From assembly GCA_965112155.1 (NCBI GenBank), contig OZ218100.1: DNA of 64,000 nt. One strand, given 5' to 3'. The notes under the pieces are model-generated. The model was given only the letters and a program-made list of their open reading frames with translations. It searched no databases and was not told the origin of the DNA. This document shows positions 1-64,000 of the stretch, in pieces. The translations under genes and the position numbers were made by a program. This stretch comes from Podarcis liolepis (Eukaryota). Positions within the stretch are counted from its first letter, which is position 1. Each line of letters begins with the position of its first letter.

Positions 1-3000
1 AAAGGGGGGCATGTTGGGGGAGGTTTTGAAATCTGCCAAATCCGAAGTCCCCTCATTCCCCAGACATGGTAGAAACTACATAGGTTATTATAATTTTTTT
101 AAAGGGGAAAATCCAACAAGAAAATGAAGGCAAAATAAAGTTAAAAGCCTCCTCCACCTTATGGCTTATCTACTGCAAGCATTGTGAGACTTGGGATATA
201 GTAGCTCCTCTGCCAAATGTCCACAAGTTTGCTTTATTTATGTTAAACTGGCAGTACAATCCTGAACATACCTATTCAGAACTAAACCCCTATTTATCTT
301 CGATCAGACTTATTCCCAGGGAGGCCAGTATGTCTTTCCAAACTTGGTGCCCTCCATATGTTCATATCTGCAGTTCCCATTATCTCTTCCCTCTGGTTGT
401 GTTGGCTGAGATTGATAACCATTGGAAATCGGGATGCAACTCAGCTTACAGAAAGGGGTTTGCATGGATTCTTAGACCATCCCTGTACATTTGACTTCTA
501 TGATGACCTCTCCATCCTTTGAAGTCCAGACTGATACATCTTAGGTTGCATCACCTCCAATTTCTGCCTCCCTCTCACACTCCTCTTTCAGACTTAGGGA
601 TGAGAGGGCATCTTATGAACAAGCATGGCTGCCTTTTTCTTCTCTAAATTGACCAGAACTAGAAAGTTTTCTATCTAAGTTATGTACTTCCTAGAATAAA
701 ATGACTTTATTATTATTTTTCTCTACAAATATCTCATTGTGTGTGATTGCAGCCGGTAAAGTCTACTCTCTAACCAGATTCACAAGCCACACTCGACATA
801 CAAAATTTCAATAATCTGAAGGGCATCCAGCTGCCTAAAACTTTGTGATTGATGTAGAAAGAAATGTGATCAAAGGCAGAAGGGTAAGTATATAGTGGAT
901 TGGATTCTACATTCCAATGGAAATTTTATTCTGTAATGTTTCTGATTGTGTTGTCTATTCCTGTATATGGAAACAATATAATTTTTAACCACCTTTGGGA
1001 TTTCTTCCTGTCTTTAATGCATGCTTCATTGATGATCAAGACCTCTTCAGAATAGCTAGGGAAACAGCTCTTTGCAATATAAATGGGAATGCTGTTCAAA
1101 TAAAGTTCAAGGTAGATTCCAGCAAACATTTCAGCTTGCCTCACAGATTGTGAAGGCTCATTGAATTGCATCTCTTTGCTGACAATGAGAATGCAATCAC
1201 AAGGGGCTTCTCCTTGCTGCCACAACACACTTCCCATTCTCTCCCCTGACAGCCTTCTTGCTGGACCTCAAGTAGAATTTTGGCCTTGGCCTTTGGTGTT
1301 GTGCAAACGTTTGAAGTTGCTTCCTTCAGCCAGATGCCGGAATCTTACTGCTTTTTGGTGCCATTATCCCAGGCCTCAGAAAGCCTCCATTTCTCTGCCA
1401 CTATTATTATAGCCCTGTTCCATCTTTCACACTATTATGTCTGTTTAGTTCCAGAGCAAACAATACAATCGTGGCAACAGGGTACACAGCAACCATCTGA
1501 ATTGATCGGAGCTTGCAATTCCTGCCTTTTGTATGCAGCTTTAACTACTGCTTCTGAAAAACCAGGAAACCATGTATTTCCACAATGGGAGTTAATGCTG
1601 ATGAATGGTTTGTAAATAGCTTTGATGAGCTTGGGATAACTGCCTGCATTATTCTACAGTACTTTGCAGAATGGACAATAGCCCCATTAACAACTGATTC
1701 ATATGAGCTGGCAGTGTTTAATCACATTTCCAACACAATAGAGCTTTATAGCTCTTCAAATAACAATTTTCACTGGTTTGCAATGAAGTGTTTTTGTTTT
1801 ATTTACATAAAAAAATGCTTTCTATTTTTGTGACTGTCCATGTGCACCTCACTTCCGTTACATATATTATATTACCTCTAGCTGACAGTGTCTGTTACAG
1901 GTGCAGCTGTCCTAAGTGTGTGGACAGCAAGTCTTTCAATTTCTAAAACTGCAATAAGATAGAATTAATCATTGACTATACAGATAGGGCATATTGCAGA
2001 CAAGGTGAATCATTTGTTGAGAGCCATTGCTTCCAATGAGAGTTAAGGCACATATTTAAATATTTCCCATTTAAACCAATGGGATATAATTTTTGTTAAT
2101 TTTAGCTAGAGTGTGCTAATAATGATTACTGCTCCCTTTTTCGTCTTATGGTGATTTCCCATCCTTATACATTTTATTTCACAGCAGCCTCTTGAAGTAG
2201 ATTAGGTTGGAAGGTAACAGTGTCTGCAATCCCATACCTGGGGGTAAGGCAAACTGAATTTAATGAGGCTTCCTTCTGCACTGATATAGGTGTAGGTCTG
2301 AAATGTTAGTCCCTTCATCTTCATCTCCAGCTGTAATGGAGTCAAAGTACATCTCAAACAGTGTTTGATTATATTCACCCTTCCCATACTGGAGCATCTC
2401 TTCCTCCTCCTTCGGTTACCATCTCCACTATCAGAATTTAGATTTCTAAACTCCTTGGAGAGAGTCCTCTCTCCCACTTTTTAGCATATGAAACTCAGCA
2501 AATCATTATGTGGGGCTGCCACCCAGAACATTGTTGAGTTTTTTAAAGACAAACCCCAAAGTTGTTGAGCGATTTTTTTGGTTTACTTGCTGAAGAACCA
2601 GGACAAGCCGCCATCCAGAAATTATCCCCGGATGTCACTTCCACCTTTGAAATCCTGGTAATATCCAGGAAAACATATATCTCAGCAACCCTCTTGCACC
2701 TCTGCCATTTGTAATATGAGGATAATAATAACATGACGTATGTTTAGTAGCTCTTTGACCACTTAGAAAAAGTGCTGAATAGTTAAGTAATGTCTGTGGA
2801 ATGCTATGGCTACCTGCTATGGTATTTTTCTGGAAAAGAAATGGATTTTAGTTCATTTAATAGATTAACAATTCCTAGGAGCTGTGGCCTGTTTATCTGT
2901 CTCTACTGTTGCAAAGTGAATTACTTTCCCCTTATTATCTCATGTGCCTGTATTCATGCTTTCCCTGTTTCTGCTTTTTAAACTCTTTTAAAATAATTTT

Positions 3001-3833
3001 TGTTCTAGTTTGGCCCCAGGTTCTTTGACAAGGTCTTGCCTAGCAACTTGATGCTTAAGCTTTTAGGAATGTGTCTGTTTGTTACTTTTGCAATTAGCCA
3101 GCTATTAGCCTTGATAGAAAGATGCTGTATTCTGGCTATTGCCCAGCGAAGCACCATTGTGAAAGTCGTTTAACTTACTGCTGCATTTGTGTTTTAACTA
3201 ATGTTTGTCACTCTTGGACTGTACCATCAAGTGGTTATTGGCATAGTATACGAATGAGCCATTGCAGCATTTTCATATCACCCAAACACAATGCTTCTCA
3301 ATGGATTCCTTTCTCCCAATTGAAGTGCTGAGTCAACATGTAATCAGTAATCAAGTGATAAGAAATCAAATGATGCAGAAGCATCTGTGAACCAGCCCTG
3401 TGAATTATGTTGACTCAGCTGCAGCAGCACCCCCTTCTCCATCCTACAAAACTGGTATTCCATAAAAGTTAGACTCATTAACTGGTCAGAGTCATTTATG
3501 CATGCTAATATTGTGGGAGAAGCACTATGTGAGCCAGGGCTCAGCTTCACGCCACTAAACAACATATACAGGGATGCCAACAAACTTTCCCGGGCCTAGC
3601 ACACTGAATGTGCATTGGACCCCTGCATCCTGCTCCCCCACCCACCCCACACAAACTATAGCCAATAACTGCTGTTTATATACACATATAAATCTAGCCT
3701 AGCCTACCCTGCAGGGCTGATGCAAATATAAAAGGGAAAAGGGAAGAAAAATGAACCCAACCAACCTTGAGCTCCTGGCTGGAAAAGCCAGATACAAATA
3801 TATGCTGCACTATGCATAGGACATGGAAAATCA

Positions 3834-3864
<31 letters not shown>

Positions 3865-3865
3865 C
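3834..3865. repeat. (GT)n(GC)n microsatellite
   Basis: Direct reading; alternating purine-pyrimidine tract. Confidence 0.9.
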
Positions 3866-4060
3866 AGTGTCACATTTTTTTTCTCAGCAGGAAGGAAACC
3901 TCATTTATTTCAAGGGCTCTGCTTCTAAGTAAAACAAAAATCAGCCAATTGTGTTTTCTTCTGTAACGCAGGGGTGGGGAAACCTTTGGCTCCTTATCTG
4001 GATCTGCCCCACAGGTCAAATTTGACTACAGGCTGCCCACCTGTCAATCACATGACATCA

Positions 4061-4221
4061 CATGGGTGTCAGCCAAGGGGGACAGAGGGGCAACTGCCAT
4101 CCCTATATCATGTAAATCAATAAAAATAATTAACTAACTGAGGTGCTTCCCCACAACATGAAGCCTGTCCCCCGCTAACATGAAGCCTGCCCCCTTAGCA
4201 TAAATCCTGGCTATACCCATG
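4061..4221. mobile_element. hAT MITE nested in an older hAT-like repeat starting at ~3969
   Basis: TIR CATGGGT...ACCCATG, perfect 8-bp TSD TGACATCA. Confidence 0.8.
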
Positions 4222-4803
4222 TGACATCAGTGTGATGTCACATGATTGACAGATGGAGAGGCCTGCTAACCTGTAAAAGTCCCCTCTGTGGCTTTGCAAA
4301 GTGCCCTTAGAAGCAGCCTATCCTCTTTTAAAGGTGGGGAGGCTGTTCCAAATAGTGCTTTGCTGTGGTTCTCCTTTAAGCAGATGGGCAGCAGCAGCCG
4401 TGTGGCCCCTGCTCACTTAATGGGGCAGTGCGCCATTAAACAGGATTGCCTCACCCTTCACCACATTGGCTGATGTGAAGGGAAAAGGTCCCAACTTTGT
4501 GCAGTACTCCATCGGCATTGCCTGCATAGAACTTAGGCGTAGTTAACTCAGATATCTTTGACCTCCGGGGCAATGTTTGCTGAGAACAATTTAACATCAG
4601 AATTTTAGAAATAAAATATACAAAGCAGATGCTCAATCACTATGTTTTGCTTCTTGTCTAGAAACCACGTGCGCTACAATGTTGGAACTATATGCAGCTG
4701 CTTACATAAATCCAAGTGTTAGATTTCAGCTCTTCTTGCCTAGCTAGCTAAGCCAGAATCGTATCTCTGGTCAGCTAAATAATATCAAGTAACACATGAT
4801 ATG

Positions 4804-5158
4804 GGGACGCGGGTGGCGCTGTGGGTAAATCCTCAGCGCCTAGGACTTGTCGATAGCATGGTCAACGGTTCTAATCCCCGCGGCAGGGTGCGTTCCCGTC
4901 GTTCGGTCCCAGCGCCTGCCAACCTAGCAGTTCGAAAGCACCCCCGGGTGCAAGTAGATAAATAGGGACCGCTTTATAGCGGGAAGGTAAACGGCGTTCC
5001 GTGTGCTGCGCTGGCTCACCAGATGCAGCTTGTCATGCTGGCCACGTGACCCGGAAGTGTCTGCGAACAGCGCTAGCTCTCGGCCTATAGAGTGAGATGA
5101 GCGCACAACCCTAGAATCTGGCAAGACTGGCCCGTACGGGCAGGGGTACCTTTACCTT
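4804..5158 (+). mobile_element. Sauria SINE (Squam1), full length
   Basis: tRNA-like head GGGACGCGGGTGGCGCTGTGGG, (ACCTTT)n tail, 14-bp TSD TAACACATGATATG (4790-4803 / 5159-5172). Confidence 0.9.
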
Positions 5159-7940
5159 TAACACATGATATGAGCTTGTAAAACTTTAAATGTGACAAGG
5201 TGCTCTTAAAACCAGCATGTACTTGTACTGAGTTTGGGCAGGCATGTATTTCTACACTTCACCCAGCCACGGCTGTAAGGATGAAACCTTTCTGCTTTTA
5301 TTTGTACTTATCTGAGCCTAGGGAAAAATAAGGTCTAGGGGAATTTTATTGCCGCTGTGGTTTCAGCAATTACATGAGGGGGAAAGTTCCAACTAAGTTT
5401 GTCACAGCCATAAACCCTGGAAGAGAGAATGCTACAGACGTCTCTTTTTCGGGGTCGGGATGATCATTTGCATGATCTTGGAAGATACTTGTCCCATTAC
5501 TGCAAACAAAATCTGAGAGCACAGTTCCAAAGACATTTACACTGATGATGATTCACTGAATGTAGAGGAATGCTTTTAGCATTAAGCGATGCTCAACCAC
5601 TCAGCCAGTATTCTACAGCTCGGTTCCCCTGGCACCCTCATACACTCCTTTTGGGGCCCATGAAATTCCACTGGCCGCCCCAATTTCAGGTCCCCCCCCC
5701 CTTTTCCCCTTTGGGTTGTTTCATTCAGGCTGTTGTTGCCTGGGTTTTGGGGGCTGGTGTATGTGTGGAGTGCCTGCCCTTTTGTTTGCGCTTTATTTGT
5801 TTTGTGGTGCATAGGTGTTTCTGAGCATCATTCATTTTTCTTCCATGAAATGGCTATATTGTGGTACTCAGGACAGATTCTTGGCCTTCCGAATGTGTCT
5901 CTGGGCTGAAAAACGTGGGGGAGCGCTACTGCTATCCTCCACTGTTTCGTCAAATCTTTGCTACTGAGTCAGAATGGAAAAGGGTTTTTTTACAAAAGCC
6001 AGAAAGTATTATGTAAATGAATATATTATTTAATTAGGAATAGGCAACATGATGGTGCATAAGATGTATTGAAAACAACACTGTTGTTGTGTACATAGTA
6101 TTTAATGTTATGAATATGTTTAAGTATCTTTATGTATTTGGGTGGGATTCAGCTAACTAGCACCGTCCATGGAAGCCCTTGCGTAACGGGGCTGTATTTA
6201 TTTATTTATAAAAGTATTTATATACCACTGTATCATTAACACCCCCCCCCACAGTGGTTTACATTGATCTCCTTCCCCCATGCATCTTTGCACCCCATGA
6301 CTAGTTGGGGGGTGCAAGAGAACCCCCAGAATAGCACACAAAGGAAGGAGGAATACTTCCATCCAGCATGCTGAAATACTTGTGCAAACAAAATGATTGG
6401 AAGAGCACGACATTGAATCCTACCCTCTGCATATTCTGTGCTGGAACTTAAACAAATATTTCTACTTCTCACAGAAAACTTACTTTTCTTATGAAGAATT
6501 CATAGCCACACAATATCCTGATGCCTATGAATTGCGCTACTGCCATCTTGTGCTAAATGCCATTCATACCAGTTGGTGTGGTGTGACGCAACAGCAGACC
6601 TCATGGCGATATGTTGTCACCCTTTAGACGTGTGTGTGCTTCTGCTCCCCCATGATTTACTCAGGAAAACAGCAGGAGAGAACTGCGTGGCAGAATAACC
6701 CCTCAAATTTCATCCTCTCACTTTTCTGGGCTTAATGGGTAGCAAACAGATGTTTTCTGGAAGCACTTGACATGGAAATGAGGGCTAGATTTCCACAAGA
6801 TCCTGCTAGATTTCCAGAAGTGGTTTTCACATAAAATGTGTAAATTATTCGGTATGGAAACATTGGGAGAATGAAATAAAGCCTTGTCTGACCGTACCCA
6901 TTGAGTAGGCATGGCGAAGCAGTAGTTTTACTTATTCCAGTAGTTCTGCTCCTACATAAATGAAAGGATTTGCTCCCAATTACTATTTGCCAGATTATTA
7001 AAAGCTCTCATGTTTGAAGGGTTAGCCAGCCTTTGGTGCTTAATTGGATACCTTTCAGAGGATACGCCCAGCCTTTCTTCTCTGGATGAAGGTCACAGGA
7101 ATAGTTTAGCAAAAGGGTGAGCCCACAACACACACCCTACAACTCCTATAATTGCCTTGCCTTTTTATGTATTCATAACATGATATGTCACATTGTTTCA
7201 TAAGGGTTGGCACTTCCTCAGAAGTGGACAGAGTTCTCTTCAAAGGCAAGGCGGAGAGTCAGTAAGAAAGCACTATCACTTCAGATGAATGACCACCTGT
7301 TCTATAAGTAAATGGAACTCTTAATACATCCACGCCATGCATTGAGAGCACCTGGCTTCCCCCAAAGAATCCTGGCAACTGTAGTTTAACCCTCTCAGAA
7401 CTACAATTCCCAGCACACTTAACAAACTGCAGTTTGTGGATGTGACTAAACCAAACAAGTCTTGCTTTATTAAGTCCTGCTTCTCACCTCAAAAGCCAAG
7501 TGACTTGAAATCTACATAAGACATAATTATAATATAATACTGGAAGGAGTGTGTGTGTGTGTGTGTGTAGTTATAAAGAGCTCACAAGGAGGAATATCAA
7601 AGTGAATTCATAACCTTGAACTTTAATTGTAAATCTTTAGAATAATTAAAGTGTCTTGATATTTTATACTGGAGATAACTCTGCTAGCTTGCAGATGAGA
7701 CGAGCCACATGCATAGCTCATAAATCCAAAGGATCATATAAAAATGGAAACATTTTTTTTAAAAATTCCATTTTGCAGTTTATCATTCTTTTCATGGTCA
7801 GGGCTAAATAATAGTTTAGATATGCTAGCAATATACATTTGCATTGCGCATTGTATGAAAAGAGACAGTACTTTTATGCCTGTGAGTTTGAAGGTGTCCT
7901 CTTTCCCCATGCAATCTTTAATTTAAAGCACAAACTATGT

Positions 7941-8007
7941 ATTGCAGGAGGTTGGACTAAATGACCCTCGGGATCTCTTCCAACTCTATAATTCTATGAT
8001 TCCATGA
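7941..8007 (+). mobile_element. CR1 LINE 3' end
   Basis: GGTTGGACTAAATGACC...TTCCAAC followed by (ATTCTATG)-type octamer repeats, the CR1 3' signature. Confidence 0.8.
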
Positions 8008-8431
8008 GCATTCATTATCCCCCCTCCCCGCACACCAATAGATTGAGAGAAACACTTGTAGGACCCATTGGATTCAATGGAAGACAGTCTTGTAGAAGAT
8101 TTATAGACTAACACTTTACTGGAGAATAAGGTATCAGTTTGCTATGAAAAATCTGTGGATCTTTAAGGTGCTTCAAAACACCTTGCTGGCCAAATCCAGT
8201 GCACAGCTAGTGAAAACACACTGGTGGAACAGCTGAAATGTGGTGGAACTGTGGGGGGGATGAAGGCAGTACAGTGCAGTAGTCTCTCATTGAGACTATG
8301 ACCACACCCACAATGACAACACACGTCATCACTAGCACAAGGAATATTCCTCCTGTTGAGTTTAATGGGAGGAAAAATAAATAGGCCCACTCCTGCAGTG
8401 ATGGCTATATGCAGATAGCCAATGCAGAGTA

Positions 8432-8664
8432 CAGTGGTACCCTGGGTTACAGACACTTCAGGTTACAGACTCCGCTAACCCAGAAATAGTACCTCTGGTT
8501 AAGAACTTTGCTTCAGGATGAGAACAGAAATTGCATGGCAGCAGCGGCAGCAGCAGCAGCAGCGGGAGGCCCCATTAGCTAAAGTGGTACCTCAGGTTAA
8601 GAACAGTTTCAGGTTAAGAACGGACCTCCAGAATGAATTAAGTTCTTAACCCGAGGTACCACTG
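8432..8664 (+). mobile_element. Tc1/mariner (pogo/Tigger-like) MITE, family A
   Basis: TIR CAGTGGTACC..GGGTTA, left TA flank; four more homologous copies in the window. Confidence 0.88.
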
Positions 8665-8691
8665 GACAGAACAGACAGCCAATGTGGCGCC

Positions 8692-9032
8692 CAGGGCCGT
8701 CTTTATCTGGGGATGCAAGGGGTGCGGTGTACCTGGGCTCCGAATTCTGGGGGGTGGCAATTGTTTACCTACTGCACCTTTATGATCGGTGGCAGTGAAA
8801 AGCAATGGAGCGAAAGTCCCTGCCCTCCTCTTCTGTTGCTCTGTTACTCAAATAAAACAATGCAGTTTTTTCTGCTGTGTCTCATTGTTACAGGTGAGCG
8901 ATTTCCCCCCCCCCCAAAAAAGCTCAACAACTTTGGCTTCCCCCTCCTAAAAAAAAGCTCAGCAACAATTTTAAAAAGGGGTGCTAGGCGGATATTTGCA
9001 CCCCAGTAGCACATATGCTAAAGACGGCCCTG
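8692..9032. mobile_element. hAT MITE
   Basis: TIR CAGGGCCGTCTTTA, 8-bp TSD GTGGCGCC/GTGGCACC; inserted into an older palindromic MITE. Confidence 0.85.
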
Positions 9033-9646
9033 GTGGCACCTTCCAGATGTTGCTGCCTAGGAGCAGCTGGATCAGGCCAAAGGCTCATGTAGTCCAGCAT
9101 CTTGTTCTGGTCAACCAGATGTTATATTACAACTCCCATTGTGCCTCACCATTGGCCATGCTAACTAAGGCCAACAGGAGTTGTAATCGATCAACATCTA
9201 GAGGACACCACATGGGCTACTGCTGGTACAGAATGTGGCACAAGTCAACACTCAATCACAACACATCACCTCAAGTAAATATTGGTGACTGACCAATCCA
9301 TAATAGGTGTCACAGGAAGACCACACCTCAAGCAGTAGGAGGTGCAGCAAGGGCCAATACTTCTCAGACCTTAGGACACACTTACTTATGGCTCACAATG
9401 GGGAACGCTGGTGATGGAGAAACAGGAGGCCAAATTACACAGAAAGGATGTGCTTTGCACAAACAGCCTGTCTCCAGAACACACATACGGTCTTGAACAT
9501 ATTGCTTCTCTTTCCAGAACCCTTACAAGAGTCTTACCTTGGAACTCCAGGCACAAATGCACAATGCCCACTCTACTCCATGAACTAGAGGTTCAAGGAA
9601 AGTGCACCTGTCTTCACCAATAAGCAAAGACAACCACACCACAAAA

Positions 9647-9770
9647 CAGGCCTACGCAGAGGAAGGGACAGCTGCTCCAGGCCTAGGAGGGCTAAGCCAG
9701 CCAGGGGCCTGCCAGAGGTACGCTAACAAGACTCCTGTCCCAGGCCTCAGACAAACTTTGCATAGGCCTG
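9647..9770. mobile_element. hAT MITE
   Basis: TIR CAGGCCTA(C/T)GCA, TSD CCACAAAA/CCACAAAG. Confidence 0.75.
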
Positions 9771-10957
9771 CCACAAAGTATAACTGCTACAACTCTTCCA
9801 CATAGTGATTGCTGTGCTTACCAGGAGGCAGAGGTGGCAGGTGGCAGGAAGGTCAGCATGGTGCTAACACACTAGTAGGAGCAGCAGTTTGGCTCTGCCA
9901 GTGCTTTTGCATTACAGCCACCTTCCAACAACCTCACAGTGCAGCATTGCGAGTGATGAGAGGTCTGGTAAGCTTCTCTGCCCCTCCCTTCTGATTGCTA
10001 CTATTTTCCTTCTGCCTCCTTTGGTATATCCACTTTCTGTTTCTCACCCCAGGTATATGGTTGTAACATTTTTGCCATCCAAGAGTAGGGAGCAGTCTCT
10101 CCCACACAAGGGGAATACTTATTCCCACACACAGGTAAGCTGTCTGTTTCCTACTGCGTTTCCTTCATGGTATCTTGACTAGAAATTTGTTTGGAAAATA
10201 AAAATTCATGGGTAGGAGTTGCATCAGTGCCAGGTTGAGTTAATAAAGAGGGAAAGACAGTTCCTAATTTAAAAATGTATTATGTAGCAGCCCACTTAAA
10301 AGCTTGAGTAGACTGATTTGATCTTCTTAGTTATTAAATGTGATATGACTTGCAGCAGGTATATTCAGATAATCCTCTATATGTTTTTCTTCTCCACTAT
10401 AGAAAGAAGAGGGCAAAAAAGATAATACAGGTTTTGTTCTTGAAATCTTAGAGGTATGAGATTAAAAATGGAAAAAACAACAACAACAACTCAGTTTTGT
10501 CTATCTGCTTTAGAATATGTAAAACAGTGTGAGGTTTTGTTATAACACCCAAAACAGAAGATTTTCCCCCAAGCTAGGACAAAATGCTAGGAAATACAAA
10601 CAACGAGGTCCTTCCAAGATAATTGAATTATTATTTTTAAAAAAATCAATGAAAAGTTGTATTTATGGGCAGTATCCAGAGTTTTGTGAGCAGTGGGGCT
10701 TTCTTCTCCATTTCAGCACCCCCAAGCTTTTCAAGAGTTAAGGTATAGGCTACAGCCTATGCTTCCTTAAAAATATATATATGGGTAAATGGGAGTGTCT
10801 TCAGTTGTTGCTAAATGGTGAACAGTGATGGTGTCGTTTTCTTCACCTGGAAGTTTCCATGTTGGTGCAGAGAGTAAGGGTGCCAAGGCTCTGCTGCCAG
10901 ATTCCCCAATTTGAACCCCTTGGGGCCTCACCTTACATTTGTGATGAAGTGATTATA

Positions 10958-11155
10958 ACAGTGTTTGACTAGGCTCTAGACAAGGGTTCAAATGCCCAGT
11001 TGACCGCAAAGCTAATTGAGTGACCTGAGGCCAGTCTCTAACTCTAATCCTAACCTACCTCACAGGGTTGTGAGAATGGGGAGGGCAATGGGGAGGGCAA
11101 GAACTATGCGCCTCACCTTGAGTACCTGGGAGGAAAGGGGGAACATAAGTGTTTA
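10958..11155 (+). mobile_element. Old MIR/CORE-type SINE
   Basis: GGGTTCAAAT B box, GTGACCTGAGGCCAGTC CORE-like segment, CCTACCTCACAGGGTTG, L2-like tail. Confidence 0.7.
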
Positions 11156-12394
11156 AAAAATCACTTAGTCTTTCAGTTTGAATTTTTGATTTATGTGAAA
11201 TGTCCCCATCAACTGTGGAATACTCTCCTGAAGAAGAGAGGCCACACTCGATTTGCCACCATTTGGGAGGGCTGTGACAAAGTTTTTATTTATTTTTTAT
11301 TTTATTTTTATATTTATTTATTTTTTTCTGTCATGTCTTTGGTATATAACTTCCTTTGAGCTGGATTTTTTTAAAACCACCTGTCAGCTAGTTGTAATTT
11401 GTTTGTGTGTATTTAGTTATTGCATGTTGGCCTGGATCTTAACTTTTGGGATTTAAGATATGTGCATGCCACATAACCACTGTCCCCAACCTCCCACTTC
11501 CTGCTCCAGAGGGTTGGGGGACCATCCAGAATGGCATTATGGGATATGGCAGAAGGGTTGTAGCAGGGGAGGGGGACTTGGTGAAAAGAGTGGTATCTTC
11601 GGATCCAAGCCACTGTTTGTGTAGTATATGTTATTATTATGTTGTGAAGTGCTGGGGCAACCCAGTAAGATGTGAAATTATGGAATTGGATGTCCCTATT
11701 TTCATCGGAGAAATAGTGAAGGGTATGTGTATACTGTACAATAGAAAAAGGTGGCCCTGAAACAGAGCACAGGATGCTACTTCTTTGAGTAAGAGCACTA
11801 GCATTCATGCACAGCTCCATGAAAATGGTACTGGTTTAAAGACTGTTAAGCGACAGGTCCTTTAAAATGCATTAAATATGATTGACTCAATTCACAAGGT
11901 GCTAAAATGATGTTTAAAATGAAACATCAACAAGTTTGTAAATTGCATTAAATTTTTTACTAGGTTTCAATTATTTTTTATTATGTTGGATTTTTCAAGG
12001 ACTTACATAAGGGTCACTTCATAATTAAAAAATTCTATTACAGTTGATCCTCTAGTAATATAAAGTGTGTACAATGACCTGATTGAAGGGGAAATGGTCT
12101 GATTAAGATAAGCCTGAGCTCATGTGGATCACTTGGACAGAAGAGAAAAGATTTGGATATTGCTTATGTTTCCTAGATTTCAATTGTATTGCCGGAAGGA
12201 CTGCTTTTCTTCTGCTGCTGAAGCAGCAAAACATATCTAGGAATGCACCAGAAGGAAGAGAGGGTGGGAACTTGTTTAGAAAGAGGAAGACCATCTATAT
12301 CAGGCCACAGCACATCTAGTCTAGCATCCTATTCTGCTAGTGGCCAACTAGATGCCTATGGGAAGCTTACAACGTTCCCAGGGTACTATAAATT

Positions 12395-12657
12395 AGTGTT
12401 GCCATACGTCTGGAATTTCCCAGAAATAGCTAGAATACTGCATTCACAAGCAGTGTCTGGGCGGAAATTCCTAAAATGTCTGGGGAAATCTGGACGTATG
12501 GCAACCCATGTCAGCAGGGTCATTTTTGGCGATTTACCTTAAAGAAGAAGCTCAGAAACGTCTTTTTTTTGTTTTTGCTATTTTTTCAACAACTTTGCTC
12601 AAAAAAGCTCAAGAATTTTGTGCCCAGATTTTCACTTTTCGAAATATGGCAACCCTA
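12395..12657. mobile_element. hAT-like MITE
   Basis: TAGTGTTGCCATA...TATGGCAACCCTA termini, with an internal second right end near 12500. Confidence 0.6.
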
Positions 12658-12794
12658 TTATAAATAGCCCAATGGAAGTTAGGAAAAAGCTTGCGGTGAA
12701 GGTGGCAAATGCAAGTAGTACATACTAGGATTGTTGTTGTTTTTTTTACAAAAAGAATAATGTTGTATCTAAATGGGATTAGTGTAAAAATAAT

Positions 12795-13242
12795 TGTCAG
12801 ATGGCTGTTGCGGTTGCTCGAGAGTAACCAGGCAGGACTCCGACCTGAGTTTTACAGGCTTTATTTTGGTGCAAACTATTTACAGTGAAGAGCACCAAAG
12901 CTCATGTCTGGCTCAATTGCTAGCAGAATTTGGGAGTGGTCTTTCTTTGTACCTCCCCCAACATAAAAGCTTTGTTACCCCCAACCGTCTCCGCCCCTCT
13001 CTGCACCTCAGACTACTGGGCAGGATGGGCATGGCAAGGGCGTGCTTCCCTCCTCTCCTGCTTGCTCAGGAGCAGTGTTAAGGCTCCCACTAGCATCCTC
13101 CGGTCCTTGCACCTCTTCCCCACTGGAGGTGGAGCTTCCCTCCTCCCGCGAAGAGGAACTGCTTCACAAGATTTTCGGAGGCCCCCTGTAACACAACTGC
13201 CCTTCTATTTCTCGCGTCTGAGCTGGTGGCAGTTCCCTGACA
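12795..13242 (-). mobile_element. Solo LTR (448 bp)
   Basis: TGTCAG...CTGACA termini, perfect 5-bp TSD ATAAT, AATAAA on the minus strand near 12862. Confidence 0.85.
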
Positions 13243-13861
13243 ATAATGTTTTTATGTTTGTTTTCTGGAACCATAATTCCAAATACCTGCTTATGCTATA
13301 TACCAGTAATTTAATTTATTGTTATATGAAATACTTATAACCACTGGAAATATTAAATCGTGAGGTCGTCCCCCACCCCCATCATGCGCCCTGGTGTTTC
13401 AGTGCCACGGGAGAGAAAGCATATGCATTATATCACTGATAAATCTTTAAATACATGAATGTGCATCCAAGTTTTCTGACTCGGCAGAGATATGAAACAT
13501 GGATAATTATGCTATTTTTCTAGAAAAAGAGTTGTCAGAATTCACTATGAACACCTCCCTAATTCTCTTAGAATGGCAGTGGCGCCCAACTGAGTTCCGA
13601 CAAGTACTGGCTGAAAAAAAGCCCTGGATGTAGGTCAAAAGCTGATGACTGGCTGCTGCACAGCATCATAAAACCAGTGCAGCTATTTTTGTTGTCTGAA
13701 GATACGAAACTAACAAATTCCCATTACATCTGTGACAATGAAGAGGCATTTGTAGTTAGACGCCAGTTCCCATCATCCCCTGCCAGCATACTCAGTTGTT
13801 GGGGTTGTCTTGTCTTAGTGTGCCATGTTAATTGGGCTGTGTGTGCTTCACTGGCCTATTA

Positions 13862-14198
13862 CATACCCTCCAACACTTCTCCAATGAAAATAAAGATGCC
13901 CCATTCCATAACGATAATTTTACTATTTATACCGCACACAACTTATTGGTTTGCCCCAGCCACTCTGGGCAGCTTCCAACACATATAAAACCACAATAAA
14001 ACATTAAGCATTAAAAAAAAAAAAGCTTTCCTATATAGGATTGCCTTCAGACAGCTCAGGGATCAGATAACTCCATATTCTCCAATGAAAATAGGGATGT
14101 CCTAAGCACAAGCAGGACATTCCAGGGTCAAATCAAAACTGGGACGGTTTCGCTTAATCAGGGACGTCCCTGGAAAATAGGGACATTTGGAGGGTCTG
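13862..14198. mobile_element. hAT-like MITE (CATACCCTCCAA family) containing an L2-tail-like segment
   Basis: CATACCCTCCAA...TTGGAGGGTCTG termini, repeated AAAATAGGGAC; homologous to 17539-17724. Confidence 0.65.
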
Positions 14199-14378
14199 CT
14201 ATCACTAGTTATTTGGTGGTCTGCTTGCAGCATTAAAGATGATATCAAACAGTGTCCTGCCCAATGGAGCGAAGTCTAAACAAGAGAGGATTGAGTATAA
14301 AATATCAAATTACTAGAAAACAATGAATAACTAACTACAGAGAATGCTTTATCATTCACGAACAGTTATTGGTTAGAG

Positions 14379-14650
14379 CAGGGGTCCGCAACCTAAGACC
14401 CATGGGCCACAAGCGGCCCATGGGGGTCGTTTAACTGGCCCATGGACCCCCGCCACCTGCTCGGTTGGCTCCCGTGTGCCGCGCTAAACTGGCTCCTGCA
14501 ACCCATGGGAAGCTGCGTAAGCCTCCTCCACGCTGGAAGGAGCACTGGAAATAGCATTTGTGTGTGTGTGCATGCGTGCGCATTCCGGCCCACTGCAGCG
14601 TCTGTGGGACTGTGAACCAGCCCAAGCCAAAATAACTTTGCCGACCCCTG
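14379..14650. mobile_element. hAT MITE
   Basis: TIR CAGGGGTC, perfect 8-bp TSD GGTTAGAG. Confidence 0.88.
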
Positions 14651-16429
14651 GGTTAGAGTGACATCGTCCAATGGGCCCACATGCATCCCTAGACTCAAAT
14701 TATTTAATGAAATGGGCTGTTTTAAAGCCTCACCCAATACATTAGGTTCACAAAAGCCTTGCTTAATCACTCTCATCAATCTTTCACCTACCATATAATT
14801 TTATTTGCTTTCCTTTTGTTAACTTGTCTGTCAGAGTTACTCAACCCTTTCACGGTGATAAAATTTCCACTTCATGTAAGCTTGAGGTAGCTGTAACTGA
14901 AAACTCTTGTCTGGGCCAGCCAAGTAAGGAAGAGGTAATTGAGCTTTCCAAACATTACTGCAGGGAAAATATTAAAAAACATGATATATAGGCTACTCTC
15001 GGAGTCAGCCGCTTCAAACATTTTTTACATAAAACAATCTGCACAGTGATGGCTTCATCATGGAATAATTACATGTGTATTTCCTTAGATGGACATGCTC
15101 TGAAAAGCATGTATACATGCAGCAAAACCGATGTTTGTGTCATGTAGCTGGTATATTACTCTTTGCACAGCTGTTTCCAATTAGGAAATTCGCCATGTCT
15201 ACTGCAGCCCCTTAGGCCGTGCTTATGGTTGAAATAGCTAATACCTGCGTTATCATTGACAGGATATTTCTTTGTAATGTGGCATGCTTGGAGTATGACA
15301 TGCCAATCACACATAACATTGCTGATGGATGCATCTAGCTTCCAGAGAATGAGTGCCCCTAGATTTTGGTCCTGTGTGAGAACACACATTTATAAGCTCT
15401 CATAATAAATATGTGCACAGCTAGGTGTAGATTTGCTGCTTTGGGGCTGCTGTTCTGAGATTCCTTGGAAAGGCAGCTCAAGGACCATTGGACAGACTTG
15501 AGTCTCAGCTTCTGCTGCTGGAAACAGATCTATGATATTGGACAATGAGATATCTGCTGTCATATCCTCGCTTCCTGTTGCCGGCAAAATCTTCTAATGC
15601 CTTGACCCATGTCAGAAATCTGATATTGGTAGTTTAAAAAAAAAGTGGGGGGGGGGATGTTCAGGGCATGCTGAGGGAGGCCTGGCTTGGATCTGGTCCT
15701 TGATATGCCTCCAAACTGGGGGCAGGGACAAGCATGCTTGCTTCCAATTTGAAGGAAAAAATAACATTTAAAAAACAGCCCAGAAATGGATGGAGGTATA
15801 CACTCATGCCCAGCAGGATAAAAGCAAGTGAACTATCTTCAGATTTTACCCAGAATTGAATTTATGTTTGTTTGGAGGTGTGGTCATGCGGTTGCTCCAA
15901 TAGTCCAGCTTGGAGCACAATCTTGGGTAGGGGATGCCATCTACTTGGTCTCCAGAAGTGTGTCTTTGTATGTGTTTAATGCACCTCAGGAGTGTGTGTT
16001 TGGTCAAAGAATTAAGCTACTGGCTGTTTGTCCTCCTTGGGCTGGGGGTGCTCAGCAGAATGTCCAGTGGTGGAGGAAAATAAAATACTCAAGAGATATG
16101 CTATTGCATTCTATCAATCCACATTCTAATTTTAAACCAGTAGCAGTCGGGGTGGGGGATACTTGTTCAGTCCAAACTTTTGAAAACAAGCAAGCCAGTC
16201 TTTTTAAAGAGAACGTCATGCCAACCATCTGTCTGCCAAGCATGTCTGCAAAGCTGGCCATCTGTTTCTTCCTTAAATGTCTCTGGTGTATTTTTAAAGA
16301 ACATGTAAGTCTGCTGTTTCAGCTGATATTGTAGCAACAAACATGGTGATCTGTATTTTGAGGACTTTGGCTGAACCTTTTCTTGCACTGTACATATTAC
16401 ATGCTTGTAGCTTCATCCTGTGCAGGTTT

Positions 16430-16745
16430 ATTTTTATTTTATTTATTTATTTATTTAAACAATGTTTTTATACCTCTTGATTGTAATTACAGCCTGCATG
16501 CGGTTTACAAAAGAATAAACATTAGATTCGTCAATAAAAGACGGTGCTAAAAACAGATATATTTTTTAAAAAATCAAAATATAATTAAAATCAAGAGTTA
16601 GTGAAAAACAGATTGAAATGTGTGTCAGTGTCTGCATATCTGGCTAGGCTTGGCTGAACAAAGATGTTTTTAGCAGGCACCAAGAAGAGTACAGCAAAGG
16701 TGCCTGCTGCCTCATGTCCATAGGGAAGGAGTTCCAAAGTGTTGA
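16430..16745 (-). mobile_element. Degraded L2 3' fragment
   Basis: (TTTA)n tail, GCGGTTTACA, and AGGGAAGGAGTTCCA resembling the L2 ORF2 end. A similar fragment lies at ~41950-42215. Confidence 0.55.
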
Positions 16746-17538
16746 ATGAATTTTGTTTTGCACCTTTAACAGTGCCAGTTCGGCGTTGAGTTTACTGAGA
16801 AGTGATTTCCACTGAGTTCAGTGAAATTTATGCATCTATATATCGTGAAGTGAAGTCAAAACACAGAGTCAAAATTCACAGTAAAAGAAAAAAAAATACT
16901 GAGGCAAACAGGCTTCTTTACAAACACTCTATAAACAACAATAGAAGAGAGCAAAGTAAAAGTAAATAAGGAGCACATTGAGCCCATGTATTTATCCTTC
17001 CTGGCTCCCTGTGACTTCCTGTAATTGAAACAATATTTGTATGAGTCAGAGTGAGTCAAATAGAAGAATGAATCTGCACTTTTCAGCATTTTCCAACACT
17101 TTACTGCTTCTGCTCTCAAAATACCTTTGTCACATGATACTATAGAGATACATTGGGTTGCAATTTAGGTCAAGCTTATGTTAAGGCTCTACCTTAAGCT
17201 TCACCACGCAATTCTTAGATGTTATTAAGAATGCAGATTGCAAAACAAACAAACACACCACTCGGTGTTCAGGGAAGTGAGCAGCATATGCCCAGTGGAT
17301 GTAAGATCCACTGAAATAAATGAGACTTCCATCTGAGTAATCAGATAAAAAGGATGGAATTGCAGAGCTGGGCATCTGGAGCAAGAAATGTCATTGGGAC
17401 AGCTCTCGATGTTTGCTGCCCTAAACCGTCACCCACTCTCCAGTAAGATAAGGCTGCTTGGCTTTAAGTCCACATAAGGCAACAATGGCTTCAAGACCTT
17501 GTTCCTAAACAGATTTTTAACCCCAGCAGCTGAAAGTG

Positions 17539-17724
17539 CATACCCTCCAACATTTACCCAGCAAAAATAGGGACATCCTATTCTATACCCACCCAACATT
17601 TCTCCGATGAAAATAGGAGCGTCCTAAGAGAAAGTGACATATTCCAGGATCAAATCAGAAACCGGAACAGGACTTCCGTAAATCTGGGACTGTCCCTGGA
17701 AAATAGGGACACTTGGAGGGTATG
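17539..17724. mobile_element. hAT-like MITE (CATACCCTCCAA family)
   Basis: Perfect 12-bp TIR CATACCCTCCAA / TTGGAGGGTATG. Confidence 0.75.
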
Positions 17725-17787
17725 AAATTCTAGCTTGTGCAAGCATCCTAGATGAAATAAAAGGAATCAACCTTTCATTCTTCAGAA

Positions 17788-17959
17788 GGGCCATGGCTCA
17801 GTAGTAGAGCATGTGTTTTACATGCATCAGGTCCCAGGTTTGATCTCTGACATCTCCAGGTAAAGCTAGGAGAGACCTCTTTCTGAAACCCTGGAGAGCC
17901 ACTGCTGGTCAGTGTGGACAATGTTCTAACTTGGTATAAAGCTGCTCCCTATGTTCCTA
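17788..17959 (+). mobile_element. tRNA-derived SINE with CR1-like 3' tail
   Basis: GGCTCAGTAGTAGAGC A box, CCAGGTTTGATC B box, ...CCTATGTTCCTA end; homologous to 56504-56694. Confidence 0.75.
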
Positions 17960-18023
17960 CACTGTCTTGTCTGTCATAAAGAATTATTGTTTTAGATCAT
18001 TTGTGAAGTAGACTATATCTGTA

Positions 18024-18265
18024 CAGTGGTACCTCGGGTTACATATGCTTCAGGTTACATACGCTTCAGGTTACAGACTCCGCTAACCCAGAAATAGTAC
18101 CTCGGGTTAAGAACTTTGCTTCAGGATGAGAACAGAAATCATGCAGCAGCGGCGCAGCAGCAGCAGTAGGTCCCATTAGCTAAAGTGGTGTTTCAGGTTA
18201 AGAACAGTTTCAGGTTAAGAACGGACCTCCGGAACGAATTAAGTTCTTAACTCGAGGTACCACTG
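18024..18265 (+). mobile_element. Tc1/mariner MITE, family A
   Basis: TIR CAGTGGTACCTCG, TA on both sides. Confidence 0.9.
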
Positions 18266-20369
18266 TAATGATGTGACTAATTCTGTGAAAGCAGCAGTTC
18301 CTTTGGAATGGTACACATCTGCCCTGTGAAAGTTCTTGTCTGCCTTTGTGCAACACTTCTTCCTTTTCTCTGGTGGTTGCAAACTTGTGGTGATGCCACC
18401 AACCTGCAAATTATGATGATGTGCTGACACCGAGGCTACTCCAGCCCATGTTGACCAGTGTTTAATTGGTATCCTCAAAGCCCATGTCCAATTTATGTGG
18501 CAATGTTTGCTTCTACACTAGAGCCCTTTAACTCTGCAGAGCTATTTTCTTTCCACCATTAGCTGGAAGTGGAATTCAAATGCATGTTTGGTATAGTATT
18601 TAATACAGTGTTATATCATCCAACAACATCAAAGGTTCTTCTATATATTTTATTCTGATCCAAGTCTCATTCAGCAAATTTAGCCTGCAGTATTAATTAC
18701 AAGCTTCATGTTTGTCGATTCAACTTATTTTGTTTGCTTTGACTTCCTTTTTCACACAACCATGAGTATTGGTGAATAATAATAAAAACAATTCTTTTTT
18801 TAACCAGAAGGTACCAGGATGGGTTACTCCAGGTAAATGGGTTAGGACTGCAACCTAAGTCCCACTTTGTTCAGCAGGACTTACTCCTAGGCAACTGTGT
18901 ATTGATTGTAGCCTGATGCAAGAAAAAACCCCATTATTGTGGTTATTTTCTATTTCAAATAAACCTTTTCTTTTAGAACTCATTAGTGACTCCAGAATTA
19001 CATGTATAACAAACATGCTTCCTATATAGAGAAAGCACTCAACTTATATTAATTAATTTTAGGGATAATTTACCAGGCCTTACTTCTTTTGCATTTGAAA
19101 TGCATAGGGACCAGAAGATGGTACAGTAAGATTGACTTGCAAATCAAACATGAACAATTTTGTCTCTCGTATAATAAAAAGAGTGCTCTGTAATCTCATT
19201 TGTGCCTTTGGCAAGTATTGTATATTGTCTATGCTGAGCTTGTTAAAAGATTTCAAATTGGCTTGCAGTGTAAAGAAACTATTTTAGTGGCATGCGAGTG
19301 GCATTGTTGCTTTCTTTTTGATTTATAAGTTTCAAGCTTTTACTGTGACTTGAGCTATAATTACCATTTGTAATTAAACAAGAACAATAATCATGATTAT
19401 TTTACACTCTTTAACACTATGAAAAAAATATCAGTTCAATCCACATTAGATTTTTATTGCATTTTGCCATAATAACAGTACGTTGTAAAATAGATTCTTT
19501 TCCAAAAGTAGAACCAGTTAATGGATGAAAATAAAACTTACTGAAAAATGAACTATTTTTCAAGAAGGCAGACTTTTGACACAATAAGCAGAACAACAAA
19601 AAGTGGAAAATATTTCAAACTTTTATTTTTCTAATTTACATAGTCATATTTCAACAAACATCTCTTCATGCTCATTACGTTTGCTGACTGAATTAATGTT
19701 GTTACTTTCCCTCGTCAAATAATACATAATAAAAGTACATTTTTATTATTTCTAGTTACATAACTTTCCATTTATTCCAGCCCTGATTATAAAACATATA
19801 AATGCAAGCTTAATCCAGGCATGGCTATATGTGCTTGGGAGCATGAGTGTGTGCATGTATATCTCTAACTGTGCAAGGAGCAGTGCATGCAAATGTCTGC
19901 TGCACATATTGTTCTCAACCTTAAAAGGTCCACCTATCACCTGAGATTTCACCCTTGTATCACTAGTCAGATGATCCCCCAAAAGCCTGCTTCAGCTTTT
20001 CAGGGAGCTGAGTGGAGGGGCCGGGAGGTTGGGGTTCATTCCACTCCACATTTCCACTAAACCCAGATTATCCATACTGTCACTGGTAACCTGGATAGTG
20101 TTACACATCTGTCTGCTAGATTTAATGTTGATTCAAGACTCACTTTTAGATTTCTCTCTCATTTCTTTTCAAGATTACTTTCCATTTGTTTGACTACCCA
20201 CCAAACAAAATATAAAATTATTCAATGGTCATCAAACTAGCCCACAGTCCAAGAGACATTCTTGTTTGAAAACAATTCCTACTGATTAGGATCCTGGAAG
20301 CTGTAGACTCTCAAAGTTTTCTAAACATTGTCGATTATCATTATCATCACCACCAGACATTTGAGCATT

Positions 20370-20523
20370 GATTCAGATCATTGGTCCATCTACCTAGTAC
20401 TGTCTACTACACTGATTGGCGGTAGCTCTCCAGGAAATTCCCAGACCTAGCTGAAGATGCCAGGGATTGAACCTGTGACTGTCTACATGTTAAGTGGATA
20501 ATCTACCACTGAGCTATGACCCT
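20370..20523 (-). mobile_element. tRNA-derived SINE (same family as 17788 and 56504)
   Basis: Reverse complement: AGCTCAGTGGTAGA...GGTTCAATCCCTGGCATCT...AGATGGACCAATGA. Confidence 0.7.
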
Positions 20524-21987
20524 TTCCAAGTAGTCCAGTAGGCTAGGATCCATCCAATTGCAGACCATGGAGTCCCTTGCTCAAGATCCAGAGCCTCTGA
20601 CAACACCACAAATGAAACTCTCTTCTAATATTCAGCATTATTACATGGAGTTATCTTTGCAGGGAAACATTTGCCTTGGCCTAAGCCCCCCCCCCCCTAT
20701 TTAATCTGTACATATATAAGCAAGAGAAGGGGAGGCACTGGGTGGGGGACTTAAAAGTATGAAAATTCTTTTCCCTTTTCACAACTTCAGGCAGACACTC
20801 ACAGCAATTCACAAATACAAATTCTTCCAAGGCATCTCTCCTGCTGAATTGTCTCCACCGTGAAGCTAATCTTCTGTCCTTTAACCTTTGTTTTTCATCT
20901 TGGAATTCATCTTCACTCAAGGAACATGTTTTGCATTTCATTGAGAGCTTACTAAATTCCTTTAATAGCTTTCTGTAGGAAACGTTATCAAACCTTTTAT
21001 AAAAAGCTTCATTAATTAGTTAATGTTAATGGAGCACTTCAAAGATTAAAAAGCACTGTATAAATGTTAAACAGTGTTATTATAAAAATGTTCCCTGAAT
21101 TTAATTGCTTCATTTTTAATGCAAGAGAAACTACATGATATGTGCCTAGCCAAATCTTGGTTGTCAAAAAATTGCAGGTTGCCTGAATTTGCTATGTGTT
21201 GTTTCTCCACTAACCCATGCAATGGAATCTACACCTCACCCAATGTCTAATAATTCATATGTTATGGGTATTTCTTAGCCCAATTGTCAAATAGCTTTCC
21301 ATGACCATTGAGCACACAGTCCACACTGAGGTGTTTGTGCAGATCCTTCCATTTGAGTTTTCTTTCCTAAAGAGTTTCAGTACTTCTGAGGGTCCCTCAC
21401 CTTTGCTGAACCTCCATCGTGTACATAAGATGGTGCCAGTAACATTTTTCATAAGCAGTGGAACTCATAGCTTTGAACATCAGAAATAGAGGGAACAATT
21501 ACATTCCTTCCCCATTCAACATTCAGCCATTGGATGGTTCCAATGTTTTATACACATTCTAATAGAGCAACAGATCTAAGAAGAGAATAGTCTTGTCTGC
21601 TGCTGGTGGGAAAGAGAGAAAAGAAGCAAAGTGGTCACCCATTGGAATGGAGATCTACCATTAGGCAGAGTGAATGAATGGGGTAGCATGAATGATGTTT
21701 GAGAATAGGGATACATTAGCGGTCTGTGTATGCATAGTGTGCAAGTAGCCCGTGTGTGAAACAGAAGCAGGAAGGCAACTCTTACAGCAGTGATCAGCTT
21801 GTTGTGTGAGTTGTCTGGGTGTGAATGGGATGTGTGCATTGTGGAAACTGTGTGGGGTAAGGATGAGTAAGTGTTACAAAGGGCATGATCTATCCCTTCA
21901 CAGAGTTGCCTCTGCAAGAGGGTATCTCCATAAAGGCACCACCACAGAGACCTTGCCCTCTCCCCCTAGCTCACTGGCCCTCATGTA

Positions 21988-22213
21988 CAGTGGTACCTTG
22001 GGTTAAGTACTTAATTCGTTCTGGAGGTCCGTTCTTAACCTGAAATTGTTCTTAACCTGAAGCACCACTTTAGCTAATGGGGCCTCCTGCTGCTGCCACG
22101 CCGCCGGAGCACGATTTCTGTTCTCATCCTGAAGCAAAGTTCTTAACCCGAGGTACTATTTCTGGGTTAGTGGAGTCTGTAACCTGAAGCGTATGTAACC
22201 TGAGGTACCACTG
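21988..22213 (-). mobile_element. Tc1/mariner MITE, family A
   Basis: TIR CAGTGGTACCT, TA on both sides, reverse orientation. Confidence 0.9.
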
Positions 22214-24043
22214 TATTATGTTAAATGGTCTGCAAAAGTCATTACATTAAATAGACCATATTATGTCTCTCCTAGAGTACGCAGTTTCCCAGTGCTTGTA
22301 ATGCCAGCAAGTGTTTGTGTGTGTCTAGAACCTTTTAAGGCCTCTGAGGGGTCTTGAGCCTGAAAGTTTGTTTGAGGCCCCATCCTTCATCTTTTCCGTT
22401 AAAGGGGTTGCTTGATAACGCTGATGTGTCCTTTTCTATGCATGAAGCCTATAGCAAATGTCCCCATTAACATCCTCCCATGTGCGCATCGAGGAAAAGT
22501 ATGGGTCCCTCTGTGGACAGGCCTCAAATTCAGAGTTATGGCAGGTGATTTGCAATATGCCAGGCACAACCCGCAACCATCTGAAGGCTAGTGGAGTGGA
22601 GAGGGAAGGGCTCGTAATGTCCTGTAGGGAAGAATCCCCAGTTTGTTTATTATTTGTTTGTTTTATATTTTGCCCTTCCTCCTGATAAAATAATCAAAAC
22701 ACTAAAAAACAATTCCAGTACATGAGTAGATTAGGAAAATCTCTACCGTCACAGAAGAGGAAGGTCTTCTGTAGGCACCAAAAAGACAATGGATATGGCC
22801 CAGCAAAAGTAGCGTGGATTGTGCTGAAGTTTTTTCTGGTTTTTAAAAACATGTCTCTGAGCTTTCATGGGTCTCTGCTTAGTACGTGACAGTTCGCTGG
22901 CTCAGTTGTGATTCCAATTCCACCGTTTTAATTTTAAAACAGAAAAATCAGCACAAGAAAACTCATTAGAGAAAACAAGCAAGGCAATAAATATCACTAT
23001 TAATATTTTATTCTATGCTTCTTCAGAAATGGAAGTTACTTGGCTTGTTGCTTTATTCCTCTTTTTTGCATATGCCATTTTAATTTTACTTCTATATGTA
23101 AAGTTTATTTTTTTTATTTAAAAAAGTAAACAATTAGAGTTTACTTTTGATTACTTTCATTCATTGGGAGGCTCTTTGATATAGCAGAGGTTTCTGTAAA
23201 TGTGGTGGAGGCATTTTTTCCCTCCTACTATTTGTTGCACCACTTCCCAACTCTCAGGAGCAGATATGTGGGGTACATAAGAGTTCTAGGGGAAATTTGC
23301 CAAAATCATTTCTTTTCCCCTTCCACTCACAGAAGCCACCACTGGAGGCTGTGAATGGAATGTCAGCATTGGATATAACCAATTCTTCATAAAACTAAAC
23401 ACTTGGTTGCTTCAGCATCCGTGAATAGCTTTATTTAGGCTATAATCTCAAACACACTTAACCAGAGAGTTAGTTTCAGCGACTATAGCAGAACCTCTGA
23501 GTAAAATGCTTAGGACTGCACTCTACCCTAAATGTGCTTTGGTGCTTCCATTCTTGGTAGAACTTCAGTCTTGCCAGCTGCATTATGCATTCCATCTTCA
23601 ATGCATTTTGAGGATCATGACCTTTATGAAATCCATACGGTTGGTTTGTATGATATAACTTCATTGTTCTCTCTCCAATGAAAATAACAATACAGTGTCA
23701 TATTTTGGCCCCTAGCCAGAATTTTTGAAAGCACCCTTTTGGGAAATCGTGTTGATATATTAACAACTCATGATTTGTTTCCTGTATGAGAGTTTCCTTG
23801 AGCTAAACAAATTATGAGTCCAAGTGAGCTACAGTTGCAAAAGATACCACTTACCTGGTGATGTCATTACCATGACTCAGTCCAATTTCTGCACACATGG
23901 AACTCCTAAGAGAGAGAGGGAGATCTGTGTCCTACTTTTAATAATTTGTAGCTAATATCAACTTTACCTGAGGTCTTGTACACATAAACAATGACTCTAG
24001 TACAATAACAGATAGGTAGCCGTGTTGGTCTGCCAACATCTTC

Positions 24044-25189
24044 ATGGCAGATTTAGAACAACGTTTCCTAAACTCCTACCCACTCAAACCTCTCTTGTAC
24101 CTGCGATACATTGACGATATTTTTATCATCTGGACACATGGTCAACAGACCCTGGACACCTTTCACCAGAAATTTAATGATTTTCACCCCACAATCAACC
24201 TAACAATGAATCAATCTATGCAAGAAATACATTTTTTGGACACTACTATAAAAATACAGGATGGGCACATAGACACTACCTTATACCGTAAACCAACTGA
24301 CCGACAAACATATCTACATGCCTCTAGCTACCATCCCAAACATACCAAACAGTCCATTGTATATAGCCAGGCACTATGTTACAGCCGCATCTGTTCCAAT
24401 TCTACAGACAGAGACTCTCACCTAAGAGATCTACAGCAAACCTTTTTAGAACTAAAATACCCAGCAGATGAAGTTAGACAACAGATCAACAGAGCCAGAC
24501 TGATACCCAGAGAGAACTTGCTGCAAGACAGACCCAAAAAAGAAAATAACAGAACACCTCTAGTCATCACATACAGCTCCCAAGTTAAAACAGTACAACG
24601 CATCATCAGAGATCTACAACCTCTCCTGGACAATGACAGTTCTCTTTCTCAAGCTCTGGGAGGAAGACCTTTCATTGCCTACAGACAGCCACCCAATCTT
24701 AAACAACCCCTAACCCACAATAATACTGCAACCAGACTTAACACGGACACTGGCACCAGAGCCTGCAATAAACCCAGATGCCAACTTTGCTGCCACATAC
24801 ACCCGGACAACATCATTACTGGCCCCAACAACATCACACATACCATCTCGGGACTATTTAATTGCTCATTGTCTAACATTGTGTATGCCATCAAATGCCA
24901 ACAGTGTCTTTCAGCTCTCTATATTGGACAAACAGGCCAAACCTTACGCCAAAGAATAAACGGACATAAATCTGACATCAAGAATCACAAAACAGAGAAA
25001 CCAGTAGGAGAACACTTCAATCTCCCAGGACATTCTATACAAGATCTCAAATTAGCTGTTTTACTACAAAGGAATTTCAGAAATAGACTGGAAAGAGAAG
25101 CTGCTGAATTGCAACTCATTACCAAACTTAAAACCATGGAGAGACCTGGTCTGAACAAAGACATTGGATTCTTATCTCATTATACATGA
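24044..25189 (+). CDS. PLE polyprotein C-terminal fragment: RT palm/thumb, Cys-rich linker, GIY-YIG endonuclease (N-terminally truncated)
   Basis: 381-aa uninterrupted frame with YLRYIDDIF (RT catalytic), FLD, LYRKPT and HP motifs, a C-x4-C-x2-C linker (CNKPRCQLC, typical of the Neptune group), NIVYAIKC..C...LYIGQT (GIY-YIG), the conserved R, REAAE and a terminal GLN. Confidence 0.92.
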   Translation: MADLEQRFLNSYPLKPLLYLRYIDDIFIIWTHGQQTLDTFHQKFNDFHPTINLTMNQSMQEIHFLDTTIKIQDGHIDTTLYRKPTDRQTYLHASSYHPKHTKQSIVYSQALCYSRICSNSTDRDSHLRDLQQTFLELKYPADEVRQQINRARLIPRENLLQDRPKKENNRTPLVITYSSQVKTVQRIIRDLQPLLDNDSSLSQALGGRPFIAYRQPPNLKQPLTHNNTATRLNTDTGTRACNKPRCQLCCHIHPDNIITGPNNITHTISGLFNCSLSNIVYAIKCQQCLSALYIGQTGQTLRQRINGHKSDIKNHKTEKPVGEHFNLPGHSIQDLKLAVLLQRNFRNRLEREAAELQLITKLKTMERPGLNKDIGFLSHYT

Positions 25190-25369
25190 CTAAGCCATTT
25201 TTCACCTTCTCACCCCTTGCCTTTTCCTGTAAGACCGATTGCAGTCGTTAAGAGTCGTCAACAGGCTCATCTCAGCTATCTGCCAATCACCCATTCCCAC
25301 CACCCTTCTGAGTAATACCCCTCCCCACCTTCTCACTATATAGAAGGATCTGGCAACCTCTGTTTCAGT

Positions 25370-25407
25370 GTATCTGAAGAAGTGTGCATGCACACGAAAG
25401 CTCATAC
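25370..25407 (+). ncRNA. Minimal type I hammerhead ribozyme motif in the PLE pLTR
   Basis: GTAT (stem I 5') - CTGAAGA core (25374-25380) - A - GTGTG/CATG/CACAC (stem II) - GAAA - palindromic AGCT in place of stem III - C17 (25403) - ATAC (stem I 3'). Confidence 0.85.
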
Positions 25408-26363
25408 CAAAAACTAACTTAGTTGGTCTTTAAGGTGCTACTGGAAGGATTTTTTTTATTTTGTCTAGTACAATAAGTCTGACATGGTCTAAAAAACAGC
25501 AAAGATATTATCAAACCCTGTATAATCAACTGAGGCAGAAGCAGCCATCTGCATCAGTGGATTGTCAATGGTTTCTGCAATTCTTCACATACTTACTGAA
25601 AAGAAAAGTCCTGTAGGCTTCAATGGGACTTGTACATACGCTCAGGACTGCAGTCAAGGGAAAAAGCCTTTCATTAACTGCAGGCATGGGCTAATCTGTG
25701 CCACCATTCTTATGTGACCACATGACAGATGTTTGTGGGAAGGCAAAAACTTTGAGATAATCAGGATTACGAATTTGTTGTCGTAGGGTTTTCCCCTATG
25801 CAGAAGGAGGAATGACGCCTCCACACGTTTCACTGACGTTACTGTGAAGTGAGCTTTCCTTCCTTTATTTGACCCATGGTGGCAGCAGAGTTACAGCTGA
25901 CTGGAATCCTTTCTCTCCTCCTTGCAGGGTTTTTCAGTGCCTTTTTAGAGCAAGTATGGCAGGCACTGTGGGACATTTCCAAGAACCTCTGTGGATGAAG
26001 CACTATCTGCTTGATCTACTGGTGTTAATGGCAATTTCAGTTGTGGCATTCAGAAAATCGGGTGACATCAGAGGGCTAACCCAGTGCTACTGTCCGGGAT
26101 AAATCTCCCTCAGATCAGATCAGATTGGCTAGCTTGTTAATGGAGGGATGTCATCAGATTTTTCTCTTTGGGGCACAGAATGACTGGCCTTTTGTCCTGA
26201 CTCTTTCATGTCAGATTTCCGCCTGACTACTGCTTGCCTATCCACTCAAGATATATTTTTTTCACTTCGGGGCTTGAATACCTGACAAAAGCAGTAGGTG
26301 GGTCATGATCATGCCACCATGATCCTAAATGCCAGTTTTTCCACAGCAACAGCTTGTCATACC

Positions 26364-27006
26364 TGTGGGAATGTTAAGGAAGATAGGATATATTGTTTTG
26401 ATATAATCCCTCCTCAGTCACGCTAGTGAGTGAACAGAAGAGCACATTCCCTTTGCAATTTATTGGAAGCAAGTTGATGATTCATTGGAATCCTTTAATT
26501 AAGCCATCCAGTCTGGCTTGTCCAGTCTGGATTGTTTCTGGTAAGTTTCCCCTTTATTTCTCTATTAAAATAATAATAACACAACACAGTCTTCTTTAAA
26601 AGCAAGAAAAACGTTTTACTCACATTCAGTTCACAGCAGTAATCTGAAGGCAGGCTTTATCTTGTGGTTACAGTGAAAAGAAGTCTGAGCTACATCTCAG
26701 ACTTTCTGCTTGTGGGCTCCATCCTATGTGAAGGTTGAGTCATTCACTGGCTAAGAGCCAGGAGAGCAAGAGTCCAGAGTAAGCGTAAGAGAATAAGAGA
26801 GCCCAAGAGTAAGAGATGGCTGCATGGCCAGCCATTTTATCTGGTCAGCTAGGGTCACGCCCATCTACCTGGTCACATACAGGAGGAGGAAGCTCGAGAG
26901 CAGGTATGACAGGAAGTCCTCCCTGTCTGGAGCCATTCCCTGTGTGTCCATTCTAGGCAATAAGAAAAGGTTGTACTTGACTGCTCTAGTAATAATACAT
27001 CTCACA
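26364..27006 (-). mobile_element. Older solo LTR
   Basis: TGTGGGAATGT...ACATCTCACA inverted termini, TSD ATACC/ATAGC (4/5), AATAAA on the minus strand. Confidence 0.6.
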
Positions 27007-29263
27007 ATAGCTAGAGATGTTGTCAAAGTTCTTCCAAGGCACGTTCAGAAAACAACTCAAAGGAGAGGCTAGCTGTCCAAGCCCCAAAATTCTTCTCTGA
27101 CTCAGATTGAAATCCTCTGGAGAAGAATTGTTAACTTTTCATATGCAACATAATTATGTCATGTGCTCTGTTACATTGCTTAGGAGAAAAGAAATAAGTT
27201 GCAGGGTTGGGCTGTGTGTGCACATGTACACATGTACATATGTGTGAGGGCTGTTCGTGGTATGGTCTTCTCTCCTTGGTAGTTATTGCTGTTGCTATTT
27301 TGCCCCTTCAACCCTCCTTAATGTATCTCTATTTAGTGGATCTTGTTCCATTGTGTTGGTTAGGCACAGAATGAAGGGACTGTGTGGAAGATCATTTTCC
27401 TGAGCCACTTCAATTCCTGGGAAAAATATAACTCTAGAATCCTCCAACTCTTTTTTTAAAAAATCTTGACTCATTTTGGAGTTAAACTAAGTCACACTAG
27501 GAAGAGTTTGCCCATGTCTAATCAAAGGAAGGAGCTTTCATGTCACTTTCATTGGTGAAATGTTCTAGTGAAAGTTGTGCACCTCATTTCCAACAGTATG
27601 CCTTATCATAGTAATACAGTATGCTATTCACGAGGGATTAATAATTCCCATAAAGTCAGGGTTCAGTCAACTCTGGTGGAGGAACAGATTTCCTGTATAG
27701 TTTTTTTTTTTTTTTGGCAGTTCTATATTATTAAAGTTCATATTTTTCATGTATTATTTGAATCACACACATCAAAATAATGAAGTCCCCTCCTTTCAAA
27801 TCTCTGGCATTTGTTTTCAATAGCCTTGTTAGCAGATTAACTTTTAGAACCCATTCTGCTTCCAAGCAAAAGGGGCCAAGTACCCCACAACTCTGTATAA
27901 GTTAAGTGGAGTGAAAATTGAATCCCTGTGGATGAAACAATATCAGTTAACAGGCTTCACAACATGAAAAAACGTAGAGCTTTCATTAGGCACCGGCAGT
28001 GGTAGTGTGTAAATACAATATTGTAAAAGGCTTTGGGCTAAAAGTGAAAGCTAACAGTTCCCTAGTAGCAGAGGGAAGCAACAATTAGACCAAATTGGTT
28101 TAATTGCTGATTAATTAGCCTTTAACAGAACTGAGAATGCAAACTGATTTGGGGTTATTGTATTTGGAACTTGTTTTGGGGGGTGGGTACTGGTTGTTAA
28201 TATTAGCCACTGGCAAAAGAGCTTAGGAAACTCACAGTTCAGCAGCTTACACAAAAGGAACATTTCAAGTAAATTCTATATAACCTGAATTTATTTAAGT
28301 AATGGCTAGTAGAGCCAAACACAGACAAACCACAAACAAAACCTGGAAGTTCTCTTTCACTTGCCCCATTGAAAAGAATAGGCTGGGTATGCTATTTCAG
28401 GAGAAAGTATGCTGAAATGTGCTTCCTATCAACAAAACGTTAATCACTGCAATTTTTGGCAATGGTTTATGTACCACTTATGGCATGTCCCGAAAGCTAT
28501 AAGTTACAGTATCAGAACTGTTTCAATCCTTCTGAATTCCAGACATGTGAGTGGGTCCACAGGGCTAGCAGGGGTCAAGGTGAGATCACTTCACTTGCAT
28601 GTTAGCTTCCCGTAGTGAGCAAATAGGTGCCTGCATGCAGAAAAACATGTTATATTGGGCATACGTATCCTTTCCAAAAGGGCACCACTGGGCTGAGTTC
28701 TCCCCCTTTACCTAAGTAATATGTAAGAATATTTTCCCATACTGCCCCATATGCACCTTGTGTGCTTCCTTGCTCCAACTCCACCACCACCTGTTATTGG
28801 CAGGGACTGCCAATGTGTCTATGTCACAAAATCACAAAGATTTCCTACACAGTGGCTACCACATGTTAGTGCTATGTGAGTGAGCCTGGGGCTCGTGTGT
28901 TCTCTTTTCTTCCTCCTCCTCCTCCTCTTGTGTGGCTATGAGGAGATTAGCAGCTTGATTTAGCAGCTTGCTGTTTCCTCCAAAACAGGGGAAGCTGTGG
29001 TTAGGCCAAACTACTGTCTGTCCAAACAAGCCAATATTTAATGATGGTTTCTGCTCCTGACTTGTTCGGATAAACCATAGATAAAATTAACTGCCATTCG
29101 CAGCTGAGATGAAATGGCACACTGTGGTTAGTTGGAAATAGAAGTGAATGTCTCTGATCTCTTTCTTGCACTTGTACTGGAAGAGGAGGGATATAATGAA
29201 GCAGGTTTGTGCACGCGACATTAAACTATAGGTTTAGCATTACATCCCTGAATCAGCCATTAC

Positions 29264-29431
29264 CAGTGGCGTAGCGTGGGTTGTCAGCACCCGGGGCAAG
29301 GCAAGTAATTTGCACCCCCTAACCCATGGATTTGCGCCCCCTAACCCCTGGATTTGTGCCCCCTAACCCTACCCCCAGGTGTTGCACCCGGTGCAGCCGG
29401 CCCCCTCTGCACTCCCCACGCTACGCCACTG
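29264..29431 (+). mobile_element. hAT MITE (CAGTGGCGTAGCGTGGG family), 168 bp
   Basis: 17-bp TIR, perfect 8-bp TSD GCCATTAC, internal ~22-bp tandem units containing CCCCTAACCC. Confidence 0.92.
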
Positions 29432-31392
29432 GCCATTACGGAAGAAAATTTGACAAGGGAATATGGTTTTGACTGGCATCTGTGTTCAACTGAGAATATA
29501 TCCTTAGGGATAATGCATACACTCCTGACTGGTTGCTATTTTCACCCATGTAGCCTTACCCTAAAGCAGGGCACCCCAAAATTCTGAGTTCATTGATCCC
29601 TAAATAAGCTTGTAAAGTTGTTTTCAATCCCAAATACGGAAGTTCCTCATTTGCATTCTGTAAATGCCCATGGCACAAGTCCACACTTAAAAACTCTGCA
29701 TTCAAGCGGGTGGAGAGCTTGTTGTTGTTGTTGTTGTTTTTCCTTGGAACCTTCCCTGCTAAAACCCACTCTTGGCTCAATCGGAATAAATATCAATGTG
29801 GGTTTTCTGCAGATTGATGTGTGCTCCGATTGAGCTTTAAAGAGCAGGTTTTCATGGGGAAAGCTCCAGAGCAAAAATAACAACAACTAAAGGACACTCA
29901 GACACAGAACCCTTCATCTGCTAAAAGCCACCAAGCTAAAAGCACAGCTTGAGTGTTCAACCTCCCTCTAGCGTTATCCGATGTAGAAAAATATTGGCCT
30001 CTGTCAGAGAAAGTTGGAAATGTATTGATCAACAGGAGCAGCATATCATAGATGTTTGCTTCTGCCTGAAATCTTTCTAACAGATGCATCTCAATAAGTC
30101 ATGAACCTTTGTTTTAGATTTATCTCAGTAAGTATTCATTTGCAAATCTTTGCAGTGGTAATGCAGCAATCCAAGCAATTGAACAAATATTCTTTTCTTC
30201 AAGTGATCCTTACGTAGGTTTTTGTTTGTTCTTTTTACCACTCCCAAATCTGTAATTTGAATGTTAGAGATTACACTGTCTGAAATAAACATCTGATTTG
30301 AAACTGTCTTCCTACTTCTTTCCATCCTCCACAATACTCCCAAGCGGTGCATCCTTGGCTAAGAGGCATCTTAGCATCATCTCTGACAGTGCTCTAAGTG
30401 CCACATTGCAACTTTGGGGCCTTCTCACTGGGCTAGTTTGCATATTGCCATCCTTGTGTTATATCTGCATGTATTTTGTGACATGAGAGTGATTCTCAAG
30501 TGTACATCTGTGTCTTTAAAATTCAGCATGAGTACTCTCCCACAGTCTGTAACTATGACAGCAAAATGCTTTCTGATTATATATACAGATGAGTTTTGGG
30601 TTTGTTTTTTTTAAACCACCAGAATATAAAGGCATCAGAGTTTTATACCTAGAGACACAGACTGGCATCTTTTCACCCACCGTCATTGTGGTATTGCTTT
30701 ATTATTGCATCCCCATAGTTTCAACACATAACACAAATATCTCAAAAATTGCAAAATAAAACTTGCTCAGTAGACTGGCTCAGCAGCAGAAATCAAATAT
30801 CGGGAAGCAACTGGATGGCATATCAGAGAAGAAATGCAGAATTTAATCACAACAGTTTGGGGAGGAGAGAAACCCTTTAGCTTTTAAAATGTCATCAGAA
30901 TGTGGTAGAGCAGTTCAGATGTGGATTTTGAAAATTAATGCATAATTGGAAATCTGCATATTATCTATCTGTAGCATTTTACCCCATTCTTCTGCCAAAG
31001 GGGCTCCCACAGGAGTTTACAAAGAACAATAATAAAACAGTCTCTGCCTTCAGGCTTAATTGTGTTATTAAAAGACACAACACAAAAAGAAAAGAGATAG
31101 AAAGGGAGAAGGTGGAAAGCAAGCTTACTAGTTACCAGGCTCTTATACTGACCAGCTGGAATGAAAATAGTTCAAGGAGTACAGCCAAAAATTGCTGGTT
31201 GCTGAGATGATGGAGTGGCCTTATTTCCTCCTTTTCCCTTTGGTGCAGCCTGATGGAATAGTGGCTGCCAGGTGATAGTTGATAGAGGAAGGAACCTAAT
31301 AAAGTTGGCTTCTCAGTGGGGTTAATGGAGTGGTCCCACCTCTTTCCTCTCTTGCACCCCAACAGAATGGCTGTTGCAAGATGACAGGACAG

Positions 31393-31450
31393 AGGAAGGA
31401 AGGAAGGAAGGAAGGAAGGAAGGAAGGAAGGAAGGAAGGAAGGAAGGAAG
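31393..31450. repeat. (GGAA)n microsatellite
   Basis: About 14 tandem units. Confidence 0.95.
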
Positions 31451-31715
31451 AGGGTGCTTGATGGAGCTGACTTGTCAGCAGAGCTGACTGATCAGTCCAA
31501 ATTCTCATGTCTCCCTCTGCTTTGCATCACACCTTGTGTTTCAAATTATAACTTGAATTGATGTTTCCGCCACCATCCAAATTTGTTCAGAAAAAATAAG
31601 AATGAGCAGCTACAGCTTCAGACTGAGTCATACCCTACAGACAGCATAGCTTTGGTTGGATAATGATCCTAATGTTTTAAGGAAGGATACATCTTAACTC
31701 CAAATCAAAGGTAGC

Positions 31716-32100
31716 TGTTGTTGGAATCCATCTGTGTCAAGAGACAACTGAGTGCACCTCTGGGGGTGAAGTCAAACCACTGCATTAGCAGCACTGAAGT
31801 CACCTCCCTGGGGCTCAAGCCTGGGCAGACCTTATGGAGGTCCTGGACTGCACAGATATCAAGACCACTGCACCTTGTCCTCACTGATATGGTCCAAAGG
31901 AAAGCAGAGCAATACGTTTGGCACCAGCTTGGCTGCAGGAGTTACCAGAAGAAAACATACAAGATGACACCCACCCATCTTAGGGACTTGACTCCAAATT
32001 TGTCTAGGTTTTACCTCTTAGCCTTTTCTTCTCCCAGTGATATCCTGCAAGGCAGCAGTGGTTAAGGATCAGAGTTTTCCTTCTCCTGGATGACCCTACC
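31716..32100 (-). mobile_element. Probable non-autonomous RTE-type retroelement, degraded
   Basis: Minus strand begins ...CCAGGAGAAGGAAAACTCTGATCC, which resembles RTE 5' UTRs from memory, and ends in a (CAA)-like tail. Confidence 0.45.
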
Positions 32101-34382
32101 ATGTTACTTGCTAATAATTATGACATCCTGCAGAACTTTGGTTGTGAAACTTTCCAGGTCTTTGAAATTACTACAACTGAAGGAGAGTCCAGATGTCTGG
32201 AGGAGAACATCCATTTTGTGTGTGTGGAGTTTCAGTATCAGTTTTATTGTACTGAGATTCTAAAAGGGACTCTAGTCTGCCCAACATTTTTGCACATGAA
32301 TAAGAATATTTTCTAGGAATCACTTGATTGTGCATAATCACAAGTCAGTGACTGCTTTCTGCCAAGCCACTTGTAAAAATGACAAGATTTGAAAAGCTGT
32401 TTTAAACCAGTTCTTATGCCTGATAGGTGCTCTGTGTAATCAAACTGTATTTTTTTTTAATCCTCTTTTTTCTGGAAAGAAAGCTTTGGGTTGGTGTTCC
32501 TAGTAACTGGAAAGGTCAGCATATTTATAGATTTTAAATAGGGAGTTAGGGACATAAAAGAAATGTTTACTACGACGAATAGTCATGGAACCCCATGATG
32601 CTATTTCCAAGGCACTTTCCCAAGAAGAAGGACCCTTTAAATCCCTGCCAGGGCTCTCATCTGCATTTAGATTCTTTTCTGTCAAAGGGTAATTTCATAA
32701 TCACAGCGAAGCACTTCGCAGCATGTAGAGTTTCTGTTCATGTGTTGCTATTTCTTTTTAAGTGGAATTCAGTGATTACTTAGAGGTGCCTTGATTTATA
32801 AGGATTCTCTTTCAAATGGTGATGGTTGCATCTGTTTTTTGGCAGCCAAAACTGAATACCTTGGCCTGTTTCAACACTACCCTCTGCTGAACATATGAAA
32901 CAGCATGGTGGAAGTATGCTGTGAAGCTCACCCCTTCCAGTTTCCAGTGGGAATTGGGCTCTCCCAGGCAAGTGGCTGCTTATGTGCAGCCCATGAGACC
33001 CACATAACTATTAATAACAGTGATCCGTACGGCTGCATCCATCATTATCTCCTTCTTGTGTTCAGAAATACATATAGATCCAAGCAAGAGATCTACAGTT
33101 GCTCCTGAAGGACCTTCCTGATTAGCTATATGTGTACACCATGCTTGGATCTATTCATTTATAACATTGCAATGCATTCTGTGGCCATTTCTCTAGTCAT
33201 TTTTTTTTAAAGAAAAAAGATGTGAAGTAAGAATTGTGAAATGTAGTAAAGTCAGGACTGACCTACTACATTTTGCTGCTGGAGGTTTTCAGATGTTGCT
33301 GGACTACAACTCCCATCATCCTTGATCATTAACCATGCTAGCAGGGGCTGATGGGAGATGGAATTCAACAACATCTGGACAGCCATGGGTTCCTAACCCT
33401 TTAATTGATTGATTGACCCATCAATCTTCCTTTGTCCCGTCCTTCTGTATTCCTGATTAAAGAAACTTCCACCTTATTTCTTTGCCACTGAGTTTTAATT
33501 TCTCACTAATATCAAATGCTTGAGGGCACAAAGCTATCCCCAAAAGAGGCAGGCTGAGTTGATGCCAAAAGATTAAAGTGAAGGTGAAAGCCTTATATCA
33601 GGCCAATTCCATTAATGTCCCTTGATAATAGCATCTCGAGGCCAAGATCCAGGCATGCCAAATTTCAAATAAAAAATAGTTGTGCCCCCTTTATTGAAAT
33701 ATTAATCTTGATAGTCCCCTTATCATATCACTTTTGAAAGCAATATCCAGAAGTACAATATCCATATACATTTAATCTTTGTTTTATAAGTTGATAAAAT
33801 ATGAAGCTAAACTATAAAGACATTAAAATTAGCATATTTATTGCCATTTTTATGAGACACGCTGCTGCAAAACACATAAAATCCTCTAGGATAAATCTAC
33901 ATCTGGCGCTGTCTCAATAACTGTTAAATTTACAGTGGCACAGTATTTACACAGGATCTCTCTTTTAAAGAAAGACTTGAATTGTAGAGATGTTCTACAT
34001 GATTTTTATCTCATCATTTGATGCTAAGAGTTACTGCTACAAGGTGAAAATATGATCTGGGTGTGCTCTCAAAGACTATTATTTTTGGGACATGATAGAT
34101 GAAGCCTTACAGTTAATTCTCTACTTTATTTAATTTTTTATATATATAATCTGAGTGTCCCTTTGACTGGCCCCAGCTAGCACACATCATATAGTTCTCA
34201 TAACTTATTTACAATAGTTTTGATTGATTTCTCCACTCCAGATCTCCTTGGACTTGCTCATAACATACTGCCTCTGACATCATGGCCAGTAACCCTATCT
34301 GCCTGTGACTGGCACTTGCGACAGAACAGTTTGTTGTGCTGGTAATACCATGGTGGGCCACCAAGAAGCGTCTCCTAGTCCA

Positions 34383-34592
34383 TTTATTTATTATTTTCCT
34401 TGTTGCATTAATATCCCACCTTTTTCTCCAAGGAGCTCAAAGTGGCACACATGGTTTTCCCTCCTGTGATGTAGTTTAGGCTGAGAGACAGTGCATGGCC
34501 TGGGGTCACACAGTGAGCTTTATGGCCAAGTGGATATTTGAACCCTGATCTCCCAGGTCCTAGTCAAACACTCTGATCACTGCACCACACTG
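34383..34592 (-). mobile_element. Old MIR/CORE-type SINE
   Basis: Reverse complement has CAGTGTGGTGCAGTG head, GGGTTCAAAT B box, GTGACCCCAGGCCA CORE and an L2-like tail. Confidence 0.7.
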
Positions 34593-34688
34593 ACGCTGCC
34601 TGGGATTCCCAAATAATTTGCTGGTAGCTGAACTCAAAATATAAAGCATGGTGAAAGAATGTTGATTCAGCTAAGATGGAATGAAGTA

Positions 34689-34929
34689 CAGTGGAACCTT
34701 GGTTCTTGAACGGCTTAGTTGATGAACAAATCGGAACCTGAATGTTGCAAACCCGGAAGTAAATGCTTTGGTTTGGAAACTTTTTTTGGAAGCCGAACAT
34801 CTGATGCTGTTGTCAGTTATTGTTTCCAGGGCATCTGCACCAGTCAGAAGCCGCACCTTGGTTTTTGAACGTTTTGGAAGTCAAACAGACTTCTGGAATG
34901 GATTACATTCAAGAACCAAGGTACCACTG
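34689..34929. mobile_element. Tc1/mariner MITE, related family B
   Basis: TIR CAGTGG(A/T)ACCTTGGTTCTTGAA, TA on both sides, different body from family A. Confidence 0.85.
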
Positions 34930-37219
34930 TATAGCAAACATTCAAAGATTATCCAAGCTATATGAAGCAAAATGGCAGCAATTGATGGGCTATTGTTATA
35001 AGTGAAATGACCTGGAAATTTGCTAGTGTATGTAGGCTGGCATGCCATTTTCAAATAATACTTCATACATATGATGAAGTAGGCTCTATTATAATAAATG
35101 TGTTGATCTTGAAGGTGTTACAAAACAGTCTGCCATTTGGGAAATGCTAACAACCAAGGAAAATACTAACAACTTTGTAGATATGTGTTTTCAAATGCTT
35201 GGCTATAGAACTGGGGCTGTAATCTACGAACCAATTAAGGATTACTTGGATTTAATCCTGTTTAACACTGTGGTCTTCTGGCTTGTTGACATGGTAATTA
35301 TCCATATATATCACATTAATTTGTGTTGGTTTCTGATTTATTTATATGATCAAATGCTTAAGTCTTTTGAGCAATGAGTCCCTGGGTAATTAAGGCTCTT
35401 CACTCTTCTTTAATGTATCTTGTAATAAGTAACTAGGTAAACAAGGATATGACAATTATCTCTGGTATGCAGAGTTCAGAACGTTTTGCTAGTGCACTGT
35501 AACCTGAAAGTTACTCAAGATGAACTACTGAGTGTCAGGAAGCCTTGAAATTCCTTATCTGATTAGACAAGAGTTATGGTTCACGGCAATGACCCTGAAT
35601 TAACAAAAGCTGGAATAATCTGCAAACATGTAAACATAGCATTTGACCACTGAAAGTTGATGGGACCGACAGAAATGAAAGTATACTTGGTATAAATTGG
35701 TTCATAGCATCCTCTTGTTTAAACATGCAGGTTTCCAAATGTGTTATTGCCACACTTAATGGCAAGAGGGCTTGTACAGCATAGCTGTCCTATAGTGACT
35801 GGTGCATGTGATCACTCTAAAATGCTCCTCTTAAAAACTTGTAGAGAATCACAGCTGGGTCCCTCTTAAGAAAACGGATACATCATAATTATACTAAATG
35901 TATATCAAAATTTGCAAGAAAATGACAGCATTACATATTCTGTAAATCCTGGGGCTTGAGGAGTTGGATCAGCTGTTTTAACACTCATCAGGCTAACTCA
36001 TAAATTTTGTTTCTAGACAGCTGTTTTGTATTTCTTATATAGGGGATCAGCTTTTCCAAGGCTTCCCAGTGCACAGAATGTTGAAGTTGTAGCTACTCAT
36101 GTTGAAAAACATCATTTCTTGTTTAGATTGGGTTGGAGCTAAAATGATTTTAAAAATCTGGGTCAGCTCGTCCTCTGTCATGTCACTTCCAGAGTGGGGA
36201 TGGGGAATCTGTGGCCTTACAACCAGACTACACCTCCCATCATCCATGACCGTTGACATTGCAGGCTGGGGCTGATAGGAGATAGTGGGGGTAGTAGAAT
36301 CACTTGAATAAAGCAGAGTCCTGAGGGGGGGAAATCCTGGTAACACTTGATGTAGCAAAACTGAATAAAACCAGTGTATAATTTGAGGAGAAAGTAACAA
36401 AAGGATCTTGACTTTCTCAGCTCAGGCCTTGTACTCATCAGAGAGACAATTCAACTAGACATACTGAAGAGAATTCCCTCAGTACTAACCAGCCAATCAG
36501 AACTTGAATTACCTCAGCAAGGATCATGATAATCCGAATGGTCACTAAGCAGCACCTCCATCACCACCCACAATTAAGCTTTAAGGTACTAACCTATTAA
36601 TCCCTGCTATTGTACTATCAACAGTTAGAGACCATCAACACTTGTCCATTCCAGCTCAGGGGATCGGCTGGATCAAAGCCTGTGTTTATAATCCCCATAA
36701 TATGCATTTTAGCTCATTACAGCCATTATCTAAAGCTATGGCTGATGAGTGTAGCAGGGGGATAAATTTGGCTAGCCTTGGCTGATTTGTCCTCTCAGGA
36801 AATAGGTTGCAGTAACCTGAATATTAACACTGCAACACATTGACACATATTGGAAAGAGCAGTAGTTTTAATACAGTGATATGTCTTTCTAATGGAACCT
36901 GTGAATACACTGCTTCTCAATAGCCACTGGGATAATATGTGCTGGCCTTAGTGCTAATTAGATAGTGCGGGCTACCAAAAAACCCTTATCCATGTAAAAT
37001 CCCTTTCCTACCTAGCTGGCATGATATTAAAAAGTCCTTCCCCTGTGTGTCAGCACATATGCTTGCAGCTTTTGTGCACCGGCGATCCTGTAAGCGGCGG
37101 ACAGGTGTAAGGAATAATAAGCACTGAAACAGGGTTATGTTGACTACATAGAAGAGTCATGGTCATGTCCTTAGATGTGGGCTATTTTAAAATAGGACAG
37201 CTGGGTCAACATAAGATAC

Positions 37220-37732
37220 TGTTACAAAAGTCGGGTGCCCGCCCCTCTCTCTGCTGAACGGTAGCAAGAGCCCATGGGGTCCCACATACACGGTCTGTGT
37301 TCCTTTGGAGAATTGAAGACATGGCAGAGACTGTTGTGGCTTTAAGAAATATGGATTATATTCACCTATTTACACCTTCAGTCTGCATGGAGGGAGTCGA
37401 GATCTTACAGCATGGTCCTTTCAAGAGGGGTTAGTACCCCACAGCAATGCAGGCAGCCTCCAGCCAGCCTGCCCAAGATGGATCTCAGATCTTCTTCCTC
37501 CTTCTTCTTCCCAGCCACCCTTGCTCCCTGGCAACCTTCCAAACCCCCAGTCTCTGTTCACACCTCAGGGCAATAGGGGAAGGAGTTATCTTGTATTTTT
37601 TTCTTGATGGCTGTAGCTTAGCCACAGGAATTCCTGTGCAGCTTGCATTCTCCCTTCATGTCCCAAATAATCAAAATCCTAGCATTTATTAATTTCTAGG
37701 GTTTAGGGGGTCCCCCCCTTAAATCTATAACA
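37220..37732. mobile_element. Possible old solo LTR
   Basis: TGTTA...TAACA termini and a compositional shift; no clean TSD. Confidence 0.35.
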
Positions 37733-39970
37733 CCACTGATTACTTATTTCTTGCCCTTTTAAAATTATGGGATGAAACCCTAAAACTGTACCATTTCATG
37801 GCCTTCAGGTTCATTAATCTAGCTCTGGTTTTTCAGGGAGCGTCGTTAAGTCATTGTTCTTGAATATCTCATTGCTTGTTTAATATTTCAATTAATGATT
37901 CTGAAAGGGGACATCTCCAGTAAGAATCTGGAGGTGGCACATAGGTTTCTCTTTACCAGATTTGTGCAGGCATATGGAAGCAAAGCATTCTTAAATGAAC
38001 TTTTTAAAAAAATCCCTATATGACTTTGGTAATTTTAGACTTGAGGTACAGTGAGGTAGGCCCTCTTTAAATGGCCATGCATATTACTTCATTGACTTCA
38101 AAGTGTGTTGTGTTGTGAGCAGTCCTCCTGCTCATTCTGTTGTGTGGGGCCTGAGACTTCTACTCCAAGTCCTCAAGTCCTGCCCTAAAGGTACCACTGA
38201 TGGCATTCACTGCCTCCAGATTTGTTATCGAGGGTCTGGTTGGTTGGTGACTCACTTGTTATCAAAACCAAATGAGATGTCAGGAAACCCACTACTGATC
38301 TCCCGTGATATTTTAAAAATGGGGAAGCACTTTGGGTGCAGAGTGCTGTCCCTCAGAGTTAGACTCGGGTTGTTGCACTTCATAATGTTTCTTTAACCCT
38401 TTCCACACACTGTACTCTGAATTGCTCTTCTTTAAAGATAGCATCCACTATGTGGGGCTGAACATGTAATACCCCCAAAGAGAAAATGCCACCTCTGGAA
38501 CAGCTGCAGTTCAGATGAGGAAAAATCACTTTCACTATGCTATGTCCCTTCCTGTATAGCGGAAAGATCAGGTGTTTTGTTGCAACTAATTGTAGACTGC
38601 TTGGGGGTGGTCAGCTGTTTTGACCAGAAAAACAAGTCATAGGGTAGAACAACCTTTGCCAACAGGTACCTTCCAGATATTTTGGACTACAATTCCCATC
38701 TTGATGATGGGAGCTGTGGTTCAAGTAATCCAGAGGGCACCAGGTTGGCAAAGACTGAGTTAAAGTTAGCCACCCCTTCCCTCCCTCTGCTCCTGAGCTC
38801 TTCCCTTTCAGTGTACCACAGTCACAACCAGTCTCTTGAAGCTGCTATTCAGTAGCAAAATCAATTGAAACGTCAATCAACTCATGTGTAATGTGTAGTT
38901 TGCTCCTCCAAAATACATTTTGTGATGAAAGAAGCTGGTTGTACTGAAAGAGACTTGGAACCATCTGTGCTTTTGTTGCATATGGTACAGTACATGCAGT
39001 GATTCAGAGTCACAACCTGATGAGCCAATAGTGCAATTTCTATAAGGGTGCTTCATTTACAGTTAAGCCAGAAGGCTCACCTTTTCAATATGCACTGTTT
39101 GCATACTGATCATCTTGCACAGAGATTATGATCTGGGATTATCTACCCTACACTGTTAGCACCAGTAATACAAAGAAGGTGGAAATATCTGCTTTTGAAA
39201 TCTGTTTCCTGGGGGCTCTTCTGCATCATTATTGCTAAAATATGCATCCATGCTAGATGTTTGGATAAGCAGCAATTTGATTACAGATAATTCTGGCTCT
39301 GAAGCAAACCTTACATTTGTATTATTTCAAAGAGTGTTCTATAACTTTCTCTCTCTCACACACACACATTCCTTTGAGGCGTGTGCAGTCATTTCCTCAG
39401 ATTCAGTTTACTGTCACTAGCTGAGCATCTGGTTCCAGGATTTTAGGCCCACCAGACACATTTTTTTACAAGAAATAAATAAACACATTGAGCACATGAG
39501 AGTTTACTAAGGGTATTGCTGTCTTGCTTTAGGGAAGCACCAGATGGACGTGGCAAAACACATACACAGAAATGTACAGGAGGGTTATGATGCAGAAGAG
39601 CTCTGCTTGTAGTTTGCAATCAAAACAAAACTGGATATATCCTATCTCTTTTAAATCTTTTCTATTGAACCTGTCTGGCTGTACATTTCATATCTTGGAG
39701 CAGGATAGAGACCTATGAAGATGTCACCAGAATGGTTTGCAAAGGCTCCATTATTGCACATGGTTGCACATGCAGAAGCCAGGAATTATAGGTCAAAATG
39801 GAAGAGACTCAGTAAGTGAGGTCTAATACTCGGCTCTGATACTCACTGCCAATAGCCTCCCAGCCTCTGACATTTGTATTGAAGTTCAAAGAAGAAAGCG
39901 ATAAAAGACTCTGCATTACCCATAGGATTAATATTCTATTGCTGTATCAAATTGGTTCTTTTTATAAGAC

Positions 39971-40034
39971 TATGTATGTATGTATGTATCAATCAATCAA
40001 TCAATCAGTCAATCAATCAATAGCTAGCTAGCTA
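39971..40034. repeat. Compound microsatellite (TATG)n(TCAA)n(TAGC)n
   Basis: Direct reading. Confidence 0.9.
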
Positions 40035-40432
40035 TCCTACTCACTTTATTTGCAGGCAAACAAAACAGTTTGTTTATTCCTGGGATAACTCAGATAGAAA
40101 GTGAAATATATTGGAAAGAATAGCCCTAGGGTGTAATCTTCTTCAGTCCGTAATACCAAGCTATCTTTTTAATCCCACAAGGGTAATGTTACTAGGCCAA
40201 TTGGAAGAAGAAGAAAAAGAGGAGGAGGAGGAGGAGGAGGAAGAAACACCCCTTCTAACAAGGTAGTGAAGTGGTGTCAGGACTGGAAAGAGAAGCCCCA
40301 TCATCTGCATACTAGTAACTTTGTAATGCATTTGTTTGGCTTGAATTATAATCCACACTTCCCAAGTAGTGCATACTAAGACTGCTCTCGACAATTTACC
40401 CAGGGTTAACTGCCACTGAATTTGGCAGGGCT

Positions 40433-41542
40433 CAGTGGCGTAGCGTGGGTTGTCAGCACCCGGGGCAAGGCAAGTAATTTGCGCCCCCTAACCCGTGGAT
40501 TTGCGCCCCCTAACCCTAACCCCCAGATGTTGCGCCCAGTACAGCCGCCCCCCCTGCACCCCCCACGCTACGCCACTGCTAAGGGGACAAGGAACACGCG
40601 TGAGGTGGGTGGAAAAGGATGTGGCTAATAATGCAGGAGGGGGGTCTAAGGGGAAAAGGAGCTCGCATGGGGTGGTGGGTGGAGAAGGAGCTTTTCGGAG
40701 AGCTGAGCGGGGAGGGGGGAGGGAAAGAGCACTGTTGCTTTAAAGGAGCCAACCGGACAGCAGCCACTTACAGCAGTGTAAGCAGCTCCTTTCCACTCCC
40801 GCTTTGCTCCTTCTCTCCCTCTTTGCTGCTTTACACAGCTAATGGTGAATCCCCTGCAACCCAAGTCCTGCTCAGCGGATCAGCTGAGACGCTGGGAGAA
40901 TCGTAATTTCCCTCTCTCCCTCATCCCGTGCCCTCCTGTCCCCAGCAGCCTTTTAAAAAACTTTTTTACTGGTTTTCACTGCGCTCGTGGCTCAGAGCCC
41001 TCCTGTGCCTTGCCGTCCCTCTGCAGCCTCATTGCTCTGTTTAGAGAGCGCACGGACCTTTGCTAGCTGAGGCTGCAGCAGCTGTTGCTGGCTACGCAGC
41101 GCTTTTTCCGGCTCGCTATGGCTCCCGTCTGTCCCTCCTCGCGTGTAAGCGGCTGCTGCCTGCTTTGCTGGCATGGCTCTCCTTCCCTCCCTCCTCCTCA
41201 GCTCCACCCCCTCCTCCTGGCTGTAAAGCAAGCATGAGTGCATTCGCTCTGTAACACGCACAGGCATTTTCCCTTCCTTTCTAGGAGCAAACAAGTGTGT
41301 GTTTTGGAGCGAAAATTACGGTAATTCCCAGCAAGCAATTAGCAGGCTCGCTCCACCTCCTCCTCCTCCCGGCTTTGCTGCTGCTGCTGCTGCTGCTGCT
41401 GCGCGGCTCTTTTCCTCCACCGACGGCGCGCTGCGCCTTGGAGAGGTTCCCGCTTCCTCGAGGGGGCCCGGCCAAACGCGCCCCCCAAAATGTTGCGCCC
41501 GGTGCGGCCGGCACCCCTGGCACCCCCCACGCTACGCCACTG
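40433..41542 (+). mobile_element. Composite non-autonomous hAT element, 1110 bp, with two right ends
   Basis: Same TIR as 29264; right TIR ends at both 40578 and 41542; the perfect TSD GCAGGGCT flanks only the outer ends. Confidence 0.9.
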
Positions 41543-44500
41543 GCAGGGCTTAATGAATAGATGTGCGTAGGCTTATGACTGCCAAGCTAGACTGAAGGTC
41601 AGACAAGAAGATGTTTCTTTCCATGTATTTGTGGCCTTCACAGATAAATTTAAACAATGAATACAAAGTGTGGGGGTCTTACTGCAAATCTAAAAGTGAC
41701 ACCTTTCCAGTATGTTCAACTTTCCCTTCTCCTATGCCCTGGCTGTCTGCAGTTGATTGCTCCAGGTAAACTTCTCCCTTCCCAGCTCCAATATTAGCAG
41801 CCGGCTGGGAATGCAACTGGCTGCAAGGAGGTAAGGCACATGGGCTGGAGGGGGAAGAACATTGAGACCCCTTTTTCATATGCTGCTTTTATTGTTGCAG
41901 TAGAACAGAATACTTCAACAGAGTGGGCATGTGGATGATGTCTCTAATGTTATTTATTTAAGTCACTTATCTACTGTCCTCAAAAGTCCCAACCCTCCAC
42001 CTGGCAGTTTACACCGTTAAAATATCAATTCAATTAAAATCAGAAAGCATTAAGTAAGGGAAGCCAATAAAACCAATCCAAAACCAGGTAAGAGTTACAA
42101 TTAGTTAAAAGCCTGGCAAAATAAAATAAGCTAAAGGCTCTGCCTGCCTAAAAATCATCAAAGAAAGGGCCGGCCTAATCTCCCTTGGGAAGGAGTTCCA
42201 CTGCATGGGAGGTCACCAATGTATATGGCTGGCTCAGCCCTTACTTGAGAATACATCCCACTGAAAGGGATTGCACACAAAACTGTATTTTGTGGTCTGT
42301 TCTCTGTACTGCACTGCCCAAAAGATTTCTTGCAAAGATCTGTCCCCCTGCAGCAATGGGTTCCAGGAAGTTATTTTTATTGTTGGTAGATTTTTATGGG
42401 CAATGCATAGGGAAGGTGCTTTAAATGAAAACCAAGTTTATGCAATGCGATATTGAGTTTTAGTGCTGTGCATTTTATTGTGTTGCATAAGCACTTAGAG
42501 TTTGGAATAAGTGCTTTTAAAAATAAATCCAAATGACTCGGTAAATTATGGAGGAATGGAGCCTTGTTTTCATCTAAATTGTGCTGCATTTACATCAGTG
42601 TAACTATGATCAATCTCTGCAGTTATATTTGATTTACACCGGAATAAAATGAAAGGGTATTGAAATCCATGAAGTCTAGAAACGGGGTTTGGGTTTGGAG
42701 TTCAAACTGCTATCTACAAACATAATAAAGAAAGGCGTCTGCTAGATCAAAGCCATTGTGACCTCCTCCATCATTGTGACTCATCCTTGAGTCTACAGAA
42801 TGAGAGAGCAGTTCAGTCTGGGTGACAGGGTAGTGTCCATGTATAAGCTGCAGTAGTACGTATTTTGGTGGAGAATGTCAATTACTACATAACCTGTATG
42901 ATTGACACAGGGGGCATGCACACTTTTTTGGGGGAGATATACACATGACTTCTTCACCATCATCAAAATGCCAGCTTTTAAAAAACATTTAATTCAGATT
43001 TCCCCTTACCGTGGAAAATCCAGTAAGTAAAAAGAACTCATTATACATCTGCAGTGGATATACCTGCATGTCCAGATGTCCAGAATGAGAATAGGGAATG
43101 GAGGGCTGGGAAAGACAGACTGATGAGAGGGGCAAGAAACACAGTCCGCATACTTTTGGTTAGGCTCCTCCTACTAGTATGGGCAAGCTGGTTGTGGAAT
43201 AGCTGTGAATATCCAGGTCTGGAAAACTGGAATGTGTGGAAACTAGCATGCCAGTTCTGTGCACATAAAAATCGGAATTACTCATTTGCAATGTACAAAG
43301 CCCCTGTCTGGAAGCACCCTTGCTCACGCAGAACAGACATCAATTCACCAACAGGAAAGTATCCCTGAAAGTATCCAGGTGATTACAGTGTTCCTGAGCA
43401 CATCCTTTTTTGATGGAGAACTTTCTGACTTGGGATTGAACGAGTGGCGGAATGTTTGTGCCATTTAACACATCAGATAATTTAGTCTTGTTGCCTAAGT
43501 CAGGTGTGGGGAAACTTTGGCTCTCTAGATATTCCTGAGCTGCAACTCGCATAATCCTTAGCTGTTGTCTATGCTTGCTAATGCTGATGGGTGTTGTAGC
43601 ACATATCTGACCTGAGTTGAAGAAGATGAATATTTTATATATTTAAATTTGAAAATTTCAATAGTATTAATTTTTAAAGCTTTCAAAATAGTTAATTTAA
43701 CCTTATAGGTTACACAGATGTGTATCCTATACTAGTCTAAAATTACTTAACAATAGGGATGGATGGACCTGTCACTTTCATTTTCTCCCTGTTTCTCATT
43801 TTTCCTGTCAGTTCCATCACATTTCCAAATCAGTTCGAGATATTTTTTAAGGTTCTTCTTAAAATTTGTTAGCATGCAGTTTTGTCTATTTTTCCAAGCA
43901 ATTTCCCCTAACGTAAAGCATGTTCATATGCTATTTTCTCTAATATATGCAGTGTTAAGTCAATGGTATAGAGTTGTGTTGGCATATCTGAGCAGTTGTA
44001 GTGGTGCATCTTATGTTCTGCTAACAAGGACATATCTTCAGTATAGCATCACACTATAAAATGCTAAATGAATTGGCTCCTCCTTTGTCTGGATTATGAA
44101 ATGAAGGCATCACCAGACTGGCCCATGATTGGCGGGCAGTGTTGCCATGCTCACTGTGGGGGCGTGGCTGTGATTTTTGCTCTCTCCTGTATTTTTGCAG
44201 CAGTATATTTTCTCTCTCTCCCCCCCCCCCCATCGTCTGCTTTGGGCTCAGTAAGTCTAGGATTCAACAGATGTTGTGCCAGTACAACAGCAGCATATTT
44301 CTACTGCCAGTGTAATTTGTGTATTGGATTGCTCTGGCCAAGTCCTATTGAACTAGATATGTTTAAGCATATGCTTAACGCTCCCATTAATGTGCTTAAC
44401 TTCAAGTGGGTTGTGCCCAATCAAAGCCCAAGCTCAGTAAACAAAGCACACTCAGATTGGACAAGCCAATAGTAGAAAATAAATGCAATGGACTGTTAGA

Positions 44501-45901
44501 TATGTAAAATATAGCAATTTTCTAACAAAATGCCATACTTAACATATCTAAAGGTCTGTGGTGCTATACTACCAACCTGTAAAATAATGAGTTGACTTTA
44601 TCTTGTAGTATATAACACAGTGAGTTTTTACAGCCTATTATACTCTTACAGTTGGGGTTTTAAATGATTTGATCAGATAAATTCTGCTTAACCTCCTGCT
44701 GGGAGTTTAGGAAAATATATTGAATGGGTCCTAGAATAGTATTCCTTAAATTCTATTGTGTCTTATAGATTGTTGCAACCATTCAGCCAGAAGCATCATC
44801 CGTTCCTTTTCAAAAGTTCCCAGGAATCAATTTAAAATTACATCTTGTAGAGGGCTAAATTTGCATGATGTTCTTTTAACATATCATCACAGAAATATTT
44901 CGTTCTACAAAGCCAGCTGCCCATAATATTTATTGCCACGCTGTTCCTATTGTTTCCTTCTGTATCAGCCCTGATTCCTATGCATTTCTGTTCACCTATA
45001 ACTGTTAGGTTCCAGTTCCTCCCATTCTGGCATACGACATCTATAATCGAGTTAATTACCTTTAAAGAAGGGATCAACAAATTATTACAGTGCAGGACTC
45101 CAAAAATCAAAATAATTTTTGGACACCCAGGTTTCCCCAAAAGGAACAGTTAAGGTATATATTGATAACTCGGCTTAGGTGATACGAGTAAAAGAGCTAT
45201 AGGCAAGCAGAATAAGAGAGGAGGCTGTGGAGTTATGAAACCAAATGTATTGCATAGTTCCCCCCCCCCCCACCTATTCATGCTTGCTTGAAAATAAGTC
45301 CTGCTGAGATCAATAAGACTTACTCCTTTGGGTAGCAGATTTTGGAGTACAATTAAAAGGAAAAAAATAAATAAATTAATATTTAGTTTACTATTATTTT
45401 ACCATAAAAGTGTCTGCGATTTGTATCCTTGGAAGCTTTGTTTCTGAGGTTAATTGTTGGGGGCTGGGGTGCATTGGTCACACAGGCTGCCAGATGGGTG
45501 GGTCATGCAAATTTATCCCAAATATGCTGTTCAGGATCTTTGTACAAAGACATTAGGTAGCTCAGCAACCATCAAATGTGTTTGTCTAGGGCAGGCCCAG
45601 TTAGGCCCAGGGAATCACCAACTTCAGTAAACAGACCAGCCACAGTGGACCAAAATGGAGGACAATGTGCCACTGTTTGGAATTCTTGGGCAAACTGTTT
45701 GGAATTCTTGCTGAACAACGGCATTCATGTGAGATACTGGCATTTTAGGATATAAGGACCTGGCGATTAGGTTAGAGAAAACATCATGCTGAATAAGATG
45801 CTAAAGAACGCAACCAGCATCTTAGCAGATTTGGAATCAGAACATTGATGGATTGTGTTGAAGAATGTGCTGGAATGTATCAAAGTGACCTGAGTAAAGT
45901 A

Positions 45902-46140
45902 CAGTGGTACCTCTGGTTATGTCCTTAATTCATTCTGGAGGTCCGTTCTTAACCTGAAACTGTTCTTAACCTGAAGCACCACTTTAGCTAATGGGGCCTT
46001 CCGCTGCTGCCGCCATGTGATTTCTGTTCTCATCCTGAAGCAAAGTTCTTAAGCCGAGGTACTATTTCTGGGTTAGCAGAATCTGTAATGTAACCTGAAG
46101 CATATGTAACCTGAAGTGTATGCAACCCGAGGTACCACTG
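45902..46140 (-). mobile_element. Tc1/mariner MITE, family A
   Basis: TIR CAGTGGTACCTC, TA on both sides. Confidence 0.9.
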
Positions 46141-47306
46141 TACTGCCAAAAAGCAGGCATTCCAGTTAACACTTCCTCCTGCTTAGATTATTGACTCTCC
46201 TAATCTGCCATTTACATAGGTTCCCCTACTAAAAGGATTGGTGTAAAAGTGGATTTGGTCCTGTCTACATTCACTTTGCCCCATTCTTTCTCATGCCACA
46301 GCCCAAACCTTGCCCTCTCAGAAGTAAATTCTGTTGAATTCAGGTAAACCTGATTAAGATTACAGCCACATTATCATGCAGCAGAAGACAGATTATGATG
46401 CATCAGAGGACAACCCTAACCCTAACCCTAGGGCAATAATTCAAAGTCTCATGCCTAGAGCAAAAACTACATCTTGATTACTTTGTCAGGGCAATATAAT
46501 GCTCTTTTTGTGCTGTTCTTAATGCATATTTTGTATGTACTCCATTGCTATACATTTATTTATACCCCACCCTTTTCCCAGACAGGGACTCAAGGCAGCT
46601 TACAAATAGGAACAGCTAAAAACATTTAAAAAAGCAACACACATAATTAATTTAAAAAAACGATTACATTTTCCTAATTTGTTGCTTTTTCTTCTATGCT
46701 CATAACATCTTCTATACAGAGAGAATATTATTCTCCAAATGAAGCATCATGCATTGCTTTCGGTTCATTTCAGCTACAATTTTGAGTCTGTGGTCTTCCT
46801 CACTGCTTATGTCTTATTCCTTGATCAACAGGTTGCTAAAGTGCAAATATGAGCCCCGATTAGATTATCAAATTAACAGAAGCTACTGCTTTCCCTTCCT
46901 TGGGGGCTTCCAAAATCCTTTACATCTGCTGAGGCAAAATAGATGAGAATTATCCATGCTCCAATCCCTTCTAATTCTCTACTTTTCCATTTTCTCTTAA
47001 CTTTTTATCACCCTCTGAATGCTCAGAGGCAGACCCATTGCAACCTTGCAAGCATCTTAGGCAAAATAAGAGCCCTTATTACCTTTGGTTTCTGCAATGG
47101 CCTGATTTTCCCCAAAGTCATATTGCTCTCTTTCACTAGGGTGGAAAGTCTAGAGACCCTCTTCCACCTGCCAGCATAACACAGTTTTTCTAACTGTCAA
47201 CATCTCTGCTGATAGGGGTGCAGTTCACTTCTGCATTAGACCTTGGATATCTTAAAGTATATTGCATTGTACGATCAGGCCATGTACTCAGGCCATGCAC
47301 CCTCAG

Positions 47307-47469
47307 TAGGGTGGCCAGATGCAAAAAGAACACCACTCCATTGTTGCACAGAAGAGAGAATTTAGGCAGGTGTGGCTTGATATGCCAGTTCTACCTGCTG
47401 AAATCCCCTCTTCTGCAGGACTATTGAAGGTGCAGGTGTGTCCCCCTCTTTTCACATCTGGCCACCCTA
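47307..47469. mobile_element. MITE
   Basis: 15-bp TIR TAGGGTGGCCAGATG / CATCTGGCCACCCTA. Confidence 0.75.
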
Positions 47470-49068
47470 GCACTTGGTGAACAAGGTCAATGATTCAGCA
47501 GTGCACATCCAAGTAGACAGGGATATCTTGTAAATGCCTAAAGCCCTTCTCTCTAATCCTGTCAACAGTGGCATTTGGGACTTCAGCCTTTCAGCTTTGT
47601 GTCAAACACAGAGCTGCCCCTGACTGGTAACAATGTTCAAGGCCAATAATTATTAATAAATCTGTACCAGTCGGCAGGTGATTGAGTTAGAAGCAGCCTT
47701 CCTTACCTTAGAGAATGCATGTGGATTTATGAGCAATCAGGGGAAATAATCGGGAACAGCTGGATGTGAGGCTTCCGGCTTTGCCTTGGAGCTTTTCGGC
47801 GGCTCAGCTGCAAGATCTGCATGCCACAATTGGCCTCTGGAGAGCGGCAAAACATCTCCTCTCTTGAAGTCGTGTTATTTTAACATCTGGAGCAACATAT
47901 AGTGGAGGCTGAGAGCGCAATGAGAATATGTTGATGATCGGATTAAGGAAAATGCCACTAAATTATTTCTTGGCTGGGTTCAGTAGTCTGAATCTGCATG
48001 GGTGCCAATGTTAAAACAAACACTTAAAAAACCATAGATGTTGATTAGATGCTAGATTTGTAGTATTCCTAGTAAGGCATATGGGAATAATTTTCATCCC
48101 TTTATTTTCCATTGTGCTGTTCTTGAAAATTATCATAATCCTGTAAGAGGACAAACGAAGCTGATGAATGTATTCCATTTGAGCAGGTCAACAGGATGTT
48201 AAAGAGCAAACCGGAGAAAGATGGATTGCTTTGTTTGAGGCCTTGACAAAGCTTTCAGCCTCACAATCCCAGATGTTTTATGTTTGTACTGTCAGCAGAC
48301 GAATTCCTGCTAGTCACATTGCACAAAGGAGTTATATATGTTAAAGATGGGTCTTTATCTGTTACCGAACTTCAGAAATATGTGTGTGTTGCTCTGAATA
48401 TTCTCATAATGAACTGAGTGCCGCCCCCCCTTTTTTAATGTAACTAAAACATGGTGAGGGATTCTACTAATGAAAGATGTATAAGATCTGAAGAGAAACC
48501 ATGGTATCATTAATGAGTACCATCAATGGAAGCCCTGTGCAAGGACGTCAACTTGTGCAGTGGGTTTTCCCCCTTGTTTGCTTCCTATACCCCCCCCCCC
48601 AAATCAGCTCAGAGAAGGTTTGGAAGAAGGGCTGCAATGACAAGACTCTGTCTGGACAGCCAAAATGCTTGCACTGATGGAACAACCCTCATCAATTCTA
48701 GTCAGCATGACCAGTGATCAGCAATGATAGTAATTGTAGTCCAACAGCATCTGCAGGGCTACAGGATAGCCTCCCCTGCTTTAAATGCTCATGGGATGGA
48801 TCAGAAATTGAGTGAACGCTATTCCATGCAAACTGCCACTTCTACATAAAGGAAACTAGCATGTCCGGGAGGACCAGTGGGAGATACAACAGAGAAAGGA
48901 GAGGGAAAGATGTATTAGGAAAAGATTGAGGGAAGAACATATATAAATACAGTGAAACACACTTAGGTATTGCTTCATCCGGAAGTGAGGAAAAAGGCAG
49001 GAGTGAGGAACATTTTTACCCTTGGAGTAGTCTCTCAGGGGTAGTCTGTTGGTGTGGTCATGTGCAAG

Positions 49069-49481
49069 TAGGGATGGGGGAAGAAATTTGATTCAATTCA
49101 CATTTAAAGACAAAAACACCTAATTCACTCTTTTCAAAACAATACACAAACCAATATAAAGCCATGCTTTGAAATTTGCATTTCTCTGAATTTTTCAAAT
49201 GCAACTCTCCTGTCAAGTAGTGTGGCTGGTGTGTGTGCGTGCATGCATGCACGTTATGATAAGGCATGCTTTAAATGTGTGTGTTAGAGAAAATAACATA
49301 CAAAATTGCACTGCATTAGGGGAAATTGTCTTGCCAAAGGTAAAACTGCATTTTTAAAAAGTATATGAGAAGAAATTCTCACTAAAATGTGGATGGATGT
49401 TAATGTGGAACTATGGAGAACTGAAATTAGCTGCAGAAAGGTGAGAAAATGAGAGAAACAGAAATTGCCTGCCCATCGCTA
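49069..49481. mobile_element. Old hAT-like MITE
   Basis: TAGGGATGGG...CCCATCGCTA termini; related fragment at ~43755-43930. Confidence 0.5.
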
Positions 49482-50674
49482 CAGACAAGCAGCGTAAGGG
49501 ACTGGAGCAGGAGGAGGGGAGACCCAAAAGACAGCAAAGTCAGAGCTACACCCACCCACCCCACCCACCCACCAATAAGCATCCAAAAGGCTTCCTGGAA
49601 GAGGCGGGTGTCAAGAAAGACAGAAAGGCAGCATTGTATTTTATAAAAGGAGAATCTACCCCTCCCTCCAAAAAACCCCAACTTGCACCTGCCCCAAATT
49701 TCCCTCTGCTACCCTTCAGTTAAAGATTTTTAATTTTAAGCCCAGCATCTTTTCACGAATATGTCTTGTGGCACTCATTACATATGAAACTGGGGTAAAC
49801 GTCATCCATCATTATGAGGTCTGTCAGCAGTTAATAGAGGTAAAACCAACTCTCAGTAAGAGCTGGGCTCTAATCCGCTGGTGCAGGTGCAAAACAAGAT
49901 GGAGATCTTCTGGGAATCTAATTTATTAAACATATGATAAAAGCCTATTATCTGTAATGGCTCAAAGATAAGAAGTCTATTAAAGATTCTTCCCACAATG
50001 AAGCTTGGCTGGTTCTTGCTAGCTGAGGAGCTGGCCTTCTTTTTGGATTATTTCATGCTATAACAACCCAGGTGAGAGACAAGAATACCCTGCTGTATCA
50101 TTTCTATATTTAGCCAAGCTCTCCAGTAAATTGCACTAATGATATACTGACATTTACACAACCTGTCTCGGGCATATCACACTTTGTCAATACTAAATGA
50201 GCCTGGCTATTTACATAGTCACCTATATAATTCCTCATGAGAGTTACTGGCAGTGTACATTTTTCTGGCTCTTAAGAAACCCCCAGTTGGAATTTTACAA
50301 CTTATAGCTATGTTGGCGATTGTCTATAAAGTCAGATATTAAATCTGAAAATGTTGTCTTGTGTGTTTTGCACCTTGCCTGCCCTGCTAAAGAAAAGGAG
50401 GGTGGGAGTTGATGTTTCATTAATGTGGCAATCAAATAAGAGCAATATTATTTCATAGCATATTGGCAAAACCATTTTTCCTTTTACTGTTTTATCATAT
50501 TAGAGGATGTACATCATAGGAACCTGGAGACATCCAACATAATGAAATACTTGATGGGTTAGCAATGGGAATAGCTACTTCTTTTTGTCTTCACATTCTA
50601 CTCTGTTTTTCTCTTTGAAACTGGAGTAAAGTGTTCAGGAACAAGAGTTTTCCATCTGTTCATGGTACAGTACT

Positions 50675-51430
50675 TGTCAGGGGTTCAGGAGCAGAGGCAA
50701 GGGCAAGGGAGGAAACAGAGAGCGAGGGGGAGGAGGCAGAAGAAAAGATGAGTGATGACGACGACCCGAGATCTCCGAGTCTTTCCAGTGAATCAGAAGA
50801 TTCACAGAAAGGAGCACCAGTGGCCAGGGCAAGGGGGGAGCCTAGGGGGACACCCCAGGAAGATAGAGCCAGAGGGGACTCAGAGGGGAGCAGTTGGAAA
50901 TCGGGACCAGCGTCACCGCCAGAGAGCAGGGAAGAGGAAGGGCGCCAGGGATCAAGCGCTGGCAGCTCACCACAGGAGGGAGGGCACGAGTCAGGAGTGG
51001 CCACACCTCCATCAGGGAGCGAAGAAACGGTCAGACGGAAAGTGGAAGGTTGGGCGCGCGCGCCAAGTTCAAATGCACAGGAAAGTGACGCAGTAGGCAG
51101 CCCGGAGAGGGAGCCAGGTCCTAAAGCCCGGCGCAAGGAGACAGGAGGGTCCGGGGGGTCAGCGTCAGAGGAATCCCGGAGGGAAGAGACCCCGGGGGGC
51201 AGAGGGACCCAGAGGAGAACAGTCAGGCGGAAAAGGTGGAGCAGGGCTAGGATATTAAGTTGGTGCACAAGGGGCGGAGACTCAGACGGAGCTTCGCCGA
51301 TCTAACCATAAGACGTAGAGTTGCACGCAGCAGCTTGAGAATGGAAACTGTAACTCAATAAAGACTTTTACTTAATGATCGCTGGCTAGCGTGATCCTCT
51401 GTGAGCTAGGATCGGGGAGCAGCTCTGACA
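50675..51430 (+). mobile_element. Solo LTR (756 bp), GC/purine-rich
   Basis: TGTCAG...CTGACA termini, perfect 5-bp TSD GTACT (50670-50674 / 51431-51435), AATAAA at 51357, GC box GGGGCGGAG at 51271. Confidence 0.88.
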
Positions 51431-51680
51431 GTACTGAATACAATTTGTTGTCCAGCTGTGCAAAAAATGCCTTGATGTCTTCAATATAAGTGAATACAGT
51501 TTCTGGTAAATTAAAAATATGTTCTTTCTTGCAGAGCAATATGTTAATAATATTGATACTGTTGTGAACTGCCATGAGATGATGGTGATGATTGGCAGTA
51601 TAGAAATATTTTAAATGAATGAATAAAACACACACAGAATATACCGACATTGTGGCTAAATGCTTAATGAAGCTTTGTAA

Positions 51681-51682
<2 letters not shown>

Positions 51683-51729
<47 letters not shown>

Positions 51730-53479
51730 TTTATTTATATCCAGCCCTCCCCAGCCGAAGCTGGGCTCAGGGCGGCTAACAACAATCAAAATAGCTCAAC
51801 ATTCTAAACCATTCATTATAAAATTAATTAAATCAAATTAAAATCAAATTAATGGCAACCATCAAGCAAAATTTTGTGCAGATTGCCAGAGGAGGGGGTC
51901 AGGCTGCGCCCTGACAAAAGGCCTGGTGGAACAGCTCTGTCTTGCAGGCCCTGCGGAAGGATGTCAGGTCCTGCAGGGCCCTAGTCTCTTGTGACAGAGC
52001 ATTCCACCAGATTGGAGCCGCGGCCAAGAAGGCCCTGGCTCTAGTTGAGGCCAGCCTAACCTCTCTGAGGCCTGGGATCTTTAGGTTGTTTTTATTTGCA
52101 GACCGTAAATTTCTCTGTGGGACATACCAGGAGAGGCGGTCCCGTAGGTACGAGGGTCCTAGGCCGTATAGGGCTTTAAAGGTTAAAACCAGCACCTTAA
52201 ACCTGATCCTGTACTCCACCGGGAGCCAGTGCAGCTGGTACAGCACCGGATGGATATGATCTCGCAGCGAAGACCCCGTAAGGAGTCTCGCCGCGGCATT
52301 CTGCACCCGCTGGAGTTTCTGGGTCAGTCTCAAGGGCAGCCCCACGTAGAGCGAGTTACAATAATCCAGTCTGGAGGTGACCGTCGCATGGATCACAGTG
52401 GCTCGGTCAGGGCGAGAGAGATAAGGAGCCAACTGCTTAGCTTGGCGGAGATGAAAAAATGCCGCCTTTGTTATAGCTGTAATCTGCGCCTCCATAGAGA
52501 GGGAGGTATCGAAGATTACACCCAAACTCTTCACGGATGATGCTGGCACTAATTGCACCCCCGCAAGAGACGGGAGTTGCCCCCTCAATCCCATATCGCT
52601 CCGTCCCAGCCAGAGGACCTCTGTCTTTGAAGGATTTAACTTCAACCGGCTCCCACGTAACCATCCAGCCACAGCTTCCAGACATCTGGTCAGTGTATCT
52701 GGGGCCGAGTCAGGATGGCCATCCATCAACAGATAGAGTTGGGTGTCATCGGCATACTGATGGCAACCCAGCCCAAAACTCCGGACAAGCTGGGCGAGGG
52801 GGCGCATAAAGATGTTAAAAAGCATCGGGGAGAGAATCGCACCCTGAGGCACTCCACACACCAAGGAGTGGCGCGATAACAATTCCCCCCAAGCGCCACC
52901 CTCTGTCCCCGACCAGAGAGAAACGAGCGCAGCCATTGAAGGACTGTGCCCTGGATCCCCACGTCGGCAAGGCGGCGGTCCAGGAGTTCGTGATCGACCA
53001 TGTCGAAGGCTGCTGACAGGTCTAGAAGAATCAGCAGCCCCAACCCGCCTCGATCCAGCTGCCTGCGGAGATCATCTGTTAGGGCGACCAGAGCCGTCTC
53101 GGTCCCATGGCCAGCGCGGAAGCCGGACTGGAATGGGTCGAGAGCAGATGTTTCATCCAGAAACCTACCAAGCTGTTCAGCAACCGCTCTCTCAATCACC
53201 TTACCCAGGAATGGAAGATTCAAAACCGGGCGGTAATTGGATAGATCTAAAGGATCTAATGATGTTTTCTTTAAGAGCGGACGCACCACTGCCTCCTTCA
53301 GTTCCCCTGGGAATATCCCAGTGCCAAGGGACAAATTGATGATATCACCCAGGGGGGCCCGCACCTCGTCTGGACACGCTCTAATCAGCCAGGACGGGCA
53401 CGGGTCAAGAGGACAGGTGGTGGGCTTTCCAGCTTGGAGGAGTCTGTCCACATCGGCTGGGGACAGTTCCGGAACTTAG
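51683..53479 (-). mobile_element. L2-clade LINE, 5'-truncated, with 3' stem-loop and (ATT)n tail
   Basis: ORF2 RT motifs; 3' end GTTAGCCGCCCTGAGCCCAGC...GGATATAAATAAA followed by (ATT)n at 51683-51727 on the minus strand. Confidence 0.93.
51899..53451 (-). pseudogene. L2 ORF2 reverse transcriptase fragment with one frameshift
   Basis: Two overlapping ORFs (52726-53451 and 51899-52936) carry NYRPV, QSGFRAGHGTETAL, LLDLSAAFD, GVPQGAILSP, YADDTQLY, LKLNPSKTE, SRLDYCNSL and LHWLPV. The frame changes at the C6 run 52885-52890. Confidence 0.9.
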
Positions 53480-53724
53480 AGAGGTGCAGAATCATACAGC
53501 CTAAACAATAAAACAATTGCCTTAGAATCTATATGAAATGTTTCTTTAGATTTGGATACTGCGACAAATAATATTTTGGATATACTGAACTCCACAGTGT
53601 TTATATAGGAAGGCACTGTCGAATATAGATATAGTTACAGATAGGTAGCCGTGTTGGTCTGCCATAGTCAAAATAAAAAAATTCCTTCCAGTAGCACCTT
53701 AAAGACCAACTAAGTTAGTTCTTG

Positions 53725-53762
53725 GTATGAGCTTTCATGTGCATGCACACTTCTTCAGACAC
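53725..53762 (-). ncRNA. Hammerhead ribozyme motif, inverted copy
   Basis: Minus strand reads GTGT-CTGAAGA-A-GTGTG CATG CACAT-GAAA-GCT-C-ATAC; stems I and II are kept through G.U wobbles. Confidence 0.65.
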
Positions 53763-53898
53763 TGAAGAAGTGTGCATGCACACGAAAGCTCATACCAAGA
53801 ACTAATTAGTTGGTCTTTAAGGTGCTACTGGAAGGAATTTTTTTATTTTGACTATGGTGTATATCTGAAGAAGTGTGCATGCTCACGAAAGCTCATAC
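53762..53898 (+). ncRNA. Two tandem hammerhead cores 103 nt apart
   Basis: CTGAAGA at 53762 and 53865, each followed by stem II, GAAAGCTC and ATACC. Copy 1 lacks the stem I 5' strand; copy 2 has one stem II mismatch (CTCAC). Confidence 0.65.
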
Positions 53899-54121
53899 CA
53901 AGAACTAACTTAGTTGGTCTTTAAGGTGCTACTGGAAGGAATTTTTTTATTTTGAATATAGATATAGATATAGTTGGAGGGGTAATGCTGAACATTTCTT
54001 GTTGAGGCATATGATGTGGGCTTGTCCAGTGATATAGTCTCTTTGGTCTGAAGTTCTTGTCTGTATCAATTTTGTATTGGCACAATCCTTGAAGTTTGTA
54101 GGTGTCAGTCTATGTTCATGT

Positions 54122-54378
54122 GAGAGCCAGTGTGGTGTAGTGGTTAAGAGCGGTAGTCTCGTAATCTGGTGAACCGGGTTCGCGTCTCCGCTCCTCCACA
54201 TGCAGCTGCTGGGTGACCTTGGGCCAGTCACACTTCTTTGAAGTCTCTCAGCCCCACTCACCTCACAGAGTGTTTGTTGTGGGGGAGGAAGGGGAAGGAG
54301 GATGTTAGCCGCTTTGAGACTCCTTAAAGGGAGTGAAAGGCGGGATATCAAATCCAAACTCTTCTTCTTCTTCTCTTC
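54122..54378 (+). mobile_element. Squam3-like (Ther1/MIR-derived CORE) SINE
   Basis: A box TGGTGTAGTGG, B box GGTTCGCGTCT, CORE GGGTGACCTTGGGCCAGTCAC, L2-like 3' end, (CTT)n tail, TSD TTCATGT (54115-54121 / 54379-54385). Confidence 0.85.
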
Positions 54379-54657
54379 TTCATGTACTTTAAAATTATAT
54401 TTCTGCAGTGTGGGTATTAATGACTCTTATGGTCACTGAGACTTATACTTCAAGCCTGGAAGAATAGATACCCTCTGTCTATCATGCAGTGATCTGAATA
54501 ACTCACTGCCCAAGTTATATTTGAACATATTTCATATAGACTCCAGTTTCATGTAGATACCTTAGTTCAACATCTGGAGGGCTTTTATTACTTGTTATGT
54601 TTAACTTAAGGTGGATTTACAGATAATCACTGTATACTTAATGTGATCTTCTGGTAA

Positions 54658-54714
<57 letters not shown>
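54658..54714. repeat. (TTA)n microsatellite
   Basis: Direct reading. Confidence 0.95.
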
Positions 54715-54715
<1 letters not shown>

Positions 54716-55007
54716 TTATTATAATTTAATGATCATTTAATATAATTTTTATTTTGTTAAATTTGTGAATTAAAAATTAAAACATATGAAAAACCAACTT
54801 GGCTAATATGGCCAGAACTCTCTGTCCCAGGCAGCTCTTTCATCAAGTTGACCATTGGGGATTAGAATAACTATATATAATTGTACTATGTAATTGTCTT
54901 ATGACAATTGAATGCCTCTACTGGGCTACTTTTGTCATTTTTAACTATTATATTTTTAAAGTACTGTTATCCCAATTTCATTTACCTATTTTATTAGTTT
55001 TCTTAAA

Positions 55008-55009
<2 letters not shown>

Positions 55010-55051
<42 letters not shown>
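55010..55051. repeat. (AAT)n microsatellite
   Basis: Direct reading. Confidence 0.95.
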
Positions 55052-55052
<1 letters not shown>

Positions 55053-55701
55053 GCTGGGAGCAAGTACAGATGCAAGAAATTGCCTGCCAAGAGAAGTGCA
55101 GTGTGCTTTCTTCTGATCCTCTGAGCATCAGTAAGTCAACAGCTTGGCTCCCTGAAGGGATTTTGTGTAGAAACATAAAGTTTTGTCTCTGTTATTCAGC
55201 ATTACATTGTCAGCAGCAATGATTAAAAAAATTCCTAAAGCAGGATGCAAATGACAAGGGCAACATATGGGGCCAAGTGGCAGAAGACATTGCAGGCTGT
55301 TCTGGGCTTGGTGTTATAGATATGATAGCAGATGGGATGCTTCAGCAAAACATATATCTTCACAGGGAGTCAACGACTGACGTTTCTTAATCAGAGATTT
55401 CTTCTCTTTAATCTGGTGGATCTGGGAGTGGCACAGTGAGAGATGAGAGCCCAGTGGCATTGCATGGTACCCCATACATTACCTTGGTATAACCAGTTTA
55501 TATTCAGGACCTCATGAGCCACCATACCTGATGACGTAGAGTAATTTCCTCCTTCAATCACTCCATAACCAACTGAGTATGAGGATTTCCTTTCAGTACA
55601 TGGCCTGGTGTGTTGTGTACTTGCAGTCATTTGGAGCTACCACACCACAAACCTTCAACTTCAGTGGACCTGAAGAAGATAATGTAGCTTGTCTGTCAGA
55701 T

Positions 55702-56054
55702 GGGACAGGGGTGGCGCTATGGGTGAAACCACAGAGCCTAGGACTTGCCGATCAGAAGGTCGGCAGTTCGAATCCCCGTGACGGGGTGAGCTCCCGTTGC
55801 TCGGTCCCTGCTCCTGCCAACCTAGCAGTTTGAAAGCACGTCAAAGTGCAAGTAGATAAATAGGTACTGCTCCGGCGGGAAGGTAAATGGCATTTCCGTA
55901 CGCTGCTCTGGTTCACCAGAAGCGGATTAGTCATGCTGGCCACATGACCCGGAAGCTGTACACCAGCTCCCTCGGCCAATAAAGTGAGATGCGCGCAGCA
56001 ACCCCAGTCAGCCACGACTGGACCTAATGGGGTCCCTTTACCTTTTTTTTACCT
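55702..56054 (+). mobile_element. Sauria SINE (Squam1), full length
   Basis: Homologous to 4804-5158; B box GTTCGAATCC, shared CCTGCCAACCTAGCAGTT and GTGCAAGTAGATAAATAGG, ACCTTT tail. Confidence 0.88.
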
Positions 56055-56503
56055 CTTTCGCAGGTGCTTTAGGGTGTCCACCAGGCCAGACAATTCTGTC
56101 TCCACCGCAACTGCCACCTGCAATACTTGCCAATTGTGCCCAAATTCAGAAGCCAGTCGGTGGAGTGAGCCCACCATACTTAGAGAGTATGGCAGAAAAA
56201 CGTGTAGCTTAGGGCAATTATGGGAGACACTCAAAAATTCCTATTCAGTCCCCTTTAAACAGGCAAGTGGCTAATCCCATACTCCTTGGAGAAAGGGTCT
56301 GGTGGAGGAGAGGATGTCCTAGGGACAAGGGGAGCCCTGTCCATTCTACTGAGCATGCTCAAGCCTGGTTCCACCACATCTTCCTTCCTTTGCTGAGGGG
56401 CTAGGGCAAACCCACCACCAGTGAATGCTGGAGGAGTACTCTAATTTTGGCACATGGCAGAAATTATAGTGTTGTTAGGTTCATAAGGACGGAGCCATAA
56501 CAA

Positions 56504-56694
56504 GGGCTGTAGCTCAGTGGTAGAGCACCTGCCTTTCATGCAGGAGATCCCAGGTTCAATTCCTGGCGTCTCCACATCGGGTGGAGATTGTGCCCTGTAT
56601 AAAATCATGGTTAGTTGCTGGGAGTCAGTGCAGATATATTCATCTAGATGGACCAATGGTCTGACCTGGTATAAGACAGCTTTCTATATTCCTA
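56504..56694 (+). mobile_element. tRNA-derived SINE with CR1-like 3' tail
   Basis: GGGCTGTAGCTCAGTGGTAGAGC A box, GGTTCAATTCC B box, followed by body and GATGGACCAATGGTCTGACC tail. Confidence 0.8.
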
Positions 56695-58084
56695 AGATCC
56701 TTAATTAACACAGTGATGTGGTCATATTTTCAAGGCAAATCAGGTCAGTTTATTTTTTTTAAACAAAGCTACTATGAATGGAAATTTAGAATTAGATCTG
56801 CCAGAAGGACCTTTTAAGGCTACCTGCTGGAGTCTAGCTTGTGCAGAGCAATAGCAATATGACTCCAGATTTTGGTACCCAAGACTGCTGCAAAATGTGG
56901 AATCAGGAGTTGGATTGGAGTGACAAGTGCAAAGCTACAATATTATAACTGCCAAACCAGGATTGATATTGGGCATTTTAAGCACTGTCAACGTCAATTT
57001 GACTACACAAGCCAAAAGAACAAAACAAAATCCCTTTTACTGGTGACCAAGGCAATTGTGAAGAAGTTCCTGAGTCAGGAGTACTATTTCTCTGCTCAGC
57101 ATGTATACCAATTGCCAAGCTGTTAAATCTGTAAGAGAAATTAAAATTTTAATAATAAAGTGATTCACAATATAGTCTATGGTGCTTGTATCATATGCAC
57201 GTGCCTTTCTTTTTTTCTTTTTACTCTTGTACTCTGTGATAACCTTCTGCATTTCTATTTTCTGCAGCAGCAATGTGCAACTGTACCATGGGGCCAGTGG
57301 GACAAATTCATTTTGATTGTAAAATTCCATTGACACTAATGGAGTTTTATACCCAGAAAGAGTTTGGCACAATGTCCTTAGATTGCTTTTTATTCACAGT
57401 TTGAATCAGAATTGTTTTTCCCTTGGGGGCAATTGTGATTAAAGATTTCAAAAAGACCACCAATGCTTGGGTTTTATGGTGTGGTGTAAAACAATGGGAT
57501 GTAGGGTTCGCTGTCAGCTAAAATAACAGATTATACAATACGTTTTGCAGCGTGACTTGTAACCTATGCAGGTGTTTTGGCTGCCCAGGTTTGGGAAAGA
57601 GTTTCAGCAGCTGATGGGTTACCATCCTGGGGAAAAGGAGATAGTACTGAGCTAAACGGTCTCTCTGAGGCCCGTGTCAAACGATAGCACCAAATGAAGG
57701 CCATCAAAGCCTGACATTCTTGGCAGTCACTCCGAGACACTGGGATGGGGACTTTGTACTGACTGGGGTACCACCACATTGTAGGGGGTTTTGGTGGCCT
57801 CTCCATCTTTGCATACAAAACAGCTCCAATGTGAGAAAGAAATGGAAAGCACTATCAGCCTCTTGGACCCCATAAAAGTGCCACAAGCTGAGTTGATTTC
57901 CACAGTAATTCCCCACCTCTGTCCTCTGCCACAGAATAGGGCTAAAAGATACGTCCGGGTCTGTGTGATTTTTCTCTGAGCCTGTATGCACAGTATTTTG
58001 AAATAGACCAGTTGCCCACTGAGGAAAGAATAAAGTCATCTTCAAGGTGCGGCATTCTTCATCGTCTGACTGAAAACCTAGATA

Positions 58085-58310
58085 CAGAGGTACCTCGGGT
58101 TACAGACACTTCAGGTTACAGACTCTGCTAACCCAGAAACAGTACCTCGGGTTAAGAACTTTGCTTCAGGATGAGAACAGAAATTGGGCTCCGGCAGCAC
58201 AGCAGCAGCAGAAGGCCCCATTAGCTAAAGTGGTACCTCAGGTGAAGAACAGTTTCAGGTTAAGAACGGACCTCCAGAATGAATTAAGTTCTTAACCCAA
58301 GGTAACGCTG
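58085..58310 (+). mobile_element. Tc1/mariner MITE, family A
   Basis: Slightly decayed TIRs, TA on both sides, same body. Confidence 0.88.
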
Positions 58311-61300
58311 TACAATCTCTGGAAAGCAGTGGAGAACTCTGCTCTGTGGGGTGTTCAGGTCACCTTCCTTCATCTTCTGTTGGGACCCCAAGCTTTCTCT
58401 CGAGGCAATAGAAGAGATTCACATTTCTCCCCGCCCCCTCCAAAAAGAAACATTTTCATATGGATCATTATTTAAATGTGATGCCATCTGAGGTGATACA
58501 ATTACATGAGGCACCTGGGCCTGCACTGTTGCTGAATGTTTGGTATCACCTTATATGCAACACTCTATATCTACATTTCAGAGCCCCATGAAAACACATC
58601 TAAATGCATGCCTAGTGATAGCATCACTTAATGATGTGCTTGTTTGCTTTGCCTTTGTAGATACCATAAGACCAGCTAAGACCTGCCTCTCAGGGCAGTC
58701 ACAGTGCATAGGTACAGTATAGCTGGGAGTCAGATTGTTATTGGGGACATGGAAAGCTACCATAGAATGACAGATCAATGTTCCCTATGGCTCAGTATTA
58801 TTATGATTGGCAGCAGCTTCCCAGAGTTTCAGACAGGAATATTTCCCAGACCTACCTGAATATTCCAGTGGATAGCAGTAACAATACTGCCGAATGCTTT
58901 ATATTTTATTCTTAATGAGAGCCACATACAAAGGAGGGAGGGAGGAAATAGAGTTCATGTATGTAAGTATGATGTATTTATATGGCAGAGAACTTAACTT
59001 TTAAGAGTATTTGAAGATGTCACAATGTAGTATTCTTCATGCCTGCAACAAATACTTAAAAAATCAGCTGTCAATAAAATTCATGCTAATGCTGCAAGTG
59101 AAATATTATGAAACAACATGCATACAGAATGGCTGTAGTCTGCAAACAGTCCAGTGAAGCATTTGGTTTTAATTGACTGGGAGGAATTGAATTAAATCAA
59201 ATTGTTCCAGTTAAAATACTTTGTGGATTTGGATGTCCATTTCTCTATTCCTTTGCTCCTTTGAAAATTTTAGAACCTTATTCCTGTTGACTTCAAAGAT
59301 TCTTTATACTCTCTGAAATTGTGATCAGCAAAGTGACAATCTATAAAGTCAGGAGAGATTGGTATGTATATGTTTTCCTGGTATATAAATGACTGATGTC
59401 CTTCACTGATGTAAAATGTTATCATATTCCCAGCACAAACATTTGGAATGCAATATGCAGAATGAGAGATGTAGTCAGAGAAACTGGTTAAATTTTTATA
59501 TTCTTTATTATATAAAAGTATTCTTTTTTAAAAGAAAAAAAAGGAACTGGCAGCAAATTAAAGTGGAAAGCTCTGCATTTGGTTTGCCCATTATTAGAAA
59601 TGCACTTTCCCATTTTGGATCCAGATTGTTCTCTCTTCTTGGCATTGTCTCACAAATGAGTTGCTTTTTAATCTATACACTATCCATTTATTAAATTAAA
59701 TTGTGAAGAAAACCTTACACTGGAGAAATACTTCTTTTTTTCTAAAAAAAATGAGCGGGAGCTTGCAATGTATTAATTGTTCCATATTTTTTGGCAAGGG
59801 ATAACAAAAGACTATTAAGAGCAGTTCCCAAGCTCTTTTTTTCCTGGGCTTCTATTGGGCGTTGATTGCACCAAGCAGGTTTTCTCTTATCCATTATCAT
59901 GTTACTGTGCAGAGTCTGATCTTCTGTACTGGAGTCAGGGAGAAGTACAAAAACAGAAGTACAAGGGTCAGGCATCTTAACTGGGGAGTGTGGGAGCTAA
60001 AAAAAACTTAGGAAGTATATCAGGCATGGGGACTCATGGGCCCAGAGGTCAAATGTGGCCCTCCAAGTCTCTTTACCTGGCCCTCAGGAACCTTCCTATA
60101 CCACATTCCCTCCCTAACCACACCTACTCTTCTCATCCCATACCCCTCTTCACTTGAGTTCTTTTGCTTGCTTAGAATGTGTTATTGAACTCTGATATTG
60201 CCTTTTGCTTCTCTAGATGGAAGCTCAAAAAAAGTGTGTGTGTAGAAATTAGCCTACTGTAAAAAGGTAAATTGACATTGGTGGTTCCACTTTTTTCTCT
60301 GGCCTTGCCCACCACTGACAGCTGATCCCTCAAAGATTGCCCACAAAGTGGAGGCTGATGGTTACTCATAATTTAGGCAAACACATTCTAGACAAAAGAA
60401 TTTGTCTTTACTTCATCTGTTCTTGGGCAGTAAAATGTTGGGGGGGGGAGCATTTGTGTTGACCCAAAAAGGTGAACTGGTCTGAAAATCCTGCTTGCAG
60501 CATATTGATGGTCAGGATGACCCCCACCTAATTGGTACCAGCTGTAGCACCAAGCTCATCTGTGTTTCACACACTTTCATGTATCCACAGGCTCCTGCAT
60601 AGCTAGAGGGGAAGGATCCCAGGCAATGGTTAATACTAACCACCTATGTTCCCATGTGACATAGCCTGCCTGGGCTTACAAAGATTGTGTGTATTTTTAC
60701 TTGGGTGCAGACAAGCCATCTCCTCGCAGTGGAGTCTGTCCCATGGAATGCTGTAAGCAGGGGCAAGGAGGGAGCCATTGTACCCTTCTTTAATAAACCA
60801 TTATACCTGATCATTCTGGTGGTTTGGGCATCTTTCATTGGAATTCCTGAAAATCTGAACTGCTGTGAGCTCTCCTCTGGCTCTGAAGGACGTTTCAGGC
60901 ATTCCATTGTATGCTTCCCGTCATATGATTTCTGAAGTGTTTATGCTTCGTAGTATTCATGGCTATGTCTGATTGACATTGGTTGATCTCTGAATTCTAA
61001 AATCAAAACACATTTGCAACTTCTGTGATCACAGGTAGTACCTAGGGCAGTCTTTGCCAGTATGATGCCTTTCAGGTGTTTTGAACTACAGCTCTTGGCT
61101 GAGAGGAATCATAGGTCAAGGCACCTGGAGAGGGAAGCATGTTGGTTAAGGCTGACCTAGCATCTGACTTCAGGCTGTGGCTTCTTTTCTGACTTTTAAA
61201 ACATGCAGGCCAAGGGATTGAGCTCATCATTGTGTTTGCCTGCTCTTTTCTTTTTGAAAGGAAACTGTAATGCTGGGGTGGCAGCTGGAAAGAGAGGAGC

Positions 61301-61780
61301 TCTTCAAAATTAGTCCAGCTGCATCTTTATCCTGTTGCAAAATCCAACTATCTGAGATTGCATCAGCAGCGAGCGATTGCCCACATGAGAGAAGGCAGAA
61401 ATGGAGATGCAAAGAATATTCTATGAAACGGACTAGAAATGAGTATTTTTCTTCCTATCACTGGAATAGGAAATTATCCTTTGACTTGTATAGAAAATGC
61501 CATTTTGTTCTTCATCGTTAGTGTTAATCCCCTTAAGTCACCAAAAGTAAATTATTCAGCATGCTGGATTCCTTGCATCTTCATATTCTGAATGACATGA
61601 ATAGTAATGTTAATGTTTTAAAAATACATATACAAGTGGGAGGGGGAAGTACTGCATCATTTATGACCCTCTCTAGTATCGCCACTAGCTCCTCACTGAA
61701 TCAAGTGGGTTTGGTATGTGAAGCAGCTGGAACCAAGGGTAGTCAAACCATGGGAACAAGTGTGAAATGTTGATACAATG

Positions 61781-61908
61781 CAGGGATGGCCCTCCAGATG
61801 TTGTTGGATTCTAGCTCCCCTTGTTGCTGACCACTGGCCATGCTGCCTGGGGTTGATGGGAGTTGAAGCCCAGCAACATCTGGAGGGCCACAGGTATCTC
61901 CATCCCTG
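61781..61908. mobile_element. Palindromic short hAT-like MITE; decayed copies near 350, 9040, 33290, 38665, 43500, 48700 and 61040
   Basis: CAGGGATGG...CCATCCCTG ends, internal inverted repeat GGCCCTCCAGATGTTG / CAACATCTGGAGGGCC. Confidence 0.75.
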
Positions 61909-62819
61909 ATATGACCATAGACATCTTTCTTCTTCAGTGTTATGGTGCCTGTAGCCAATGAAATCTTTGGCACAAAGCCTTTGCTCTGTAATAGATAATT
62001 CTGTAATAGACACTGGATCCCTTGCACTGGTGCAAGGCTCCATTTAGAAAAGCAAGCACTAGGATGTTTTTTTCATCCTGCTACTGCAGATAAAGAGGGT
62101 CACAGGACTATGCCCTGCAAATGGGAATTTTCTGCCATCACTCCTGCCCTGTGGATTGCTATTCCCTCTGTCATGTGTGCAGCACCCTTCATCAGTTGCT
62201 TCAGTTGTCTCCCAAAGACATCTTTTTTTGTGTGTGCTCAGGATTTCCTATAAAACCTGACCCTGTTATTACTAAATTCCTGTTTTCATCCATTTTAAAA
62301 TAACAATATTGTTGTTTTATGTTGTGTTCATCATACTGTCTTATTGCTTTTATGTTGTCTTTTTGCACATCGTTGGAGGTTTCAAAATATTAAGCGGTTT
62401 AGAAATGCTTTTCAGTTAATTAACGCTAGTCTCCCTGGATGGTAGGCTCATGATCCCAAAGGCCAAGTAATCCAGTCCCAGAACTACTGTATCCAATTCC
62501 TTGCCAAGGGTTGAACTGAGTGGGTCCGGAGAGGGTACCAGGGTACATTTCAAGAGCAGCATTAAAGAGAAGACATGGATGGGAATCTGTTTTCCAGAAG
62601 GAAGAGAAAGGAGGGTCAATGCAAGCATAATCCACTTCCACAGGGCTTGCCCTGTGCGTCTCTTACAGCAAAATACTGAAACACACACGTAGTATTGTAG
62701 CCTCTTAAAAACAAACCGATTTTTCTGTGTGAAAGACTCTCTCTCTCTGGGAATATTTCGCTTAGAAGGGGACATCTCTCTCTCCCTTCCCTCCTTAATA
62801 TCTCCTGCAAAAGAAGGGC

Positions 62820-63820
62820 TATTTCTGGGCGAGATCTTGCCTCTGAAACTTCGTGAGGGCGCTTGGCGCTGGCCTGCCTCCCTCAGGAAACGAGTAACTA
62901 ATTGCTCCGTGTGTGTCCCCCGCCTCTTGGCGACGGAGGGAGCGCGCCGGGGAGTCATCAGCGCCCGCTCCGGGGTCGATTAAGCTGCAAGTCACAGCCG
63001 GCAGCCCGAGCCCAGCGGCTCTCCGGGCGCGCCGCCTCTTTCCCGCAGCCACAATGGTTTCTTTGACTATTTATCGACGCCGCACAACAAGGCTGCTGTT
63101 TGCTCTGTCAACAGGAGCCTTTTCAGCTGCGAGGGAGCTGCGAAGGCGAAGCCTCGGCTGCCGTCGGGGCTCTCCGTTCCCTCCGCGTTCCATCCCGCTT
63201 GCTAGCTCTGCCAGTTTCAAGGATCACCTCTCTGTGGAGAGGAGGCAAAAGGTCTCTCAGGAGAGGCGAGTGGGAGATGCAGAACTTGCAGCCGCCGGTG
63301 AGGCTCACCTGAGATAGAGGAGAGTTGCCAGAGAATCCCCCTGGTGTAGAGAGGCGGGTTCCCTCGGAGCTGTCCAATCAGAAGGCAATTCCCTGGGTGG
63401 GAATTGCCGGTTGGCAAGCAAGAGGGCGGAGGGGGGTGCGGACGAAGAAGGGCCAATAGGCGAGGCTCGAGCTGCGGCTGCCGCAGGCCGAGCGCAGAGG
63501 ACAGCTTGGGGATTTCCACGACGGTCTTTTAATGGAAGGCGGACCTCAAGGCTAGGCAGGGGGAAGACACCGCTTATTTCCTATAAACAGTGAAGGGGGG
63601 GGGAATTCCTTGGAGCGAGGTGAGGTGTGCAACCTACAGCTTCTGAACCACAAGTGGGGGGGCGGGGGTTATATGTGGCAGCAGATTGTGTAGTTAGTTA
63701 GCGGGGAGTGGGTGGTGGTGATGAGGTTCAGTTGGCCAATCGGGGGAAAAAAACGCGAGCCATTGTGCAGAATAGCACTGCCTGTCCGGCAAAGAGGCGT
63801 TTGAACGCACGTTACAGACC
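62820..63820. promoter_or_regulatory. CpG-island promoter of an unidentified host gene
   Basis: CpG-dense, TE-free stretch in a CpG-poor window; CCAAT at 63374, 63453 and 63736; GC box GGGCGG at 63424; TATAAA at 63582; kB-type GGGGATTTCC (63508) and GGGGAATTCC (63600); candidate splice donors on both strands. Confidence 0.75.
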
Positions 63821-64000
63821 AGAGGAAGGTAGATCTTGCTAAGAAGCTATTAAATGTCACTAGTCCTCATGATTCTCTGTATGCAATCACACATGCACAC
63901 CCCCGAGGCTCTTCCCCTATTTCCCCCCATTTCTTCAGCTGCTGCCAGGGAGCTTTTCCATCGCATCCAAAGAGTTGTCAACCCCAAGCGCCACAGGCGC

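Follow-up and report, generated by a model that had tools for sequence, protein, structure and literature searches.

The role of the hammerhead in Penelope-like elements (PLEs) is described as unclear (PMC8557442), and a compact motif at positions 25370-25407 of the window—i.e., the whole 64,000-nt stretch of DNA analyzed here—raises the question of whether it is a hammerhead ribozyme and whether the RNA of its host element is cut by it. An original prediction had placed here a minimal type I hammerhead in the terminal repeat of a PLE, which would self-cleave after C25403, most efficiently as a dimer paired through AGCU and with stem I extended by a distal pairing. From the evidence given below, we consider that the motif is probably a weak, conditional ribozyme in the first 40 nt of a capped mRNA and that it stays uncut in most of the RNAs that are reverse-transcribed.

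The motif and its host element

Letter for letter, the hammerhead core with stems I and II and the extra A was found where it had been predicted (Table 1), as were the stem III cut down to a self-complementary AGCU and the position some 180 nt past the ORF stop (the stop codon ends 181 nt upstream). Every sequence feature of the published minimal hammerheads (min-HHRs), whose definition comes, together with a listed turtle motif, from a 2014 paper (PMC4209133), is present; cleavage as a dimer stays predicted. In the window copy, stem II and its loop form a perfect 14-nt palindrome. The identity as a minimal type I hammerhead of a PLE pLTR is supported, with the predicted scissile bond after C25403, and, judged by its letters, the motif is a real minimal hammerhead of a class already in print.

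Table 1. Coordinates of the element, the motif, and associated features in the window
Feature	Position	Strand	Basis or remarks
5'-truncated Neptune-type Penelope-like element	24009..25463	+	Likeness to intact tandem unit, target duplication
13-bp target-site duplication, left copy	23996..24008	+	
13-bp target-site duplication, right copy	25464..25476	+	
Inverted 26-nt tail piece (ORF's first codons)	24009..24034	-	
Open 3' ORF part	24027..25189	+	RT end, Cys linker CNKPRCQLC, GIY-YIG endonuclease, stop codon
pLTR	25190..25463	+	Serves one unit as 3' UTR and the following one as promoter and 5' UTR
TATA-like box TATATAGA	25337..25344	+	31-33 nt above the 5'-end pile-up; putative promoter role
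Putative transcription start	25368..25370	+	Modal 5' ends of copies (48 and 35 of 212)
Minimal type I hammerhead motif	25370..25407	+	Core letters, 9,879 exact genomic copies, published motif comparison
Stem I, GUAU / AUAC (4 bp)	25370-73 / 25404-07	+	
Core CUGAAGA	25374-80	+	
Extra A after A9	25381	+	
Stem II, GUGUG / loop CAUG / CACAC	25382-86 / loop / 25391-95	+	
Core GAAA, GC, UC	25396-99, 25400-01, 25402-03	+	
Palindromic stem III AGCU	25399-25402	+	Self-complementary (15.1-16.1)
Predicted cleavage bond	between C25403 and 25404	+	
Predicted inhibitory pairing partner	25428..25446	+	Complementary to core, stem I 5' strand, and 25363-69; ViennaRNA only

A structural hammerhead descriptor gave 0 matches when run on 100 random 64-kb sequences from a first-order Markov model, and the exact 38-mer of the motif is present in 9,879 copies in the genome, compared to 0 for the reversed control. 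An Rfam scan of 20000-30000 with E up to 10 returned no hammerhead match at the motif and 8 weak matches, all away from it; a Hammerhead_HH9 match at 25631-25694 was taken as chance (16 bits versus a gathering threshold of 52). The 38-mer folded no better than its shuffles (z -0.44; ViennaRNA), and the z-scores of four stretches were all non-significant. Given this Rfam silence and ordinary folding energy, the support for the motif comes from its core, its context, and covariation, not from energy. As to membership of the canonical type I hammerheads (Rfam CL00010), there was no Rfam match, and stem I has 4 bp, not a 6-bp helix I; a canonical type I ribozyme with a loop 1-loop 2 contact was ruled out, the distal extension of stem I being unsupported. 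A degenerate hammerhead pattern gave 0 matches in metagenome contigs, and no further homologues therefore came from that source.

The host element shares 96.8% identity over 1,440 bp with an intact tandem unit of the same genome. It has a single pLTR, and its 5' end is the 26-nt inverted tail piece, which meets the RT region through a short overlap. The linker CNKPRCQLC between RT and EN fits CX2-5CXXC, which marks Neptune and Nematis PLEs (PMC8557442). Since Neptune and Poseidon are the PLE clades found in vertebrates (bioRxiv 10.64898/2026.07.22.740005), Neptune was preferred over Nematis, and we class the host as Neptune-type, an assignment made from the linker and the host range. Because the window copy is single and contains 1.16 kb of RT/EN coding sequence, it was regarded as a truncated PLE, and a non-LTR retrozyme, in which hammerhead-bearing units stand in tandem and are non-coding, was rejected. 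The same-strand core nearest to the window motif is at 53762, 28.4 kb off, with none closer, and the window copy is likely a dead-end, inert insertion. Above the TATA box lie a CCAAT-like box (25283-25289) and a C-rich box (25317-25326), the former of which is changed in the youngest intact units.

The family, a Neptune-type Penelope-like retrotransposon, is young and very abundant. Exact copies in the genome number 15,382 for a 29-mer 3' of the motif, and a 37-mer near the ORF start has 75 with ≤1 mismatch (control 0 in both cases). A complete 910-aa ORF was present in 5 of 20 stretches around the ORF start (L181, L182, L183, L187, and L197); by Pfam, it contains RVT_1 (E 1.3e-11) plus a GIY-YIG domain at its C terminus (E 2.1e-05), and a PDB sequence search with it gave 0 matches. 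Intact units measure 3,008 bp and stand in tandem, and two neighboring units in L182 are identical. Together, the intact ORFs and these identical neighbors suggest that the family is likely still, or was very recently, active. In intact tandems, the ATG of the ORF lies 92 nt after C3, so that the motif belongs both to the 3' UTR of one unit and to the 5' UTR of the unit after it. Tandem and inverted pLTRs plus an optional tail were found, as in Neptune-clade PLEs.

A second insertion of the family, made of pLTR pieces only, lies at 53638-53954 of the window. Here, an inverted copy with tail is followed by two direct copies 103 nt apart (cores at 53762 and 53865), of which the former lacks the 5' strand of stem I and the latter is mismatched in stem II. 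Elsewhere in the genome, the minus strand of L185 carries three hammerheads 336 nt apart in a retrozyme-like tandem, the unit of which runs from the putative start through the first ~240 nt of the ORF; this tandem was made by repeated jumps.

Other repeats were also encountered. With the two main families excluded, a generic hammerhead descriptor gave 114 matches versus 59 in the control, and the excess was mostly due to an RTE-like element (L232-L257), in which a core look-alike stands directly before an endonuclease-like coding start. This look-alike has a G-G mismatch at 1.1-2.1 and no palindrome and was rejected as a hammerhead, being taken as chance because its stem I fails to close properly; one match, L259, is a real older relative. 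A second PLE family, which we infer to be Poseidon-like, occurs at L008, L020, and L338. It has its own minimal hammerhead with a 6-bp stem II, an ACGU palindrome, and a weak stem I (4 copies in the loci examined), and its copies end in (TA)n tracts. The window also holds broken RT frames of another LINE-like element (51899-53475, minus strand) and, at five places, a repeat of ~220-250 bp with inverted ends (8449-8666, 18050-18267, 21984-22216, 45899-46143, and 58082-58314), probably a small DNA transposon.

Excess conservation of the core among copies, on which the original prediction had staked itself, was observed. In 58 read-through copies from loci L031-L200, only 10 of 1,334 letters in the core and stems I and III were off their column's commonest, compared to 61 of 2,320 in the 40 nt upstream of the motif and 16 of 638 in the 11 nt downstream (nominal p 3e-5, this and other p-values being only nominal because the copies are not independent). 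Two earlier substitution-rate counts were confounded by junctions and locus choice, and the 58-copy count is cleaner. Covariation in stems I and II, a check proposed at the outset, was borne out against the turtle motif; within the young family, there is almost no variation for it to act on. Stem I is GUAU/AUAC here and GCAU/AUGC in the turtle, and stem II is GUGUG/CACAC here and GUGGG/CCCAC in the turtle, with one compensated pair in each. This likeness to the turtle motif suggests that the host is a non-avian reptile. The older relative L259 keeps the core and a different stem II that still pairs, and is mismatched in stems I and III. The catalytic positions C3, G5, G8, G12, and H17 obey the cleavage rules across metazoan PLEs, and H17 in the copies of this genome is C, with U only as inherited variants. 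Genome-wide, 712 copies are without C17; among 30 of them, U17 was found in 19 and A17 in 2, with the upstream part intact. Both U17 and A17 satisfy the UH rule. In the U17 subfamily (L201-L230), A at 25442 is linked to U17 in 13 of 19 copies.

Where the copies begin

The 5' ends of copies were mapped on the first 100 matches with a 3' anchor (contig C1, first 4.5 Mb, loci L061-L135). Forty-four of the 100 began at 25363-25373, 15 of these at 25368, and 26 over 25375-25419, while 30 continued further upstream and 0 began at 25404. At tail-anchored loci (58 copies), 28 began at 25364-25371 and 1 at 25404. Consistent with a break at this place, the genome count dropped from 9,879 to 3,997 when the motif was extended by 7 upstream letters. 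Among the intact-core copies of all loci (n = 212), 77 read through, 48 started at 25368, and 35 started at 25370. A G that is not encoded by the element precedes 25370 in 25 of the 35 junctions (expected fraction 0.30; nominal p 4e-7), and an untemplated 5' G has been taken as a cap trace for L1 (PMC9341517). Older subfamilies have a canonical TATA box, TATATAAG, and break at the same place, and a similar pair of TATA and Inr has been described in a rotifer pLTR (PMC3846280). Together, the 5'-end pile-up, the extra cap-like G, and the TATA spacing suggest that transcription starts at 25368-25370. Since the pile-up lies at 25363-25373 and not at the cut site, the templates were likely capped, uncut RNA from the motif on.

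Some observations run against a capped start. The commonest end, 25368, shows no excess of G, T preceding it in 36 of 48 junctions, partly through GTG microhomology, and the Penelope promoter of D. virilis is internal and TATA-less (PMC2377424). Moreover, RT might instead have stalled at the 5' edge of the folded motif, a stall that belongs to a different explanation in which the motif is non-catalytic (protein-binding, a translation element, or an RT pause/jump signal) and never cleaves in vivo. The pile-up does sit where stem I begins on its 5' side, hammerheads are missing from Naiad and most Chlamys PLEs, which thrive nonetheless (PMC8557442), and RNA ends at the cut site were found neither here, where reads are mostly read-through, nor in Anolis (PMC11167929). 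However, an RT moving 3' to 5' meets a helix at its 3' foot (25407 or 25395) and should stop there, ahead of unwinding; both the TATA spacing and the extra G indicate a real RNA end; and the catalytic positions follow the cleavage rules, so that we consider a non-catalytic role doubtful.

The pile-up could also mark spliced RNA, with TTTCAG at 25363-25368 as a 3' splice acceptor. A pyrimidine tract followed by CAG indeed stands ahead of stem I, and in D. virilis an intron ends at the 5' side of helix I (PMC4209133). However, no common upstream exon is seen in the sequences joined ahead of the pile-up, which vary and for the most part are pieces of the same pLTR in inverted orientation; the RNA reads held no skipping joint, and the copies end at 25368 and 25370 rather than at 25369. 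We therefore regard splicing as highly improbable.

At the other end, the tail was present in 49 of 100 copies and absent from the other 51, two classes that are expected for internal RT initiation (PMC11167929). A capped, mostly uncut template could be used as follows. In a tandem, the TATA promoter of the upstream pLTR would start the RNA at 25368-25370. Reverse transcription would initiate internally, just 3' of the 5' UTR, giving two 3' ends with or without a ~35-nt tail, and would proceed 95-130 nt across the intact scissile bond up to the cap, where RT would often put a C opposite the cap and then jump template. Such jumps may have yielded the fragments with a hammerhead that occur by the thousands, solo, inverted, or in tandem. 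Any cleavage would need the pairing, through AGCU, of two hammerheads that lie 3,008 nt apart on a transcript longer than one unit; it would probably be helped by the element's protein, and its outcome would be the removal of the cap or the release of unit-length RNA.

A possible cleavage footprint, folding, and dimers

Genome-wide, a copy was counted as having a junction at a position if neither of the two preceding letters matched the element, which gave 68 at 25404, 26 at 25401, and 11 at 25407. The 68 correspond to 0.4% of the 15,382 anchored copies (~0.8% allowing for the two-letter exclusion), i.e., a signal at 25404 of <1% of copies versus ~44% at the putative start. AG precedes 25404 in 20 of the 68 and GT in 23, and the remaining 25 equal the 25401 control. 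Thirty of the 25404 junctions were viewed; 6 were fold-backs via stem I microhomology and 9 were zero-spacer palindromes, and the palindromic ones could be cDNAs ending at the cut 5' end or mere self-complementary overlap. This excess, small and ambiguous as it is, favors rare cleavage, and the junctions suggest that genomic copies were likely made overwhelmingly from uncut RNA. Since degraded or religated cleaved RNA would leave no insertion trace, the junctions limit the part of cleavage in making templates, not cleavage itself.

RNA reads came from four raw runs of two studies (~6-12% of each run), matched by species label and maybe not from the species of this genome. They cover the pLTR on both strands and the ORF start barely, with loose ends at the equivalents of 25368, 25370, and 25371 and at both 3' ends, mirroring the genomic junctions. 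Because 86-92% of the mapped reads continue into unlike sequence, they are mostly read-through of scattered copies; in the four runs, they showed no pile-up of beginnings or ends at the cut site or, as counts against a capped start, at the start.

The original prediction had stem I extended by a distal pairing of 25363-69 with 25440-46. This complementarity exists (7 bp, one G-U pair), but the extension did not hold up: in the window copy, in read-through context, the pair probability of stem I is 0.00, and A at 25442 breaks the distal pair in 13 of 19 U17 copies. The distal segments are instead predicted to close a long hairpin in which the 5' strand of stem I and CUGAAGA pair with 25428-39 (ViennaRNA), and most of the 5' arm lies upstream of the likely RNA start. 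The distal pair is thus predicted to nucleate an inhibitory hairpin rather than to extend stem I. At a length of 51 nt, RNA beginning at 25368 favors stem I (0.9); at 76 and 98 nt, stem I is lost, at 146 nt it is back as the tail pairs (0.7), and at 306 nt it is lost again (ViennaRNA), although these predictions are context-dependent and weak.

The efficient self-cleavage as a dimer that had been proposed found no backing here, there being no same-strand partner closer than 28.4 kb, published dimers being weak, and copies coming overwhelmingly from uncut RNA. An efficient, dimer-activated ribozyme that routinely cuts element RNA at C25403, its stem I lengthened through the distal pair, would fit the intact and conserved core, the higher junction count at 25404 than at 25401 or 25407, the presence of two motifs per more-than-unit transcript of intact units, and the cleavage, weak as it was, of S. 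mansoni min-HHR dimers and trimers in vitro (PMC4209133). Yet the share of copies beginning at 25404 is minute compared to that at the putative start, 43 of the 68 junctions carry AG or GT before 25404, the other 25 being at control level, and the distal pair is predicted to be inhibitory and is broken in most U17 copies. We therefore consider routine dimer cleavage unlikely. In a dimer assay, a competing 14-bp duplex could arise from the palindromic stem II; it is predicted at -28.0 kcal/mol versus -12.7 for the double hammerhead (ViennaRNA). This palindrome was rejected as a functional dimer signal: the loop is non-palindromic in the turtle and fish motifs, and a variant that breaks it recurs (7 copies).

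A weak ribozyme on a capped, mostly uncut template may be taken further, in a joint reading that we hold only tentatively. Here, the first base of stem I would be the transcription start, and the motif would serve as a protein-gated off-switch that decaps its own mRNA, held by the anti-core hairpin and freed by tail pairing, with a strong-stop-like cDNA and, at 25404, a fossil of rare cleavage. If true, the 95-130-nt strong-stop-like cDNA of the uncut capped 5' end jumps template and rebuilds the pLTR, such rebuilding explains the thousands of solo minimal hammerheads in genomes, and the small junction excess at 25404 is a fossil trace of rare cleavage in vivo.

Comparison with known systems

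The published metazoan PLE min-HHRs (PMC4209133) share with the window motif the letters CUGANGA, GAAA, and UH with one extra base between 9 and 10.1; a G10.1-C11.1 pair, here G25382-C25395; a palindromic 15.2-16.2 with no helix III loop and a 4-bp stem I; and the pLTR location with thousands of solo copies. The motif of the turtle Chrysemys picta bellii has the same core and AGCU with compensated stems. Stem II here, in contrast, is 5-6 bp and palindromic including its loop, which the listed turtle and fish motifs are not, and the 2014 min-HHR description, as far as its account of the motif goes, gives no placement relative to the transcription start. Among published min-HHRs, cleavage is absent in monomers and weak in dimers (PMC4209133); a short palindromic stem III and a dimer model are likewise shared with the PLE hammerheads described as cleaving as dimers (Lunse, Weinberg and Breaker 2016/2017, via PMC6765202).

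The host resembles the EN+ PLEs of the Neptune clade in its single ORF with RT, CX2-5CXXC linker, and C-terminal GIY-YIG, as well as in its 5' truncation, partial tandems, inverted 5' piece, and a tail of 30-40 bp in that clade (Craig et al. 2021, PMC8557442). Animal non-LTR retrozymes are also alike in having a type I hammerhead from a pLTR (bioRxiv 10.64898/2026.07.22.740005), and short tandem units occur in the present family (336 nt in L185; 103 nt at 53762/53865).

An experimental counterpart is PAc, a Poseidon-clade PLE from Anolis carolinensis (PMC11167929, Frangieh et al. 2024). Hammerhead mutants of PAc leave insertion unaffected in vitro, its cleavage needs protein, RT starts internally, and the main substrate is uncut RNA. 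Both families have an internal RT start, copies with and without tail, a hammerhead near the ORF start, and an uncut template RNA, with no RNA-seq ends at the cut site. Unlike the present family, PAc belongs to the Poseidon clade and its ORF starts inside stem II, whereas here the motif lies wholly in the 5' UTR, with the ATG 92 nt after C3 and a Neptune/Nematis Cys linker. The full-text literature searched, mainly open-access papers, held no vertebrate Neptune hammerhead placed at the cap site from genomic junctions. Together, the ~15,000 junctions form a natural record that points to uncut templates and to a start at the motif itself. This record carries what was found in vitro for the Anolis Poseidon element over to a second clade, in vivo, and speaks against routine circle formation ahead of insertion, and the identical intact tandem units with their 910-aa ORF provide a practical system for testing.

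What the first reader, a model, noticed from the sequence alone, without database searches (positions are those of the whole stretch)
53637..53954. ORF-less insertion built only from three ribozyme-bearing repeats (retrozyme-like)
Seen: a ~318-bp TSD-flanked insertion with no coding sequence, made of one inverted and two tandem direct pLTR units. Predicted cleavage sites on the + strand are C53791 and C53894, 103 nt apart. Established: tandem hammerhead-containing non-autonomous repeats (retrozymes) are proposed to be mobilised by PLEs, and tandem copies let minimal hammerheads dimerise in cis. Inference: this is either a member of a non-autonomous ribozyme-only family driven by the Neptune element 28 kb away, or a one-off extreme 5' truncation with template jumps. 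Caveats: copy 1 has lost its stem I 5' strand and copy 2 has a stem II mismatch, so release of a 103-nt monomer or circle from this locus is uncertain.
Basis: partly seen in the sequence, partly recalled or inferred. Interest (0 to 1): 0.8.

Follow-up and report, generated by a model that had tools for sequence, protein, structure and literature searches.

The report
Abortive Penelope-like retroelement mini-insertion
This 317-bp ORF-less insertion is real, but it is most likely an ordinary dead-on-arrival fragment of a very abundant Penelope-like retrotransposon, laid down in the inverted-plus-tandem way already described for that class, and not a new ribozyme-only mobile element.

Summary
Window 53638-53954 has no ORF and sits between 13-15-bp target-site duplications in an (ATATAG)n microsatellite. 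It consists of three 96-103-nt copies of the 3' end of a Penelope-like element (PLE): one inverted, two direct. Each copy carries a minimal type I hammerhead motif. The predicted cut sites, C53791 and C53894, are 103 nt apart as stated.

Published work describes every feature seen here: 5' truncation, partial tandems, an adjacent inverted copy, a one-sided 30-40-nt "tail", AT-rich or microsatellite targets, priming on both DNA strands, and two internal RT start sites.

The module is in more than 16,000 contigs per genome in two lizard species. At most 1% of RNA reads carrying it fit this architecture, and no read ends pile up at the ribozyme sites. A transcript of the whole insertion is predicted to fold into a ~95-bp hairpin that buries one ribozyme.

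The "Neptune element 28 kb away" is itself 5'-truncated and cannot be the driver. I could not count the two junctions genome-wide, so a small family is not excluded. Earlier notes of this scan record similar mini-insertions of other sizes elsewhere in this genome.

The parts
53622..53636 (.). Left copy of the target-site duplication (AATATAGATATAG + TT). A53637 is ambiguous: it may be the last tail base or an extra base.
   Evidence: family D4
53638..53668 (-). PLE 'tail' (31-32 nt, ACTATGGCAGACCAACACGGCTACCTATCTG on the minus strand). It is the extension beyond the usual 3' end, present in full only on the inverted copy.
   Evidence: The same 27-28 nt lie at 24009-24035. Other genomic copies carry the tail in direct orientation after the 3' end (loose ends at 53850).
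53669..53761 (-). Inverted copy A of the PLE 3' module, including 3 nt (TGT) of upstream PLE context. Minimal hammerhead core at 53758-53729, H17 = 53729, helix I 4 bp (one G.U), stem II closed by G.U (CpG to TpG at 53737).
53762..53857 (+). Direct copy B (53762-53850) plus the first 7 nt of the tail (ACTATGG, 53851-53857). Hammerhead core 53762-53791, H17 = C53791, no helix I. A 1-nt deletion (CTAA-TTAG) is rare among other copies.
53858..53954 (+). Direct copy C: 7 nt of upstream PLE context (TGTATAT) plus the module at 53865-53954. Hammerhead core 53865-53894, H17 = C53894, helix I 3 bp, stem II mismatch at T53883. It ends at the usual 3' terminus ...TTTTATTTTG without a tail.
53955..53975 (.). 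Right copy of the target-site duplication, inside an (ATATAG)3 microsatellite with one extra ATATAG unit.
24009..25463 (+). Second, independent insertion of the same PLE family: inverted tail 24009-24035, body 5'-truncated inside the RT domain, ORF 24044-25189 with a CX4CxxC linker and GIY-YIG, hammerhead 25374-25403, TSD TCTAGTACAATAA at 23996-24008 and 25464-25476. It is the reference for the native context of the module. It is not a possible driver.

Best explanation
This is one abortive retrotransposition event of a Penelope-like element, probably of the Neptune type.

Inferred mechanism: the element's protein cut both strands of an AT-rich (ATATAG)n target 13-15 bp apart, and both 3' ends primed reverse transcription on PLE RNA at its internal start sites.
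- On one strand, synthesis began at the usual site (...TTTTATTTTG) and made copy C. It stopped 7 nt upstream of the hammerhead, then jumped to a new start 7 nt into the tail and made copy B.
- On the other strand, synthesis began at the distal start site, which explains the full 31-32-nt tail, and made the inverted copy A.
- The two short cDNAs were joined at the natural near-palindrome TTCAG...CTGAA just upstream of the ribozyme core.

The three hammerhead motifs are passengers. They lie about 59 nt upstream of the RT start site in every copy of the element. The locus has no ORF and lacks the native sequence 3' of the tail, so it is most likely dead on arrival.

Shown: the anatomy, the shared module and tail, the TSDs, the abundance of the module, and the absence of RNA support. 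Inferred: the order of priming and template jumps.
For: Anatomy matches the published description.
- A single TSD pair encloses [inverted tail + inverted copy][direct copy + 7 nt of tail][7 nt of upstream context + direct copy].
- PMC8557442 describes this as typical of PLE insertions: strong 5' truncation, partial tandems, an adjacent inverted 5'-truncated copy, a 30-40-bp tail at one end only, and a microsatellite bias.

Mechanism is published for an anole PLE.
- PMC11167929 shows that the protein cleaves and extends both strands at AT-rich DNA, and that RT starts at two internal RNA sites with the roughly 34-nt tail between them.
- There the ribozyme cut site lies about 55-59 nt before the first start. 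Here the distance from C17 to the module end is 59 nt, and the tail is 31-32 nt.

A second insertion in the same window (24009-25463) has the same inverted tail, the same 3' terminus and a 13-bp TSD, but a different truncation point.

The junctions retain full-length context. TGT, TGTAT and TGTATAT match ...CAGTGTATCTGAAG of the long copy. Junction J1 falls on a 5-nt CTGAA/TTCAG microhomology.

The three copies share one haplotype. They carry the same alleles at five sites that vary in the family (module positions 30, 38, 42, 57, 85) and differ only by one rare and two commoner changes (table 3).

Abundance and RNA.
- The module lies in 20,460 contigs of X1 and 16,317 of X14, with summed depth around 1e6 against 50-250 in the flanks.
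- RNA reads mostly run on into full-length PLE context: 282 reads with consensus ...GGATCTGGCAACTTCTGTTTCAGTG.
- At most 11 of 1211 reads fit the stretch entirely.
- No pile-up of molecule ends was reported.

Folding: the whole transcript forms a roughly 95-bp hairpin at -185 kcal/mol. A hammerhead-dimer-competent fold costs +44.5 kcal/mol for the whole transcript, or +12.8 kcal/mol for copies B and C alone.
Against: - The decisive count of loci carrying junction J1 (53753-53767) or J2 (53851-53870) could not be made. Logan contigs break at repeats, and no eukaryotic genome collection is searchable here.
- At 53760, depth equal to roughly 16 single-copy equivalents carries the window's base in both DNA runs. 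A handful of J1-like junctions elsewhere is therefore not excluded.
- The RNA evidence comes from another species (organism I) and one library.
- No listed contig bridges an insertion boundary, so presence or absence in other individuals or species, and the empty site, are unverified.
- The need for RNA sequence 3' of the tail is taken from a different PLE clade (Poseidon PAc).
Confidence: 0.78

Rival explanations
1. The locus is a member of a recurrent non-autonomous family that carries only ribozyme repeats, that is, a minimal non-LTR retrozyme. Its tandem units would be transcribed, cut by dimerising hammerheads into ~103-nt monomers or circles, and copied back into DNA by PLE reverse transcriptase.
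For: - Two head-to-tail units with minimal HHR cores, no ORF, low GC and a TSD longer than 4 bp.
- The locus has what the operational screen for vertebrate non-LTR retrozymes looks for. That screen reports consensus lengths of 51-972 bp (mean 176 bp in reptiles) and derives such elements from PLE pLTRs.
- The module is extremely abundant and transcribed.
- For PAc, the shortest active RNA template starts near the ribozyme.
Against: - Unit boundaries are the PLE RT start sites and a truncation point, not the ribozyme cleavage/ligation site.
- The junctions hold remnants of long PLE RNA.
- Copy B has no helix I, and copy C has weakened helices I and II.
- The inverted copy locks copy B into a ~95-bp hairpin.
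- At most 1% of RNA reads with the module fit the architecture, and no ends lie at the cut sites. The same absence was reported for PAc.
- Earlier scan notes list mini-insertions of many different sizes and arm lengths, not one recurrent form (unchecked leads).
Confidence: 0.12
2. The locus started as a simpler head-to-head PLE hairpin insertion (A plus one direct copy). The second direct copy arose later by local duplication (unequal crossing-over or replication slippage) or by a second PLE insertion into the first.
For: - PLEs are reported to nick their own pLTRs as well as other AT-rich DNA.
- Tandem growth of pLTR-derived repeats by unequal crossover is proposed in the 2026 preprint.
Against: - The sequence upstream of copy C (GGTGTATAT) is not a copy of what lies upstream of copy B (CAGACA). 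It matches native PLE context, so C is not a duplicate of B with its surroundings.
- No second TSD flanks copy C. One TSD pair encloses everything.
- B and C share the family haplotype and differ by only two changes.
Confidence: 0.05
3. The near-perfect 95-bp inverted repeat has been taken up by the host as a hairpin-RNA or small-RNA source directed against this PLE family.
For: - The hairpin is very stable: -185 kcal/mol, z = -23.
- Generic matches to long plant/animal miRNA-precursor models appear at E of 1e-14 to 1e-5, all below their gathering scores.
Against: - Those Rfam matches are what any long perfect hairpin gives, and none reaches its threshold.
- There is no evidence that this locus is transcribed: the unique flanks have zero RNA depth in the one library laid.
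- No conservation data are available.
Confidence: 0.03

Closest known systems
5'-truncated tandem/inverted insertions of endonuclease-positive Penelope-like elements (Neptune and Penelope/Poseidon clades), as described by Arkhipova and co-workers (PMC8557442) and reconstituted in vitro for Anolis carolinensis Poseidon PAc (PMC11167929)
   Same: - Single TSD in AT-rich or microsatellite DNA.
- Extreme 5' truncation.
- Partial tandem.
- Adjacent inverted copy.
- One-sided ~32-nt tail.
- Minimal hammerhead about 59 nt upstream of the RT start site.
- No RNA ends at the ribozyme site.
   Different: - The family differs from PAc. The ribozyme sequence is different. The module lies after the ORF's stop rather than overlapping the start codon.
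- The EN linker carries CX4CxxC, a Neptune/Nematis hallmark that is absent from Poseidon.
- The truncation is unusually extreme, about 100 nt per copy, so nothing but the ribozyme-bearing 3' module is left.
[quoted passage not shown]
   Same: - Type I topology.
- Short helix I (4 bp).
- An unpaired base at the 5' end of a long stem II.
- Helix III reduced to a palindrome (AGCU), which implies action as a dimer.
- Pairs of motifs 100-700 bp apart on opposite strands were already noted in that paper.
   Different: No activity data exist for this variant. Two of the three local copies carry damaging changes.
Metazoan non-LTR retrozymes (Cervera and de la Pena 2020, PMC7229834; Li, Clavereau and Pollet 2026, bioRxiv 10.64898/2026.07.22.740005)
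   Same: - ORF-less head-to-tail repeats that carry type I hammerheads.
- Low GC.
- TSD longer than 4 bp.
- Sequence derived from a PLE pLTR.
   Different: - Only 1.9 units of 103-104 bp, against the typical 150-450 bp.
- Minimal rather than canonical ribozyme, without loop-loop contacts.
- An inverted third copy.
- No evidence of a family with this unit structure or of linear or circular monomer RNA.
- Unit borders are RT start and truncation points.
Twin-priming inversions of LINE-1
   Same: Both target strands prime cDNA synthesis, which gives a 5' part inverted relative to the 3' part, joined at a microhomology.
   Different: In L1 the two parts come from different segments of one RNA. Here both strands start at the same 3' module, which produces a palindrome.

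Membership tests
Penelope-like element insertion (EN+ PLE) | Sequence identity to the terminus of an element that encodes a PLE RT and a GIY-YIG endonuclease | tested here: met
   The module is 94-96% identical to 25364-25467, the 3' end of the copy whose ORF has YIDD-type RT motifs, a CX4CxxC linker and GIY-YIG (Pfam PF01541, E = 1.4e-5).
Penelope-like element insertion (EN+ PLE) | Characteristic architecture: 5' truncation, partial tandem, adjacent inverted copy, and a 30-40-bp tail at one end only | tested here: met
   against the description in PMC8557442.
Penelope-like element insertion (EN+ PLE) | Target-site duplication in AT-rich or microsatellite DNA | tested here: met
   A 13-15-bp TSD in (ATATAG)n. 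The second copy has a 13-bp AT-rich TSD.
Neptune clade of PLEs | CX2-5CxxC Zn-finger-like linker upstream of the GIY-YIG domain (absent in Penelope/Poseidon); placement in an RT phylogeny | tested here: inconclusive
   The motif C-NKPR-C-QL-C is present in the ORF at 24044-25189 (criterion). It is shared with Nematis, and no phylogeny was made.
Minimal PLE hammerhead ribozyme (min-HHR) | Core CUGANGA...GAAA...UH, stem II, short helix I, palindromic mini-helix III | tested here: met
   Descriptor scan. All three copies have the core. Helix I is 4 bp (A), 0 bp (B) and 3 bp (C). Stem II is intact, wobble-closed or mismatched.
Minimal PLE hammerhead ribozyme (min-HHR) | Self-cleavage at H17, as a dimer and/or with protein help | not testable with these tools
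   There is only indirect negative evidence: no pile-up of RNA read ends at the sites (table 6), and an unfavourable predicted fold.
Canonical hammerhead (Rfam Hammerhead_1/3/HH9/HH10/II) | A match to an Rfam covariance model | tested here: not met
   No hammerhead family at the gathering threshold or at E<=10.
Metazoan non-LTR retrozyme | ORF-less head-to-tail tandem repeat with at least two consecutive units that carry a type I HHR | tested here: inconclusive
   TRF finds period 104, 1.9 copies, and both units have the core. The first unit lacks helix I. The motif is the minimal type, not the canonical type with loop contacts that PMC7229834 requires.
Metazoan non-LTR retrozyme | A multi-copy family with the same unit structure at independent loci | not testable with these tools
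   No searchable copy of this genome. Contigs break at the repeat. Upper bound for J1-like junctions: about 16 copy equivalents out of roughly 1e4. Metagenome scans were blank and uninformative.
Metazoan non-LTR retrozyme | Expression as linear and circular monomer RNA with ends at the ribozyme site | tested here: not met
   In the one raw-read RNA library, from a related species, at most 11 of 1211 reads fit the architecture and no ends pile up. This is a weak test: another species and no circRNA-specific library.

The most novel reading that the evidence does not exclude
Extremely truncated tandem PLE insertions like this one could be the birth stage of vertebrate non-LTR retrozymes. In that reading this locus, or close copies of it, would release a ~103-nt hammerhead-bounded RNA (A53792 to C53894) that is circularised and re-mobilised by PLE reverse transcriptase. 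That would be the smallest retrozyme unit known with a traceable parent element.
Probability: 0.05. Interest if true: 0.6.

Novelty: already known. Interest (0 to 1): 0.2.

Why it matters
As it stands, the locus is a clean, well-delimited textbook example of what PLE integration leaves behind, and it sits next to a second insertion with the same ends. It illustrates, in a family other than PAc, the geometry inferred in vitro for the anole Poseidon element: two RT start sites 31-32 nt apart, a ribozyme 59 nt upstream, and priming on both strands. It is also a caution for retrozyme screens. A pipeline based on tandem repeats plus minimal-HHR motifs may well count such abortive PLE insertions as 'active retrozymes'. 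It would matter more only if the junctions proved recurrent or a ~103-nt RNA were found.

Tried and rejected
- Rfam at the gathering threshold and at E<=10 gave no hammerhead family. The only matches were to miRNA-precursor models below threshold, which I take as generic long-hairpin hits.
- Two metagenome-contig scans found nothing: one for any short-spacer head-to-tail junction of the module and one for the plain ribozyme core. The second blank shows the collection holds no DNA of this kind, so the first blank says nothing.
- Full-text search for the ribozyme and tail sequences found no paper.
- The search of earlier findings by sequence was blank.
- The 241 'joints' were considered as evidence for variable junction positions. 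Most have sides of only 21-26 nt at 90% likeness, and the module has an internal palindrome (AACTAA-C-TTAGTT). I do not rest anything on them.
- I tried to read presence or absence of the insertion in other runs. The flank contigs stop at 53625 and 53631 on the left, and start at 53957 and 54011 on the right. None of the listed pieces bridges the insertion, so this is unresolved.
- Comparison with Poseidon_Ac was by eye only, and showed a different ribozyme sequence and layout.
- Post-insertion duplication and nested independent insertions were rejected on junction content and the single TSD pair.

Full report
**What is there**

Window 53638-53954 (317 bp, or 318 with the ambiguous A53637) is a discrete insertion. 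On the + strand it reads, in order:
- 53638-53668: a 31-nt stretch whose reverse complement continues the 3' end of the next unit. This is the "tail".
- 53669-53761: an inverted copy (A) of a ~90-nt module, plus 3 nt.
- 53762-53850: a direct copy (B), followed by the first 7 nt of the tail (ACTATGG, 53851-53857).
- 53858-53864: TGTATAT.
- 53865-53954: a second direct copy (C), ending ...TTTTATTTTG.

The copies are 96-100% identical to each other. TRF calls 53762-53959 a period-104 array of 1.9 copies.

The insertion lies between AATATAGATATAG at 53622-53634 and at 53955-53967. The duplication reaches 15 bp if one extra ATATAG unit is allowed. The target is an (ATATAG)n microsatellite. Nothing longer than 50 aa is open wholly inside the insertion.

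**The module is the 3' end of a Penelope-like element**

The same module, 94-96% identical, ends a longer insertion at 24009-25463. That copy has:
- its own 13-bp TSD, TCTAGTACAATAA;
- the same 27-28-nt tail in inverted orientation at its left end;
- an ORF (24044-25189) that begins inside the RT domain (..FMADLEQ..RYIDDIF..) and carries a C-x4-C-x2-C linker and a GIY-YIG domain.

The linker motif is the hallmark of Neptune/Nematis and is absent from Penelope/Poseidon (PMC8557442). This copy is 5'-truncated and cannot be the driver of anything.

**The ribozyme motifs**

My descriptor scan finds the minimal type I hammerhead only at four places in 64 kb: 25374(+), 53762(+), 53865(+) and 53758(-). 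Shuffles give 0.235 sites on average. The motif consists of:
- CUGAAGA;
- one unpaired A;
- a 5-bp stem II (GUGUG/CACAC) with a CAUG loop;
- GAAA;
- the palindrome AGCU in place of helix III;
- C17.

[quoted passage not shown] The Rfam hammerhead models do not match, even at E<=10.

- Copy B has no helix I.
- Copy C has a stem II mismatch at T53883. About 98% of the depth from other genomic copies reads A there.
- Copy C's helix I is only 3 bp.

The inverted copy on the minus strand is actually the best preserved. Its helix I has 4 bp, and its stem II is closed by a G.U pair that arose from a CpG-to-TpG change.

**How the architecture arose (inference from published mechanism)**

PMC8557442 describes as typical of PLE insertions: strong 5' truncation, partial tandems, an adjacent inverted 5'-truncated copy, a 30-40-bp tail at one end only, and a microsatellite bias.

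PMC11167929 gives the mechanism for an Anolis carolinensis PLE:
- The protein cuts and extends both DNA strands at AT-rich sites.
- Reverse transcription starts at two internal sites on the RNA, and the ~34-nt tail is the stretch between them.
- The ribozyme cut site lies about 55-59 nt before the first start.
- Ribozyme mutants insert normally.
- No RNA-seq reads end at the ribozyme site.

The geometry here is the same: 59 nt from C17 to the module end, and a 31-32-nt tail.

I therefore read the locus as one event:
- Copy C was primed at the proximal start site on one strand.
- A template jump then landed 7 nt into the tail and gave copy B.
- Copy A was primed at the distal start site on the other strand.
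- The two cDNAs were joined at the natural near-palindrome TTCAG-TGTAT-CTGAA, which precedes the ribozyme in the long copy.

Both junctions keep pieces of long-RNA context: TGT, TGTATAT, and 7 nt of tail. This argues against a later duplication of B. It also argues against templates that were ribozyme-bounded monomers.

The three copies share the same alleles at five sites that vary within the family, and differ only by a CpG transition, the change at T53883 and a rare 1-nt deletion (table 3). That fits one source and a moderate age.

**Family or one-off?**

I could not count the junctions genome-wide, because no eukaryotic genome collection is available and contigs break at the repeat.

Two DNA runs of two species were laid at 90% likeness.
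- The module is in 20,460 contigs in one and 16,317 in the other. Summed depth is about 1e6, against 50-250 in the unique flanks.
- At 53760, inside J1, total depth drops to about 31,000 (X1), and 95% of it carries the base of the full-length context. The remainder equals roughly 16 single-copy equivalents. This is an upper bound for J1-like junctions.

One raw-read RNA run of a related species was also laid.
- 1200 of 1211 reads fit only partly.
- 282 reads run on into full-length PLE context upstream of 53862.
- At most 11 reads fit the stretch entirely. Any 151-nt read from a locus like this must cross a junction.
- No pile-up of molecule ends is reported anywhere, including the predicted cut sites.
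- The unique flanks have zero RNA depth.

Folding predicts that a transcript of the whole insertion forms a ~95-bp hairpin at -185 kcal/mol. Forcing the B-C dimeric helix III costs +44.5 kcal/mol for the whole transcript, or +12.8 kcal/mol for a B+C-only transcript.

By analogy with PAc, which needs about 50 nt of RNA beyond the tail, none of the three copies keeps the native downstream sequence. Re-mobilisation is therefore unlikely. That step is an inference across clades.

Earlier notes of this scan (unchecked leads) list mini-insertions of this PLE elsewhere in the genome. Their sizes are 207, 226, 237, 302, 429, 518, 615 and 848 bp, with arms of different lengths. One follow-up reached the same "abortive hairpin" verdict. 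This pattern fits variable abortive events better than one fixed family.

**Comparison with retrozymes**

Metazoan non-LTR retrozymes are ORF-less tandem repeats of about 150-450 bp. [quoted passage not shown] A 2026 preprint uses an operational screen, TRF plus canonical or minimal HHR motifs in at least two consecutive units. It finds consensus lengths of 51-972 bp and derives these elements from PLE pLTRs.

This locus has the tandem repeat and the two minimal-HHR cores that the screen looks for. Whether copy B, without helix I, would count there as a complete motif is unknown. The stricter features are not shown: a canonical ribozyme, a family with this unit, and monomer or circular RNA. 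It is retrozyme-like in form only. Even the optimistic reading would be a variant of an idea already in print.

**Verdict**

The locus is an ordinary, already described kind of object, of low interest, with about a 5% chance of being a nascent minimal retrozyme.

The species is a lizard according to an earlier scan note, and run organisms are coded, so I did not establish the species myself.

Noticed in passing
window 24009-25463: A 5'-truncated PLE copy (1,455 bp) with a 13-bp TSD (TCTAGTACAATAA), an inverted 27-28-nt tail at its left end, and an intact-looking C-terminal ORF with a CX4CxxC linker and GIY-YIG. In its native context, UUCAG-UGUAU-CUGAA forms a small hairpin that sequesters the CUGA of the ribozyme core.
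   Followed up: partly
window 53850 onwards, in other genomic copies (loose ends): In other copies of the family, the tail follows the 3' end in direct orientation: 34 contigs in X1, consensus ..GACTACGGCAGAC... The tail is therefore not restricted to the inverted orientation, as a neighbouring first-stage note on this window (s1-843644) suggested.
   Followed up: partly
window 53400-53471: The left flank holds the end of another high-copy repeat, with summed contig depth of 1e5-3e5 in both DNA runs. It is also present in RNA reads. I did not identify it.
   Followed up: no
window 54120-54200 and 56503-56575: A tRNA-like SINE head (GCCAGTGTGGTGTAGTGGTTAAGAGCGG...) starts about 165 bp right of the insertion. 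A tRNA-Glu(TTC) gene or SINE-derived copy scores 63.6 bits in Rfam and is also called by ARAGORN.
   Followed up: no
window 53631-54011 versus run X14 (organism I): The single-copy flank contigs of the second species stop aligning at 53631 on the left and start at 54011 on the right. The insertion's presence there is unresolved, and the microsatellite region may differ between species.
   Followed up: partly
window 53791 / 53729 equivalents, family-wide: The cleavage-site base C17 is U in about a quarter of the summed contig depth of the family (table 3). The CpG at C11.1-G12 is often decayed to TpG. Many genomic ribozyme copies are therefore altered at functionally relevant positions.
   Followed up: no
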